Below are positions 1-40,985 of a stretch of DNA of 40,985 nucleotides, piece by piece. Both the position numbers and the translations under genes were made by a program. Every line of letters starts with the position of its first letter. Positions within the stretch are counted from its first letter, which is position 1. The notes under the pieces were generated by a model. That model was not told the origin of the DNA, ran no database searches, and saw only the letters and a list, made by a program, of their open reading frames with translations. Origin of the DNA: a virus (lineage: Duplodnaviria > Heunggongvirae > Uroviricota > Caudoviricetes); IMG/VR virus record IMGVR_UViG_2563366942_000017, positions 1 to 40,985 of that record, one strand, 5' to 3'.

Positions 1-516
1 ATGAAATTTAAAAAATGTCTTCTGCCTGTGGCAATGTTAGCGTCATTCACTCTGGCAGGATGCCAGTCAAATGCTGATGATCATGCCGCCGATGTTTATC
101 AAACCGATCAACTGAATACCAAACAAGAAACTAAAACCGTTAATATTATTTCCATTCTTCCCGCAAAAGTTGCCGTAGACAACTCCCAAAATAAACGAAA
201 CGCACAAGCCTTCGGCGCGCTTATTGGTGCAGTCGCTGGCGGTGTAATCGGCCACAACGTGGGGTCTGGCAGCAATTCCGGAACGACGGCAGGTGCAGTT
301 GGCGGCGGAGCTGTTGGCGCGGCAGCGGGTTCTATGGTGAATGATAAAACCTTAGTGGAAGGTGTTTCTCTAACGTATAAGGAAGGCACCAAAGTGTATA
401 CCTCCACCCAGGTGGGTAAAGAGTGCCAGTTTACGACAGGTTTAGCCGTTGTTATTACCACGACGTATAACGAAACGCGTATTCAGCCAAATACCAAATG
501 TCCTGAAAAGAGCTAA
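1..516 (+). CDS. Host-flanking lipoprotein with Gly/Ala-rich glycine-zipper-like segment
   Basis: N-terminal signal peptide with lipobox LAGC; G/A-rich GxxxG-type stretch mid-protein; lies outside the phage gene block; size and pattern reminiscent of enterobacterial yfgH-type lipoproteins (from memory, unverified). Confidence 0.55.
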   Translation: MKFKKCLLPVAMLASFTLAGCQSNADDHAADVYQTDQLNTKQETKTVNIISILPAKVAVDNSQNKRNAQAFGALIGAVAGGVIGHNVGSGSNSGTTAGAVGGGAVGAAAGSMVNDKTLVEGVSLTYKEGTKVYTSTQVGKECQFTTGLAVVITTTYNETRIQPNTKCPEKS

Positions 517-531
517 TGATCAGGAGGAGTC

Positions 532-1071
532 ATGAAGAAAGTTTTTCTTTGCGCCATCTTAGCCTCCTTAAGCTATCCGGCTATCGCCTCATCATTGCAG
601 GATCAACTCTCTGCTGTCGCAGAAGCGGAACAGCAAGGTAAAAATGAAGAGCAAAGGCAGCATGACGAATGGGTCGCGGAGCGCAACAGGGAAATCCAGC
701 AAGAGAAGCAACGTCGCGCAAACGCCCAGGCCGCGGCTAATAAAAGAGCGGCAACGGCAGCAGCGAATAAGAAAGCTCGTCAGGATAAACTGGACGCCGA
801 AGCCACTGCGGACAAAAAACGCGATCAAAGTTATGAAGATGAGCTACGCAGCTTAGAGATTCAGAAACAAAAACTGGCGCTGGCGAAAGAAGAAGCCCGC
901 GTTAAGCGAGAAAACGAATTTATCGATCAGGAACTGAAGCACAAAGCTGCGCAAACCGATGTGGTGCAATCTGAAGCTGACGCAAACAGAAATATGACTG
1001 AAGGCGGTCGCGATCTGATGAAAAGCGTGGGCAAAGCAGAAGAGAACAAATCGGACAGCTGGTTTAATTAA
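532..1071 (+). CDS. Host-flanking secreted charged coiled-coil protein
   Basis: Strong SD AGGAGGAG 6-8 nt upstream of ATG; N-terminal signal peptide; K/E/A/Q-rich low-complexity body; followed by hairpin terminator. Confidence 0.5.
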   Translation: MKKVFLCAILASLSYPAIASSLQDQLSAVAEAEQQGKNEEQRQHDEWVAERNREIQQEKQRRANAQAAANKRAATAAANKKARQDKLDAEATADKKRDQSYEDELRSLEIQKQKLALAKEEARVKRENEFIDQELKHKAAQTDVVQSEADANRNMTEGGRDLMKSVGKAEENKSDSWFN

Positions 1072-1110
1072 TCGATGTAAGTAACTTCAAGCCTATAATT
1101 CTTGAAGATA

Positions 1111-1142
1111 AAAAACCCTCTGTAGTAACAGAGGGTTTTGTT
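1111..1142. terminator. Bidirectional rho-independent terminator between host genes and prophage lysis genes
   Basis: Stem CCCTCTG / CAGAGGG with 6-nt loop, A-tract on 5' side and T-tract on 3' side, so it works on either strand. Confidence 0.6.
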
Positions 1143-1267
1143 CATTCATAGTGCAGGGATCAAAATCATTCCCACTCAATTATTTACGACATGCATAATT
1201 AATTGACTGATAACAACTTTCTGCAACATGATTTTCACCGTACCGTTTTATATACCGTCACCGAAAA

Positions 1268-1765
1268 TCAGTACCACGATTTTTGCTTCTTCAGTGAATC
1301 GTATTGCTGTTCGCAGGATTCTCCTGCAATCCGATACTTTTCAGCCTCAGCTGCTGTTGCGTTGTAAACTCGGTTGCTTTCTTCAAGCATGTCGGCGAGC
1401 ACACCGATGACCTTGCTGGCTGGCGTGCCAGTGGGGAAAGATCCGGTATAGTGTTCGGCGAGTCGCTTGGTTTTGTCAAGCTCGGCGCGCAGGCTGTCAG
1501 CAGCGGCATTAGCATGCTCAGCATCAACACGCGCCACATCGATACGGGATTGTGTTTCACGTTCAATTTGTGTTTTCTCCTGATCACGTTGTGACCTGGC
1601 CTTATCATCAGCCTGTTTCTGATCTTCCTGTGCCTGCGCATACCCGGCGTCGTACTGACGACTGCCGTGTGCATTCCAGGCTACAACTCCTGATATGACC
1701 AGAACAGCAAGCATCGCCATGATAACCAACTGTTTCCAGTATGCTTTTGCGAATGCCCAGATCAT
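1268..1765 (-). CDS. Rz-like i-spanin (inner membrane spanin)
   Basis: N-terminal TM helix then charged coiled-coil periplasmic region; start overlaps endolysin stop by 4 nt; last gene of lysis cassette. Confidence 0.6.
1291..1539 (-). CDS. Rz1-like o-spanin lipoprotein embedded in +1 frame inside the i-spanin gene
   Basis: Alternate-frame ORF wholly inside 1268..1765; internal start [17 protein letters not shown] gives signal peptide plus lipobox LTAC; proline-rich mature part; start chosen by codon arithmetic, alternatives at 1524/1515. Confidence 0.45.
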   Translation of the reverse strand: MWRVLMLSMLMPLLTACAPSLTKPSDSPNTIPDLSPLARQPARSSVCSPTCLKKATEFTTQQQLRLKSIGLQENPANSNTIH

Positions 1766-2391
1766 ACCGCCAGCACCTTACTGGCAGTGATGTATCGCGC
1801 GCGCCGGTCATCAATGCCGTTCTGGCCACCATTGATAAGCAGAGTTACACGTGCAATATCTCCGGTATACTTCATGCAGCCTTTGCTGGAGAAGAACCAC
1901 GCCGCGCTACGAGCCGCGTATTCGTCCTGCGCCAACAGTTCAGGATTCTCCAGCAGGTCCACTTTCAGGCCGTTTCCGCAATCACGATAGTTATTCAAAC
2001 CGGTAATCTGGATAAGTCCGCGACCTCGGTAATTCCAGCCATCGCCGGGGGCATTGTTCCCCATGCGTTTGCTGTACACCAGATTTGCGATCGCACGCTG
2101 GCGCTCGAGTGGTAATGGCGGTTCACCAGCACGGCGACCCAGTGCGTTGGCCTGTCCCTGAGTGAGACGACCGGCACGAACGAAGTTAGCCAGTCCGGTG
2201 ACGCTGTAATTGAAATTCTCCTGCAACCTGGTGAAGCCTCCAGACTCATGCCCGACCTGAGCAATAAACATAGCCTGATCTTCTGGTTTGCTGATACCAA
2301 ACTCTCTCATCGCAGAAGTTATATACGAGAACCAGCGTGCAGCCAGCGCCTCGCTGATACCAGCAGCTCGCTGGAATTGTTTAATCTCCAT
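1762..2391 (-). CDS. Endolysin, glycoside hydrolase family 19 (chitinase-like lysozyme)
   Basis: Motifs [24 protein letters not shown] typical of GH19 endolysins; internal ATG at 2389-2391 has GAGG SD; the longer ORF start would overlap the upstream membrane gene by about 170 nt. Confidence 0.75.
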
Positions 2392-2689
2392 GTTTAGACC
2401 TCGATACTTTGAAAATTTGAACGACGTTACCGCGCGTTTTAATAACCGCAGCGAGCATGACAGCGTTGATAATGACCTCAGATAAATCCACAGCCATTGG
2501 CGTGCGGAACCAGATTGCATAGGCAACACGAATCGGAATACTGGCCGCAGCAACAATCAGGAAATAAGCAAGCCACCCCCCCCATCTTCGATGTTGAGAT
2601 CCGTTACGCCGGAATGTGACAACGCGAATTGCTATGCCAGTACAAATAACTGCATTGGTGATAAGCAAAAAAAACTCATGCGTTACCAT
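2381..2689 (-). CDS. Small membrane protein, holin/antiholin candidate
   Basis: About 100 aa with 2-3 predicted hydrophobic helices, immediately upstream of and overlapping endolysin start. Confidence 0.45.
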
Positions 2690-3113
2690 CGTCTTTTCTC
2701 CCCGGAATTAACTCGCGTGGATTATCGGAACGGTGGTAGAGCCATATACCAATACGCACAGCAACAATTGCTGACACGAATGCGCCAGCAGAGAAAACAA
2801 TCCCTTTTTCAAAAGAGTCCTGCGTGATAGTAGGGATCAGGCTGGCTATGCCGATAAGAATTGATGCTGCTGGTTTATAAAAAAGAAGGCCGCAGAGAAA
2901 GCTAAGCATCGATAAGAGTACGCGACGATGAATTGGGTACTCTACCGCAGAGGTAACAAAAATTACCGCACCAGCCAAAGACCCTAAAGCAACCTCAGGA
3001 GGAACTCCTGCTATAACCGCAGCAAGAGAACTCATGCTAAGCCATTGATTTAAAGATTCACTGGTTAGTTGAGCTGACATAATGTGCACCATATTTTGTA
3101 TATACAGATCCAC
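2676..3113 (-). CDS. Holin candidate (multi-TM membrane protein)
   Basis: Several hydrophobic helices, charged C-terminus; first gene of lysis cassette; start ambiguous (in-frame ATGs at 3092 and 3080). Confidence 0.45.
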   Translation of the reverse strand: MDLYIQNMVHIMSAQLTSESLNQWLSMSSLAAVIAGVPPEVALGSLAGAVIFVTSAVEYPIHRRVLLSMLSFLCGLLFYKPAASILIGIASLIPTITQDSFEKGIVFSAGAFVSAIVAVRIGIWLYHRSDNPRELIPGRKDDGNA

Positions 3114-3337
3114 TTAAACTGTCAGCTAATTATACACAACAAACCATATAAGAATAATTATTACTCAATATTATTCTTGATTATTCGTATTTATCCGGTG
3201 CGCCGTAAAAACCAGTTCTTCTTGGCGTAGAGGATGTCAAGAGAATTAAATGATAATTACATTGTTGATAAGTGGCGTCCTTGCCGTGGTAATTACTAAA
3301 CTTATGATTTCTCCGCCATGCCTGATATGGAAAATAA

Positions 3338-6187
3338 TTACTTATTTTTTTCCATTGGTTCAGCCTTATTGAGTTGTTCCTTAAGCTTATTCCATGCTGA
3401 ATCCTCAGGCATCTGTACTCGCACAGAAACGAACTGATTAGCAGGAATGTCGATCGGGTCACCGTTCGAAACACCAGGGATGTCGTTACGTGCAAAAACT
3501 GGCGAGTTATCATGAGTGCGGTGAAACGTTTTCACCAACACAGAGCCATCTTGGTTAACAACATAATCCAGCCAGATGAGCGGCTGCTTGTTTCGGTCCT
3601 GCGGTATTTCAAATCCACCATCAATCCCCCCCCATGAAGCATCTGCATTCAGACCTACGCAACCCTCAATCAGATATTCCCCCAATGCCAGCCGTGTGAC
3701 GGTTACCCCATCTGATTCGCGATTTGTTTCACTACTACCGTCTGAGAAAATCTTCACAACCGGAGAGGCTTTTTTGATGAAACCACTTGAATCGACGGTC
3801 GTGTTCAGCGACGACCATGCCTCAGCCCAGCCTGTGTTACCTGCGCGAATAGCATCGTCTGCGTAGCGGAAGAACAGTTTTGATGTTGTGGACATGAATA
3901 TCTGCAACACACGGTTTTTTGCATATCCTGACTCCCATAATGCTCCGTTACCTGTTCCTTCTGGCTGCCAGTTTGTCACCCCACCTGCAGCTCCTACACT
4001 TACACCAGTAGACCAGTCTCCAGCAAATTCTGGAAGATTTAGTGAGTTAGGTGAGCGAATTGATACATCAACCAGACCAGGGGATCCGAGAATCGACATG
4101 CTGCGGGAGGACACCTTAGTAAAAGAGTTGTACCCGCCGTTTTTGGAAATCCTTCCTGTATAATTATTAGCCCTGTTAGTTCCATTAACTGTAATTTCCC
4201 AGGTATCGCCGTTGATGAAGTCGATCTGCAATAGGCAGAATGCTGGCAGCGTCATCTGTCCTGGCGCAGATGGCCCACCTTCAAACAGTGGCATATCCTG
4301 TTCAAGATATGTCACATATCTACCTGCATCTGTATTCCGCAAATAGTCACAAATAGCCTGTGCCGATGTAAATAGCGCAATACCATCAGCCGGGTTTACA
4401 GGGTGACGGCCAGCGTTAATCACCCTTCCGCGAGGGTTAAATAACTGTGATGAGGCATTGGATAGCGGAGTCATGTCTACTGTTCCAGGTTCATTAGATG
4501 GACAGTTAGCGCGAATGATGTTTAAAGTCCTATAATTTGATCCGCCCCCATTGTCATAGCGAATAGACTGTAGAAGATACAATTCCTCAGAGCCAGAAAT
4601 ATCACAAGACTGCACCCCCTCATTTTCAGTGGAGTAAACACTCTTCCCTGAATAACTATCCCAGTATGTTTTGAAATCTGCAGGTGACAGCAGGTACTGA
4701 CCTAATTCTGAACCATTAAGGCTGTACTCAATATAACCCTGCAACCCTGCGAAAGTATTTCCAGATCCCGCCGTGGTAGATGCACCAATACCAGCAAATA
4801 TCCGTTGAGAACCAAGAGCGACACCCTGCCGTTTTGGTTTACCGGCTCCGCGACCTCCAACATTTGCATCAACCGTAATAGTCCCCATTGGACTGTAAGA
4901 TCCTTCTATAAGGCTGTTAATATCCAGTGTGTTAAAGATATTGGATACACCTGTCTCAACATCAAAAATTTTCGGCCAACCCATATCCGCATTTTCGTAT
5001 ATCAGGGTATTACCAAAGCCACTAAACTGATATCGCACTCCAAGGCGTGTTGATTCAGTGAAGTTTGTAATCTGCGTTTTATCAACCAGCGTACGCGGAT
5101 CTTCGATAGGGTAAATTCTGATAGTGCGAGATGGGCTGTACGGCAGCAGGATGTAACGCTGTCCTGCCACTCGGTAAACGTGGATGCCTTCTGGTGCACC
5201 AACGTTATTCGGAAAATGAAGACGTGTTACCAATGCTCCTGTTACCCAGTCATGCACCGTAACCCATACCGATGCGGGGTCTAGCGTCTGCCAGCCGATG
5301 TATACCATTCCATCATTGCTGTCTATGTAAATCCCCTGAAATCCCATGGTCGTGTAACCATACTGATCTTTAAGATCTGCGGTAATCTCATCGTCTATGA
5401 TGCTGAATTCTAATTTCCAGTTCAGCGGCCTACGCGTACCACTGACATGCCTGGAAATATGAGACAGGTAGCTTTTTTTCCCTCCGGCCAAAATGTAACG
5501 CGAGGTTATTTCTGTCACTATGCCGACTGCAGCAGGAGTAACACGATAAACAGCCCCATTAATCCTGACAAAGTTTGAAATGGTTTTTATCTCATACCCG
5601 ACAGACATGTCCAAGCGAGAGCTGTCATATTTGCCATTAGCGAGATCTGTAACATACATTGCGTTGTCGATGTTATCAGGCCTAACTACCCCACTATATA
5701 AGTCTTGCACATATTTTTTTGTTACAGCATCCTGAGAGTTCTTCGGATCGGCCAAATTGGAAATTCTGTTTTGCTTTGCATCGTAATATTTTGCAAGCAA
5801 AGATGGTTTCATCAATGCACGTCTGAACCACCCAAAACATCGCTGGATCAGCATCGTCAGGTAGTCAAATGCATCTTCATGAACTTCGGGGAAAAATTTT
5901 CCCTGATTGCGAAGATCAGTCTCCTGCACCACATCAAGCACACGCTCTATCGTGATTCGCCAGCCAGCAGCAAGCGGCGACGGAAGAACCACTGCACCGC
6001 CACTATAAGTTCCCGCCCCTGTTACTGTATAACCAGCATCCAGCACTAGTTCTGTTACGTTACCGTTAAGGTCAGACACCTGAACAACCAGGTCGGATTT
6101 TTTGAAAATACGGAAGGTATACGGAAATGATGTCGTAACGCCGTTACCTGTGTATTCGTTGTGGTCAACTTCGGTTGAGACCGTCAT
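3338..6187 (-). CDS. Tailspike / tail fibre protein with T7-gp17-like N-terminal adaptor domain
   Basis: N-terminus MTVSTEVDHNEYTGNGVTTSFPYTFRIF matches the conserved podovirus tail-fibre N-terminal domain; 949 aa Gly/Ser/Thr/Asn-rich beta-structure-like body consistent with receptor-binding or depolymerase domain. Confidence 0.75.
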   Translation of the reverse strand: MTVSTEVDHNEYTGNGVTTSFPYTFRIFKKSDLVVQVSDLNGNVTELVLDAGYTVTGAGTYSGGAVVLPSPLAAGWRITIERVLDVVQETDLRNQGKFFPEVHEDAFDYLTMLIQRCFGWFRRALMKPSLLAKYYDAKQNRISNLADPKNSQDAVTKKYVQDLYSGVVRPDNIDNAMYVTDLANGKYDSSRLDMSVGYEIKTISNFVRINGAVYRVTPAAVGIVTEITSRYILAGGKKSYLSHISRHVSGTRRPLNWKLEFSIIDDEITADLKDQYGYTTMGFQGIYIDSNDGMVYIGWQTLDPASVWVTVHDWVTGALVTRLHFPNNVGAPEGIHVYRVAGQRYILLPYSPSRTIRIYPIEDPRTLVDKTQITNFTESTRLGVRYQFSGFGNTLIYENADMGWPKIFDVETGVSNIFNTLDINSLIEGSYSPMGTITVDANVGGRGAGKPKRQGVALGSQRIFAGIGASTTAGSGNTFAGLQGYIEYSLNGSELGQYLLSPADFKTYWDSYSGKSVYSTENEGVQSCDISGSEELYLLQSIRYDNGGGSNYRTLNIIRANCPSNEPGTVDMTPLSNASSQLFNPRGRVINAGRHPVNPADGIALFTSAQAICDYLRNTDAGRYVTYLEQDMPLFEGGPSAPGQMTLPAFCLLQIDFINGDTWEITVNGTNRANNYTGRISKNGGYNSFTKVSSRSMSILGSPGLVDVSIRSPNSLNLPEFAGDWSTGVSVGAAGGVTNWQPEGTGNGALWESGYAKNRVLQIFMSTTSKLFFRYADDAIRAGNTGWAEAWSSLNTTVDSSGFIKKASPVVKIFSDGSSETNRESDGVTVTRLALGEYLIEGCVGLNADASWGGIDGGFEIPQDRNKQPLIWLDYVVNQDGSVLVKTFHRTHDNSPVFARNDIPGVSNGDPIDIPANQFVSVRVQMPEDSAWNKLKEQLNKAEPMEKNK

Positions 6188-6272
6188 GTTAAATCTCCAG
6201 ATAGTCGCAGCACCCGTTGCGCCGCATATCTGGTTATTCTATTACCTGAAAAACCACATATGGATAGAAAGA

Positions 6273-6288
6273 CTGTGAATATGAACAG
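6273..6288. promoter_or_regulatory. LexA (SOS) box 1, CTGT-N8-ACAG
   Basis: CTGTgaatatgaACAG matches SOS-box core CTGT-N8-ACAG with AT-rich spacer; lies in promoter region upstream of gene 6383. Confidence 0.55.
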
Positions 6289-6291
6289 ATA

Positions 6292-6306
6292 TTACCTTTC
6301 GGGTAA
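6292..6306. promoter_or_regulatory. Operator palindrome TTACC-N5-GGTAA (site A1)
   Basis: ATTACCtttcgGGTAAT, perfect 17-bp palindrome, member of recurring family. Confidence 0.6.
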
Positions 6307-6345
6307 TTTGCAAAACGTGCTGGATAGCAAACAAATTATTTGATA

Positions 6346-6361
6346 CTGTATATTTATACAG
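6346..6361. promoter_or_regulatory. LexA (SOS) box 2, CTGT-N8-ACAG
   Basis: aCTGTatatttatACAGtt, near-consensus SOS box about 20 nt upstream of the SD of gene 6383. Confidence 0.65.
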
Positions 6362-6382
6362 TTATTGCATGGAGAAGATAAG

Positions 6383-6640
6383 ATGCAGCAGTATCACTAT
6401 CCACTGGAAGACGGATTTACCGAAAGGATTCACACGCCGGGAGGCGTCAGGTCACTGGTGGAGGGATCGCACTTGATGAAATTACTCCGGGATCTCGATA
6501 AGGATGGATTTAATGTCGATGGCCCACTTGCCGAACTGACTGCACTGATTAACTACGTCACCAGCTCACAGATGTCTATGCAGGATCTGCAAACACATCT
6601 CGACTATTGTGCCGAACAATTACGAAAGCAAACCAGATAA
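6383..6640 (+). CDS. Small antirepressor-like protein (standalone homolog of the C-terminal module of the two Ant proteins)
   Basis: SD GGAGAAG before ATG 6383; 85 aa; aligns to the last ~75 aa of ORFs 6953..7639 and 8813..9751 (shared IHxPxGV, LM.LL, DG..V.G..AELT, QTH..Y); preceded by two LexA boxes. Confidence 0.5.
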   Translation: MQQYHYPLEDGFTERIHTPGGVRSLVEGSHLMKLLRDLDKDGFNVDGPLAELTALINYVTSSQMSMQDLQTHLDYCAEQLRKQTR

Positions 6641-6671
6641 GGTTTGCAATTACCAAGCGGAGTGCTTATAT

Positions 6672-6686
6672 TTACCTTTGCGGTAA
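6672..6686. promoter_or_regulatory. Operator palindrome TTACC-N5-GGTAA (site A2)
   Basis: TTTACCtttgcGGTAAA between gene 6383 and the Bro-N antirepressor gene. Confidence 0.55.
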
Positions 6687-6780
6687 ATTTACATCGCACT
6701 CCTCTTGTGCCATAGTAATCGGGTACTGGCAAAATCCAGTGCCGGGATTGGCGTCCCGAGTTACTACAGAGGCACATATG

Positions 6781-6800
6781 CCGCATAAGCGGTTTTTTTA
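6781..6800 (+). terminator. Rho-independent terminator
   Basis: CCGCataaGCGG hairpin followed by TTTTTTT. Confidence 0.5.
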
Positions 6801-6952
6801 TGTGTAAAGCGCACCTATTCTATGGTGGGCTGTGTGGGGGCACCGAAAGGTGCGCCGGGTCCTTTGTAGCCGGTTACGCCAACCCTGCACAGTTCACCAC
6901 CAACCGATTGGCGTCGGTAGTGGTGATTAACCTAACTACAAAGGTGATCACT

Positions 6953-7639
6953 ATGACTGCTAACGTAACCCCATCTGTTTTTCATTTTGAATCAGAAGCA
7001 ACCATTCGAGCCATTGTTATTGATGGAAATCCTTGGTTTGTTGCCAAAGACGTTATTAAAGCTCTTCAACTGACAAACCCCACTATGTCAATAAAATCTC
7101 TTGATGATGATGAAAGGGCTAAATTTAACTTAGGCCGTCAAGGTGAAACCAATATTATCAACGAGTCAGGCCTCTACACACTGATCCTCCGCTGCCGCGA
7201 CGCAGTGACACCAGGCACTATCCCCTACCGCTTTCGTAAATGGGTTACAGGTGAGGTTCTTCCTCAGATCCGCCGCACCGGAAGTTACATAAAAAACTCG
7301 CTCCCGCAAGAAGAACGCATAAAGATGGTTGCCGACCAGGTAGCCAACGCCACGGCGTCAGCAGTAATGCAGGCGATGAAGATAGAGAACAAAACCTACA
7401 GTGCCCCACTGAAGCCCGGCTACCGTAGCCTGATTCATTCTCCGTCTGGTGTTCTCGGCCTGACGGAAAACTCACTGCTGATGAATCTGCTGAACCAGTT
7501 ACAGGAAGACGGGCACGACGTATCGGGCGCGGCGGCGGAGCTGACCACCATGTTCTGCTACATCGTCGGTGTGAGCAAATGCCTGCGTGATATCCAGACC
7601 CACGCGGAGTACATCAACGACAAGGCAGGGTTCTTCTGA
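6953..7639 (+). CDS. Antirepressor with Bro-N-like N-terminal domain
   Basis: SD AAGGTGA before ATG 6953; N-terminal IDGNPWFVAKDV motif typical of Bro-N/Ant N-terminal domain; C-terminal 77 aa identical to that of ORF 8813..9751; upstream ORF extension is treated as 5' leader. Confidence 0.65.
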   Translation: MTANVTPSVFHFESEATIRAIVIDGNPWFVAKDVIKALQLTNPTMSIKSLDDDERAKFNLGRQGETNIINESGLYTLILRCRDAVTPGTIPYRFRKWVTGEVLPQIRRTGSYIKNSLPQEERIKMVADQVANATASAVMQAMKIENKTYSAPLKPGYRSLIHSPSGVLGLTENSLLMNLLNQLQEDGHDVSGAAAELTTMFCYIVGVSKCLRDIQTHAEYINDKAGFF

Positions 7640-7665
7640 CGGCGGCGGCACAGGGACGTGCCTTT
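7395..7665. repeat. Inverted repeat arm 1 (3' end of Bro-N antirepressor gene plus ~25 bp)
   Basis: Reverse-complement match to 8787..9057; encodes identical 77-aa C-terminus; DNA differs at several synonymous positions; boundaries approximate. Confidence 0.6.
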
Positions 7666-7682
7666 AAATAATTCTGTACAGA

Positions 7683-7711
7683 TTGCAGACTGTGGGTGAA
7701 TAGCGTACTAT
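7683..7711 (+). promoter_or_regulatory. Sigma70-like promoter TTGCAG-17-TACTAT
   Basis: -35 TTGCAG, 17-nt spacer, -10 TACTAT; operator B starts at the last T of the -10. Confidence 0.45.
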
Positions 7712-7725
7712 TACCTCAAGGGTAA
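7711..7725. promoter_or_regulatory. Operator palindrome TTACC-N5-GGTAA (site B)
   Basis: TTACCtcaagGGTAA overlapping the predicted transcription start of the 7786/7940 cassette. Confidence 0.6.
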
Positions 7726-7785
7726 ACGGATTGGTTTCATTTTTATTAATCCGTGTAATGAACTTATGAGATATGAGGTAATGTC

Positions 7786-7965
7786 ATGCGAAACGAAAAA
7801 TTGCAGATGCGTAGAGCGCAAGCTGCCGCAAGACGTTCTTTCAATGGAAGCGTAGAGTACGTAAAAGTTACTATGACAAAAGATCACGCAAGTCGCGTAT
7901 CCCGCGCTTTCTTTGATTCTCGTAACAATAAGGAAAATTATGAGTTCGTCTGCGTCGCAGAATGA
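7786..7965 (+). CDS. Small basic protein (59 aa), candidate antitoxin/regulator partner
   Basis: Not in ORF track (<60 aa); ATG 7786 with SD GAGGTAA 6 nt upstream; overlaps downstream gene start by 26 nt (translational coupling). Confidence 0.35.
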   Translation: MRNEKLQMRRAQAAARRSFNGSVEYVKVTMTKDHASRVSRAFFDSRNNKENYEFVCVAE

Positions 7966-8485
7966 TAAAAATCAAATTGTCAGATATAAGGGTCGAGTAT
8001 TGCATACGCAAAATTTCTCGGCCCTTTGTGCATCTGATCTTGAGCTGAAGAAAGTATCTGATGCCTTTACCCAGTATTGGAAAACGGGATACCATCCATC
8101 TCTTGGTAAAGATGCTGCATTTGCTCGTCCGACAGAAATGCTTAAACTAAATGTCAGGCATACTCATGTCGATAACCAAGACTATATTCCAGAAGATAGT
8201 GATAAAAAACACACTGGTAAAAAATCATCTTGGGATGCATGGAAAAATATAGCGTCTGTGCAAGTAAAATGCATACCAACAAGTGATTGCTTTTTAGTTT
8301 ATTCGGTAAATCACAATCGTGATGCGCTGGTTATGTTTTTTGTTGACGCAGATGCCCACAACATAACTGAGCAAGAAGAGTTTAAAGAGGCAGCAATCAC
8401 TATCAGTTATCAATTCTTTGAGAAAACAAAAACAGAACCAATGCCTTTAGAAGAAGATCTTTTTTCTGATAAATGGAAGGAATAA
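7940..8485 (+). CDS. YafO-family toxin-like protein (candidate toxin or abortive-infection effector)
   Basis: SD AAGGA before ATG 7940; segments DAFTQYWKTGYHPSLGKDA, VRHTHVDN and CFLVYSVNHNRDALVMFFVD resemble E. coli YafO motifs (recalled from memory, no search run); AT-rich codon usage; strong terminator follows. Confidence 0.45.
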   Translation: MSSSASQNDKNQIVRYKGRVLHTQNFSALCASDLELKKVSDAFTQYWKTGYHPSLGKDAAFARPTEMLKLNVRHTHVDNQDYIPEDSDKKHTGKKSSWDAWKNIASVQVKCIPTSDCFLVYSVNHNRDALVMFFVDADAHNITEQEEFKEAAITISYQFFEKTKTEPMPLEEDLFSDKWKE

Positions 8486-8506
8486 GCCCGCGCTGCGGGC
8501 TTTTTT
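8486..8506 (+). terminator. Rho-independent terminator
   Basis: GCCCGC-GCT-GCGGGC hairpin followed by TTTTTT. Confidence 0.7.
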
Positions 8507-8578
8507 GTGGACGAAACAAAAGTCAGTGCTACACTCATTGACGCCACATCGAGGTGGCTTATAGATGGAAATTTCACA

Positions 8579-8740
8579 ATGAAAAAAGCATTTGCTGCAC
8601 TGTTCGTTTTGTTGTCTCTGGTAGCTTCAACTCAGGCCTTTGCCGGTCGTTGTCAGCACGACAGCGATACTGCCGCTGACGGCTCCCGCTGCGGTGGGCG
8701 TTCTGCGGATTCCCGCCCGGGCGGCGGTGGCATTCGTTAA
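8579..8740 (+). CDS. Small secreted peptide candidate (signal peptide plus ~30 aa Gly/Arg/Cys-containing mature part)
   Basis: MKKAFAALFVLLSLVASTQAFA looks like a Sec signal peptide with AFA cleavage site; weak SD; GC-rich. Confidence 0.3.
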   Translation: MKKAFAALFVLLSLVASTQAFAGRCQHDSDTAADGSRCGGRSADSRPGGGGIR

Positions 8741-8744
8741 AACA

Positions 8745-8763
8745 AGGCCGCGAAAGCGGCCTG
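8745..8763 (-). terminator. Hairpin terminator downstream of antirepressor gene (minus strand)
   Basis: GGCCGC-gaaa-GCGGCC hairpin; T-rich tract follows on minus strand. Confidence 0.45.
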
Positions 8764-8786
8764 TGACATGTCACGCTAGTTTCGTT

Positions 8787-9057
8787 TTGCACGTCCCTGT
8801 GCCGCCGTTCTGTCAGAAGAACCCTGCTTTGTCGTTGATGTATTCCGCGTGCGTCTGGATATCACGCAGGCATTTGCTCACACCGACGATGTAGCAGAAC
8901 ATGGTGGTCAGCTCCGCCGCCGCGCCCGATACATCGTGCCCGTCTTCCTGTAACTGGTTCAGCAGATTCATCAGCAGTGAGTTCTCCGTCAGGCCGAGAA
9001 CACCCGACGGCGAATGAATCAGACTGCGGTAGCCTGGCTTCAATGGATAACCATAAC
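8787..9057. repeat. Inverted repeat arm 2 (3' end of second antirepressor gene plus ~25 bp)
   Basis: Reverse-complement match to 7395..7665; boundaries approximate. Confidence 0.6.
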
Positions 9058-9751
9058 ATTTTGTCTGTGTTTTAATTGCCTCACGAAGCGCATCTAACAT
9101 CTTGACTGCCACTTCATCATTCTCTGATGCAGATCCAGCAGGGAGATACTCCCCTTCAAGCGGAACCCGAGCAACAAGAGACAACGCTTCGGCAAATTGA
9201 TCTTCACCAATTTCTTTGTACGAACAGCCAAAATGAGATTTCAGTGACGACCACATGGTGATCATCGCCTTAGCCTGTTTTTCTTTTGGCAGAGACTGAC
9301 CGCGACTCATGACGAGTTGTTTAATGGCTTCCTGCTGTTCAGTTGTTATTTTACCCGGCAACGCCTTTTTAGCTTTGCGTGGGTTAACCACATGGCCTTT
9401 AGTCCAGTACTCGTAGAGCACATCGTCACACTCTTCCTGATACTGGATTACCTTGTCGCGGATTTCAGGGCGGACTTTGTTAGGGCTGATGCTGTTCAAC
9501 CAAGCTGCCAATTTTCGTAAAGCCATACAAATCATGGCTTGCACCCCACCGGCAGAAGGTATGGTGATTTCCACCATACCCTTCGAGAAGCGTTGAGAAA
9601 TCTTCTTATGTTGAGATTTCCAGTCTAGCCCCATTCCCTCAACGATAGGTTTCATTGGGGTATACGGTTCGCCGTTGTGATTGACAACATAAAGCTCTGC
9701 GCCGTGGAATGGCACGTTGATAGTAGATACTGCTGTTGCTATACTCGTCAT
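8813..9751 (-). CDS. Antirepressor (Ant-like), distinct N-terminal domain, shared C-terminal module
   Basis: N-terminal NVPFHGAELYVVNHNGEPYTPMKPIVEGMGLDW resembles antirepressor N-domains; C-terminal 77 aa identical to ORF 6953..7639; sits downstream of Arc-like gene as in P22 arc-ant. Confidence 0.65.
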   Translation of the reverse strand: MTSIATAVSTINVPFHGAELYVVNHNGEPYTPMKPIVEGMGLDWKSQHKKISQRFSKGMVEITIPSAGGVQAMICMALRKLAAWLNSISPNKVRPEIRDKVIQYQEECDDVLYEYWTKGHVVNPRKAKKALPGKITTEQQEAIKQLVMSRGQSLPKEKQAKAMITMWSSLKSHFGCSYKEIGEDQFAEALSLVARVPLEGEYLPAGSASENDEVAVKMLDALREAIKTQTKCYGYPLKPGYRSLIHSPSGVLGLTENSLLMNLLNQLQEDGHDVSGAAAELTTMFCYIVGVSKCLRDIQTHAEYINDKAGFF

Positions 9752-9823
9752 GTCGTTAATTCCTATACGTAGTTTTACGATACTGAAGCCCTGACGGTCT
9801 GGCCACCGTGGGGCTTCGCTGTT

Positions 9824-9991
9824 TTATGCCACGCTATTCTTCTCACCAGTGAGTCCATACACTTTCCTCAGCTGATAGATAATCTCTGTATTGAACTTTC
9901 GGCATTCTTTTTCGCCATTTCTTTCAATAGCTAACTTCACATCGTCCGGAAAACGAACTCGTCGTTGACACATCTCTTTTGCTTTTTGCAT
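9824..9991 (-). CDS. Arc-like ribbon-helix-helix repressor
   Basis: SD AGGAG before ATG 9989-9991; 55 aa; RVRFPDDVKLAIERNGEKECRKFNTEIIYQL fits Arc/Mnt RHH pattern (beta-strand then two helices). Confidence 0.55.
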   Translation of the reverse strand: MQKAKEMCQRRVRFPDDVKLAIERNGEKECRKFNTEIIYQLRKVYGLTGEKNSVA

Positions 9992-10006
9992 TTCATATCT
10001 CCTTAG

Positions 10007-10065
10007 CCCCACCGTGGGGCAAAATAATTGTCACACCGTGCGTCATTGATGTCAAGCACACGGTG
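10007..10065. promoter_or_regulatory. immI-like operator/promoter region with CACCGTG palindromes
   Basis: GCCCCAC-C-GTGGGGC palindrome at 10007-10020, CACCGTG at 10034-10040 and its inverse CACGGTG at 10059-10065; a related GGCCACCGTGGGGC lies at 9801-9814 between arc-like and ant. Confidence 0.45.
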
Positions 10066-10111
10066 AGGCATACTTCAATCATTGCAAGTAACTCAATATT
10101 TGGTGAAGAAC

Positions 10112-10543
10112 ATGAGCAGAGAAGATCCACAACTAAGGATCAGACTTCCCGTCGAAGTAAAAGAAAAAATAGAAATTTCTGCAAAAGCCAATAAGCGATC
10201 AATGAACGCTGAAATAGTACAACGTCTTGACACCAGCTTTCTGAAAGATATTCATGAAGATGACGTAATTTCTGCTTATGAAGCAAAAATCATTGCAAAC
10301 AATGCACGACATGAAATATCAAATATTATTTTCAAAAGAACCTTTAATGAAATTAATAAGAAAATAACACTTGGACATACAAGTTTTTATATAAACCTTA
10401 ATGACCTTGAACTGGAATCACTTGCAGATAATGATTACCAGATCATCTTTGAAAAAACATTTAATAAGCTCAATGAACTAGGTTACATCATCTGTGAAAA
10501 CTCATGGGATGCAGATGGTTTTGGAATTGAAATACCTGAATAG
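10112..10543 (+). CDS. Mnt-like RHH DNA-binding protein with ~95-aa C-terminal extension
   Basis: N-terminus RIRLPVEVKEKIEISAKANKRSMNAEIVQRL matches Mnt/Arc RHH motif; divergent from arc-like gene; ORF track start is TTG, internal ATG 10112 preferred. Confidence 0.55.
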   Translation: MSREDPQLRIRLPVEVKEKIEISAKANKRSMNAEIVQRLDTSFLKDIHEDDVISAYEAKIIANNARHEISNIIFKRTFNEINKKITLGHTSFYINLNDLELESLADNDYQIIFEKTFNKLNELGYIICENSWDADGFGIEIPE

Positions 10544-10606
10544 GAAGAACAAAAGGCGTGTACATATTACACGTCTTTAATACAATTGAAAAACGCCACA
10601 TTACTG

Positions 10607-11197
10607 ATGTATGTTACAACAAGGAGCGATATTTTGAAAACCATATCTATATTAAAGGTTGCATTAGGCGTCGCTATTATTTTGACTCTCTCAATATTGT
10701 TTTATTTTTACCACAAACAAACTGCTATTGCTCTTGATAGTCACGCGGCAAACTCATTTTTCTCAGAGTACATAGTGCCGCTATCAGGAAGCGGTATAAC
10801 AAATAAATATACTGACTATGACATCAAATATGGAATTGATGATGGGGAGACTATTGTATTACATGTAATCATTAAAAACCTAATGACAGTAAATAAAAAT
10901 ACAGACTTCAACGATAAAAATACAATACATCACAACAACAGCAAAACATTAATTTCTTATAGTAGCAACATCTATACGGATAAATGCCTAAAATACATAT
11001 CAGAAGATACAATAAAAGAAACCCGCGAAAAGTTAAAAAACATATATTGTGCATCCGGCAGTTTTCACAAATTATCGCCGCAAGAGCGTTTATTCTACGA
11101 AGCAAGAAAACAACGTAAGTCAATAATATTACATTATTATGCTGATTCAGGGGAGACACTCATATTTAATATTGGGGTTTCCCCTGAATCATGCTAA
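10607..11197 (+). CDS. AT-rich membrane-anchored protein of unknown function (superinfection-exclusion/defense candidate)
   Basis: N-terminal TM helix ILKVALGVAIILTLSILFYFY; very AT-rich compared with flanking structural genes; start ambiguous (ATG 10607 or TTG 10634 with AAGGAG SD). Confidence 0.45.
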   Translation: MYVTTRSDILKTISILKVALGVAIILTLSILFYFYHKQTAIALDSHAANSFFSEYIVPLSGSGITNKYTDYDIKYGIDDGETIVLHVIIKNLMTVNKNTDFNDKNTIHHNNSKTLISYSSNIYTDKCLKYISEDTIKETREKLKNIYCASGSFHKLSPQERLFYEARKQRKSIILHYYADSGETLIFNIGVSPESC

Positions 11198-11208
11198 AGG
11201 TGTTTAAC

Positions 11209-14200
11209 TCACCGCATCACCGGATCCACCTGGTTTATTAGTGGCGCAATCCAGAACAGGTTATTGCCGGGTATCAGGGTTCGGACATTATGCACAATAC
11301 GATCACCGGCATCACCATTCAACACTCCTGCGGTCACATCAATGATGCTATCCGCAAGACCAAATGACGGTCCGAATAGAGATCCTACGAATCCACGACT
11401 GGCATACCTAGACTGTGTGCCAGTGCCAAATAAAGCCCCCAGCCCAACAGCACCACCAGTAGCCTTTTCAGCCATATTGTTATATTCCATCAATGGCCCA
11501 AGAATACCGGATCTATCTATACCCTCAAGCACCAGCTTCTCTGGTGACCAGTCAACATTTTTCCCTTTCGATGCTTCTTTAAGCGCATAGACCAGTGAGC
11601 CAAGAGCAATCTGAAATGCAGTGCCATAATAAAATTGCGCAGTTCCTTCCTGTAACCCACCAAGTAGCGCACGGTTGTATGAAGCCGTTGTGAATGATTT
11701 AAACTGAAATATCGTTCGCCCCATTGGAGTACTCGCCCATAAAGGTGTGTCACCAATACCGGGGGTGATGATAGTGTTATTAACGTCTTTCAGAACCGCT
11801 GACTGGAATACTCCGGCAACGTACTGATCGTCCCATTTATCAAAGTTACCAATGTGCCATCCATCAATTACCTCACCATGTTTCTCGAACTCACTGCGAA
11901 TACGCGCAGCCATATTGTCGTTGATACCGAGTTTTGCCATGCGACGTGCAGAAAACGCACCAGACAAAATACCGTCTGACGTGAGCATTCCGTTCATGGA
12001 TTTGTTTATGTCATTAAATCGATCCATGAGTGTCAGCTTGCCGAAGGCATCAGTAATTCGCTCCATTCCTGCTTCGACTGCTGTTGTCCTGGAAGAACTG
12101 TCAACAAGATCACCAATTGCACGAGAACGTGAATGTAGTACAGTTTCCAATCCAATCCCCATCTTCAACATCTCTTCTTTGCTGGCCTTAAATGCCGGTG
12201 ATTGGGATATCTGAGAAGCATAGCCTTTCATGGAGTTACGGAAACCATTAACCATAACCCCTCTGGCCAGATCTGGAATAGCTGATACTGTCATTCCACC
12301 GAGTTTGGTCGTGAAGTTCACATCCCGCAGAAAAGCGCCAGCACGAACAAAAAACGAAGACGGGTCATCAGGCATACCATATGTACCAACAAGACGATCG
12401 CGTAATGCTGTTATGTCTCTGAGATCATTTGCTCTTGATTTTGAAAGTCTGGACTGTTCTTTCCGTAATTCCTTTTCGTACTTTCGCATTAATGAATCGA
12501 GTTTACCCTGAGGAACAACTTCACCATTGCTCTCATAACGTGCTTTCAGATTTGCCACACTTTCGTCATATTTCGCCTTTATTTTTTCAGGCACTTCCCG
12601 TAACAGACTGTCATATTCGTCCTCAATTAATTGCAGACGCTCTGTCATAGTTCGTTTGCCAAATGTTCTCGTCAACTCAATTTCTGCTGCCGCTTCACGG
12701 ATATGACGTTGTAGAACGTAATTCACATCACTTTCGAGATAATCCCTGATAAGACTATCAGGCACATTTAATGTTCTTTCTTTCGTACTACCTGCGGCTT
12801 TTACAGAAAATACGCTGACAAAATCCTGTGGAACCTTAGCACCAGTAATTTTATTAATTACGATATCCGCTGCAATTTCAGCATCCTCAGGATCCAGTGT
12901 TTTATTGCCTCTCGACCACCAGTCAACCAAAATACGTCGAAATTTATCGCGTTCACTGATTATTTTTCCAACTTTATATATACGTGGGAAATAGCTTGCC
13001 TGGCCTAATGCTTTCAGTTCTTCATCTGGCGGCAATAAACCAAGCTTTTGCATTTCAACCTTCACCCGATTTAATACAGTTCGCATCGCCTGCGCCGTTT
13101 CCTGAACAACAGGATTAGCATGCACATCACCGCTTCGCATAGCATTCCCAACCTGCTGACGAAATGAATCAAAACTCATGTCACCACCATCAGCTTTATA
13201 CTTTGCGTATGCCTGTTTATTTCCGACAACAACAGCAGCTTCTTCACGCTGCCATCCACGTGTACGGGTTTCTACAGCTACCGGTGTTTCAATCCCCCTT
13301 TCATTTCCTTTAAGGGTGAAATTATTTTCGGCTAACTCCAGCGTTGTTTTTCGCACTGTCTTGGACGGAGACTCCATTAACCTTGTCAAAGGAGTAAGAT
13401 AGCTCCCTGCTTTCCATGCAGCCTTTCCAACCACCCCACCGGAAACAGGGGTTAAATCATCCAGAGTCGCTGTATCAATTTTCATAGCACCAACACTACC
13501 ACCATCAGAAAGCGAAGCGGCAGCCCTGTCAGTCGCTGATGTAATGCTCATATTATCAAGAGCATCAGCAACCTCACGCGTGGCTGCAGCCCGGACGGAT
13601 GGCGAAAGCGCAACACCAGCACTGGCAAACACGCCGCTCATCATCGCACCCGCTGCAATGTGAGCGGCACTTTCACCCCATGAGCGTGTTATTTGCTGAT
13701 TATTCAGCACAACCTCGCTTAATGCTGTACCGGCTGCACCAATCGCAATCTGTGAGCCAATACGCGCCAGTGCCCCTCCTTGAGCACCGGGGATAAACAT
13801 TGACGCAACAGTAACCGGATCCATTCCCGCAGCAATACTGGCAAGGGTTCCAACTACGCCAGCATCAGACAATAAACGTCTGTCTTCATTTTCATCATCT
13901 ATCTGCTGCTTAATCCACGCCGTTTCCTCTGGCGATCGGGAATCTGCAAATTTCGCCCCCCAGTATTCATAACCGTGCAACTCATTTTTATCAGCATATG
14001 GGTTATAACCTTCGACCGGTTCAAACTGTCTGGCTGGTCGGAAAAAACCAGCCAGAATATTGTTCTGTCGCATTGCAGCCCCCCATACGGAAGGCTCCGG
14101 TGGCAATGGCTCAGGATTAGCCCCTTCCGGAAGGGCAACATCAAACCCAGTTTGTTCCGGCAAAACATTACCTGACGGGATCAGTCCGTTATTAAGATCT

Positions 14201-14223
14201 TCAGCTTGTGCATAAACTGGCAT
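11209..14223 (-). CDS. Large internal virion / ejection protein
   Basis: 1004-aa ORF at the end of the internal-core gene block of a T7-like structural module; no recognised catalytic motif. Confidence 0.55.
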   Translation of the reverse strand: MPVYAQAEDLNNGLIPSGNVLPEQTGFDVALPEGANPEPLPPEPSVWGAAMRQNNILAGFFRPARQFEPVEGYNPYADKNELHGYEYWGAKFADSRSPEETAWIKQQIDDENEDRRLLSDAGVVGTLASIAAGMDPVTVASMFIPGAQGGALARIGSQIAIGAAGTALSEVVLNNQQITRSWGESAAHIAAGAMMSGVFASAGVALSPSVRAAATREVADALDNMSITSATDRAAASLSDGGSVGAMKIDTATLDDLTPVSGGVVGKAAWKAGSYLTPLTRLMESPSKTVRKTTLELAENNFTLKGNERGIETPVAVETRTRGWQREEAAVVVGNKQAYAKYKADGGDMSFDSFRQQVGNAMRSGDVHANPVVQETAQAMRTVLNRVKVEMQKLGLLPPDEELKALGQASYFPRIYKVGKIISERDKFRRILVDWWSRGNKTLDPEDAEIAADIVINKITGAKVPQDFVSVFSVKAAGSTKERTLNVPDSLIRDYLESDVNYVLQRHIREAAAEIELTRTFGKRTMTERLQLIEDEYDSLLREVPEKIKAKYDESVANLKARYESNGEVVPQGKLDSLMRKYEKELRKEQSRLSKSRANDLRDITALRDRLVGTYGMPDDPSSFFVRAGAFLRDVNFTTKLGGMTVSAIPDLARGVMVNGFRNSMKGYASQISQSPAFKASKEEMLKMGIGLETVLHSRSRAIGDLVDSSSRTTAVEAGMERITDAFGKLTLMDRFNDINKSMNGMLTSDGILSGAFSARRMAKLGINDNMAARIRSEFEKHGEVIDGWHIGNFDKWDDQYVAGVFQSAVLKDVNNTIITPGIGDTPLWASTPMGRTIFQFKSFTTASYNRALLGGLQEGTAQFYYGTAFQIALGSLVYALKEASKGKNVDWSPEKLVLEGIDRSGILGPLMEYNNMAEKATGGAVGLGALFGTGTQSRYASRGFVGSLFGPSFGLADSIIDVTAGVLNGDAGDRIVHNVRTLIPGNNLFWIAPLINQVDPVMR

Positions 14224-16940
14224 TATTTAGATCCCCACGAAAAGTAATCTTTAAATTTGTCCATACGTTCGTTATGCAGGCGCTGATACTGCTCATCCAG
14301 AGCGCGATGCTTGTCTTTGAAGTTTCGTATAGCCTGTCCACGCATAATTTCTTCCTGCTCGTACTGCTCCCGTTCCTGCTGCATTTTCTTATAAGGTTCC
14401 CAATCTTCTAGTGATGGTTCCCAACGCATAGGACGCCCATGTTTGTTATAAAACGGCTGGACCCGATCGATGCCATTTTCATCCTTAGTTCTTACCATAA
14501 TGGCGTAATCACCATTACGAGGTGTTAACACGTCAGGGGTTATGAATAATTCTCCATTAATACGACTCTCAGGGGTTTTTGTCTCAACTACAGGAGCATT
14601 ACCTGACGTGATCCCAAGCAACGTCGGACTGGTTGTTATAATCTCTTTGCGCTCACCGTACATCAGCCGTTCTTTTTCAGCTTTCCACTGCGCCGCCTGC
14701 CAGCCTGACGGCCCATATTGATAAAGCGCCTCCGGTGCATATTTCATAAACTGCGCTTCTCCGTTAACCTCGCTGATACTCCAGGTGCGGGCTATCTGCT
14801 GGTTGGTCATTTGCTTCGCTACGTCAGCGTTACCACCAGCAACGCGGTAGTTAATGTCATACAGCGTCTGATAGTCATTACGGAATCTAGCTGCTTCCGG
14901 CGTCTGGTCATCCGCAGACGGATCCCAACGGAACCACTGCGCCATATTGCTGACAGCAGAATTCATCGCCTTGCTGCGATTATTTTTGTACTCTTTTGAA
15001 CTCTGCGTTGATGCCAATTGAGCTTTAAGAGCATCGGTCTGGTTGTACGTCAGGTTCTGCGCCTGCTCGATAGCCGCATCAGCAGACATGCCAGAATCTG
15101 TTAGTTGCTTAACAGTCAGATAAAAACCCTGCATATCCTTCGGCATATTTCCAATAGATGCATTGTCTGTTTCATATAACCGACTAAACAAATTCGCTGC
15201 ATTTTTAACCACTTCCTGATTGCTGGATCTGGATACTGCTGAAAGCTGCGTGATGACCTGCGAAGGCATGATGCCAGTCTGAGCCACAAGCCGAACAACC
15301 CCATCATGAGTGGAGGCATCATTAATACGAAAGTTCTGCGCCATTTCTGTGTAATCAGCAGCTTTCTGCATTGATTTGTTGCTTGGGTCTAATTTTTCAC
15401 CTATTGTCAGCGCCTCATTGAATCTGCGTGAATCACGTTGCGCCTGAATTGCTTCATTTGATCGCTGAAGCAATGCAGACAATTTTCCGTAAGCATCGAG
15501 TTTTAACGCATAGTGAGGATCGTTAACCTCAGGCTTCACTTTCTGCATTTCTTCTTGCTGCTGAGAAGGAGGTAAATACTGAATTGCCTGGAATATTCTC
15601 GCGTTATCAATCGCTATATCCAGTTGATTGATTATTTTATCTGCATTTTTTCCATACCCCCTGATGATAGTCTCCTGAGCCGGTATATAATCTGGAACCT
15701 CACCGTTATATAGCTGGGCCATGGTGTTATTAATAGCTGGCTCAAGCTGTTCTAATATTAACTTCCTTTGCTTTTCTATCTGACTATTAGCAAGGTTATC
15801 TATTTGATAAATAGTCAGCGGATCCATTCCAGTTTTATTTTTTCTATATCGGGAAAGCCACCCTTGTGTTTCTGATGGAAGATTTCGGATAAATTCTTCT
15901 TCTGATATTTCACCTTTACGTGGATCACCGACTTTGGCGATCAGTTTATCCACGTTACCCATCCCCCAGTTATATGCTGCTCCGGTCAATATTTCGGAGC
16001 CGTACTTACCATACAGTTGATTTACATAGTCACTGGCGAGCATTTCATGCTGTTGTTCGTCCGTAGGGTTGTATTTAACGCCACGCTTGGCCGCCAGTTC
16101 TTTCCCTGTGCCCGGCATTAACTGGTATTTCCCCTGGGCTCTCTCTCCAGAAGATGTTATCGGTCCTTCAAGAAGACTACCATCAGGATTAAAATGTCGA
16201 TCACCTGATTCAACAAGGCGTATGGCACGCATGTCCATGCCTCCAGAATCATTTTTCTGAAACAGACCATTTAGCCATCCTTCTGGATTGGCAGCGGCAT
16301 AATTCTTCGCCCGCATTTCTGTGGCACGGCGATCATCACTTTCTATTTCTTCCAGAATGCGTTCTTGTGACCATCCCCTGGCAGCTCCATATCTAGCAAT
16401 GGCTACCATTCTGGAATTTCTGGCTAAAGTGGCAGTTTGCGGGTCATTCCAGGCATCCGCTTCATTTTGTATCCATAATTTTCTCGTTGCCTGATATTGC
16501 TCATCTTCATAGGCATTTGTCTGCCCTATCTCATGTCTGAGAACTCCAGTACTGAACTGAATTTTCTGTGTTCTGGCTTGTTGCAAAAACATATTTCTTG
16601 CTGCTTCATCAGTCAATGAAGCAGCTATTTCTTCCACATCCTGATCAAATCCAGATATGTACTCTTGCCCCTTACCAATCGCATTTTTGCCTTGTTGTGC
16701 ATAAAAACCGGTTTGAGGGTTATAAAGACGTTCATTGCTGCGCTGATTAAGCTGAAGGATGGCATCCTGAGACAATGCAACATTCGCTTTCTGCCTGGCT
16801 TCACCATATGCCACCGCATACTGATCTGCGACATTCGCCAGCACCTGACCTGCTTGAGGAACATCGAAGGTCTGAAAACCACCGGTTTGCACACCACGAC
16901 TTTGCACCTGGCGTCCGGATGTAGTAGGAACAACAGGCAT
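14223..16940 (-). CDS. Internal virion protein with lytic transglycosylase (SLT) domain
   Basis: LVESGDRHF...GERAQGKYQLMPGTG...AYNWG resembles the ES...GLMQ(L)MP...AYN motifs of soluble lytic transglycosylases; 905 aa. Confidence 0.65.
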   Translation of the reverse strand: MPVVPTTSGRQVQSRGVQTGGFQTFDVPQAGQVLANVADQYAVAYGEARQKANVALSQDAILQLNQRSNERLYNPQTGFYAQQGKNAIGKGQEYISGFDQDVEEIAASLTDEAARNMFLQQARTQKIQFSTGVLRHEIGQTNAYEDEQYQATRKLWIQNEADAWNDPQTATLARNSRMVAIARYGAARGWSQERILEEIESDDRRATEMRAKNYAAANPEGWLNGLFQKNDSGGMDMRAIRLVESGDRHFNPDGSLLEGPITSSGERAQGKYQLMPGTGKELAAKRGVKYNPTDEQQHEMLASDYVNQLYGKYGSEILTGAAYNWGMGNVDKLIAKVGDPRKGEISEEEFIRNLPSETQGWLSRYRKNKTGMDPLTIYQIDNLANSQIEKQRKLILEQLEPAINNTMAQLYNGEVPDYIPAQETIIRGYGKNADKIINQLDIAIDNARIFQAIQYLPPSQQQEEMQKVKPEVNDPHYALKLDAYGKLSALLQRSNEAIQAQRDSRRFNEALTIGEKLDPSNKSMQKAADYTEMAQNFRINDASTHDGVVRLVAQTGIMPSQVITQLSAVSRSSNQEVVKNAANLFSRLYETDNASIGNMPKDMQGFYLTVKQLTDSGMSADAAIEQAQNLTYNQTDALKAQLASTQSSKEYKNNRSKAMNSAVSNMAQWFRWDPSADDQTPEAARFRNDYQTLYDINYRVAGGNADVAKQMTNQQIARTWSISEVNGEAQFMKYAPEALYQYGPSGWQAAQWKAEKERLMYGERKEIITTSPTLLGITSGNAPVVETKTPESRINGELFITPDVLTPRNGDYAIMVRTKDENGIDRVQPFYNKHGRPMRWEPSLEDWEPYKKMQQEREQYEQEEIMRGQAIRNFKDKHRALDEQYQRLHNERMDKFKDYFSWGSK

Positions 16941-17515
16941 CAGTAACCTCCTATTTTGAATCGGGAGTCAGAATTCATAAAACCTGAGTTAGATAACATT
17001 GGCGTCCCACCACTAGATGTACTTCCTTTAGAGAACGGACTCCACGTCCCACCAAACATCTGGTACGCACCGTATGCCTTCAGAGGCGCAGTGAGCAATG
17101 TTGTTGCTGCTCCCACATTCCCCTGTTTACGGGCTGAACTGGCTTCTGCTTTATAGTTGGCAGCCTGAACCTGATAACCGTAAGCCTCGCGTTGCGCGTT
17201 ATTCACCGTCGTCAGCGAATCAAGAGCGCCAAACTGGGCAGTGTCGCCAAATATATCCAGCGCGTTACCGGTAGATAAATCGGCGCCGGTCGCCCCCATT
17301 GTCGCCGCTTGTGTACCAAGCCGCTGTCGGGTCTCTCTGCGCCGTTGCTCAGCTTCAGCGTTACCTCTGTTTATTGCATCATTTGCCTGAGCAGTGGCTA
17401 TATCTGCGTTCGCTTCTGCAACCTTCGAGGCATACTTTCCCTGTTGGTACTGGGTGTATGCCTGAATGCCACTCATGGCGAGCATTGCGCCACCAGCAAT
17501 AACCGGATCGCACAT
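16940..17515 (-). CDS. Internal virion protein (gp14-like position)
   Basis: 191 aa, Ala/Gln/Gly-rich, start/stop coupled with neighbours in structural operon. Confidence 0.4.
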   Translation of the reverse strand: MCDPVIAGGAMLAMSGIQAYTQYQQGKYASKVAEANADIATAQANDAINRGNAEAEQRRRETRQRLGTQAATMGATGADLSTGNALDIFGDTAQFGALDSLTTVNNAQREAYGYQVQAANYKAEASSARKQGNVGAATTLLTAPLKAYGAYQMFGGTWSPFSKGSTSSGGTPMLSNSGFMNSDSRFKIGGY

Positions 17516-17979
17516 TATTTTCTCTCCATGTGAAATCTGTGGAAATTAAGACCAAGAGCACCATAAGGCGCGGCTTCTTCAAGCCTGAATCCAAGCCAGT
17601 GCAGCCATGCTTTGGCAACATGGTTTCGCTCGTCGACGTAGTTTTCCAGGCGCGGATAAACTGCCAACATCTGCTGCAATACAGGTCGGCAGTGGCGAAG
17701 AAATGTCTTCTGATATTTTTCAATACGGCTGGTTCCTACCAGCCAGGGCGTACCATTGCCACCGATCATTGACGCCGGAGATACACCAAACATGGTTACC
17801 AGTTCTCCGTTCGCAAATCCTGACCAGGCCATAGTCGCAGTACGCAGACCAACACGCAGCGCATCTTCGGTAGTCATCAGTGATACCGCATACAGTTCGT
17901 CAATATCAGCCTGACGAACATCCGGCAAAATCATCTGAAGATGCTCTTCGGTAGCGGGAATAATTCGAACATCGATCAT
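17515..17979 (-). CDS. Virion-associated protein (gp13-like position)
   Basis: 154 aa ORF, stop/start coupled to neighbours between tail-tube and core genes. Confidence 0.4.
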   Translation of the reverse strand: MIDVRIIPATEEHLQMILPDVRQADIDELYAVSLMTTEDALRVGLRTATMAWSGFANGELVTMFGVSPASMIGGNGTPWLVGTSRIEKYQKTFLRHCRPVLQQMLAVYPRLENYVDERNHVAKAWLHWLGFRLEEAAPYGALGLNFHRFHMERK

Positions 17980-20450
17980 CAGAATCCCCCAACAGTAAGG
18001 CGAGGAATAACGGCAAGAACAGACAGCGGCAACGGGTCAAGCTGACGGATTTTTACACGTCCGTTTTTGCCCCAGTTACTGTCCAGTTTCACTTCTACTT
18101 TTCCGGTAGCGTCATCAACAGGATCATCGTAGAACTCGAATTCACGCTGTGGATATTCGTACCATTTACCGCCGGGCGTAGTCGCCCAGATGCCGCGACT
18201 GGCATTCACAACCAGAGTAACGGACGGGATCACCTGTTTTTTGTCCAGCAGCGTTTCCTGTCCGTTAATGTTGATATCCAGTGTTTCGAATTCAGCAGTT
18301 ATTGGCAGGCCGATGTGCACTACAGCCCCCGGAGATTCCAGCGTGACGGCACCTCCGGAAACCACTTTCTGTGGTTCCACGTTCGCATCAGAGAGAATGT
18401 TTACGGTCTGGCCTTCAAGATGAGACAGGCCTCCAAATGTCCGGCGCGCCATCTGCCAGTTCGTGGTGGCCACATTCCTGAGGGATGGCGGGACGTTCCT
18501 GTTAGCACGAACCACTACAGCGGTATTGCTGGTTACAGAAATAATGTCGCAACGTAATTCTTTTGACACTTCATCGCCAGTATCAGGAACAGTTCCGGTA
18601 TAAGGGAACTGTAGTTGCGCACCGACATCACTACTGGTGAAGTACGCACCACCAGAAACACTGATTGTATATTCCGCGCGGTAATCCCATTCGCCAGAAC
18701 CACCAGTGATTGTCATCGTTCTGTCAGACGTATTTCTTCCATCATAGCTAAGGCCAGAATCAACAAAGAAAGCGTCTTCATCGCTGGTAAATAAACGGCT
18801 GGACAGCCGTTCGATGTATCTCACTGTTTGCCCGTTAACGGTTCGGTTAACGACGAAATACACCGCATCTTCATTGCCTTCGCTGATACTGCATGTGCTT
18901 TCATATTTTCCGGTACTGGATTGTGGTGCCCATGCAAAAACCTGCTGATCACGCAAATAGGTCATCACCAGTAATTTACCGTCATCACGAATGCAGAAGG
19001 CACTGGAGTAAGGGACAATCGAGAAGCACCAGTCAACAATGCTGTGCTTCTGAAAAAGATGATTGGCAAGGATGGTCAGGTCGTTCCCCTGATAGCCGTC
19101 AACATCGAATGAGTAGGCCAGATCACGGACAACGCTGCCTTTCTCCTGGACGAACAGAGCAATATTCGCCACAGCAATTGGTGGGACGTTGCTTGAGCCA
19201 TTTGATCCCTGAGAGCTGAATGCAAATGATGATGGGGTTAACACTTTGTTCTGGTCGCCGGTGATGACGTACTCACCTCCGGAAGTCAGCGCCACCAGAG
19301 AACCAACATCAATCAGGTGACGGATCTCATTAACCTGACGCCCGGCATAGGTGTAGATAATTCTGTCGTCATCCTGCGTAGGATTGCTTTTGCCAAAATC
19401 CTTATAATCCCCGGTACGGCTGGCCCAGATAGTCTGAGGGAACGCAGTCGATGCGGCGAAGTAAAGACGTTGTTGATAATAAACAACAGTGCCAGGATAA
19501 CCATTAACACTGTTCCAGGCATATTTAGCCCATTTATAGCTGGCATTATCCTCGCCAACAACCTGCGAAGGGATATAGGAAATCACCTCGGCAGTTGCAG
19601 TAGTTCCATTTGCAGCAGAGATACGGGCAATGCCAAAACCACTGTGCAGATACTCCCACTCAATGCCGGTATCATCATCACCGGATCCGCCCCAGCCATC
19701 CCATGATGTGCCTTCTGTATGCGAAGGGCGCAAAGTGCCTGTTTTTCCTGCTGTAACGGCGCGATAGTAGTTACTGTCTGCACGGCGAATATCGCCAATC
19801 GACGTACTCTTACTGGTTTCCCATACCGGCACAGAATCCACTGCAGGCTGTTCCAGATAGAACAATTTGCCTGCCTGCTCCGCGCCAAAAATAGAGGCGC
19901 TTGCCGTTAACGTAATTGTCCCGGTGCTGGCGCTGGCATAAACCGTCACTGACTCATCAATATTGATATCTTCAAATGGCCCGTTCTTCGTTACCACATC
20001 AACCAGTTGCCAGTTGTCATGCGCATAGCGGCGCAGCTCTTTCGGCGGGTATGCCGGGTGAACCAGCGTAAGCACGTCGGCGCTTTGCGTGAATTTAATT
20101 CGGAACAGATCGGCTTCAGTATATGGCGTGGCAATTTCATAAATAACATTGCTGCTGTTCAGCACCAACGCACCATCTTTGATAACGCGCATGTACTGGT
20201 GTCCGAACTCCAGAGCATAGGTCTGAACCGTCGAGAACTGGAACGGGATCAGGCGGCATTTCCGATTTGGGTATTTGGCGGCACCGACAAAACGCGTACC
20301 AGGTCGATTCTCAACGCCGCCATACTGCCGCACGATAAAGTTATCGCACTTGCGCAATGCCACCTGGTACTTCGCCATGTCGATACGACCGTACAACGAC
20401 GGTCCAATCTCACCACCGGCAAAGCTGGGCTGGATCCAACTGATAGCCAT
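17979..20450 (-). CDS. Tail tubular protein B / nozzle (T7 gp12-like)
   Basis: 823 aa; N-terminal pattern PSFAGGEIGPSLYGR...ENRPGTRFV parallels T7 gp12 N-terminus (recalled); follows a ~200-aa gp11-like gene. Confidence 0.55.
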   Translation of the reverse strand: MAISWIQPSFAGGEIGPSLYGRIDMAKYQVALRKCDNFIVRQYGGVENRPGTRFVGAAKYPNRKCRLIPFQFSTVQTYALEFGHQYMRVIKDGALVLNSSNVIYEIATPYTEADLFRIKFTQSADVLTLVHPAYPPKELRRYAHDNWQLVDVVTKNGPFEDINIDESVTVYASASTGTITLTASASIFGAEQAGKLFYLEQPAVDSVPVWETSKSTSIGDIRRADSNYYRAVTAGKTGTLRPSHTEGTSWDGWGGSGDDDTGIEWEYLHSGFGIARISAANGTTATAEVISYIPSQVVGEDNASYKWAKYAWNSVNGYPGTVVYYQQRLYFAASTAFPQTIWASRTGDYKDFGKSNPTQDDDRIIYTYAGRQVNEIRHLIDVGSLVALTSGGEYVITGDQNKVLTPSSFAFSSQGSNGSSNVPPIAVANIALFVQEKGSVVRDLAYSFDVDGYQGNDLTILANHLFQKHSIVDWCFSIVPYSSAFCIRDDGKLLVMTYLRDQQVFAWAPQSSTGKYESTCSISEGNEDAVYFVVNRTVNGQTVRYIERLSSRLFTSDEDAFFVDSGLSYDGRNTSDRTMTITGGSGEWDYRAEYTISVSGGAYFTSSDVGAQLQFPYTGTVPDTGDEVSKELRCDIISVTSNTAVVVRANRNVPPSLRNVATTNWQMARRTFGGLSHLEGQTVNILSDANVEPQKVVSGGAVTLESPGAVVHIGLPITAEFETLDININGQETLLDKKQVIPSVTLVVNASRGIWATTPGGKWYEYPQREFEFYDDPVDDATGKVEVKLDSNWGKNGRVKIRQLDPLPLSVLAVIPRLTVGGF

Positions 20451-21058
20451 CAGGACAACCTCGCAATGGTAAACTCGTCAACCGGTGGCTGTGGTTCCTG
20501 TGATTCATTCTGGCTATGCGAGCCAGCACTAAGAATCACGCGATTGTACATATTGAGGGCAAACGTACCGAGGTCTGCATTCCCAGTCAGCGCCATGTTA
20601 ATAGCTGCCGCAAGACGCCAGGCCAACGCCTCCATAAAAATGGCATCAAACATGTTCACATCTGAAACGCGAGAGACATACTTGAGCCATGCCTGAGGCT
20701 GGTCTGTGTAGATCAACTTTCCTGTTCCGTTGGTGTCTGCACCAACTTCGTACTGAACGCGCATTGATGCTGTTGGATTGCGTACACCAGGAAGCATAAT
20801 TTCAGTAATGCGCAGACAATCTGACGGGTACTGGTACGCATATTCCCAGTCAGGCGGTGGATTGCTCGTATCTGCAAGCGCCACGCGTTTGGTAGCAAAG
20901 TTCCAGTCAAAATCAGAAAGCACAGCATCACGGCAGGCCTCAAAGTGCAGCGAACATTCCCCCGCTTCCTTGCTGGCTTCCGTCAGGCTGTTAATGCTGC
21001 GGCTGTTGCCAATATTGGACAGCGCACGATTACAGATCTCTACTACAGAGGCCATCAC
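20450..21058 (-). CDS. Tail tubular protein A / adaptor (T7 gp11-like)
   Basis: 202 aa immediately upstream of nozzle gene, size and position as T7 gp11. Confidence 0.45.
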   Translation of the reverse strand: MMASVVEICNRALSNIGNSRSINSLTEASKEAGECSLHFEACRDAVLSDFDWNFATKRVALADTSNPPPDWEYAYQYPSDCLRITEIMLPGVRNPTASMRVQYEVGADTNGTGKLIYTDQPQAWLKYVSRVSDVNMFDAIFMEALAWRLAAAINMALTGNADLGTFALNMYNRVILSAGSHSQNESQEPQPPVDEFTIARLS

Positions 21059-21384
21059 TCACCTCCGTTACCGTACAGAGTTTCAGCCGCTGATTTTTCT
21101 ACATCCCCGGAAACAGGAGCGATCGCCATATCAGTGATCTGCAGATCGGCGCTGCGATTAACACCATCGTCAGTTTCTCTGGCAGACAGGCCTCGAATAA
21201 CAGCCTTTGCAGTTATCATCACTTCTGTTCCGACGCCCTGAGGTTGCGCCTTCAGCTTATTCAATGTGTCGTTATTCAGCGTGATGCACAGCCCCCACGG
21301 GTATTCATCGCGAGTTCTGGTTTCTCCGCTCTCATCCTGGTAGCTGTCAGTGCCGGTTTTGAGGTTTACGAGTTCCATATACAC
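21055..21384 (-). CDS. Hypothetical structural protein
   Basis: 109-aa ORF coupled to downstream tail gene. Confidence 0.4.
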   Translation of the reverse strand: MYMELVNLKTGTDSYQDESGETRTRDEYPWGLCITLNNDTLNKLKAQPQGVGTEVMITAKAVIRGLSARETDDGVNRSADLQITDMAIAPVSGDVEKSAAETLYGNGGE

Positions 21385-21390
21385 TCCTGC

Positions 21391-21410
21391 AATAAAGGGG
21401 CCGAAGCCCC
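21391..21410 (-). terminator. Intra-operon rho-independent terminator after head genes
   Basis: On minus strand GGGGC-ttcg-GCCCC hairpin followed by TTTATT. Confidence 0.5.
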
Positions 21411-21428
21411 TTGTCTGATTCGCGAGGC

Positions 21429-21773
21429 TTACACGCCCAGTTCTTTACGCTTATCTGCGATCTTCTCGCGGAGCGTTTCGGCTTTGGCGTTATGGTGTGG
21501 CTTCTCGTTAAAGAGCAATTCGTACTCTTCACGGAGCTTATCCAGTTCACCATCATCTGACACATCGTTGATGATTTTGGTGCTGGTTGCTGCCATTGAC
21601 ACATTTCCTGCAACTTTTGCTTTTGCCTGTCTGGCTGCATCGTTAACAGGTTCCAGTGCGCTACCAGGCTCACCTTCGTATTCGATTTCTGCCCCCTCCG
21701 GCCACAGTGTGTTATGGATATGAGAGAGGCGCAGAACGCGGTATCTTGGTTTCTCACCTGACATCGATATCAC
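21429..21773 (-). CDS. Hypothetical head-associated protein
   Basis: 114-aa ORF in capsid gene block. Confidence 0.4.
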   Translation of the reverse strand: MISMSGEKPRYRVLRLSHIHNTLWPEGAEIEYEGEPGSALEPVNDAARQAKAKVAGNVSMAATSTKIINDVSDDGELDKLREEYELLFNEKPHHNAKAETLREKIADKRKELGV

Positions 21774-21774
21774 C

Positions 21775-22212
21775 TTAACCAGTTACTTTTGAGCGGATCG
21801 GGTACGGCGTATTGGCATCAACATCCAGACTGATACCCGCAGTGAATTTGCCAGCCGTTAGTGGGCCAGTTGCGACGGAGTAGTTAACACGCAGATATCG
21901 CTGAACACCGGCTGGCACCTTTGCAGAAACAACTCGCTTACCTGCTGTCAGGGTGGCCTTTGCCAACGCACCACTATCATAAATAGTGGTCCAAGAGCTG
22001 TTATTCTCACTCGTTTGCAACTGGATGTTTACAGTTGCATCACCGCTTGCCGCGGCGGCTGTGTTAACCAGCGCCCAAAATTCAAGCGGGTAACCCACGC
22101 CGATATCACGACGTTTTCCGTCAATTGGACCGAGATCGATTACGTCAGTAGAAGCCGCGGTATCAGTTACCGCCTGTGCTTCGGAGAACATCAACAGTTT
22201 GTCGGTGATCAT
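21775..22212 (-). CDS. Capsid decoration/accessory protein candidate
   Basis: 145-aa Thr/Ala/Ser-rich ORF directly downstream of major capsid gene. Confidence 0.4.
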   Translation of the reverse strand: MITDKLLMFSEAQAVTDTAASTDVIDLGPIDGKRRDIGVGYPLEFWALVNTAAAASGDATVNIQLQTSENNSSWTTIYDSGALAKATLTAGKRVVSAKVPAGVQRYLRVNYSVATGPLTAGKFTAGISLDVDANTPYPIRSKVTG

Positions 22213-22263
22213 CTTCTTTCTCCATTAGTGGGTCTGTTACGACCCACAGGTTAATAACAGGCG

Positions 22264-23256
22264 TTACACCACGCGGGCTTCTGTTTCCAGAAGCGCATCA
22301 GTTTCACGGATTGGTACACCACGGAATGAAGTCCACCACTCGCCTTCAGTCTCTTTTACGCTGATAGCCAGAGATGTTTTCTCCAGAGACTGCAGATCAA
22401 GAGCCTGGCCTACAGTGCGGTTCATGTAGAACACCGGGCGGCCCATGCCACGGTTTGGAATGCGATGCAGTGCTTTAACCATCAACTTCGCAATATTTGC
22501 GGCAGAGGAAGGTTCTGAAAGATTGCTGACATCGATGTTTGCAATGCGAACAACATAACGCCAGTCACGCAGAGCAAGTCCGTTGTCCCATTTGTAATGG
22601 GTACGGTAGCCTTCGTACTTGCCGCCATTAGCATCTTCCAGTGTCACCTGGCCTTTATCTTCCATCTGGATGCCAGCCTTCTGCCCTTTCGGGAAGATGC
22701 CATGCACGGTGTTTTCGCCCCACACCACTAACCAGATTGAGGTGTTATCTGTACCCGTGCCACCAGCATCAATGATGTTCTGAGCATTACCCGCAGACAG
22801 GCTGGAATAGCGGGAGGACAGTCCCATAAACTGCTGAGGGTTAACGCTGGAATCACCATAAAACAACGTCTGCGCCATCTGCTGATTCATCGCTTCAATA
22901 AATGCACGGTCTTCAGACAGGCGGAATTCGGCGGTATTACCGTTCAGATCAGCCAGTGACTTATCGACTTCAGCATAGGTTTCCAGCATTCCAACGGAAT
23001 CGGTGACCTGCACTGTGGTTGATTTGCTTGGCTGTACGCCATAGTTCAGCAAACGCCAAGTGGCTGAAGGTAAACCAGAACGAATGGTGGTTCGGTGTCC
23101 GGTAGGAAGGTTCCCTTCGACAAAAGGCATATCCTGAAGGATCGGGTTAGTTTGACCGAGAAGCTCGATAATCTTATCGACTTTCCCGTTTGGATCGACG
23201 CGCTTACCCCAGTCAGCCAGCGTTAGCGCAGTTAAGCCTTTAACAGCCATTGTCAT
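22264..23256 (-). CDS. Major capsid protein
   Basis: 330 aa directly after scaffold gene and before small head genes; position and size as in epsilon15/T7-like head modules. Confidence 0.7.
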   Translation of the reverse strand: MTMAVKGLTALTLADWGKRVDPNGKVDKIIELLGQTNPILQDMPFVEGNLPTGHRTTIRSGLPSATWRLLNYGVQPSKSTTVQVTDSVGMLETYAEVDKSLADLNGNTAEFRLSEDRAFIEAMNQQMAQTLFYGDSSVNPQQFMGLSSRYSSLSAGNAQNIIDAGGTGTDNTSIWLVVWGENTVHGIFPKGQKAGIQMEDKGQVTLEDANGGKYEGYRTHYKWDNGLALRDWRYVVRIANIDVSNLSEPSSAANIAKLMVKALHRIPNRGMGRPVFYMNRTVGQALDLQSLEKTSLAISVKETEGEWWTSFRGVPIRETDALLETEARVV

Positions 23257-23264
23257 TTCCTCTC

Positions 23265-23966
23265 TTATTTGCCATAGAGCACTTCGGCCGCACTACGCTG
23301 GCCTTCATTACCACCGGTGACCATGCCATCTTCAGACATCGCCTTTCCGATTTTCACGAACGTTTTGACCAGATCAGGGTGATTACCCAGCCCGGTGGTG
23401 TTCAGATATTCTTTGAGTTCAGGTGTCCCGAACTGGTCAAGCGCACGCTGTGCGGCGCTAAGGTTAGAAATCAACTTGTCGCCACCGATTTCTTTGTCAG
23501 CTTTTACATCCGCAGCCCACTGCTCGGTTGTTTTCTGCCAGGCTTCTGCCTGGCGCTGCTGAACACCTGCCAGAATCTTCGGATAAGCATCAACCAGCTT
23601 TTGCGCTTGCTCGTTGGTCAGGTTAAGTTCTCGCGCCACCGGCTCGAATTCCGTCAACGCTTCTGTATCCAGCTCTACGCCTTCGGCAGCCTGAAACTCG
23701 TACTTCTCAGGCGCACCCTCTGGTTTATCGCCACCCTTTTTTTCATCCTGCTTATCGTTTTCAGGCTTTTTGTCATCAGCAGGTTTATCGCCATCAGCAA
23801 CAGGTTGTGGCTTATCACCTTCCTGTTGTGATGGATCACCAACTGGAGCAGGGGTATCACCTGCAGGCGCTGACGGTTCTGACGCAGCCGGAGCTGCTCC
23901 ACCATCGACTGGCTGCTCATTGCAAAGACGGCGATACAGCAAACGCTCAAATAAATTCATGATCAC
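23265..23966 (-). CDS. Scaffolding protein
   Basis: Acidic, Pro/Ala/Asp/Lys-rich low-complexity N-half with helical C-half; between portal and capsid genes. Confidence 0.55.
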   Translation of the reverse strand: MIMNLFERLLYRRLCNEQPVDGGAAPAASEPSAPAGDTPAPVGDPSQQEGDKPQPVADGDKPADDKKPENDKQDEKKGGDKPEGAPEKYEFQAAEGVELDTEALTEFEPVARELNLTNEQAQKLVDAYPKILAGVQQRQAEAWQKTTEQWAADVKADKEIGGDKLISNLSAAQRALDQFGTPELKEYLNTTGLGNHPDLVKTFVKIGKAMSEDGMVTGGNEGQRSAAEVLYGK

Positions 23967-24259
23967 TCCTGTTCACTGGCCTCTTTGGCCATCTTCAAAT
24001 ACTGTTCAGGGCAATGCGCCATAACGCGCTGAAACAGTTCCAGCGCCAGATTGCGTTGCCCCTCATTAAATGCCATTGCCATAGCATCCATCGGAGAGAT
24101 AGCGGAAAACACACGGCCTTTCTCCAGCACCGACCAGACAACGCGACGCCCCTGTTCACTGCTCATGACAAAGCGAATGTCATCAATTTCACGCTGTGCC
24201 ATGTCACGTTGCTTACGGGCGTTTTCTTCTTTCAGTTGATCGTCTTCGTAATCTGTCAT
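23963..24259 (-). CDS. Hypothetical protein between portal and scaffold
   Basis: 98-aa ORF, start overlaps portal stop (ATGA). Confidence 0.4.
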   Translation of the reverse strand: MTDYEDDQLKEENARKQRDMAQREIDDIRFVMSSEQGRRVVWSVLEKGRVFSAISPMDAMAMAFNEGQRNLALELFQRVMAHCPEQYLKMAKEASEQE

Positions 24260-25935
24260 TGTGATTGCCCACCCTGACCACTAACTGCATTCGCCATAGC
24301 TGACAAAACACTCGGATCCGAAGTTTTAGCTTCGCTTAGCGTCTTGGCGCCCTGTGCCGCCGCCATTCCCATCGCCATCATTTGTTGCTGCTGTTGCTGC
24401 TGTGCCCGTTGCTGGCGAGCCTGCTCAACCTGTTCCTGCGGAACAATGACGGTTGGAGACACTCCGGACATATCAGCGAATGCATCGATCGCCTGATCAA
24501 CGTTGAGTTTGTCGAGAGCTTCTGGTTTCGCTTGCGCAAGTTGACCAATGAAGTTAACCGTGGACGCCAGACTGGACAGGCCGATAGACTTCTGCGCCTG
24601 AGCCATGACGGAAATGTATTCGACCTTCAGGGGCATACCTTCCATCGCGTCAGGCGGTGGCGGCAGCATGTTTTTACGCACCATCATCGAGAAAGCGCGG
24701 TCAATGAGAGGATTAAGACATTCGTCGTTCAGGCGCTCCAGAACCGGCCCCAACATCAGAAGTTTTTCTTCTTTCATTTCGATCACCGCTTCCACAGGCA
24801 TCGAGCGGGTATTGATGTTCTGCAACATCATGAACAGATCGACAAAGTAGGCGCTGTTAATGATTTGACGAGTGTCCTGAATGTCTGCCACCAAATCTGC
24901 TGTACTGGGGTTAACCAGATAAGCAGGCCTGAAACCATCCTGACCAGTAATCTGATCGATATACGTGATGTCGCCAGGAAGAAGGGAGGCACGCTGATTC
25001 TTGAGGGAAGTCGGAGCAACCATCGGCGGATTGGTGGCTTTATCAATCAACTGCGACTTGCGCTTCTGGAGAAGCTGCAATGCCTTAACAGGTCCAAGCG
25101 CCAGCATACCAGGGCATGATGATCCATAAACATCTTCGCCATTAACTTCCCAGCGCGGAGCCATAATTGGAAACTCATCGAATCCGGACTCACGCAACAA
25201 CTTGTCGTTATCGCCACCAACCTCGTAATAAACCGATTTGAATGGCTTGTTCTTGCTATCCAGCTTCGATGTATCGCGGTCAATGTTCGGGTAAACCGAA
25301 TGCATCACTTCAATCCACTTCTCGTAGGTGCCGCTTTCCCACATGCTTTTTACGGATTCGCTGACGTTATTTAGCCCGAACTCCTGAACAAGCTGACGAA
25401 CAGTCATAGAGAACTTGCGAAAACAGGTGTCCACACTGCCACGAGGTGAGTTAGCCAGGTAGTAACTGCCTATCGGGAATGGCATTGTGCGAATGATGTC
25501 CTCATCATCCTCCAGCACTGCCATTGCACCAGTGCTGTATGTGCCTAGGCTTCCGTATAACTGCGGCAGTGACTGATAGAGATTCGACTTATTGAACATA
25601 TCGTTCATGCGGTTCTGCACCGCCTCAAGCCACAACTTAACAGGGCCATAATCCATCATTTCAGGATCTGGCGTAGCCAGGCGAAACCACGGACGCGCGG
25701 GGCTTGTGATGCCTGACATCATGCCGCTGGCGAGAGTGCGCGCCGCCATAGTCCCGGTAGAATCAATAATGCGTGTATTGCGTCGATCGTTACGGTTGAC
25801 CTCAGAAGTCAGAAAGCGGGAACCACGCGGGTTGATGTAATCACTCAACTCGCGCCAGTGCGGCTCGAACGATTGACGCTCGCTTTCAAGTTGTGCGAAC
25901 TGTTTGTTCAATCGCTCTTTAGTTGTTTCCGCCAT
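24256..25935 (-). CDS. Portal protein (T7 gp8 / head-to-tail connector type)
   Basis: 559 aa, poly-Gln acidic C-terminal tail, size and position typical of podovirus portal; follows terminase large subunit apart from the tRNA moron. Confidence 0.75.
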   Translation of the reverse strand: MAETTKERLNKQFAQLESERQSFEPHWRELSDYINPRGSRFLTSEVNRNDRRNTRIIDSTGTMAARTLASGMMSGITSPARPWFRLATPDPEMMDYGPVKLWLEAVQNRMNDMFNKSNLYQSLPQLYGSLGTYSTGAMAVLEDDEDIIRTMPFPIGSYYLANSPRGSVDTCFRKFSMTVRQLVQEFGLNNVSESVKSMWESGTYEKWIEVMHSVYPNIDRDTSKLDSKNKPFKSVYYEVGGDNDKLLRESGFDEFPIMAPRWEVNGEDVYGSSCPGMLALGPVKALQLLQKRKSQLIDKATNPPMVAPTSLKNQRASLLPGDITYIDQITGQDGFRPAYLVNPSTADLVADIQDTRQIINSAYFVDLFMMLQNINTRSMPVEAVIEMKEEKLLMLGPVLERLNDECLNPLIDRAFSMMVRKNMLPPPPDAMEGMPLKVEYISVMAQAQKSIGLSSLASTVNFIGQLAQAKPEALDKLNVDQAIDAFADMSGVSPTVIVPQEQVEQARQQRAQQQQQQQMMAMGMAAAQGAKTLSEAKTSDPSVLSAMANAVSGQGGQSQ

Positions 25936-25949
25936 TTCAATGACTCCGG

Positions 25950-26156
25950 TTACTGACCAAGCAGCGTTTTACCGCTGGTATTAGCGGTTGATGTGTCGCC
26001 CTGAGAACCGGTAAGCAGCGTAGAACTACGACCAGCAGCAGCGCGACGGCGACGTGTTTCTTCGTCGCGGGCATCAACAACGGCGGCATCCTGCTCCTGT
26101 GGTGCTGCCTGAACTTCTGGTGTTGCAGGCACTGATGGTGAGCTACCCATGCACAT
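25950..26156 (-). CDS. Small hypothetical protein upstream of portal
   Basis: 68-aa ORF with GGAG SD; low complexity; weak. Confidence 0.25.
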   Translation of the reverse strand: MCMGSSPSVPATPEVQAAPQEQDAAVVDARDEETRRRRAAAGRSSTLLTGSQGDTSTANTSGKTLLGQ

Positions 26157-26245
26157 ATCAATGACTCCGTACGCAATTAAATTATTACCAATTTAACCAC
26201 ATATGATTTATTTATCGTAGATAGTTGACATTTAACGCACGAATT

Positions 26246-26260
26246 ATTACCTTTCAGGTA
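26246..26260. promoter_or_regulatory. Operator palindrome TTACC-N5-GGTAA (site C)
   Basis: ATTACCtttcaGGTAAG; a TTGACA hexamer lies 17 nt upstream on plus strand. Confidence 0.5.
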
Positions 26261-26582
26261 AGTAAAGGGTTCATTCCGGTTACTAACCTGACTGGCTTGT
26301 CGTTAAATTGAACAGGTGGAGTGAGCTTTTATTTTGAGCAGTACGGCGTATGGCACATGCGCCGATAGCGGTCTGGATACGTTTAAGGGGCACCCTCCCT
26401 TGCTCGGGCAAACGAACCAGGTAGCCGGAATGTGCAAGTCGAGCGGTTTTATTCCGCGCACGGGGATTCACCATCCCGGCGATTCGGTGTGACGCCTCGG
26501 AAGAGACGAGGGTACAACGATGAGAGCATTTATGGAGCCGCGACAAAGTGTGGCGCCTTAACAGGCTAAGTGCTCTCAGCGT

Positions 26583-26659
26583 TGTGGCATTAGCTCAGTT
26601 GGACAGAGCAACCGCCTTCTAAGCGGTTGGTCGCAGGTTCGAATCCTGCATGCCACGCC
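26583..26659 (+). tRNA. tRNA-Arg (anticodon UCU), phage-encoded
   Basis: 77 nt; acceptor stem GTGGCAT/ATGCCAC, D-arm AGCTCAGTTGGACAGAGC, anticodon loop CTTCTAA (UCU), T-arm GCAGGTTCGAATCCTGC, discriminator G, encoded CCA. Confidence 0.85.
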
Positions 26660-26858
26660 AGAATCACGCCTAAGGACCGTGATGCCAGAAGTTCCAGGGG
26701 CTTGGCGGTGATGGTTTCCCTTGAAGGGCTATCACCGCCCTTTTTACAGCAGGACGCCATTGCGATGACTTCATGCTGTAAACCAGTACAGCCACGGAAG
26801 GCATAACTCATTGCTTCCAGTTCGACCGGTTCGCCGGGCATTTTTTTAAGGTGAGATC

Positions 26859-27233
26859 ATGAACGACCAGCAAATCGAAAAAGAAATCGTTGAGAAAGGC
26901 AAAACGGCACCGCGTGTAACACCCGAGAAAATTGAAGGCCTCATTTGCAGTGAGCATTTTTTCACTGCTGCGCAGGGTGACCACCAGGCTAAAGAAGATG
27001 ACCTTATTTATAATCCGGAGCCTTATGTCGAAGCCACCCCTGATGCTCTGCACCTTCTCACTTTCTGCGTACTGGTGCTGAAGAATGGCTTCACCGTCAC
27101 CGGAGAGAGCGCCTGTGCAAGCCCGGAAAACTTTGATGCAGAAATTGGTCGGAAGATTGCCCGGCAGAATGCTGTAAACAAAATCTGGATGCTCGAAGGT
27201 TACTTGCTGAAGCAGAAGCTAAGCGAGCAATAA
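26859..27233 (+). CDS. Phage moron protein, possibly N4 gp49 / Sf6 gp66 family
   Basis: SD GGTGAGA; 124 aa; motif FTVTGESACASPENFDAEIGRKIA recalled as characteristic of that family (unverified); followed by terminator. Confidence 0.4.
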   Translation: MNDQQIEKEIVEKGKTAPRVTPEKIEGLICSEHFFTAAQGDHQAKEDDLIYNPEPYVEATPDALHLLTFCVLVLKNGFTVTGESACASPENFDAEIGRKIARQNAVNKIWMLEGYLLKQKLSEQ

Positions 27234-27252
27234 CACCGTGACATGTCACAAA

Positions 27253-27280
27253 CAGCCAGCCGATGAGCTGGCTTTGTTTT
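27253..27280 (+). terminator. Rho-independent terminator
   Basis: CCAGC-cgatgag-GCTGG hairpin followed by CTTTGTTTT. Confidence 0.5.
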
Positions 27281-27323
27281 ATCCTCATCAGAGGATATCA
27301 ACGACATTATCCCAACCAGCGGA

Positions 27324-28799
27324 TTAAGCATAGGGATCGTAATCTGTGATGGCCTTGCCTTGCTGGTTCTGCTGCCCGGGAATTTGCAGACGCTTAGACA
27401 CAGGGAACGCAAACGTCAGCAGTAGCGCATCGCCTTTACCCGGCGAACGCCCAATCCGCTCCTTGATATCTTCCTTCGGTTCGATAACGATTTTACCATC
27501 CACTCGAACTTTGTACTCTGCCGCCGACAGGTCGTCTGCTGTTTCCTGGTCATCCAGCATGCCGCCCAGCCTCAGCCATGTCTTGCATGAATTGAACATC
27601 TCCCCACGCTTGTTGAGCATCTGCGGGTCAGTAGACGCGCCACCGAACGGAACAAGTTGCCATGTACGACCCCATCCGTCACCGATTGACTTCAGACCGG
27701 TTCCGTAACCGAAGTCGATGAACACCGCGTCAGCCTGATACTGGTCTTCAAAGTCAGCGATACGCTTCGCCATAATCAGATCGTCGGTAGTCTTGTTGCC
27801 AGTCCACAGCACCTTACTGTGTAGCCCCTGCCGCAGGTATATCACCGCGTCATCAACGCCTGAATATGCTGGGTCAACACCGATTATCACCGGAGCATGC
27901 GCCACCTGCGCAGCGGTTACCACCCGTTTCATTGCCTCATCAGTAAGACCGGTAGGGATAAACTGCAATTCAGATGCATCAGGGAATATGCCGCGCACAC
28001 GGATTTTAACGAAGTCGCTGTCTTCCCCGTAGTCATCAACCCATTTCTGCAACTGCTGTTTGTTAGTGCCTTCCACCGTCCGGCTGTCAATCTGCGCAGT
28101 TTTCCAGCGGTGTTTATATTTGCGGAAACATTCGCGGAAACGCCCGGTGTTACGTGTAGGGTTTCCGAACGCCACCCAGATAATCTCAGTGTCTTCGTCC
28201 GTAAGCGCACCCTCAGCAACTTCCCACACCAGATCCGCAATGTTCGACGCTTCATCGAATACCACGATGATGCGTTTGCGCTCGTTGTGTAGTCCGGCGA
28301 ATGCCTCAGTGTTGTGCTCAGACCAGGGGATTGCGTCAGCTCGCCACCGCTTGTCGTGCCCAGGATCATTGCTGTACATCGCGGTAGCGGTACAGGTAAA
28401 CCAGTCTTTCGTGATAGCAAGGTTCGACCACTTGATAATTTCCGGCCAGGTCTTCGTTCGTAGCTGGTTGTCGGTGTTGGCGGTCACCACGACCTTACAA
28501 TCCTCGCAAGTGGACATGCCCCAGTTGATCAGCATTGAGATGAATGCGGATTTACCAATACCGTGACCAGAAGCGCGTGCCAGCATAAGCGGCTGATAGC
28601 GCGTCGCTGGATTCTGCAGGTGATCACGTATCTCTCGGAACGCATCAGCCTGCCACTGACGTGGGCCGGTAGCATGTGCCAGTTCAGTCCCTTCTTCCCC
28701 CCACGGGAACGCATAGAGGGCATAGCCAAGCGGATCGTGAGTGAACCCTGCAATATCCTCGATCAACTGCTCTTCAGGAGATAACGCTGTATCTGTCAC
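27324..28799 (-). CDS. Terminase large subunit
   Basis: 491 aa; Walker A-like GHGIGKS, ATPase and C-terminal nuclease-like regions; immediately downstream of small subunit with 4-nt overlap. Confidence 0.8.
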   Translation of the reverse strand: MTDTALSPEEQLIEDIAGFTHDPLGYALYAFPWGEEGTELAHATGPRQWQADAFREIRDHLQNPATRYQPLMLARASGHGIGKSAFISMLINWGMSTCEDCKVVVTANTDNQLRTKTWPEIIKWSNLAITKDWFTCTATAMYSNDPGHDKRWRADAIPWSEHNTEAFAGLHNERKRIIVVFDEASNIADLVWEVAEGALTDEDTEIIWVAFGNPTRNTGRFRECFRKYKHRWKTAQIDSRTVEGTNKQQLQKWVDDYGEDSDFVKIRVRGIFPDASELQFIPTGLTDEAMKRVVTAAQVAHAPVIIGVDPAYSGVDDAVIYLRQGLHSKVLWTGNKTTDDLIMAKRIADFEDQYQADAVFIDFGYGTGLKSIGDGWGRTWQLVPFGGASTDPQMLNKRGEMFNSCKTWLRLGGMLDDQETADDLSAAEYKVRVDGKIVIEPKEDIKERIGRSPGKGDALLLTFAFPVSKRLQIPGQQNQQGKAITDYDPYA

Positions 28800-29392
28800 T
28801 GATTGCCATCCTGACGTTCTTTCAGTCTCTTCCTGGCTGCCGCTATGCGATCAGCAATTGTCACATTCACATTAACATCCAGGCGTTCTTTGAACGCGTT
28901 GACATCAACATGCTTACCAATCAGCTCAAGGTTCTTCACCTTGTCAGGCCATTTAATTTTTTTGAGGATTGTCTCTATTGAATCCTCGTTCATGTTCATG
29001 ATGGTCGATGACAGATCAAAGCCACTAAGCGTAGTGCGCCAGATTTTCGGCCACTCACGGATTGGTTTAAGGCTCCCATCGTCGTTGAGGATGTCGATCA
29101 CGTCCATCTGGTCGATCTCCACCAGGCGCATGAGAACGTAATCAGCACTGACACGCATTCGTTTGTTGCGCTCCTCCATCAACTCGGCAATCCGTTTTTG
29201 AATGCGTTCATCGCGCATCATGACACTGGCTTTAACTGCCGCTGTATTTGGGGAGAATCCTGCGTTAATCGCTGCCTGAGTCTGGTTTTCAGGCGTTTTG
29301 ATGTATGACTGGCAATAAGCCTCCTGCATTGCTGTTAGTGGCTTAAATTGCGTTGATTTGCGTTTATAGGTTTTAGGTTCAGCAGGCATCAT
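28796..29392 (-). CDS. Terminase small subunit
   Basis: About 199 aa from internal ATG 29392 (ORF-track N-terminal extension is Thr-rich and spans operator repeats); basic helical protein upstream of large subunit. Confidence 0.6.
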   Translation of the reverse strand: MMPAEPKTYKRKSTQFKPLTAMQEAYCQSYIKTPENQTQAAINAGFSPNTAAVKASVMMRDERIQKRIAELMEERNKRMRVSADYVLMRLVEIDQMDVIDILNDDGSLKPIREWPKIWRTTLSGFDLSSTIMNMNEDSIETILKKIKWPDKVKNLELIGKHVDVNAFKERLDVNVNVTIADRIAAARKRLKERQDGNQ

Positions 29393-29409
29393 AACCACCG
29401 TGGTAATAG

Positions 29410-29424
29410 TTACCGTTGTGGTAA
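29410..29424. promoter_or_regulatory. Operator palindrome TTACC-N5-GGTAA (site H) at terS start
   Basis: TTACCgttgtGGTAA; flanked by imperfect copies TAACCaccgtGGTAA (29392-29406) and GGTAATAGTACC. Confidence 0.55.
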
Positions 29425-29435
29425 TAGTACCATGC

Positions 29436-29461
29436 AAAATAAAGCCGCCATAGTTGGCGGC
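29436..29461 (-). terminator. Rho-independent terminator upstream of terminase genes
   Basis: Minus strand GCCGCCA-acta-TGGCGGC followed by TTTATTTT. Confidence 0.55.
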
Positions 29462-29510
29462 AGTATTCAAAACCCGTCAAATTCATCATGCATAATCTAC
29501 TCGTGACATG

Positions 29511-29852
29511 TCACACTATTAATTTCGTTTCATGCCAGCCTTTAGTCACCCAGCATTGTGAGTCACCATTACACGGACATGAATTAACTGGAACTCTCTC
29601 GCCGCACTTACCGCAACGTGTTCTGCTGATCGATTTTATACGCCCGTGCACGCGTGCATCATCCTGGCGGATCAGTAACGCTATATACTCACCAAATTCG
29701 TAAGGCGCACGCCCGGGGCGACGCGTGGCACAGTTACGCTCCAGAATTTCAATTTCCTGAGCATCAAGCACAATCTCCAGCTTACGCACACCAGATGCAG
29801 CTTGTCTGGCTCTCTGAGCGGCTTTGCGCTCTGCTGCTGATTTAGCCATCAA
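29511..29852 (-). CDS. Hypothetical protein with C-terminal Cys-rich zinc-ribbon-like motif
   Basis: 113 aa; CGKCG...CPC motif; last gene before terminator and terminase block; possible late regulator (speculative). Confidence 0.4.
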   Translation of the reverse strand: MMAKSAAERKAAQRARQAASGVRKLEIVLDAQEIEILERNCATRRPGRAPYEFGEYIALLIRQDDARVHGRIKSISRTRCGKCGERVPVNSCPCNGDSQCWVTKGWHETKLIV

Positions 29853-30144
29853 TATTTACCTTTATCGCGAACACCTTTACCGGTTTATCACCGAAGTGCG
29901 GATGTGTGATTGTCTTTATTTCATATCCGTTATACGGGACGTCAATTCTGCGACTGAAGTCTTCGCGCTTCGGATATCCCTTTGTGATAATCAGGCGGTA
30001 ATACTTACGGTTAACGAGGCGCTTATTCCAGTAGTCATTACACAGGCGATACTCTTCCGTTTTCTCCCCGCGAATCATGGCATCGAAGTATTCACCTTTA
30101 ACGGCAAGTTGCAGGTTAGCCATTACCTCACCTCCAGTCTCCAT
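29842..30144 (-). CDS. Hypothetical protein, possibly ASCH/PUA-like
   Basis: About 95 aa; AVKGEYFDAMIRGEKTEEYR resembles ASCH GxKxxExR motif; alternative start at 30123. Confidence 0.35.
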   Translation of the reverse strand: METGGEVMANLQLAVKGEYFDAMIRGEKTEEYRLCNDYWNKRLVNRKYYRLIITKGYPKREDFSRRIDVPYNGYEIKTITHPHFGDKPVKVFAIKVNIDG

Positions 30145-30383
30145 ACCGCCTGACCAATCCGGCTGGCATGGGTATCTTTGGATACTGTTCCGTCTTTAGC
30201 CAGCTCCATAAGAATTTTGCGCAAATCTGCCGAACGCCATTCTTCATCAGGAAATTCCTTCTCCATTGCCAACCGCAGATTCCAGGTTGCCATCCTGAAT
30301 GGATATTCCCCGCCGAGAGCTTTATCTTGCAGGGCAGCCCGGGAACGCATCACCTGCAAAACCTTCTCTTTTACATCCATCAT
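30123..30383 (-). CDS. Hypothetical protein
   Basis: 86-aa ORF coupled to neighbours in nin-like region. Confidence 0.4.
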   Translation of the reverse strand: MMDVKEKVLQVMRSRAALQDKALGGEYPFRMATWNLRLAMEKEFPDEEWRSADLRKILMELAKDGTVSKDTHASRIGQAVWRLEVR

Positions 30384-30997
30384 TTCACCTCCTGCGGTGG
30401 CTCCGGTAGCGGCATCCAGTGGGTTACTTTCAATGCCGGTTCTTCCCCATCGTCAGTAACTGCCCACCATTTGTTTCTCGAACAATCGTAATACCCTTCG
30501 AAGGTATCGCACTCAGTCCAGCCGTAAGACTTACCCCAACACCAAACATATTGTTTATCGTTCGGCATTCGCTCACTACAGCTTATCCAACCATCCGGAG
30601 TTACCGGAGAGTTGCCAGACAGCTTGTTCAACTTGTAAGTCTGGCTTACAGGTTTGACACCGTGAAGCATGGTGGCGCGGCAGGCGTTCCAGCCTTCATC
30701 AAAACCGACTATGCCATTATTTAAAGTCGGACGAGCATCTGGCACCACCGGCACTGGCTTGGCTATATATAGCGGCTGAACATACCAGCCCTTTGATAAC
30801 CAACTGTCAGCAATGTTTTTACTCCTGGTTATTGCTGGAATACCTAAGCCATTGTCTGAATGTAGCCATGCCACCGGCTCCTCTTCCAGCGATGCCAGTG
30901 CAATTCGTGCCAGTTCCATTTGTTCGCCACGAGTAAGTCCGTTATCAAGCGGATTTTTAATGAATAATTCGATACGTTCTTTGGTTATAGCGCTCAT
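30380..30997 (-). CDS. DUF551-type phage protein
   Basis: C-terminal W-x-PLPEPP motif characteristic of DUF551 proteins. Confidence 0.55.
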   Translation of the reverse strand: MSAITKERIELFIKNPLDNGLTRGEQMELARIALASLEEEPVAWLHSDNGLGIPAITRSKNIADSWLSKGWYVQPLYIAKPVPVVPDARPTLNNGIVGFDEGWNACRATMLHGVKPVSQTYKLNKLSGNSPVTPDGWISCSERMPNDKQYVWCWGKSYGWTECDTFEGYYDCSRNKWWAVTDDGEEPALKVTHWMPLPEPPQEVK

Positions 30998-30998
30998 A

Positions 30999-31607
30999 TC
31001 ACTCTCCTTTGATGCGAATGCCAGTAGCGCGGATTGCAGCGATGACCTCAGAAACTTTGTATGCCATTACCGTTTGGTAATCCTCGTGAAAATCTGTTCG
31101 ATGAAGCATGCTGCTACGTTCTGGGAGCAGTATTTCCCGATCCTCCAGTTCTGCAATGCGCTTCTCTGCGGCTTCCAGCTTCTCGCGCATATCGTCAACG
31201 TACTCGACCAGAGAACCGCCAGCAGGAATTTCGCACTCCTCGACCAGTTGGAAGTAGATATCAGCTGCGGCCCGTGTGTTGCTATGCCTAGCGTCGCCCA
31301 TCTCACCTTCACGAAGAGCATCGCGTTCGGCGGTAAGATTGGCTATTTTGCTGTCTTTGCCTTCCAGCTCAACGCGCAGCCTCCCTACCGTTAGCGCAAT
31401 TTCCTCGTTCTCCTGGTCGCGGCGTTTGATGTATTGCTGGTTTCTTTCCAGTTCATCCAGCAGTGCCAGCGCGATATCTGGCGAAAAGTGCTTCATAAAA
31501 TCGTTAAGCGCATTAATTCGCTGATCGAAGGGCATTACAGGTGCTTCACCAGCAATTTTTGTTTTTTCAGCGATTTCACGAAGCTTTTGATAATCAATCT
31601 TGCTCAC
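30999..31607 (-). CDS. Coiled-coil hypothetical protein (Ead/Ea22-like?)
   Basis: 202 aa, Glu/Arg/Leu-rich helical repeats. Confidence 0.4.
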   Translation of the reverse strand: MSKIDYQKLREIAEKTKIAGEAPVMPFDQRINALNDFMKHFSPDIALALLDELERNQQYIKRRDQENEEIALTVGRLRVELEGKDSKIANLTAERDALREGEMGDARHSNTRAAADIYFQLVEECEIPAGGSLVEYVDDMREKLEAAEKRIAELEDREILLPERSSMLHRTDFHEDYQTVMAYKVSEVIAAIRATGIRIKGE

Positions 31608-31911
31608 TGGTTGCCTCCTTTGCTGGGCTTTCTAACTTCTGAGTGGTTGTATCAAACTCAAACAACTTAACCACGTCATCAAACAGGACATAATCGCCAT
31701 CAGAATCTTCAGTCATGTCAGCGCCACAATCCTGACCGCACGAGTCACAACCATCCATATCAAGCTCGTATCGCTTCAGGTTTGCGATATTTGATAAATT
31801 CAGCGCCAGTACAGCTAGGTCATAAACCTCGTCAGCGGTATATCCTGCACCATGTCCATACATTTCAATGCGGGATATGATTTCTTCTACCCGTTGTTTT
31901 GTGATTGTCAT
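31594..31911 (-). CDS. Hypothetical acidic protein
   Basis: 105-aa ORF, overlaps neighbours by a few codons. Confidence 0.4.
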   Translation of the reverse strand: MTITKQRVEEIISRIEMYGHGAGYTADEVYDLAVLALNLSNIANLKRYELDMDGCDSCGQDCGADMTEDSDGDYVLFDDVVKLFEFDTTTQKLESPAKEATSEQD

Positions 31912-32369
31912 TTTTGCTCACCACTCTGTTCTTCCAGAAAAATACGCATAGCCTCAAGCATCTCTTCGGTGTCATACGGAGACAGCTTGTCACGCAGGAT
32001 GTGTTCAATGCTGTTAATGAACTTGCGGATTGCTTTGCGTTCAATTTCAGCCAGGAAAGCATCGGTGGCTGGCATATTTCCTGTTGCCTTCATGGCCTCC
32101 AAAATAACCAGAACGCCATCTCGCCCAACCACCTCAGCGATAACCTCAGTGTTGTCGCCAACAACATCGCAGAATGCCTGAACTGCCTTACGAGCCAGCT
32201 CATTCTCCACTGCCAGCGCATTAGCACGCACCAGTTGCACTTCCAGTTGCGTTGCCAAATCGCTGATCAGCTTTGCCACACTGCGCATATCAACGGCACC
32301 ACATTCTGCTTTCAGTTCCGAAGCCATCTCATGCCCGGCGGAAACTAACCCTTTGATATTACTTTCCAT
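31908..32369 (-). CDS. Hypothetical protein
   Basis: 153-aa ORF in nin-like block. Confidence 0.4.
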   Translation of the reverse strand: MESNIKGLVSAGHEMASELKAECGAVDMRSVAKLISDLATQLEVQLVRANALAVENELARKAVQAFCDVVGDNTEVIAEVVGRDGVLVILEAMKATGNMPATDAFLAEIERKAIRKFINSIEHILRDKLSPYDTEEMLEAMRIFLEEQSGEQK

Positions 32370-32430
32370 CTTTACCTTCGCTTATCCACATAACTTATTG
32401 ATTACATTGATAACTAAAAAGATCGTCGAT

Positions 32431-32775
32431 TCAGAACTCTTCGATGTTCCAGCCACCACCTGCTTTCTTTGGCTTAACCGTTACCCCGATGATTCGGAAC
32501 GGATACTGATCTGCGGCGACTTTGGTTTTCACCCTGGCGTCGTCGGTCCAGAAACCTTTCACTTCGTGCAGTTCCATCTCGCCGGTGGCGAGCATCACAG
32601 CGAAATCTGGCGTATAGAACGTGTTGTCAGCTAACCGCAGCTTGATACCCTCGAATCGATACCAGACGATTTCTCCTGCACGTTTACGCATCTCAAGGTG
32701 CTGACAATACGCAGATTCTGTTTTGTTCATCTGGCCTGTTTTGAGTCGACCAAGAGCCTGTATCTGTTTTCTCAT
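32431..32775 (-). CDS. DUF1064-like phage protein
   Basis: 114 aa; pattern recalled from lambdoid nin-region proteins; operator D1 overlaps its SD. Confidence 0.45.
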   Translation of the reverse strand: MRKQIQALGRLKTGQMNKTESAYCQHLEMRKRAGEIVWYRFEGIKLRLADNTFYTPDFAVMLATGEMELHEVKGFWTDDARVKTKVAADQYPFRIIGVTVKPKKAGGGWNIEEF

Positions 32776-32778
32776 GAT

Positions 32779-32793
32779 TTACCCCTGAGGTAA
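32779..32793. promoter_or_regulatory. Operator palindrome TTACC-N5-GGTAA (site D1)
   Basis: TTTACCcctgaGGTAAT 4 nt upstream of the start codon of gene 32431..32775. Confidence 0.55.
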
Positions 32794-32840
32794 TTAAAAA
32801 CCACATAAGACACGAAATCAATAGATTTTAGAATATTTTA

Positions 32841-32855
32841 TTACCTCATAGGTAA
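32841..32855. promoter_or_regulatory. Operator palindrome TTACC-N5-GGTAA (site D2)
   Basis: ATTACCtcataGGTAAT; TTGATT-17-TTTAAT promoter-like hexamers lie between D2 and D1 on minus strand. Confidence 0.55.
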
Positions 32856-32892
32856 TTATTGAGACGTAAAAAAATGCGCTATCGCGCTGGTA

Positions 32893-33693
32893 TTACTTGA
32901 TAAATCCTGCCGCCTTTCCCCGCCTGTATTCCTCCATCAGCCACTGCGCCGGTGTTATTCCCCCCAGGGTAGCGGCGTTAGGCATACACCCGAAACTTCG
33001 CCCTGGTGGATGGTAAACGTCTCTCCCTGTGTCCGGAGGCGTACTCATGGGTTCTGACTTTGCCTGTATGCTGATCACCGGATCGGGTATCTGCTGTCCG
33101 GAAGCCACCTTTTTCGCCCAATCATCAAGCAGCCTGCGCGCGTGTTTCTCAACCTCAATCTCGCTAAGCTGGCGCTGATACATTGCACGGCGGGTATCAC
33201 ATACGACCCAGTACATAACCGGATGCCGCCACGGGAATCTTTCGGGACCACCAGGATATAAACTTTTTTCCTTGCTGTACCGGTGAAACTCCGCCATCAC
33301 ATCGTCAATGGTGACGCCAAGAACCATCTTGCTGTCTTTACACCACTTGATAAATTTCCCTGGCGACGGCCAGAACGGAGATTCACTGGCGCGGGCGTGG
33401 CGCATACCAGCAGAAACCTGTTCACGGGTTCGGATCCCCCCTTCGGCAAACGCAGCAATCCACTGCTGTTTTGCAGCAACTTCCTGCTCTGGCGTCTTCA
33501 GGTTGGTTACCACTGCCGCCGGAAACAGTTGTTTCAGCTGTTTGAAAAGGGCATCAACAAGCCTCTCTGCTGACATGTTCACTACGTTGTCATTGTTGGT
33601 GTACTGATGCTCATAACCTGACATGCGAGAAAGGGCTTCTCCGTCACGGTTTTGTATTGCGGTAAAAACGTTGTTCACAAGAAATCCTCCCAC
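32893..33693 (-). CDS. Replication protein P-like (helicase loader)
   Basis: Similarity recalled to lambda P (WxAAF.E.GI.T.EQV.AGMR.AR....F.PSPG.F..WC); start uncertain (in-frame ATGs also at 33624 and 33576). Confidence 0.6.
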   Translation of the reverse strand: MGGFLVNNVFTAIQNRDGEALSRMSGYEHQYTNNDNVVNMSAERLVDALFKQLKQLFPAAVVTNLKTPEQEVAAKQQWIAAFAEGGIRTREQVSAGMRHARASESPFWPSPGKFIKWCKDSKMVLGVTIDDVMAEFHRYSKEKSLYPGGPERFPWRHPVMYWVVCDTRRAMYQRQLSEIEVEKHARRLLDDWAKKVASGQQIPDPVISIQAKSEPMSTPPDTGRDVYHPPGRSFGCMPNAATLGGITPAQWLMEEYRRGKAAGFIK

Positions 33694-34490
33694 GCTTCAG
33701 GGCTGTTCCAGTGCGGAACGTTGTTATCAGGTAATGTTGATTGCTTCTGTCTGCTAATCTGCAGCCGCCTTGCCAGCTTCTGCTCCCACTGTGCCTGATG
33801 GTATGCCTTACCCTCAGCCATCCAGTAAATTCTGAACTCTGCAAGTTCCTGTGCCGTTGGCAGACTGTCCAGGTAGATTCCCTGCAATGAGCTTTTCCGA
33901 AGAAAGTCATCTGATGGCTGCCATTGTTCATGCATGACAAATTTGCCTAATTGCCCTGGCCCACCAGGAGGAACAAAGTTATTCATCACGGCGTTGTTTG
34001 CACCGGGGTCATGAGGCACAGAATCCCCGCTTTTTGTCCTGCTCTCCCTCTCTTGGTTAAATGACTGGTTATATGACTGGTTCTGGATCCCGTTTTTGGG
34101 ATCATTCAACATCCCGTTTTTGGGATCATTCAACATCCCGTTTTTGGGTATATTCCCGTTTTCGGTAACATTACCGTTTTCGGGTTCATTACCCCCTTCC
34201 CGGTTGCCTTTAATGTTCCCGTTTTTGGTTATATTAAGAGAGAAAACCCGCACTCTTTTCGTCGCTCCCTTTCTCTCTCCGGTATCTGAAATAAGCCCCA
34301 TTTTCATGAGCGATATAAGCCCGGCCTGCACGGTTTTTTTGTTCAGGCAAGTGTCTTTAACGAGGCGTTCTATGCTGGGGTAGCAGAGGTTATATTCATC
34401 GGCTCTGTCAGCCATCGAGAGCAGTATGAGCTTTAATGACGAGCTACCTGGATCTGTCTCCCAGGCCCAATCTGTTGCATGTCTGCTCAT
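33675..34490 (-). CDS. Replication initiator O-like protein (contains origin iterons)
   Basis: N-terminal winged-helix-like region; central residues NGNI/PKNGMLND repeats are translations of DNA iterons; immediately upstream of P-like gene. Confidence 0.6.
   Translation of the reverse strand: MSRHATDWAWETDPGSSSLKLILLSMADRADEYNLCYPSIERLVKDTCLNKKTVQAGLISLMKMGLISDTGERKGATKRVRVFSLNITKNGNIKGNREGGNEPENGNVTENGNIPKNGMLNDPKNGMLNDPKNGIQNQSYNQSFNQERESRTKSGDSVPHDPGANNAVMNNFVPPGGPGQLGKFVMHEQWQPSDDFLRKSSLQGIYLDSLPTAQELAEFRIYWMAEGKAYHQAQWEQKLARRLQISRQKQSTLPDNNVPHWNSPEAWEDFL
34087..34235. repeat. Iteron array (putative replication origin) inside O-like gene
   Basis: Six direct repeats of consensus (A/C)CCGTTTT(T/C)GG: two 24-bp units ATCCCGTTTTTGGGATCATTCAAC, then four shorter units. 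Confidence 0.65.
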
Positions 34491-34505
34491 GATTAATCTC
34501 CGCTA

Positions 34506-34706
34506 TCAGCTTGAATGTTGTGGGGAGGAATTAATCATGATCTGCTTAATCTCTGCCCTGATACGACGGTTTGATTCCATGGTGCACTCAACACAGTGTC
34601 CGTTGTAAACCCAGCGTTCACTGTCATGTCCGTGCTTACATGTTTTTCCGGTGTAGTAGCGTTTAAGTCCGCGCTTTGCGGCATCAATACGTGTAATGAT
34701 TTCCAT
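34506..34706 (-). CDS. Small Cys-rich (zinc-finger-like) protein
   Basis: Internal ATG 34706 with AGGG SD; motif CKHGHDSERWVYNGHCVEC. Confidence 0.35.
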   Translation of the reverse strand: MEIITRIDAAKRGLKRYYTGKTCKHGHDSERWVYNGHCVECTMESNRRIRAEIKQIMINSSPQHSS

Positions 34707-34786
34707 GGTAAGCCCTGTTATTAGTATTGGGATTACGGTTATTTTGTGCTGACACAAAAAAAAGATCAACCATATTTGGTTTTTTA

Positions 34787-34801
34787 TTACCTTTGAGGTA
34801 C
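34787..34801. promoter_or_regulatory. Operator-like palindrome (site E, imperfect)
   Basis: ATTACCtttgaGGTACG, one mismatch in right half. Confidence 0.4.
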
Positions 34802-34810
34802 GAATAGATA

Positions 34811-34834
34811 TGAAAAGACCGCCGGATGGCGGTC
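34811..34834 (-). terminator. Rho-independent terminator after cro-like gene
   Basis: GACCGCC-atcc-GGCGGTC hairpin with TTTTCA on minus strand. Confidence 0.5.
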
Positions 34835-34856
34835 TACAGAGGGTTGTGGCTGGATA

Positions 34857-35087
34857 TCATGAGTAGAAGAAGTATGCCAGTTCTGCTTTTGAGCGCAGCC
34901 ATTGTCTTGATTTACAGGCTTTAAAAAGCCCATCCATCAATACCTTACCTGGCATTTTGCGCTTACCTGTTAAGTGAGTCTGGATATAGTGACTCGTCGT
35001 TCCGGCTTCCTGTGCGAAGGCTTCACGCTCATCCGGAGTAAGTGCAAGCCAGTGCTTTTTGAAATCGAAATGTCCGTTATCGCTCAT
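34857..35087 (-). CDS. Cro-like HTH regulator
   Basis: 76 aa, first gene of rightward-equivalent early operon, divergent from repressor; HTH-like segment TSHYIQTHLTGKRKMPGKVL. Confidence 0.5.
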   Translation of the reverse strand: MSDNGHFDFKKHWLALTPDEREAFAQEAGTTSHYIQTHLTGKRKMPGKVLMDGLFKACKSRQWLRSKAELAYFFYS

Positions 35088-35123
35088 AGCTATTGCCTGA
35101 TATTTATTTCAGATAATAAATAT

Positions 35124-35186
35124 TCACCCATAAGGTAACAAAAATCAAGGATAGTTACCTATGGGGTGCATTTACCTGTTGGGTAA
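35124..35186. promoter_or_regulatory. OR-like switch region with three operator sites
   Basis: TCACCcataaGGTAA (35124-35138), TTACCtatggGGTGC (35155-35169), TTACCtgttgGGTAA (35172-35186) between divergent cro-like and repressor genes. Confidence 0.6.
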
Positions 35187-35241
35187 TATTGCTTTAAATT
35201 GAATCATCTACTGATTCATATATGAGGCGATTTTCCAGAAA

Positions 35242-35826
35242 ATGAAAAGTATCCAGGACGTCCGCAGGCAAAATCTCAACGACTTGATCGACCGTGAATT
35301 CAATGGTGTTCAGACGCGGATGGCTGAAAAACTTGGAACTCAGGCAAATCTGGTAAACCGCTGGGCTCTTGGCAAGAAGGTTATCGGCGACCAGGTTGCG
35401 CGAAAAATTGAAGCTGCCGCCAATAAACCCCGTAACTGGCTTGATATCGATCGCTCGCTTTCTCAGGAAGGTTTTCAGCCTGTCGGACCAAGCGACATTG
35501 GTCAACTGGCGGCTCACAACCTGGAACGCTGGATGAGCGAAAGCCGCGACCTTTCAACGCAGGGAAAACTTCACCGCGCATCCGGCGTCGCCCAGGTAAC
35601 AATCAGCCGCCTGTTAAACAATGAGGTCAGCGTTTCCATTTCCACCCTGGAGAATGTTGCATCCGCATTTGGGCGTCACGGATATGAATTACTGATTCAC
35701 CCGCACGACCCCGCGACTATCAACTATGACCGCTCGCGCTACGCATTGTTACCTGAAACAGAGAAGGCAAAGATCGAAAGTTACATTGAATTTGTCATCA
35801 ACCAGAACGAAAAAAACAAACAATAA
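35242..35826 (+). CDS. Prophage repressor candidate (two HTH regions, no peptidase S24 domain)
   Basis: N-terminal CI-type HTH (QTRMAEKLGTQANLVNRWALGKK) and a second XRE-like HTH (LHRASGVAQVTISRLLNNE); divergent from cro-like; flanked by operator clusters; no Ser-Lys autocleavage motif. Confidence 0.55.
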   Translation: MKSIQDVRRQNLNDLIDREFNGVQTRMAEKLGTQANLVNRWALGKKVIGDQVARKIEAAANKPRNWLDIDRSLSQEGFQPVGPSDIGQLAAHNLERWMSESRDLSTQGKLHRASGVAQVTISRLLNNEVSVSISTLENVASAFGRHGYELLIHPHDPATINYDRSRYALLPETEKAKIESYIEFVINQNEKNKQ

Positions 35827-35847
35827 AACCATATTTTTCAGTAAGTA

Positions 35848-35872
35848 AGCCGCCTTATGGCGGCTTTTTTAT
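35848..35872 (+). terminator. Rho-independent terminator after repressor gene
   Basis: AGCCGCC-ttat-GGCGGCT followed by TTTTTT. Confidence 0.65.
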
Positions 35873-35883
35873 TGCCTATTCGA

Positions 35884-35960
35884 TTACCTAACGGGTAATT
35901 TTTTTAACTCATATCTATTGACATCAAACCAGATACGCATAATTATTACCTCAACGGTAA
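35884..35960. promoter_or_regulatory. OL-like promoter/operator region (sites G1, G2)
   Basis: ATTACCtaacgGGTAAT (35884-35898); TTGACA at 35918-35923; ATTACCtcaacGGTAAC (35946-35960) overlapping -10/+1. Confidence 0.6.
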
Positions 35961-35979
35961 CAGACCGAGGTAACAAGTT

Positions 35980-36132
35980 ATGCAGTGGAAAATCATCAAC
36001 GGTTGGTACTGCGTTACTGCATGCGGATTCATGAGCTGGAAGTTCCGCACCTTACAGGAAGGCATTAAGTGGGCTTTCGTCAGCAAAGAAGCTCGCGATG
36101 TAGCCAACGATAACGAGATATGGGAGGGCTGA
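35980..36132 (+). CDS. Small Trp-rich protein (50 aa), first gene of early-left operon
   Basis: Not in ORF track; ATG with GAGGTAA SD; stop 2 nt before next gene start. Confidence 0.3.
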   Translation: MQWKIINGWYCVTACGFMSWKFRTLQEGIKWAFVSKEARDVANDNEIWEG

Positions 36133-36134
36133 TA

Positions 36135-36434
36135 ATGAACGTTAATCAGCAGAAAAATCTTCAAAAAATCATGCTGGCATTCGACAAGGACTACCGCCTG
36201 TCAGAACAGCTATATGACCGACAAGTTGAACTGATTGAGAGCATCCGACTTCATCAACTGTCCTCAACTTTCGACGTTGTAACAGGCAAAGGCGTTCGTC
36301 AGGAAGTACTGGAGGCTGCTAAAGACAGCCCTGAGTTCGAAGAACTGATGGATGCCTATCGGCGAGAGGCAATGGCAATTATCGCCCGCTGGGATCTGGC
36401 GGATCAGCTTGATGGACAGAGGGACGCGGCATGA
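36135..36434 (+). CDS. Hypothetical early protein
   Basis: About 100 aa, internal ATG 36135 preferred; stop overlaps exonuclease start (ATGA). Confidence 0.4.
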   Translation: MNVNQQKNLQKIMLAFDKDYRLSEQLYDRQVELIESIRLHQLSSTFDVVTGKGVRQEVLEAAKDSPEFEELMDAYRREAMAIIARWDLADQLDGQRDAA

Positions 36435-37252
36435 AACCGGGAATTTATTTCGACATCAGCAACGAAGACTACCACGCCGGTGACGGCGTGAGTAAGTCGC
36501 AACTGGACATGGTTGCCAAGAATCCGGCGCTTCTTAAATGGGTTCAGGCAGCACCAGAAGACGAAGAGAAAAAGTCTGCACTGGATATGGGAACCGCATT
36601 GCACTGTCTGCTTCTGGAGCCTGGAGAGTTCGACAAACGCTTCATTGTTTCACCGAAATTCGATCGTCGGACGAAACAAGGTAAAGCTGACGAAGAGGCA
36701 TTTCTTCGTGATGTGGCGGATATGGTGATTACGGTACTTGATGCCGAGCAGTGGCGGAAACTGGAGCTTATGCGTGATAGCGCAATGGCTCATCCGGCGG
36801 CACGCTGGATGTTGGAAGCACCTGGTTACTGCGAAGCATCAATGTACTGGAACGATGAAGAGACGGGTGAGTTGTGCCGAATTCGTCCAGACAAATGGCT
36901 GAACGAGCACAACGTGATCGTCGACGTGAAAAAGGTTGCAGATATGGACCGTTTTGCACGCCACATCGAGGAATTCCGCTACCACGTGCAGGACGCAATG
37001 TACCGCGAAGGCGCAATGAGGGTTACTGGTCAGCCGCATGGTTTTTTCTTTCTTGCCGTGAGCGAAAGCATTGATTGTGGTCGGTATCCGGTACGCGTGT
37101 TCGAGCTGGATGCGCAGGATGTCGATGCCGGGCACGCTCTGTTCCGCCGGGATCTGAATACCTATCACGAATGCCGCATCAATGATGAATGGGGCGGTGT
37201 GGAAATCATTAAACGCCCTGAGTGGGCACGCAAACAGGATATGTACATATGA
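36431..37252 (+). CDS. PD-(D/E)XK-family exonuclease (RecE/YqaJ-like recombination exonuclease)
   Basis: 273 aa; conserved D...E.K-type nuclease signature region (IRPDKW...VDVKK); directly upstream of RecT with ATGA overlap. Confidence 0.55.
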   Translation: MKPGIYFDISNEDYHAGDGVSKSQLDMVAKNPALLKWVQAAPEDEEKKSALDMGTALHCLLLEPGEFDKRFIVSPKFDRRTKQGKADEEAFLRDVADMVITVLDAEQWRKLELMRDSAMAHPAARWMLEAPGYCEASMYWNDEETGELCRIRPDKWLNEHNVIVDVKKVADMDRFARHIEEFRYHVQDAMYREGAMRVTGQPHGFFFLAVSESIDCGRYPVRVFELDAQDVDAGHALFRRDLNTYHECRINDEWGGVEIIKRPEWARKQDMYI

Positions 37253-38190
37253 GCAACGACATCGCAAACATCAACGCACCAGTAGACACAGCAATCGCTG
37301 GAACTGCTGCAACTATTTTCAGCCCAGACGGCTTGAACCAACTGATGAAATTCGCCGAGGTAATGGCGCAAAGCCGCGTAACGGTACCGGCGCACCTCGC
37401 CGGGAAACCAGCTGATTGCATGGCCGTGGCAATGCAGGCTGCGCAGTGGGGAATGAACCCGTTTGCCGTGGCTCAGAAAACCCATGTTGTGAACGGCACG
37501 CTAGGTTATGAAGCCCAATTAGTAAACGCAGTTATCTCAACGATGTCGCCAACAAAAGATCGCATCAACTACGAGTGGTTCGGGCCGTGGGAACGCGTGA
37601 TCGGTAAGTTTGTTGAGAAAACATCCAAAAACGGCAATCCATATATCGCACCAGGCTGGACTCTAAAAGACGAAGAAGGCTGCGGTGTTCGCGTATGGGC
37701 AACCATGAAGGGCGAGGATCAACCTCGAGTGCTTGAGTTAATGCTGTCTCAAGCACAGGTAAGAAACTCCACACTTTGGGCCAGTGATCCGAAACAACAA
37801 CTCGCATACCTTGCGACAAAACGCTGGTCTCGCCTGCACTGTCCTGACGTAATCATGGGCGTCTACACCCCAGACGAATTACAGGAAACGGCACCGCGCG
37901 TTGAGCGAGACATTACTCCGCAAACGACCACTGCTGCGGGAATGAACAGTCTGATCAACGCTAAACCAGCGAAAAAGCCTGATGAGCAAACGCGTAAATC
38001 GGATAGCCGTGATCCAGAAGAAATGCTGATGGCCTTTACCAGCGCAGCGATGAATTACAGCACTGTCTCCGAACTGGATAAGGCTTACAAATACATTGCA
38101 CAAAAACTTTCAGATGATGACGAACTGCTGGCAAAAGCCACCGACGTTTACAGCGTTCGTCGGGAAGAATTAAACGAAACATCTATGTAA
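37249..38190 (+). CDS. recT: RecT-family single-strand annealing recombinase
   Basis: Motif-level resemblance to RecT (AQLVNAVI...WTLKDEEGCGVRVWA...); paired with exonuclease as in Rac recET. Confidence 0.65.
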   Translation: MSNDIANINAPVDTAIAGTAATIFSPDGLNQLMKFAEVMAQSRVTVPAHLAGKPADCMAVAMQAAQWGMNPFAVAQKTHVVNGTLGYEAQLVNAVISTMSPTKDRINYEWFGPWERVIGKFVEKTSKNGNPYIAPGWTLKDEEGCGVRVWATMKGEDQPRVLELMLSQAQVRNSTLWASDPKQQLAYLATKRWSRLHCPDVIMGVYTPDELQETAPRVERDITPQTTTAAGMNSLINAKPAKKPDEQTRKSDSRDPEEMLMAFTSAAMNYSTVSELDKAYKYIAQKLSDDDELLAKATDVYSVRREELNETSM

Positions 38191-38239
38191 CCACCACCGC
38201 GGCGCCACGCGCGCCGCACTGCAACCAAGAGAGGTATTT

Positions 38240-38488
38240 ATGAAAGGTGCATTAGGTAAGAAGGAACTCCTGGCGGTGGTGCCACTGTCATGGAGCACTA
38301 TCGACCGTATGGAGCGCGCAGGGGAATTTCCTAAACGCTGGTATATCACTGACAAACGCTGCGCATGGAACCGTGACGAAGTTGAGCGTTGGCTTGATGA
38401 ACGTCAGGCAGCAAGCCCGGCAGAGTTCCAGGGTAAAAAGCCTCCTGTTCAGCAACGTGTATATCGTCCTGTGAGCAACGCTGCATGA
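38240..38488 (+). CDS. AlpA-family excisionase/transcriptional regulator
   Basis: 82 aa; LSWSTIDRMERAGEFPKRWYITDKRCAWNRDEVERWL matches AlpA/Xis HTH pattern. Confidence 0.55.
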   Translation: MKGALGKKELLAVVPLSWSTIDRMERAGEFPKRWYITDKRCAWNRDEVERWLDERQAASPAEFQGKKPPVQQRVYRPVSNAA

Positions 38489-38597
38489 GTGCGCTGCTAA
38501 GGCACTGGAGCAAATGGTCAGGATGGTACTTATTCCTGGCCTCTGTTTCAGCATGGCTTTATCTGCTGGCATTAATTTTCAGAGAGGGTTGGATTAA

Positions 38598-38897
38598 GTG
38601 AGAAAGTTAAGCCGACTTGAAAAATATCACATGAACAAGGTTTCAATGCGCAGCCCTTCAAAGATTGTCGCCGTTACTCCTGCGGCGATAGAGATCGAAA
38701 AACGCGCGATTGAAAGAGAGAAAAAAGGGCAATTCCGCATTGCCGCTCACCTTTGGCTTCAGTGTATGGATGTTGCTTCTGGTGATGTTGAACGTGCAAG
38801 GATCGCGGTTCGCAGGGACCAATGTATCACAAAAGGTAACGGCCTTCGCCGTGGCGACTATAGCGGCATAGGATGTTGTGGGGTGGTTTATGACTAA
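38598..38897 (+). CDS. Hypothetical protein
   Basis: ORF-track start is GTG; alternative ATG at 38631; overlaps methylase start. Confidence 0.3.
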   Translation: MRKLSRLEKYHMNKVSMRSPSKIVAVTPAAIEIEKRAIEREKKGQFRIAAHLWLQCMDVASGDVERARIAVRRDQCITKGNGLRRGDYSGIGCCGVVYD

Positions 38898-39540
38898 GAA
38901 ATACACACTAATCTATGCAGATCCACCCTGGGTATACCGGGACAAAGCCGCAGATGGTAATCGCGGTGCCGGTTTTAAATATCCTGTTATGAGTGTGCTG
39001 GATATCTGCCGCCTTCCTGTGTGGGATTTGGCCGATGAAAACTGTCTGTTGGCCATGTGGTGGGTGCCAACACAACCACTCGAAGCACTAAAAGTTGTTG
39101 AAGCCTGGGGATTCCGTCTGATGACGATGAAGGGCTTCACGTGGATAAAATGTGGTAGTCGACAACCAGATAAACTGGTTATGGGTATGGGACACATGAC
39201 TCGCGCCAATAGTGAAGATTGCCTGTTTGCGGTAAAGGGAAAACTACCTACGCGCATTAATGCAGGGATCGTTCAGTCATTTACCGCACCGCGGCTTGAG
39301 CATTCAAGAAAGCCAGATATCGTTCGTGAAAAACTTGTGCAATTATTAGGCGATGTTTCTCGCATTGAACTGTTCGCCCGCCAGACGTCTCATGGCTTCG
39401 ATGTTTGGGGTAATCAGTGCGAAGACCCGGCAGTGCAACTACACCCTGGATACGCGTTGGATATTGGCGGATTAACAAATGCATTCAGCAATGCTCCGCT
39501 GTCACCAACAGACATCCAGGGGCGGGAGCGTGCTGCATGA
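38890..39540 (+). CDS. MT-A70-family N6-adenine DNA methyltransferase
   Basis: Catalytic DPPW motif (YADPPWVY) near N-terminus; internal ATG 38890 with GGGGTGG SD. Confidence 0.7.
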   Translation: MTKKYTLIYADPPWVYRDKAADGNRGAGFKYPVMSVLDICRLPVWDLADENCLLAMWWVPTQPLEALKVVEAWGFRLMTMKGFTWIKCGSRQPDKLVMGMGHMTRANSEDCLFAVKGKLPTRINAGIVQSFTAPRLEHSRKPDIVREKLVQLLGDVSRIELFARQTSHGFDVWGNQCEDPAVQLHPGYALDIGGLTNAFSNAPLSPTDIQGRERAA

Positions 39541-39731
39541 ACAGGGCATCACCAGCAGATTTAAGAAAATGCCTTGAAACTGCAAACATGCTTGCACACA
39601 GCGGGATCAGGTTTGTTCCAATTCCCGCTGTCACTGATGCTGAATTTGCAACACTGTCAGCAATATTCGAAAACAAAATTGAATCACTGGCAGCAGAAGC
39701 AGAGATGGAAGAAAATCAGCAGAACTATTAA
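39537..39731 (+). CDS. Small hypothetical protein
   Basis: 64 aa from internal ATG overlapping methylase stop (ATGA). Confidence 0.35.
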   Translation: MNRASPADLRKCLETANMLAHSGIRFVPIPAVTDAEFATLSAIFENKIESLAAEAEMEENQQNY

Positions 39732-39734
39732 ACG

Positions 39735-40985
39735 TTATTCCCCCGCCATCCACTTCTCAAACTTCGACGGGGAGAACGGAATCAGATCCGTATGCTCCCC
39801 GTCAATCCATGAATCAATCATATCGGCCCACTGCTGCAACATGTAGGCGCGCTGTCTGGCGTATTCCGCTTTGTTATATACGGCGCGCACACCTTTCTGC
39901 TCATGTGCCAGAGCCTTTTCAATCCAGTCTGAAGGATAACCAGCCTCATGCAACAACGTACTGGCTGTACGGCGCATATCATGTACAGTGAAGTCCTGAA
40001 TATGCTCACCATCTTCATTTATTATTTTCACCGTTCTGTCGATCAGAGAGTTCAGCGCGGCATTAGATAATGGCTTCCGGAAATTGTAACGACCAGGAAC
40101 CAGATATTCACTTCCACCAGCGCACATCTGCAACCCGACCAATATATCCTGTGCCTGTTTAGGCAGGTAAATAACGTGCGCCCGGCTTCCCTTCATGCGG
40201 TCTGGAGGAATTGTCCATGTCCATTTTTTAAAATCTATTTCATCCCACGTTGCATTGGTGAATTCGCCCTTACGAACCATAGTGATAAGCACCAGTTTTA
40301 AAGCCATTTTCATAGTGCCCATAGCACCAATGGCATCCAGCGTGCGGAAGAACAGGCCAATTTCTTCTGGTGTCAGTGTTCGCTCTCGTGGTTTAAATAT
40401 GGCGATAGACGAAGGTTTAATGTCAGCCGCAGGATTAAACAAACCATGACCACGGTCATTGGCGTGACGGTATACGCTACTGATGATCTCCCTGGCCTGC
40501 ACTGCTGTTGCCCGGCCACCGCGTTCGACAATCCGGTCACACAAATCACGAACCATCGATGTGGTAATTTCAGCCATCATTTTATTGCCAAGAACCGGAA
40601 GTATGTCACGGTCGATCACCGCCTGTTTCATTGCGCGGGTACTGTCAGCCAGGATGACGTGTTTCATATAACTGTCGGTATGTACCGCAAACGTCTCGGC
40701 ACCACGAATCTTTTTGATACCGTCACGTTTAGCCGCAGCCGGTGACTGGCCTGCTTTAAGCAGCTTCTTTGCAGCAATCAGTTCTTCTCGCGCTTCTGCC
40801 AGGCTGATACCGTCACGCCCATACTGCCCGATTACCAGTGTTTCGCGGCGACCGTTGATACGGTAGTCATAGCGAAACGAGACCGTGCCTGACGTAAGCA
40901 CAGCTACATACAGCCCGTCACGATCGGAGACTTTGTATAGTTTGTCCTGCGGCTTGAGGTTTTTTAATTTTGTATCGGTAAGCAC
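39735..40985 (-). CDS. int: Tyrosine integrase, P4-like; 5' end at window edge
   Basis: N-terminal LTDTKLKNLKP arm-binding motif, C-terminal catalytic R...HDMRRT...Y region; ORF begins with GTG at the last window bases so true start may lie just outside. Confidence 0.85.
   Translation of the reverse strand: MLTDTKLKNLKPQDKLYKVSDRDGLYVAVLTSGTVSFRYDYRINGRRETLVIGQYGRDGISLAEAREELIAAKKLLKAGQSPAAAKRDGIKKIRGAETFAVHTDSYMKHVILADSTRAMKQAVIDRDILPVLGNKMMAEITTSMVRDLCDRIVERGGRATAVQAREIISSVYRHANDRGHGLFNPAADIKPSSIAIFKPRERTLTPEEIGLFFRTLDAIGAMGTMKMALKLVLITMVRKGEFTNATWDEIDFKKWTWTIPPDRMKGSRAHVIYLPKQAQDILVGLQMCAGGSEYLVPGRYNFRKPLSNAALNSLIDRTVKIINEDGEHIQDFTVHDMRRTASTLLHEAGYPSDWIEKALAHEQKGVRAVYNKAEYARQRAYMLQQWADMIDSWIDGEHTDLIPFSPSKFEKWMAGE

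Follow-up and report, generated by a model that had tools for sequence, protein, structure and literature searches.

In which part of its genome does a phiV10-like phage initiate DNA replication, and what is the role of the direct repeats that are found in the middle of its initiator gene? The DNA analyzed here, referred to as the window, is the whole stretch of 40,985 nucleotides from a phiV10-like (Uetakevirus) podophage of Escherichia (E.) coli. Its initiator gene is 97-99% identical to the corresponding genes of EC.W1-9, phiv142-3, PAS61 and phiV10. The phiV10 record shows the same gene order with terminators annotated, and contains no rep_origin feature in RefSeq. In the initial annotation of the window, the repeats were suggested to mark a probable origin of replication, located within the initiator gene in the same manner as the lambda origin resides inside gene O.

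Gene Neighborhood

The genes surrounding the repeats are arranged in the order known from lambda, i.e., a divergent repressor gene, a cro-like gene and a small open reading frame are located upstream of the initiator gene, which is followed by a gene encoding a P-like helicase loader. The main features are the following:

35242-35826, plus strand: divergent repressor gene with two HTH motifs (Pfam HTH_3, PHROG 8)
35141-35113, upstream of the cro-like gene: pR-like promoter (consensus scan only)
34857-35087, minus strand: cro-like early gene (PHROG 35)
34835-34816, downstream of the cro-like gene: tR1-like terminator (consensus scan only; a phiV10 terminator is annotated at the same place)
33675-34490, minus strand: replication initiator gene, 271 amino acids (HTH_36 N-domain, repeat-encoded linker and DnaT-type C-domain)
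32893-33693, minus strand: lambda-P-family helicase loader gene (PF06992, E 4e-56; PHROG 109 "P-like helicase loader"), which overlaps the end of the initiator gene

Rightward-type early transcription from the cro side would cross the repeats. Matches to the DnaA box TTWTNCACA are found at chance level (5 in the window, compared to 4.3 expected), and the nearest of these, at position 32382, is located 1.7 kb from the array. The structural genes of the window are closest to those of TL-2011b (97%). The initiator of TL-2011b has a different N-domain and lacks the array, which indicates mosaicism of the replication module among members of the genus.

A circular E. coli "plasmid" record of 8,461 bp (NZ_CP148379.1) was considered as a natural mini-replicon and is not counted as evidence here. 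Apart from some cargo, its gene content is limited to repressor, cro, ydaT, P and a related initiator that contains an array. The record originates from a single-cell assembly, and 16 other genomes harbor a colinear prophage segment in the chromosome; the circle may be lambda-dv-like or an artefact.

Structure of the Iteron Array

The six direct repeats with the consensus CCGTTTT(T/C)GG that had been noted initially were recovered by a repeat finder as a single family at positions 34087-34239, with the core CCGTTTTYGG. The copies start at positions 34087, 34111, 34135, 34153, 34171 and 34216, i.e., they are spaced by 24, 24, 18, 18 and 45 nt. The leading two 24-nt units, originally described as near-identical, are in fact 100% identical. 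In the 41-kb window, six of the eight matches to CCGTTTTYGG are located inside the array (~150 bp), while the number of matches expected from dinucleotide-preserving shuffles is 0.14 +/- 0.35, with a maximum of 1 in any shuffle. Tandem Repeats Finder (TRF) describes the array as 2.6 copies with a period of 24 (score 124) and 3.1 copies with a period of 18 (score 70), which are the top two scores of the 41-kb window. The third (score 51) is a 12-mer array at 34054-34082, discussed below. All arrays outside of this iteron/12-mer locus score at most 42, i.e., no comparable candidate array is found elsewhere in the window.

On the coding strand, the two best iterons are perfect dyads, ATCCC-AAAAAC-GGGAT. 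A third copy displays two mismatches, and the remaining three are degenerate in their dyad symmetry. Numbered in the direction of transcription, the iterons are:

34216-34231, minus strand: iteron 1, core CCAAAAACGG; the most distal copy, with a gap of 45 nt between it and iteron 2
34171-34186, minus strand: iteron 2, core CCGAAAACGG; arms degenerate
34153-34168, minus strand: iteron 3, core CCGAAAACGG; arms degenerate
34135-34150, minus strand: iteron 4, coding strand TACCCAAAAACGGGAT; one imperfect arm
34111-34126, minus strand: iteron 5, perfect dyad with the same sequence as iteron 6
34087-34102, minus strand: iteron 6, perfect dyad ATCCC-AAAAAC-GGGAT, nearest to the 12-mers, with a GATC at either end

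The array comprises codons 85-135 of the 271-residue open reading frame on the minus strand (33675-34490). It is thus located mid-gene and is read as an NG-rich peptide, as originally proposed; the encoded sequence is ...NITKNGNIKGNREGGNEPENGNVTENGNIPKNGMLNDPKNGMLNDPKNGIQ..., composed of N/G-rich repeats. The 45-nt gap between iterons 1 and 2, which may harbor a decayed repeat copy, displays more polymorphism among close relatives than any other stretch. Three GATC sites are found within ~40 bp at the array, which makes this the densest 100-bp stretch of the window with respect to GATC, a clustering that is statistically modest.

The Initiator Protein

Over its full length the initiator matches PHROG 1032 ("replication initiation protein", E 1e-108). 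From the N-terminus, the protein is composed of an HTH_36 domain (PF13730) at residues 18-67 (E 2e-10; 40.9 bits compared to a gathering cutoff of 25), the array-encoded segment at residues 85-135, which is the length-variable region in alignments, and a DnaT domain at residues 184-252 (E 1e-15). The DNA-binding part is encoded at:

34239-34490, minus strand: N-terminal DNA-binding domain, residues 1-84, winged-helix-type HTH_36

Phages of five genera share this N-domain at an identity of 44-58%, and the HTH_36 match is also found in the homologues from GF-2, AP22 and Bcep176.

The gene had initially been referred to as "O-like". This description is appropriate with respect to architecture and role, but not in the sense of membership in the lambda O family, which was rejected on three grounds. 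The initiator has no match to PF04492 (Phage_rep_O), while lambda O and P22 gp18 match this family at ~1e-36 to 1e-38; alignment of the N-domain profile with lambda O using hhalign was not significant (probability 2.9%); and a BLASTP comparison of the initiator with P22 gp18 revealed no significant similarity. In addition, PDB sequences were searched using both the N-domain profile and lambda O as queries; nothing significant was returned, i.e., neither a solved structure for either N-domain nor a structural bridge between the two was found. A single-sequence AlphaFold2 prediction of the initiator (mean pLDDT 38, pTM 0.25) did not yield a usable model.

Identity with the host primosomal protein DnaT was also considered and rejected. 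The C-terminal 85 residues (query 180-265) are homologous to the C-domain of E. coli DnaT and align with its residues 85-170 (PDB 9zbt and 4ou6, E ~1e-20). The N-terminal two-thirds, however, are composed of the HTH_36 domain and the repeat linker, and the protein does not display the full-length DnaT architecture of an N-terminal oligomerization domain and a C-terminal ssDNA-binding domain. The GenBank name "primosomal protein I" is therefore misleading, because only the C-domain is common to DnaT and the gene occupies the initiator slot of the phage.

Distribution of the Array among Relatives

An array is present at the same position in all of the first six N-domain homologues examined (6/6). 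Two of these, phiV10 and BP9, constitute a close pair (95.8-97.1% identical), while the other four are distant (36-50% identical), i.e., PPompW (E. coli), Edwardsiella GF-2, Vibrio Her and Acinetobacter AP22. The cores in these six homologues are related, being CCCAAAAACGGG, CCCAAAATTGGG, CCGAAAACGGTAC or CCCAAATTTGGG; sites of the GF-2 type read CCCAAAATTGGG, compared to CCCAAAAACGGG for the sites of the window. A seventh homologue with an array was found in Burkholderia Bcep176 (41.5% identity over residues 1-94). In contrast, the array is absent in all three homologues that share only the DnaT-type C-domain and carry other N-domains (SPN1S, Tyrion and TL-2011b).

A wider survey, based on five scans of IMG/VR, yielded 349 loci with 333 complete genes, which group into 37 N-domain clusters when an identity of 85% is applied and cover phages of Escherichia, Edwardsiella, Vibrio, Acinetobacter and Burkholderia. 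These 349 loci stand against ~520 confirmed IMG/VR loci among at least 599 pattern matches. Using a motif-agnostic search, defined as the most repeated 11-mer per gene, a repeat family of 4-9 copies was identified directly past the N-domain in all 37 clusters, down to ~35% identity. A common core, (A/C)CC-N6-GG with an A-rich center, is found in 36 of the 37; the exception is cluster L154, which harbors a different 23-bp repeat. The core derived from the window (allowing at most one mismatch) occurs at a density of 11.5 per kb in the 260 nt that follow the N-domain in the other 36 clusters, compared to 0.10 per kb elsewhere in those loci, both strands included. In codon-shuffled genes, used as a null, the best 11-mer family reaches 2-5 copies. 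Copy number alone is consequently a weak indicator for clusters with 4-5 copies, for which the position of the repeats, their shared core and their frame independence were relied upon. The N-domain (residues 1-84), which always co-occurs with the array, is predicted from this pattern to be the reader of the iterons.

DNA Element or Coding Repeat

Repeats that are located within a gene may simply reflect the encoded protein, i.e., the array could be a slippage-prone, low-complexity coding repeat whose only role is to specify a flexible linker rich in N and G, the DNA itself being without function. All six copies of the window reside in one reading frame and encode (P/E)(K/E)NG repeats. The same holds for all copies in the window's own cluster, and the window alone can therefore not distinguish constraint on DNA from constraint on the peptide. 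Furthermore, among 81 close relatives of near-identical sequence the number of cores varies from 4 to 9 in steps of 18 and 24 bp, as slippage predicts. At the level of the family the picture is different. In 33 of the 37 clusters the same DNA motif is found in two or three reading frames, where it encodes unrelated peptides, and the spacing modes are 17-18 and 22-24 nt. In Bcep176, for example, the frames of consecutive iterons are 2, 1, 0, 2, 0, 1 and 2. The presence of copies in several frames implies that the conserved entity is the DNA rather than the peptide. In addition, the nucleotide sequence of the motif is retained where the proteins themselves are only ~35-50% identical, and the absence of the array from C-domain homologues with other N-domains (see above) is not what a linker function would predict.

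The dyad symmetry of the sites points in the same direction. Perfect arms of 5+5 nt with a 6-nt spacer are found 52 times in 9.6 kb of array zones, compared to 22 times in the remaining 22.9 kb of gene sequence, where the rate equals that expected by chance; the enrichment is 5.7-fold (Fisher p = 5e-13). The arms differ among clusters, yet they remain complementary (ATCCC/GGGAT, GTACC/GGTAC, GTCCC/GGGAC, GTTCC/GGAAC and CCCCC/GGGGG), i.e., they covary as DNA dyads, which gives them the appearance of a site for a symmetric dimer. Fully paired outer arms are found in only 37 of 198 CC-N6-GG sites family-wide.

A third line of evidence is offered by polymorphism in 44 near-identical alleles of the window's gene, a set from which one recombinant allele was removed. 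Variable positions amount to 1/60 in the cores, 7/48 in the spacers, 6/31 in the 45-nt gap and 56/641 in the rest of the gene. The cores thus vary less than the spacers and gap combined (1/60 vs 13/79, p = 0.004), while the difference from the rest of the gene is less pronounced (p = 0.08). The pattern includes third codon positions, of which 1/18 are variable in the cores, compared to 4/18 and 35/214 outside of them. The low polymorphism of the cores could in part originate from homogenization between repeats. Considering these data together, we regard it as very unlikely that the array is a coding repeat only.

Complementary arms also allow the formation of small hairpins. The dyads might then act as RNA or single-strand structures in the early transcript, in control of translation or stability or in antisense termination, or they might be mere patches of homology that serve module exchange. 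On the antisense strand, adjacent arms together with a T-run constitute weak terminator-like sites at 34097-34116 and 34121-34140, and domain swaps at the array do occur. However, mismatches in the arms (4 G:T, 17 A:C and 45 other) display no G:U bias, which argues against an RNA hairpin, and single-strand folding of the array region is no better than that of shuffled sequences (z = -1.6). Within a given genome, the arm sequence is common to all copies and the A-rich spacer is conserved, neither of which is needed for a hairpin, and recombination alone would leave both the dyad symmetry and the multiple copies unexplained. We consider a function as hairpins or homology patches to be extremely improbable.

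Repeats Downstream of the Iterons

The iterons are directly followed by a second type of repeat and by a purine-rich segment:

34054-34086, minus strand: tandem 12-bp repeats, coding strand GAACCAGTCATAT AACCAGTCATTT AACCAAG, ~60% A+T (TRF period 12, 2.4 copies)
34023-34053, minus strand: purine-rich tract (coding strand), seen in the sequence and with a candidate role only
34023-34039, minus strand: outlying iteron-like site, coding strand GGACAAAAAGCGGGGAT, a seventh member with two mismatches found in the motif-agnostic search

Directly after the last iteron, 2.4 copies of the 12-mer are found in the window and 3 in phiV10. Nearly all clusters harbor 2-4 repeats of 12-13 bp around GAAYC after the last iteron, where the density of GAAYC is 31 per kb over 70 nt, compared to 2.9 per kb in the remaining gene. 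In cluster L205 translation of this repeat uses two frames (giving NQSL in one and EPVI in the other), which implies that the GAAYC repeats are also a DNA element.

An unwinding element is not obvious in the window, because the A+T content in the 40 nt after the iterons is only ~60%, compared to 80% in lambda. In many related clusters, the A+T maximum of the gene (75-88%) is located directly after the last iteron. Unwinding elements of oriC/RK2 type are composed of repeated 13-mers, and the AT-rich region of lambda displays purine-strand asymmetry (PMC5043065). The segment 34054-34086 occupies the position of the lambda AT-rich region and of the 14-bp tandem repeat in P22, and is, by analogy, a candidate DNA-unwinding element. 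The span of 34087-34235 originally assigned to the origin does contain the iterons, but the origin probably extends beyond it, to include the 12-mers.

Comparison with Known Origins

As a positive control, the same repeat search was applied to two phages. In lambda it recovers the four annotated iterons (spacings 20, 24 and 23 nt), and in P22 it finds four repeats inside the annotated origin in gene 18. The anatomy of the lambda origin is well-described; the iterons that adjoin the AT-rich region are of greater importance than the others, and Stx phages harbor six iterons compared to four in lambda (PMC7466680). In the window, the perfect dyads are the copies that adjoin the 12-mers (cf. lambda, PMC7466680).

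The window displays at least four direct repeats at approximately two-turn spacing, dyads, a position between domains, and a loader gene downstream after cro, i.e., the elements of a lambda-type architecture apart from a clear AT-rich tract. More specifically, in lambda and the Stx phages, as here, dyad direct repeats are placed ~18-24 bp apart inside the initiator gene, between the DNA-binding N-part and the C-part of the protein. They are followed, as in lambda, by an element in the position of unwinding and then by the P loader gene, all in an early operon after cro. The lambda site ATCCCTCAAAACGAGGGA resembles ATCCCAAAAACGGGAT in the window. The number of copies varies among relatives in both groups, from 4 in lambda to 6 in Stx phages and from 4 to 9 in relatives of the window. 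The two systems differ in the proteins, since the N-domain of the window belongs to HTH_36 (PF13730) rather than to Phage_rep_O (PF04492), and the C-domain is of DnaT type instead of lambda-O type. They also differ in the DNA: the spacer between arms is ~6 nt in the window, compared to 7-8 in lambda, and the 12-bp GAAYC repeats (~60% A+T) take the place of a tract with 80% A+T.

In P22, the annotated origin is also located inside an initiator gene for 271 residues (gene 18), where four iterons are followed by a 14-bp sequence repeated twice in tandem. In contrast to the initiator of the window, P22 gp18 belongs to PF04492, and the next gene (gene 12) encodes a DnaB-type helicase; the P22 iterons, TTTACCAGATCGGTAAA, are unrelated in sequence to those of the window. 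Rep proteins of HTH_36 type with iteron-like repeats have been described for Paracoccus plasmids (PMC3832669). Plasmid origins that utilize winged-helix Rep proteins, as well as those of RK2/oriC type, resemble the window in that sites for the initiator are placed beside an unwinding element, which may itself be composed of short repeats. However, iterons of plasmids are located outside the rep gene and usually accompanied by DnaA boxes, whereas the array of the window is intragenic with no DnaA box nearby.

Functional Interpretation

From the comparative sequence data we consider it likely that this phiV10-like phage initiates replication at the array, i.e., at an origin of lambda-type architecture in which the repeats are very probably the sites bound by the initiator. 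The parallel to the lambda origin inside gene O, drawn in the initial annotation, gains support from the co-occurrence in 37 clusters, the use of several reading frames, the dyads and the constraint on the cores.

These observations establish a DNA site tied to the N-domain rather than the firing of an origin. The repeats could, therefore, be sites for the N-domain that are used for other purposes, such as autoregulation, a roadblock to early transcription, titration of the initiator or control of copy number, with the origin located elsewhere. That the neighboring region of the window is not strongly AT-rich would be in line with such a role. On the other hand, the 41-kb window holds no other comparable array, and the layout agrees element by element with the experimentally defined origins of lambda and P22, including the repeated downstream element. 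In many relatives the A+T content reaches its maximum of 75-88% directly past the last iteron, and the array immediately precedes the gene for the helicase loader. A role of the sites outside of an origin is thus considered improbable.

If the array is the origin, initiation could proceed by analogy with lambda and P22 (PMC7466680, PMC5043065). Dimers of the initiator would bind each dyad via the HTH_36 N-domain to form a complex similar to the O-some, where the perfect dyads beside the 12-mers would probably be the key sites. This complex, together with early transcription from the promoter on the cro side, would destabilize the adjacent 12-mer region. The C-domain may then recruit the P-like loader with host DnaB, or hold the opened strand, as the homologous domain of DnaT is named for binding of ssDNA. 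The encoded N/G/P/K-rich peptide would merely be a tolerant linker.

Exchange of Modules

The N-domain and the array are found in combination with different partners. In the window they are joined to a DnaT-type C-domain and followed by a P gene; in GF-2 the same N-domain and array are joined to a lambda-O-type C-domain, again followed by a P gene; and in AP22 they are joined to yet another C-domain, which is followed by a DnaB-like helicase. In alignments, the array is located at the length-variable junction between the domains. These three combinations indicate that the N-domain is transferred together with its array as a unit, while the type of C-domain changes with the partner that recruits the helicase.

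A more far-reaching, and at present rather doubtful, possibility is that the HTH_36 N-domain is accompanied, wherever it moves, by an origin that constitutes a portable module of two parts. This module would be composed of (A/C)CC-N6-GG dyad iterons and 2-4 tandem GAAYC unwinding repeats of 12-13 bp, the latter being recognized sequence-specifically, possibly in single-stranded form, by the initiator or a host factor, as is the case for the 13-mers in oriC and RK2. It would have recombined with at least three types of C-domain, i.e., the DnaT type, the lambda-O type and the type followed by DnaB. If this is true, the portable module would define a large, uncharacterized initiator-origin family in phages of Gammaproteobacteria and Betaproteobacteria.

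Implications

No description of this origin was found in the consulted records or in the searchable literature on the origins of phiV10 and epsilon15, on HTH_36 in combination with iterons, or on DnaT in combination with phages and iterons. An intragenic iteron origin in the linker of an initiator is a textbook design; the initiator family that very probably hosts it here is a different one, widespread and so far unannotated. The additions to the known design are modest and comprise a family-wide definition of the iterons, the GAAYC repeats and the exchange of modules.

For the phiV10/Uetakevirus group and hundreds of related prophages, the probable origin is narrowed to a segment of 200 bp. 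Current records do not annotate this origin and often give the gene the incorrect name "primosomal protein I/DnaT". For members of this initiator family, the data offer a rule for finding the origin, i.e., past the HTH_36 domain, a set of (A/C)CC-N6-GG repeats is followed by GAAYC 12-mers. The results are of use in phage engineering, replicon design, prediction of incompatibility and annotation, and leave concepts unchanged. With respect to the biology of these phages, the solution known from lambda recurs with a DNA-binding domain that lacks detectable sequence similarity to that of lambda O, and this domain and the probable origin behave as a single exchangeable unit.

Conserved elements in and beside the array

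In nearly all of the 37 N-domain clusters (85% identity) obtained from the IMG/VR survey of initiator homologues, the last iteron is directly followed by tandem GAAYC repeats of 12-13 bp, whose reading frame differs in some clusters. The GAAYC repeats are a second conserved DNA element, located beyond the coordinates that the initial annotation gave for the array. They are found at, e.g.:

Window 34054-34086, GAAYC tandem repeats
Locus L001 1909-1944, GAAYC tandem repeats
Locus L004 1867-1914, GAAYC tandem repeats
Locus L205 and others, GAAYC tandem repeats

The iteron motif itself differs in only one of the 37 clusters, represented by locus L154 (IMGVR_UViG_3300021090_000059), where the array is composed of GGAAGCAGGTGCAG at a spacing of 23 nt. 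The wing region of this protein (DTGDRKGRTRS) is also divergent, and the specificity may have changed in L154.

Within the window, iterons 1 and 2 are separated by a 45-nt gap. Among close relatives no other stretch of the gene is as polymorphic, and a segment of the gap resembles a decayed iteron copy:

34193-34215, coding strand, candidate decayed copy, AAAGGCAACCGGGAAGG

Three GATC (Dam) sites, at 34086, 34100 and 34124, are found at the two perfect iterons within ~40 bp of sequence; this region is the densest 100-bp GATC stretch in the window, which is statistically modest. Weak hairpins resembling intrinsic terminators are seen on the antisense (+) strand at 34097-34116 and 34121-34140, each combining the right arm of an iteron with the left arm of the following one and a T-run; they are probably a by-product of the iteron dyads.

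Related blocks in other records

An E. coli record of 8,461 bp entered as a circular plasmid (NZ_CP148379.1, locus L352) harbors a repressor, cro, ydaT, a related initiator that contains an iteron array, the helicase-loader gene P and a few cargo genes, a content like that of a natural lambda-dv. Because the record originates from a single-cell assembly and 16 other genomes carry a colinear prophage segment in the chromosome, the circle could be an artefact. The 138-kb Vequintavirus record of Escherichia phage BP9 (PP488543.1, locus L002) carries at its end, at 133.4-137.2 kb, a phiV10-type block of repressor, cro, initiator and P, in which the array has one 24-bp unit fewer; this record has the appearance of a chimeric assembly or of contamination.

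Domain swapping and mosaicism

In GenBank, relatives of the initiator are named "primosomal protein I", "DnaT", "DnaT-like ssDNA-binding domain-containing protein" or "pyocin large subunit"; the DnaT-like part comprises only the C-terminal 85 residues.

The window structural genes are 97% identical to those of phage TL-2011b across 86% of the 25 kb compared (window 1-25000), while the replication initiator (33675-34490) is of the phiV10 type, unlike that of TL-2011b, which has a different N-domain and lacks iterons. The genome is therefore mosaic.

The same N-domain and array are fused to three different C-domains: one of lambda-O type, one of DnaT type and another with a DnaB-like helicase encoded next. 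Such fusions include:

Window 33675-34490, (-) strand, the initiator
Locus L004, Edwardsiella phage GF-2 gp62
Locus L006, Acinetobacter AP22 gp76

The array is a site of domain swapping.

Follow-up and report, generated by a model that had tools for sequence, protein, structure and literature searches.

Putative operators of a Rep/antirepressor-type immunity system in a phiV10-like E. coli prophage

The palindromes surrounding the repressor gene of this prophage are best explained, with a probability of roughly 85%, as operators of a Rep/Ant immunity system of the kind found in phages ε15 and SPC32H. The whole stretch of DNA analyzed, referred to here as the window, comprises 40,985 nucleotides (IMG/VR record IMGVR_UViG_2563366942_000017). 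Judged from its sequence, it is a phiV10-like (ε15-like, genus Uetakevirus) temperate podovirus and holds the immunity region of an E. coli prophage; phiV10 is a near match, with 99.4% identity across this region.

The Rep/antirepressor system itself has already been described, and the resemblance to phage lambda is therefore limited to the local layout. The module is ordinary and widespread, being present in 539 of 5,426 complete E. coli genomes (~10%), O157:H7 strains included. The repressor is labeled in those genomes as "helix-turn-helix domain-containing protein" and nothing more.

Repressor gene and flanking operator regions

The features of the immunity locus are listed below by position in the window.

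34857..35087, minus strand: divergent 76-aa gene, homologue of phiV10 p41 and ε15 gp39, putative Cro-like HTH protein; first gene of the replication-side operon
35113..35148, minus strand: candidate PR for the cro-like gene, two readings (promoter scores 8.2 and 11.2)
35124..35138, no strand: OR-a, TCACCCATAAGGTAA, 1 mismatch; in the spacer/-35 of candidate PR, conserved across lineages
35155..35169, no strand: OR-b, TTACCTATGGGGTGC, 2 mismatches; centre 31 bp from OR-a
35171..35200, plus strand: candidate rep promoter, low confidence; -35 TTTACC overlapping OR-c, -10 TTAAAT/TAAATT at 35194-35200
35172..35186, no strand: OR-c, TTACCTGTTGGGTAA, perfect; centre 17 bp from OR-b, nearest rep
35242..35826, plus strand: rep, immunity repressor of 194 aa, SPC32H Rep family (ORF and homology)
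35847..35873, plus strand: intrinsic terminator of rep (stem 35847-35866, then a T run); annotated in phiV10
35884..35898, no strand: OL-distal, perfect operator; centre at about -62 relative to the predicted start of PL
35918..35946, plus strand: predicted PL promoter, TTGACA 35918-35923, 17-nt spacer, AATTAT 35941-35946
35946..35960, no strand: OL-proximal, perfect operator; centred on the predicted +1
35980..38190, plus strand: first PL-operon genes, with ORFs 35980-36132 and 36135-36434, PD-(D/E)XK exonuclease 36431-37252, and RecT 37222-38190

The product of the gene at 35242, which a sequence-only reading of the same DNA had taken for the immunity repressor, shows 100% identity with phiV10 p40 and ZX5 ORF21. 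The identification holds, as phage ZX5 uses the identical protein as its lysogeny repressor; overexpression of ORF21 there abolished free phage and lowered the transcripts of both holin and endolysin by over 99.9% (PMC9782041). In phmmer searches against PDB, Rep matched the crystallized SPC32H Rep (5D50_A, E 4e-42, residues 1-190 aligned to 2-197) and the Rep C-terminal fragment (5D4Z, E 4e-20), and its C-terminal half aligned to SPC32H Rep residues 92-198. The Pfam scan of Rep returned HTH_3 at residues 106-147 and a weak YdaS-like match at 21-61; only HTH-type families were found, and Peptidase_S24 was absent. The earlier description of a two-HTH repressor is correct as regards the number of HTH-type matches, but the second one (106-147) falls within what is described as the middle dimerisation domain of Rep, DNA binding being assigned to the N-terminal domain. 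The Rep domains serve DNA binding (N-terminal), dimerisation (middle), and tetramerisation and Ant binding (C-terminal) (PMC9986798). The residues NLVNRW (36-41), likely the recognition helix judging from the alignment, were invariant across five homologues with overall identity down to 42%.

Three sites had been proposed between the repressor and the cro-like gene, two of them imperfect and one perfect, and all were located there. All three were in register in six phage lineages with repressors 42-100% identical, the set used for the alignments of OR, OL, and the post-replication promoter, which supports both imperfect sites. From one sequence alone, the imperfect sites would be open to doubt. 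In OR-b, TTACC and GGT were invariant in the lineage alignment, and in ε15 and SPC32H the palindrome at this site is perfect. The exact OR core was found in 86 of the 211 fetched loci. The site over PR was imperfect in six of six lineages, the perfect palindrome being rep-proximal. This placement, with the best OR palindrome over the rep promoter and an imperfect site at PR, is awkward for a simple occupancy model.

Candidate PR can be read in two ways. One reading combines -35 TTGATT (35148-35143), which belongs to a lineage-invariant block, with -10 AATATT (35124-35119). The other, TTGTTA (35141-35136) with TATTAT (35118-35113), gives the highest score in the window but lacks conservation in ε15-type phages, leaving the invariant TTGATT as the conserved alternative. 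The block AAAAATCAA at candidate PR was invariant in six lineages. For rep, the consensus scan found no promoter. The candidate listed above reached a PWM score of 8.9 (~90th percentile of random windows), and of the 86 loci with the OR core, 82 have TTNAATT 7 nt beyond OR-c. The hexamers TTGAAT (35199) and TAATAT (35184) were rejected as alternatives for lack of a partner hexamer or of conservation. In the ε15 record, the three OR sites are not annotated, and a predicted IHF site is placed in the stretch of the candidate rep promoter instead.

The 76-aa protein encoded divergently from rep matched phrog_35 "transcriptional repressor" with E 8.7e-13 and gave zero sequence matches in Pfam, NCBIfam, and PDB. 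Its single-sequence AlphaFold model (pLDDT 82) has five helices, with YdaS-N, C-proteins, and the 434 repressor as best folds (TM about 0.55-0.6 but E >= 1). The phrog_35 match and the HTH fold matches point to a Cro function, and because the latter are weak, "Cro-like" is used here as a putative designation.

On the other side of rep, a terminator followed by a TTGACA promoter with perfect sites at 35884 and 35946 had been reported, and every element was found in place. The terminator is kept in Tyrion and BUCT554, and its T run is missing in ε15 and SPC32H. Predicted PL has 10 of 12 consensus matches and a PWM score of 11.9 (~99th percentile), and its -35 and -10 were invariant with zero indels in six lineages. 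The OL pair is spaced 62 bp apart and brackets PL. The two sites had been said to flank the promoter; OL-proximal does more than that, as it begins on the final base of the -10 hexamer and covers the predicted start site. The arrangement as a whole, with the repressor gene between a tripartite operator shared with a divergent HTH gene and an operator-controlled exo/RecT promoter, is conserved.

Operators across the genome and the antirepressor locus

The perfect palindrome TTACC-N5-GGTAA occurs 10 times in the window against 0.00 expected from 100 dinucleotide shuffles, and with two or fewer mismatches 39 times against 11.9 +/- 3.7. All 10 perfect sites are intergenic (0 expected), and most overlap predicted -10/+1 positions. 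Beyond OR and OL, perfect sites start at 6292, 6672, 7711, 26247, 29410, 32779, and 32841. Approximately eight intergenic control regions carry operators, among them those of the terminase and head genes, the antirepressors, and the promoter after the replication genes, and their positions correspond in phiV10, ε15, Tyrion, and SPC32H. The promoter positions, and the operator assigned to each promoter, are predictions; at PL, 32793, 6672, and 7711 the operators sit on the -10/+1 of predicted promoters. The one-mismatch sites at 2942 and 6060 lie inside genes and were treated as probable chance matches, of which about 0.5-0.7 per genome are expected. The features outside the immunity locus are as follows.

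6292..6306, no strand: perfect operator, shared with SPC32H and ε15, in the control region of the divergent tail-fibre and ant genes
6346..6361, no strand: predicted LexA box CTGTATATTTATACAG, directly upstream of ant, 22 nt before its ATG
6383..6640, plus strand: ant, 85-aa antirepressor of SPC32H type (5D50_E "Anti-repressor protein", E 4.1e-47)
6672..6686, no strand: perfect operator adjoining a -10; predicted promoter TTGCAA 6644 / TATATT 6667, strong
6800-7639: second antirepressor gene, Bro-N type with a C-terminal Ant-like domain, served by the predicted 6644/6667 promoter
7711..7725, no strand: perfect operator abutting a predicted -10 (TACTAT 7706-7711), from pattern and promoter scan
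26247..26261, no strand: perfect operator upstream of the head/portal operon; counterparts at phiV10 3252, ε15 2932, and Tyrion 3969
29392..29424, no strand: operator pair 18 bp apart directly upstream of the small terminase gene; 29410 perfect, 29392 with 1 mismatch
32779..32855, minus strand: second operator-bracketed promoter, downstream of the replication genes, predicted to drive the DUF1064 gene and beyond
34787..34801, no strand: 1-mismatch operator immediately past the cro-like gene's terminator (34835-34816) and ahead of the replication genes p42/DnaT/P

The terminase-gene pair is also present in phiV10, ε15, and Tyrion, and the position of the 34787-34801 operator is conserved in phiV10 and Tyrion. 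The half-sites themselves are not new. The operator sequence had been presented as different from that of lambda, and the ε15 GenBank record already annotates seven ATTACC-N5-GGTAAT protein_bind features as "repressor/lysogeny", with the same half-sites as in the window. The ε15 counterparts of the 6292 and 26247 (ε15 2932) operators are among the sites annotated as repressor sites.

The post-replication promoter repeats the OL arrangement, with a distal operator at 32841-32855 and a proximal one at 32779-32793, 62 bp apart, and predicted hexamers TTGATT (-35, 32821-32816) and TTTAAT (-10, 32798-32793). In the proximal operator, the right half (GAGGTAA) doubles as a ribosome-binding site. The architecture of OR, OL, and the post-replication promoter was the same in six lineages, with zero indels. 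Among 106 pairs of perfect sites 47-77 bp apart in IMG/VR contigs, 73 were spaced exactly 62 bp and 12 at 63 bp, counts that are not independent events because many of the contigs are close relatives. At both PL and the post-replication promoter, the two sites share a helix face, with one centred on +1 and its partner near -62. This conserved spacing of 62 bp is only a mildly new detail; no description of operator layout or promoter clamping for the Rep family was found in the literature searched, to which the primary ε15 and SPC32H papers did not belong.

In alignment, the LexA box before ant coincided with its counterparts in SPC32H and ε15; the window contains an additional LexA-like box as well. 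Induction via the LexA-controlled antirepressor is expected on these grounds.

Related systems and alternative readings

The genome and repressor of ε15 were reportedly described by Kropinski et al. in 2007 (Virology 369:234). ε15 (repressor gp38; GenBank AY150271.2) belongs to the same genus and has the same gene order and operator half-sites as the window, with annotated sites in matching places before terS, before the head genes, at ant/tailspike, at OL, and after the replication genes. Shared as well are the OL and post-replication pairs, each with 62-bp spacing, and the three-site OR; the second member of the post-replication pair lacks annotation in the ε15 record. ε15 differs by a third OL site 76 bp downstream, two perfect OR sites, and AT-rich operator spacers (GC 0.15, compared to 0.38 in the window). 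Its repressor is 42% identical to the window Rep overall and 54% in the N-terminal domain. Common half-sites and a common recognition helix despite 42% identity suggest possible cross-immunity between ε15-like and phiV10-like repressors, or else specificity residing in the AT- versus GC-rich spacer.

Rep-Ant-LexA antirepression in SPC32H is said to have been reported by Kim and Ryu (2013, J Virol) and Kim et al. (2016, PNAS). SPC32H has a full-length Rep homologue (42% identical to the window Rep), a close homologue of the highly conserved Ant, a LexA box and Rep operator before ant, and the same operator family. In comparison to SPC32H, the window has a second, Bro-N-type antirepressor under its own Rep operator and the extra LexA-like box. 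According to a citing paper (PMC9638917), SPC32H Rep is a tetramer on DNA, in which each pair of DNA-binding domains is made up across dimers, and tetrameric Ant breaks it into dimers. Rep of SPC32H is reported to escape cleavage during SOS, induction depending on Ant. By homology, the window Rep would likewise not be cleaved, would bind as a tetramer, and would be disassembled by tetrameric Ant.

The C-terminal domain of SPC32H Rep resembles the loop-forming TetDloop of pLS20 Rco, and the mechanism of repression by Rep has been described as not well characterised (PMC9986798). Rco too combines an N-terminal HTH with a C-terminal tetramerisation domain of the SPC32H Rep fold; it has an antirepressor partner, its two operator regions are separated by a few helical turns, and it forms DNA loops between sites some 75 bp apart (PMC9986798). 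However, pLS20 is an unrelated Gram-positive conjugative plasmid with different operators, and of the two proteins looping has been demonstrated for Rco alone.

Direct control by one repressor through many genomic sites is likewise known from P1 C1 and mycobacteriophage L5 gp71. The operators of P1 C1 and L5 are asymmetric, and many L5 "stoperators" are located within transcription units, where they stop elongation depending on their orientation. In contrast to these stoperators, the window sites are symmetric, and the perfect ones are intergenic and located at promoters.

The parallel with lambda drawn in the sequence-only reading is sound for the local layout: a repressor gene between two operator regions, palindromic operators, a tripartite OR that the repressor shares with a small, divergently transcribed HTH gene, and a strong promoter for recombination genes. 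It fails for repressor type, induction route, site spacing, and operator confinement. A true lambda-type switch, with a CI analogue binding as cooperative dimers, activating itself from the middle OR site and cleaving itself upon RecA stimulation, and with Cro using the sites in the opposite order, is very unlikely, even with the order of cro-like gene, three-site OR, repressor, terminator, PL with operators, and recombination genes, and with OR-b at approximately -44 from the candidate rep start, near the -42 of lambda OR2. The window Rep is a full-length homologue of SPC32H Rep without an S24/LexA-like autocleavage domain, and an Ant gene is present behind a LexA box, in line with induction by an antirepressor instead. 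Lambda operators are adjacent and 23-24 bp apart, compared to 31 and 17 bp in OR and 62 bp in OL of the window. The perfect site lies on the candidate -35 of rep and not on PR, and the strongest OR site, as predicted from its match to the consensus, is thus nearest rep and not nearest cro. At least eight further operator loci are found elsewhere in the genome, late-gene promoters included, unlike the confinement to OR and OL in lambda, whose late genes are reached through the N/Q antitermination cascade.

The palindromes could instead be mainly the targets of another regulator, either the 76-aa cro-like protein, itself a predicted HTH protein, or the AlpA- or PerC-like proteins of the PL operon, with Rep acting elsewhere or on a subset. 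In lambda-type switches Cro does use the operators of the repressor too, and operators used by the cro-like protein as well would fit the Rep/Ant explanation. The reading is nevertheless improbable, as the ε15 record labels the sites as repressor sites, half-sites and putative recognition helix stay constant across lineages in spite of divergence elsewhere in Rep, and the sites occupy the -10/+1 of predicted promoters as those of a repressor would. Short palindromes can also become over-represented for several reasons, and a few one-mismatch sites do lie within genes (2942 and 6060), but a non-regulatory repeat (recombination, packaging, or restriction motif) or compositional chance, with the repressor placed there by coincidence, is the least credible reading of all. 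It is effectively refuted by the conservation analysis: the perfect sites are exclusively intergenic and in fixed register to -35 and -10, and their positions are conserved though the intervening sequence has diverged.

Proposed mechanism and implications

In the Rep/Ant explanation, Rep, a tetramer by homology, would bind 15-17-bp palindromes of the form (A)TTACC-N5-GGTAA(T) via its N-terminal HTH. At PL, with one operator on the -10 and start site and the second exactly 62 bp upstream on the same helix face, bound Rep would occlude RNA polymerase and keep the exo/RecT/regulator operon off. The OR site in the PR spacer would block the cro-like gene and the replication genes, and the two rep-proximal OR sites, which overlap the only conserved candidate rep promoter, would allow negative autoregulation. 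Rep would also gate the post-replication promoter, the head and terminase operons, and the two antirepressor genes. With an operator at all these units, one protein would therefore keep nearly every transcription unit shut directly.

RecA-stimulated self-cleavage would not be the route of induction. Upon DNA damage, LexA would leave the box before ant, and Ant would bind the C-terminal domains of Rep and convert the tetramer into dimers that bind weakly, so that all operators would be vacated together. The repressor function of the identical protein in this scheme comes from the literature (PMC9782041), as do tetramer binding and Ant action (PMC9638917). Cooperative or looped binding may occur at the 62-bp pairs. 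Tentatively, and at clearly less than even odds, one Rep tetramer, with its two DNA-binding pairs formed across dimers, may clamp each promoter bracketed at 62 bp in a micro-loop of ~47 bp; Ant would then free both sites together and weaken binding elsewhere, and the second antirepressor would add positive feedback committing the phage to lytic growth.

The practical value of these results lies in the annotation of the module, and current understanding is not overturned. Approximately fifteen operator sites were identified, and these would define the regulon of the repressor. Recognized as a Rep/Ant system of SPC32H type, the module predicts SOS induction via the antirepressor and not via repressor cleavage, and the conserved 62-bp bracketing provides a testable handle on repression by the unusual "trans" Rep tetramer.

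Operators of the immunity region and their family

The immunity region carries matches to the palindrome TTACC-N5-GGTAA, the operator family, in two groups, OR and OL, on either side of the repressor gene rep.

Features of the immunity region
34857-35087, minus strand: 76-aa cro-like ORF, divergent from the 194-aa ORF
35124-35138: OR-a, one mismatch
35155-35169: OR-b, two mismatches
35172-35186: OR-c, perfect
35242-35826, plus strand: 194-aa rep ORF
35847-35866: stem of an intrinsic terminator, with T run, downstream of the 194-aa ORF
35884-35898: OL distal operator, perfect
35918-35946: predicted promoter PL, TTGACA at 35918, 17-nt spacer, AATTAT ending at 35946
35946-35960: OL proximal operator, perfect; its first base is the last base of the -10 hexamer

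The sequence-only reading had placed two imperfect sites and one perfect site between divergent ORFs, which the sequence scan confirmed, and a terminator followed by a TTGACA promoter with two perfect sites ahead of the exo/RecT operon, found as described. The OR/OL layout is genuine and conserved, and it looks functional. The PL operon codes for two small proteins, a PD-(D/E)XK exonuclease and RecT. Exonuclease (36431-37252) and RecT (37222-38190, GTG start) are separate overlapping ORFs in the window, Tyrion and BUCT554, compared to a single fused recET CDS in the phiV10 record; a frameshift, or a discrepancy in sequencing, may account for this. Also encoded in this operon (38240-38897) are an AlpA-like homologue of phiV10 p36 and a regulator resembling PerC/ANR (NCBIfam ANR_neg_reg, E 3e-5), both candidates for activating the late promoters, where good -35 elements are missing.

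Ten perfect operators, all intergenic, were found in the window against 0.00 expected from shuffles; those outside 35088-35979 lie at 6292, 6672, 7711, 26247, 29410, 32779 and 32841. The ε15 GenBank record holds seven protein_bind features labelled 'repressor / lysogeny', and the extracted sites read ATTACC-N5-GGTAAT, with half-sites identical to those of the window. Judged by sequence, the window operator is the known ε15 operator; the motif had already been annotated in ε15, and no operator annotation was present in phiV10-type phage records. In phiV10, Tyrion, ε15 and SPC32H, 14-18 sites per genome with at most one mismatch were detected versus ~0.5-0.7 expected, and their places corresponded.

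Operator places shared by the compared genomes
Before the small terminase gene: pair, 18 bp apart
Before the head genes: single
Ant/tail-fibre region: operators
Before the lysis genes: single
Before int: single
OL and OR: operators
After the terminator of the cro-like gene: single
After the replication genes: pair

The conserved int-preceding operator (TTACCyTAAAGGTAT, one mismatch, in phiV10, ε15, Tyrion and SPC32H) falls outside the window because the window stops exactly at the integrase start codon (39735-40985, minus strand); another ORF starts at base 1 (1-516). The operator after the cro-like gene's terminator (34787-34801, one mismatch), kept in phiV10 and Tyrion, has no proximal partner site and lies ~60 bp upstream of a predicted replication-gene promoter (TTGATC 34769, CAAAAT 34746). 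At the terminase gene, the annotated phiV10 terS start (41) is upstream of the operator pair (87 and 105; region 41-119), whereas terS of ε15 and Tyrion begins after the pair. This phiV10 start probably lies too far upstream, and so does that of the long ORF from 29470 in the window; within window 29386-29470, an ATG near 29386 comes after the operators.

The 5-bp spacer differs among lineages, with the central base always A or T in the window, ε15 and SPC32H, and a GC content of 0.38 for the window compared to 0.12-0.15 for ε15 and SPC32H. The half-sites and the recognition helix being identical, the spacer may carry immunity specificity.

Repressor, antirepressors and the expected induction route

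The 194-aa protein, Rep, was 100% identical to annotated repressors of phiV10, ZX5, PAS61 and others. Identity was 75-78% with the Tyrion and BUCT554 repressors (Enterobacter phages), ~45% with Klebsiella relatives, and 42% with ε15, SPN1S and SPC32H. Its whole length matched crystallised SPC32H Rep (PDB 5D50 chain A, E 4e-42) and its C-terminal two thirds the Rep(92-198) fragment (5D4Z). Pfam placed HTH_3 at 106-147 and a weak YdaS-like HTH at 21-61, and found no S24 peptidase domain. SPC32H Rep consists of an N-terminal DNA-binding, a middle dimerisation and a C-terminal tetramerisation/Ant-binding domain (PMC9986798). The supposed second HTH (HTH_3) of a two-HTH repressor is accordingly a dimerisation module and no second DNA reader. 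A citing paper describes SPC32H Rep bound to DNA as a tetramer, with paired DNA-binding domains from different dimers, and tetrameric Ant splitting it into weakly binding dimers (PMC9638917). Repressor function, as proposed from the sequence, is known for the identical ZX5 ORF21, overexpression of which abolished free phage and lowered holin and endolysin transcripts by >99.9% (PMC9782041). The N-terminal domain was best conserved (54% versus 32-34% for the middle domain), and its NLVNRW segment (residues 36-41) was invariant, consistent with constant operator half-sites despite Rep divergence to 42% identity.

The product of the small antirepressor gene ant (6383-6640) is closely homologous to SPC32H Ant (5D50 chain E, E 4e-47). 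Immediately 5' of ant stands a canonical LexA box, CTGTATATTTATACAG (6346-6361), a perfect Rep operator (6292-6306) lies in its control region, and the entire region aligns with its SPC32H and ε15 counterparts. A second LexA-box-like sequence, CTGTGAATATGAACAG (6273-6288), adjoins operator 6292 in the tail-fibre/ant divergent region and is missing from the aligned SPC32H and ε15 sequences. Induction in lambda proceeds by RecA-stimulated repressor cleavage. From the ant homologue and the aligning upstream LexA box and operator, the route expected here would instead run from DNA damage through LexA removal and Ant to Rep disassembly, and RecA-stimulated cleavage is not expected.

Another antirepressor gene, at 6800-7639, combines N-terminal regions of Bro-N/KilAC type with a C-terminal domain of PHROG 450, to which small Ant also belongs. 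The -10 of a strong predicted promoter ahead of it (TTGCAA 6644, TATATT 6667) adjoins perfect operator 6672, and such a Rep-controlled antirepressor may provide positive feedback after Rep inactivation.

The 76-aa protein matched PHROG 35 'transcriptional repressor' (E 9e-13), with zero matches in Pfam, NCBIfam and PDB by sequence. Its single-sequence AlphaFold model (five helices, pLDDT 82) resembled YdaS-N, controller proteins and 434 repressor (TM about 0.55-0.6), though E was no lower than 1; position and fold fit a putative Cro-like HTH protein.

Predicted promoters bracketed by operators

Six lineages were aligned for each control region, and promoter positions in the operator regions are predicted ones. 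All three OR sites were kept, at centre-to-centre distances of 31 and 17 bp. The invariant block AAAAATCAA gives a -35 TTGATT on the minus strand, which would place OR-a in the spacer of the predicted cro-like gene promoter; an overlapping TTGTTA/TATTAT pair outscores this reading in the window. The only conserved candidate rep promoter has its -35 TTTACC inside OR-c and, 17 nt downstream, a -10 TTwAAT present in 82 of the 86 loci having the OR core. It scored no higher than the 90th percentile of random windows, and ε15 annotators predicted an IHF site at this stretch. On this promoter reading, Rep on the rep-proximal sites would repress rep itself.

PL showed zero indels across the six lineages, though intervening bases diverge: the distal operator, 19 T-rich nt, TTGAC, a 17-nt spacer, and rATTAT fused to the proximal operator. 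The centre of the proximal operator falls on the predicted +1, that of the distal one near -62; ε15-type and Klebsiella phages have a third OL site 76 bp further downstream. The post-replication promoter (32779-32855, minus strand) repeats this design and the 62-bp distance. There GAGGTAA, the right half of the proximal operator (32779-32793), is also the Shine-Dalgarno sequence of the minus-strand DUF1064 gene, whose ATG is at 32775, and does not vary among the six lineages. A lone half-site, GAGGTAAC (35966-35973), is the ribosome-binding site of ORF 35980. Predicted -10 hexamers also adjoin operators 7711 (TACTAT) and 29410, before terS, and the rule that recurs is a T shared between the end of the -10 and the start of TTACC.

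Among 106 perfect-site pairs spaced 47-77 bp centre to centre in IMG/VR viral contigs, 73 were 62 bp apart, 12 were 63 bp and 2 were 61 bp, counts that are not independent events because many contigs are related. That two different promoters keep one distance in every lineage argues for a constraint. As 62 bp is about six helical turns, both sites lie on one face, and the DNA between them may loop. Besides the 62-bp and 17-bp classes, perfect pairs at 24 and 37 bp recurred in IMG/VR, several on contigs of 50-160 kb compared to roughly 40 kb for Uetakevirus genomes, and other phage groups may employ the same half-site with other geometry. In literature outside the primary ε15/SPC32H papers, no description was found of the conserved 62-bp bracketing, the three-site OR with its best site rep-proximal, or the Rep-controlled second antirepressor.

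Relation to lambda and distribution of the module

In lambda, 23-24-bp sites adjoin one another, the strongest lies on PR, and PRM is activated from OR2; the arrangement in the window differs in all three. The proposed lambda parallel holds for gene order only. In repressor family, inactivation mode, operator spacing and the network of operators across the genome, the locus follows the ε15/SPC32H Rep-Ant system. Since the genetics and structure of that system have already been described, and the ε15 operator motif is annotated, the locus belongs to a known system. Window positions 34400-36500 shared 99.4% identity with phiV10, an Escherichia phage of the genus Uetakevirus (ε15-like podoviruses), and other parts were mosaic, with phage TL-2011b nearest. 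Of 5426 complete E. coli genomes, 539 carried the 892-bp immunity region at ≥95% identity; it is a common prophage module.
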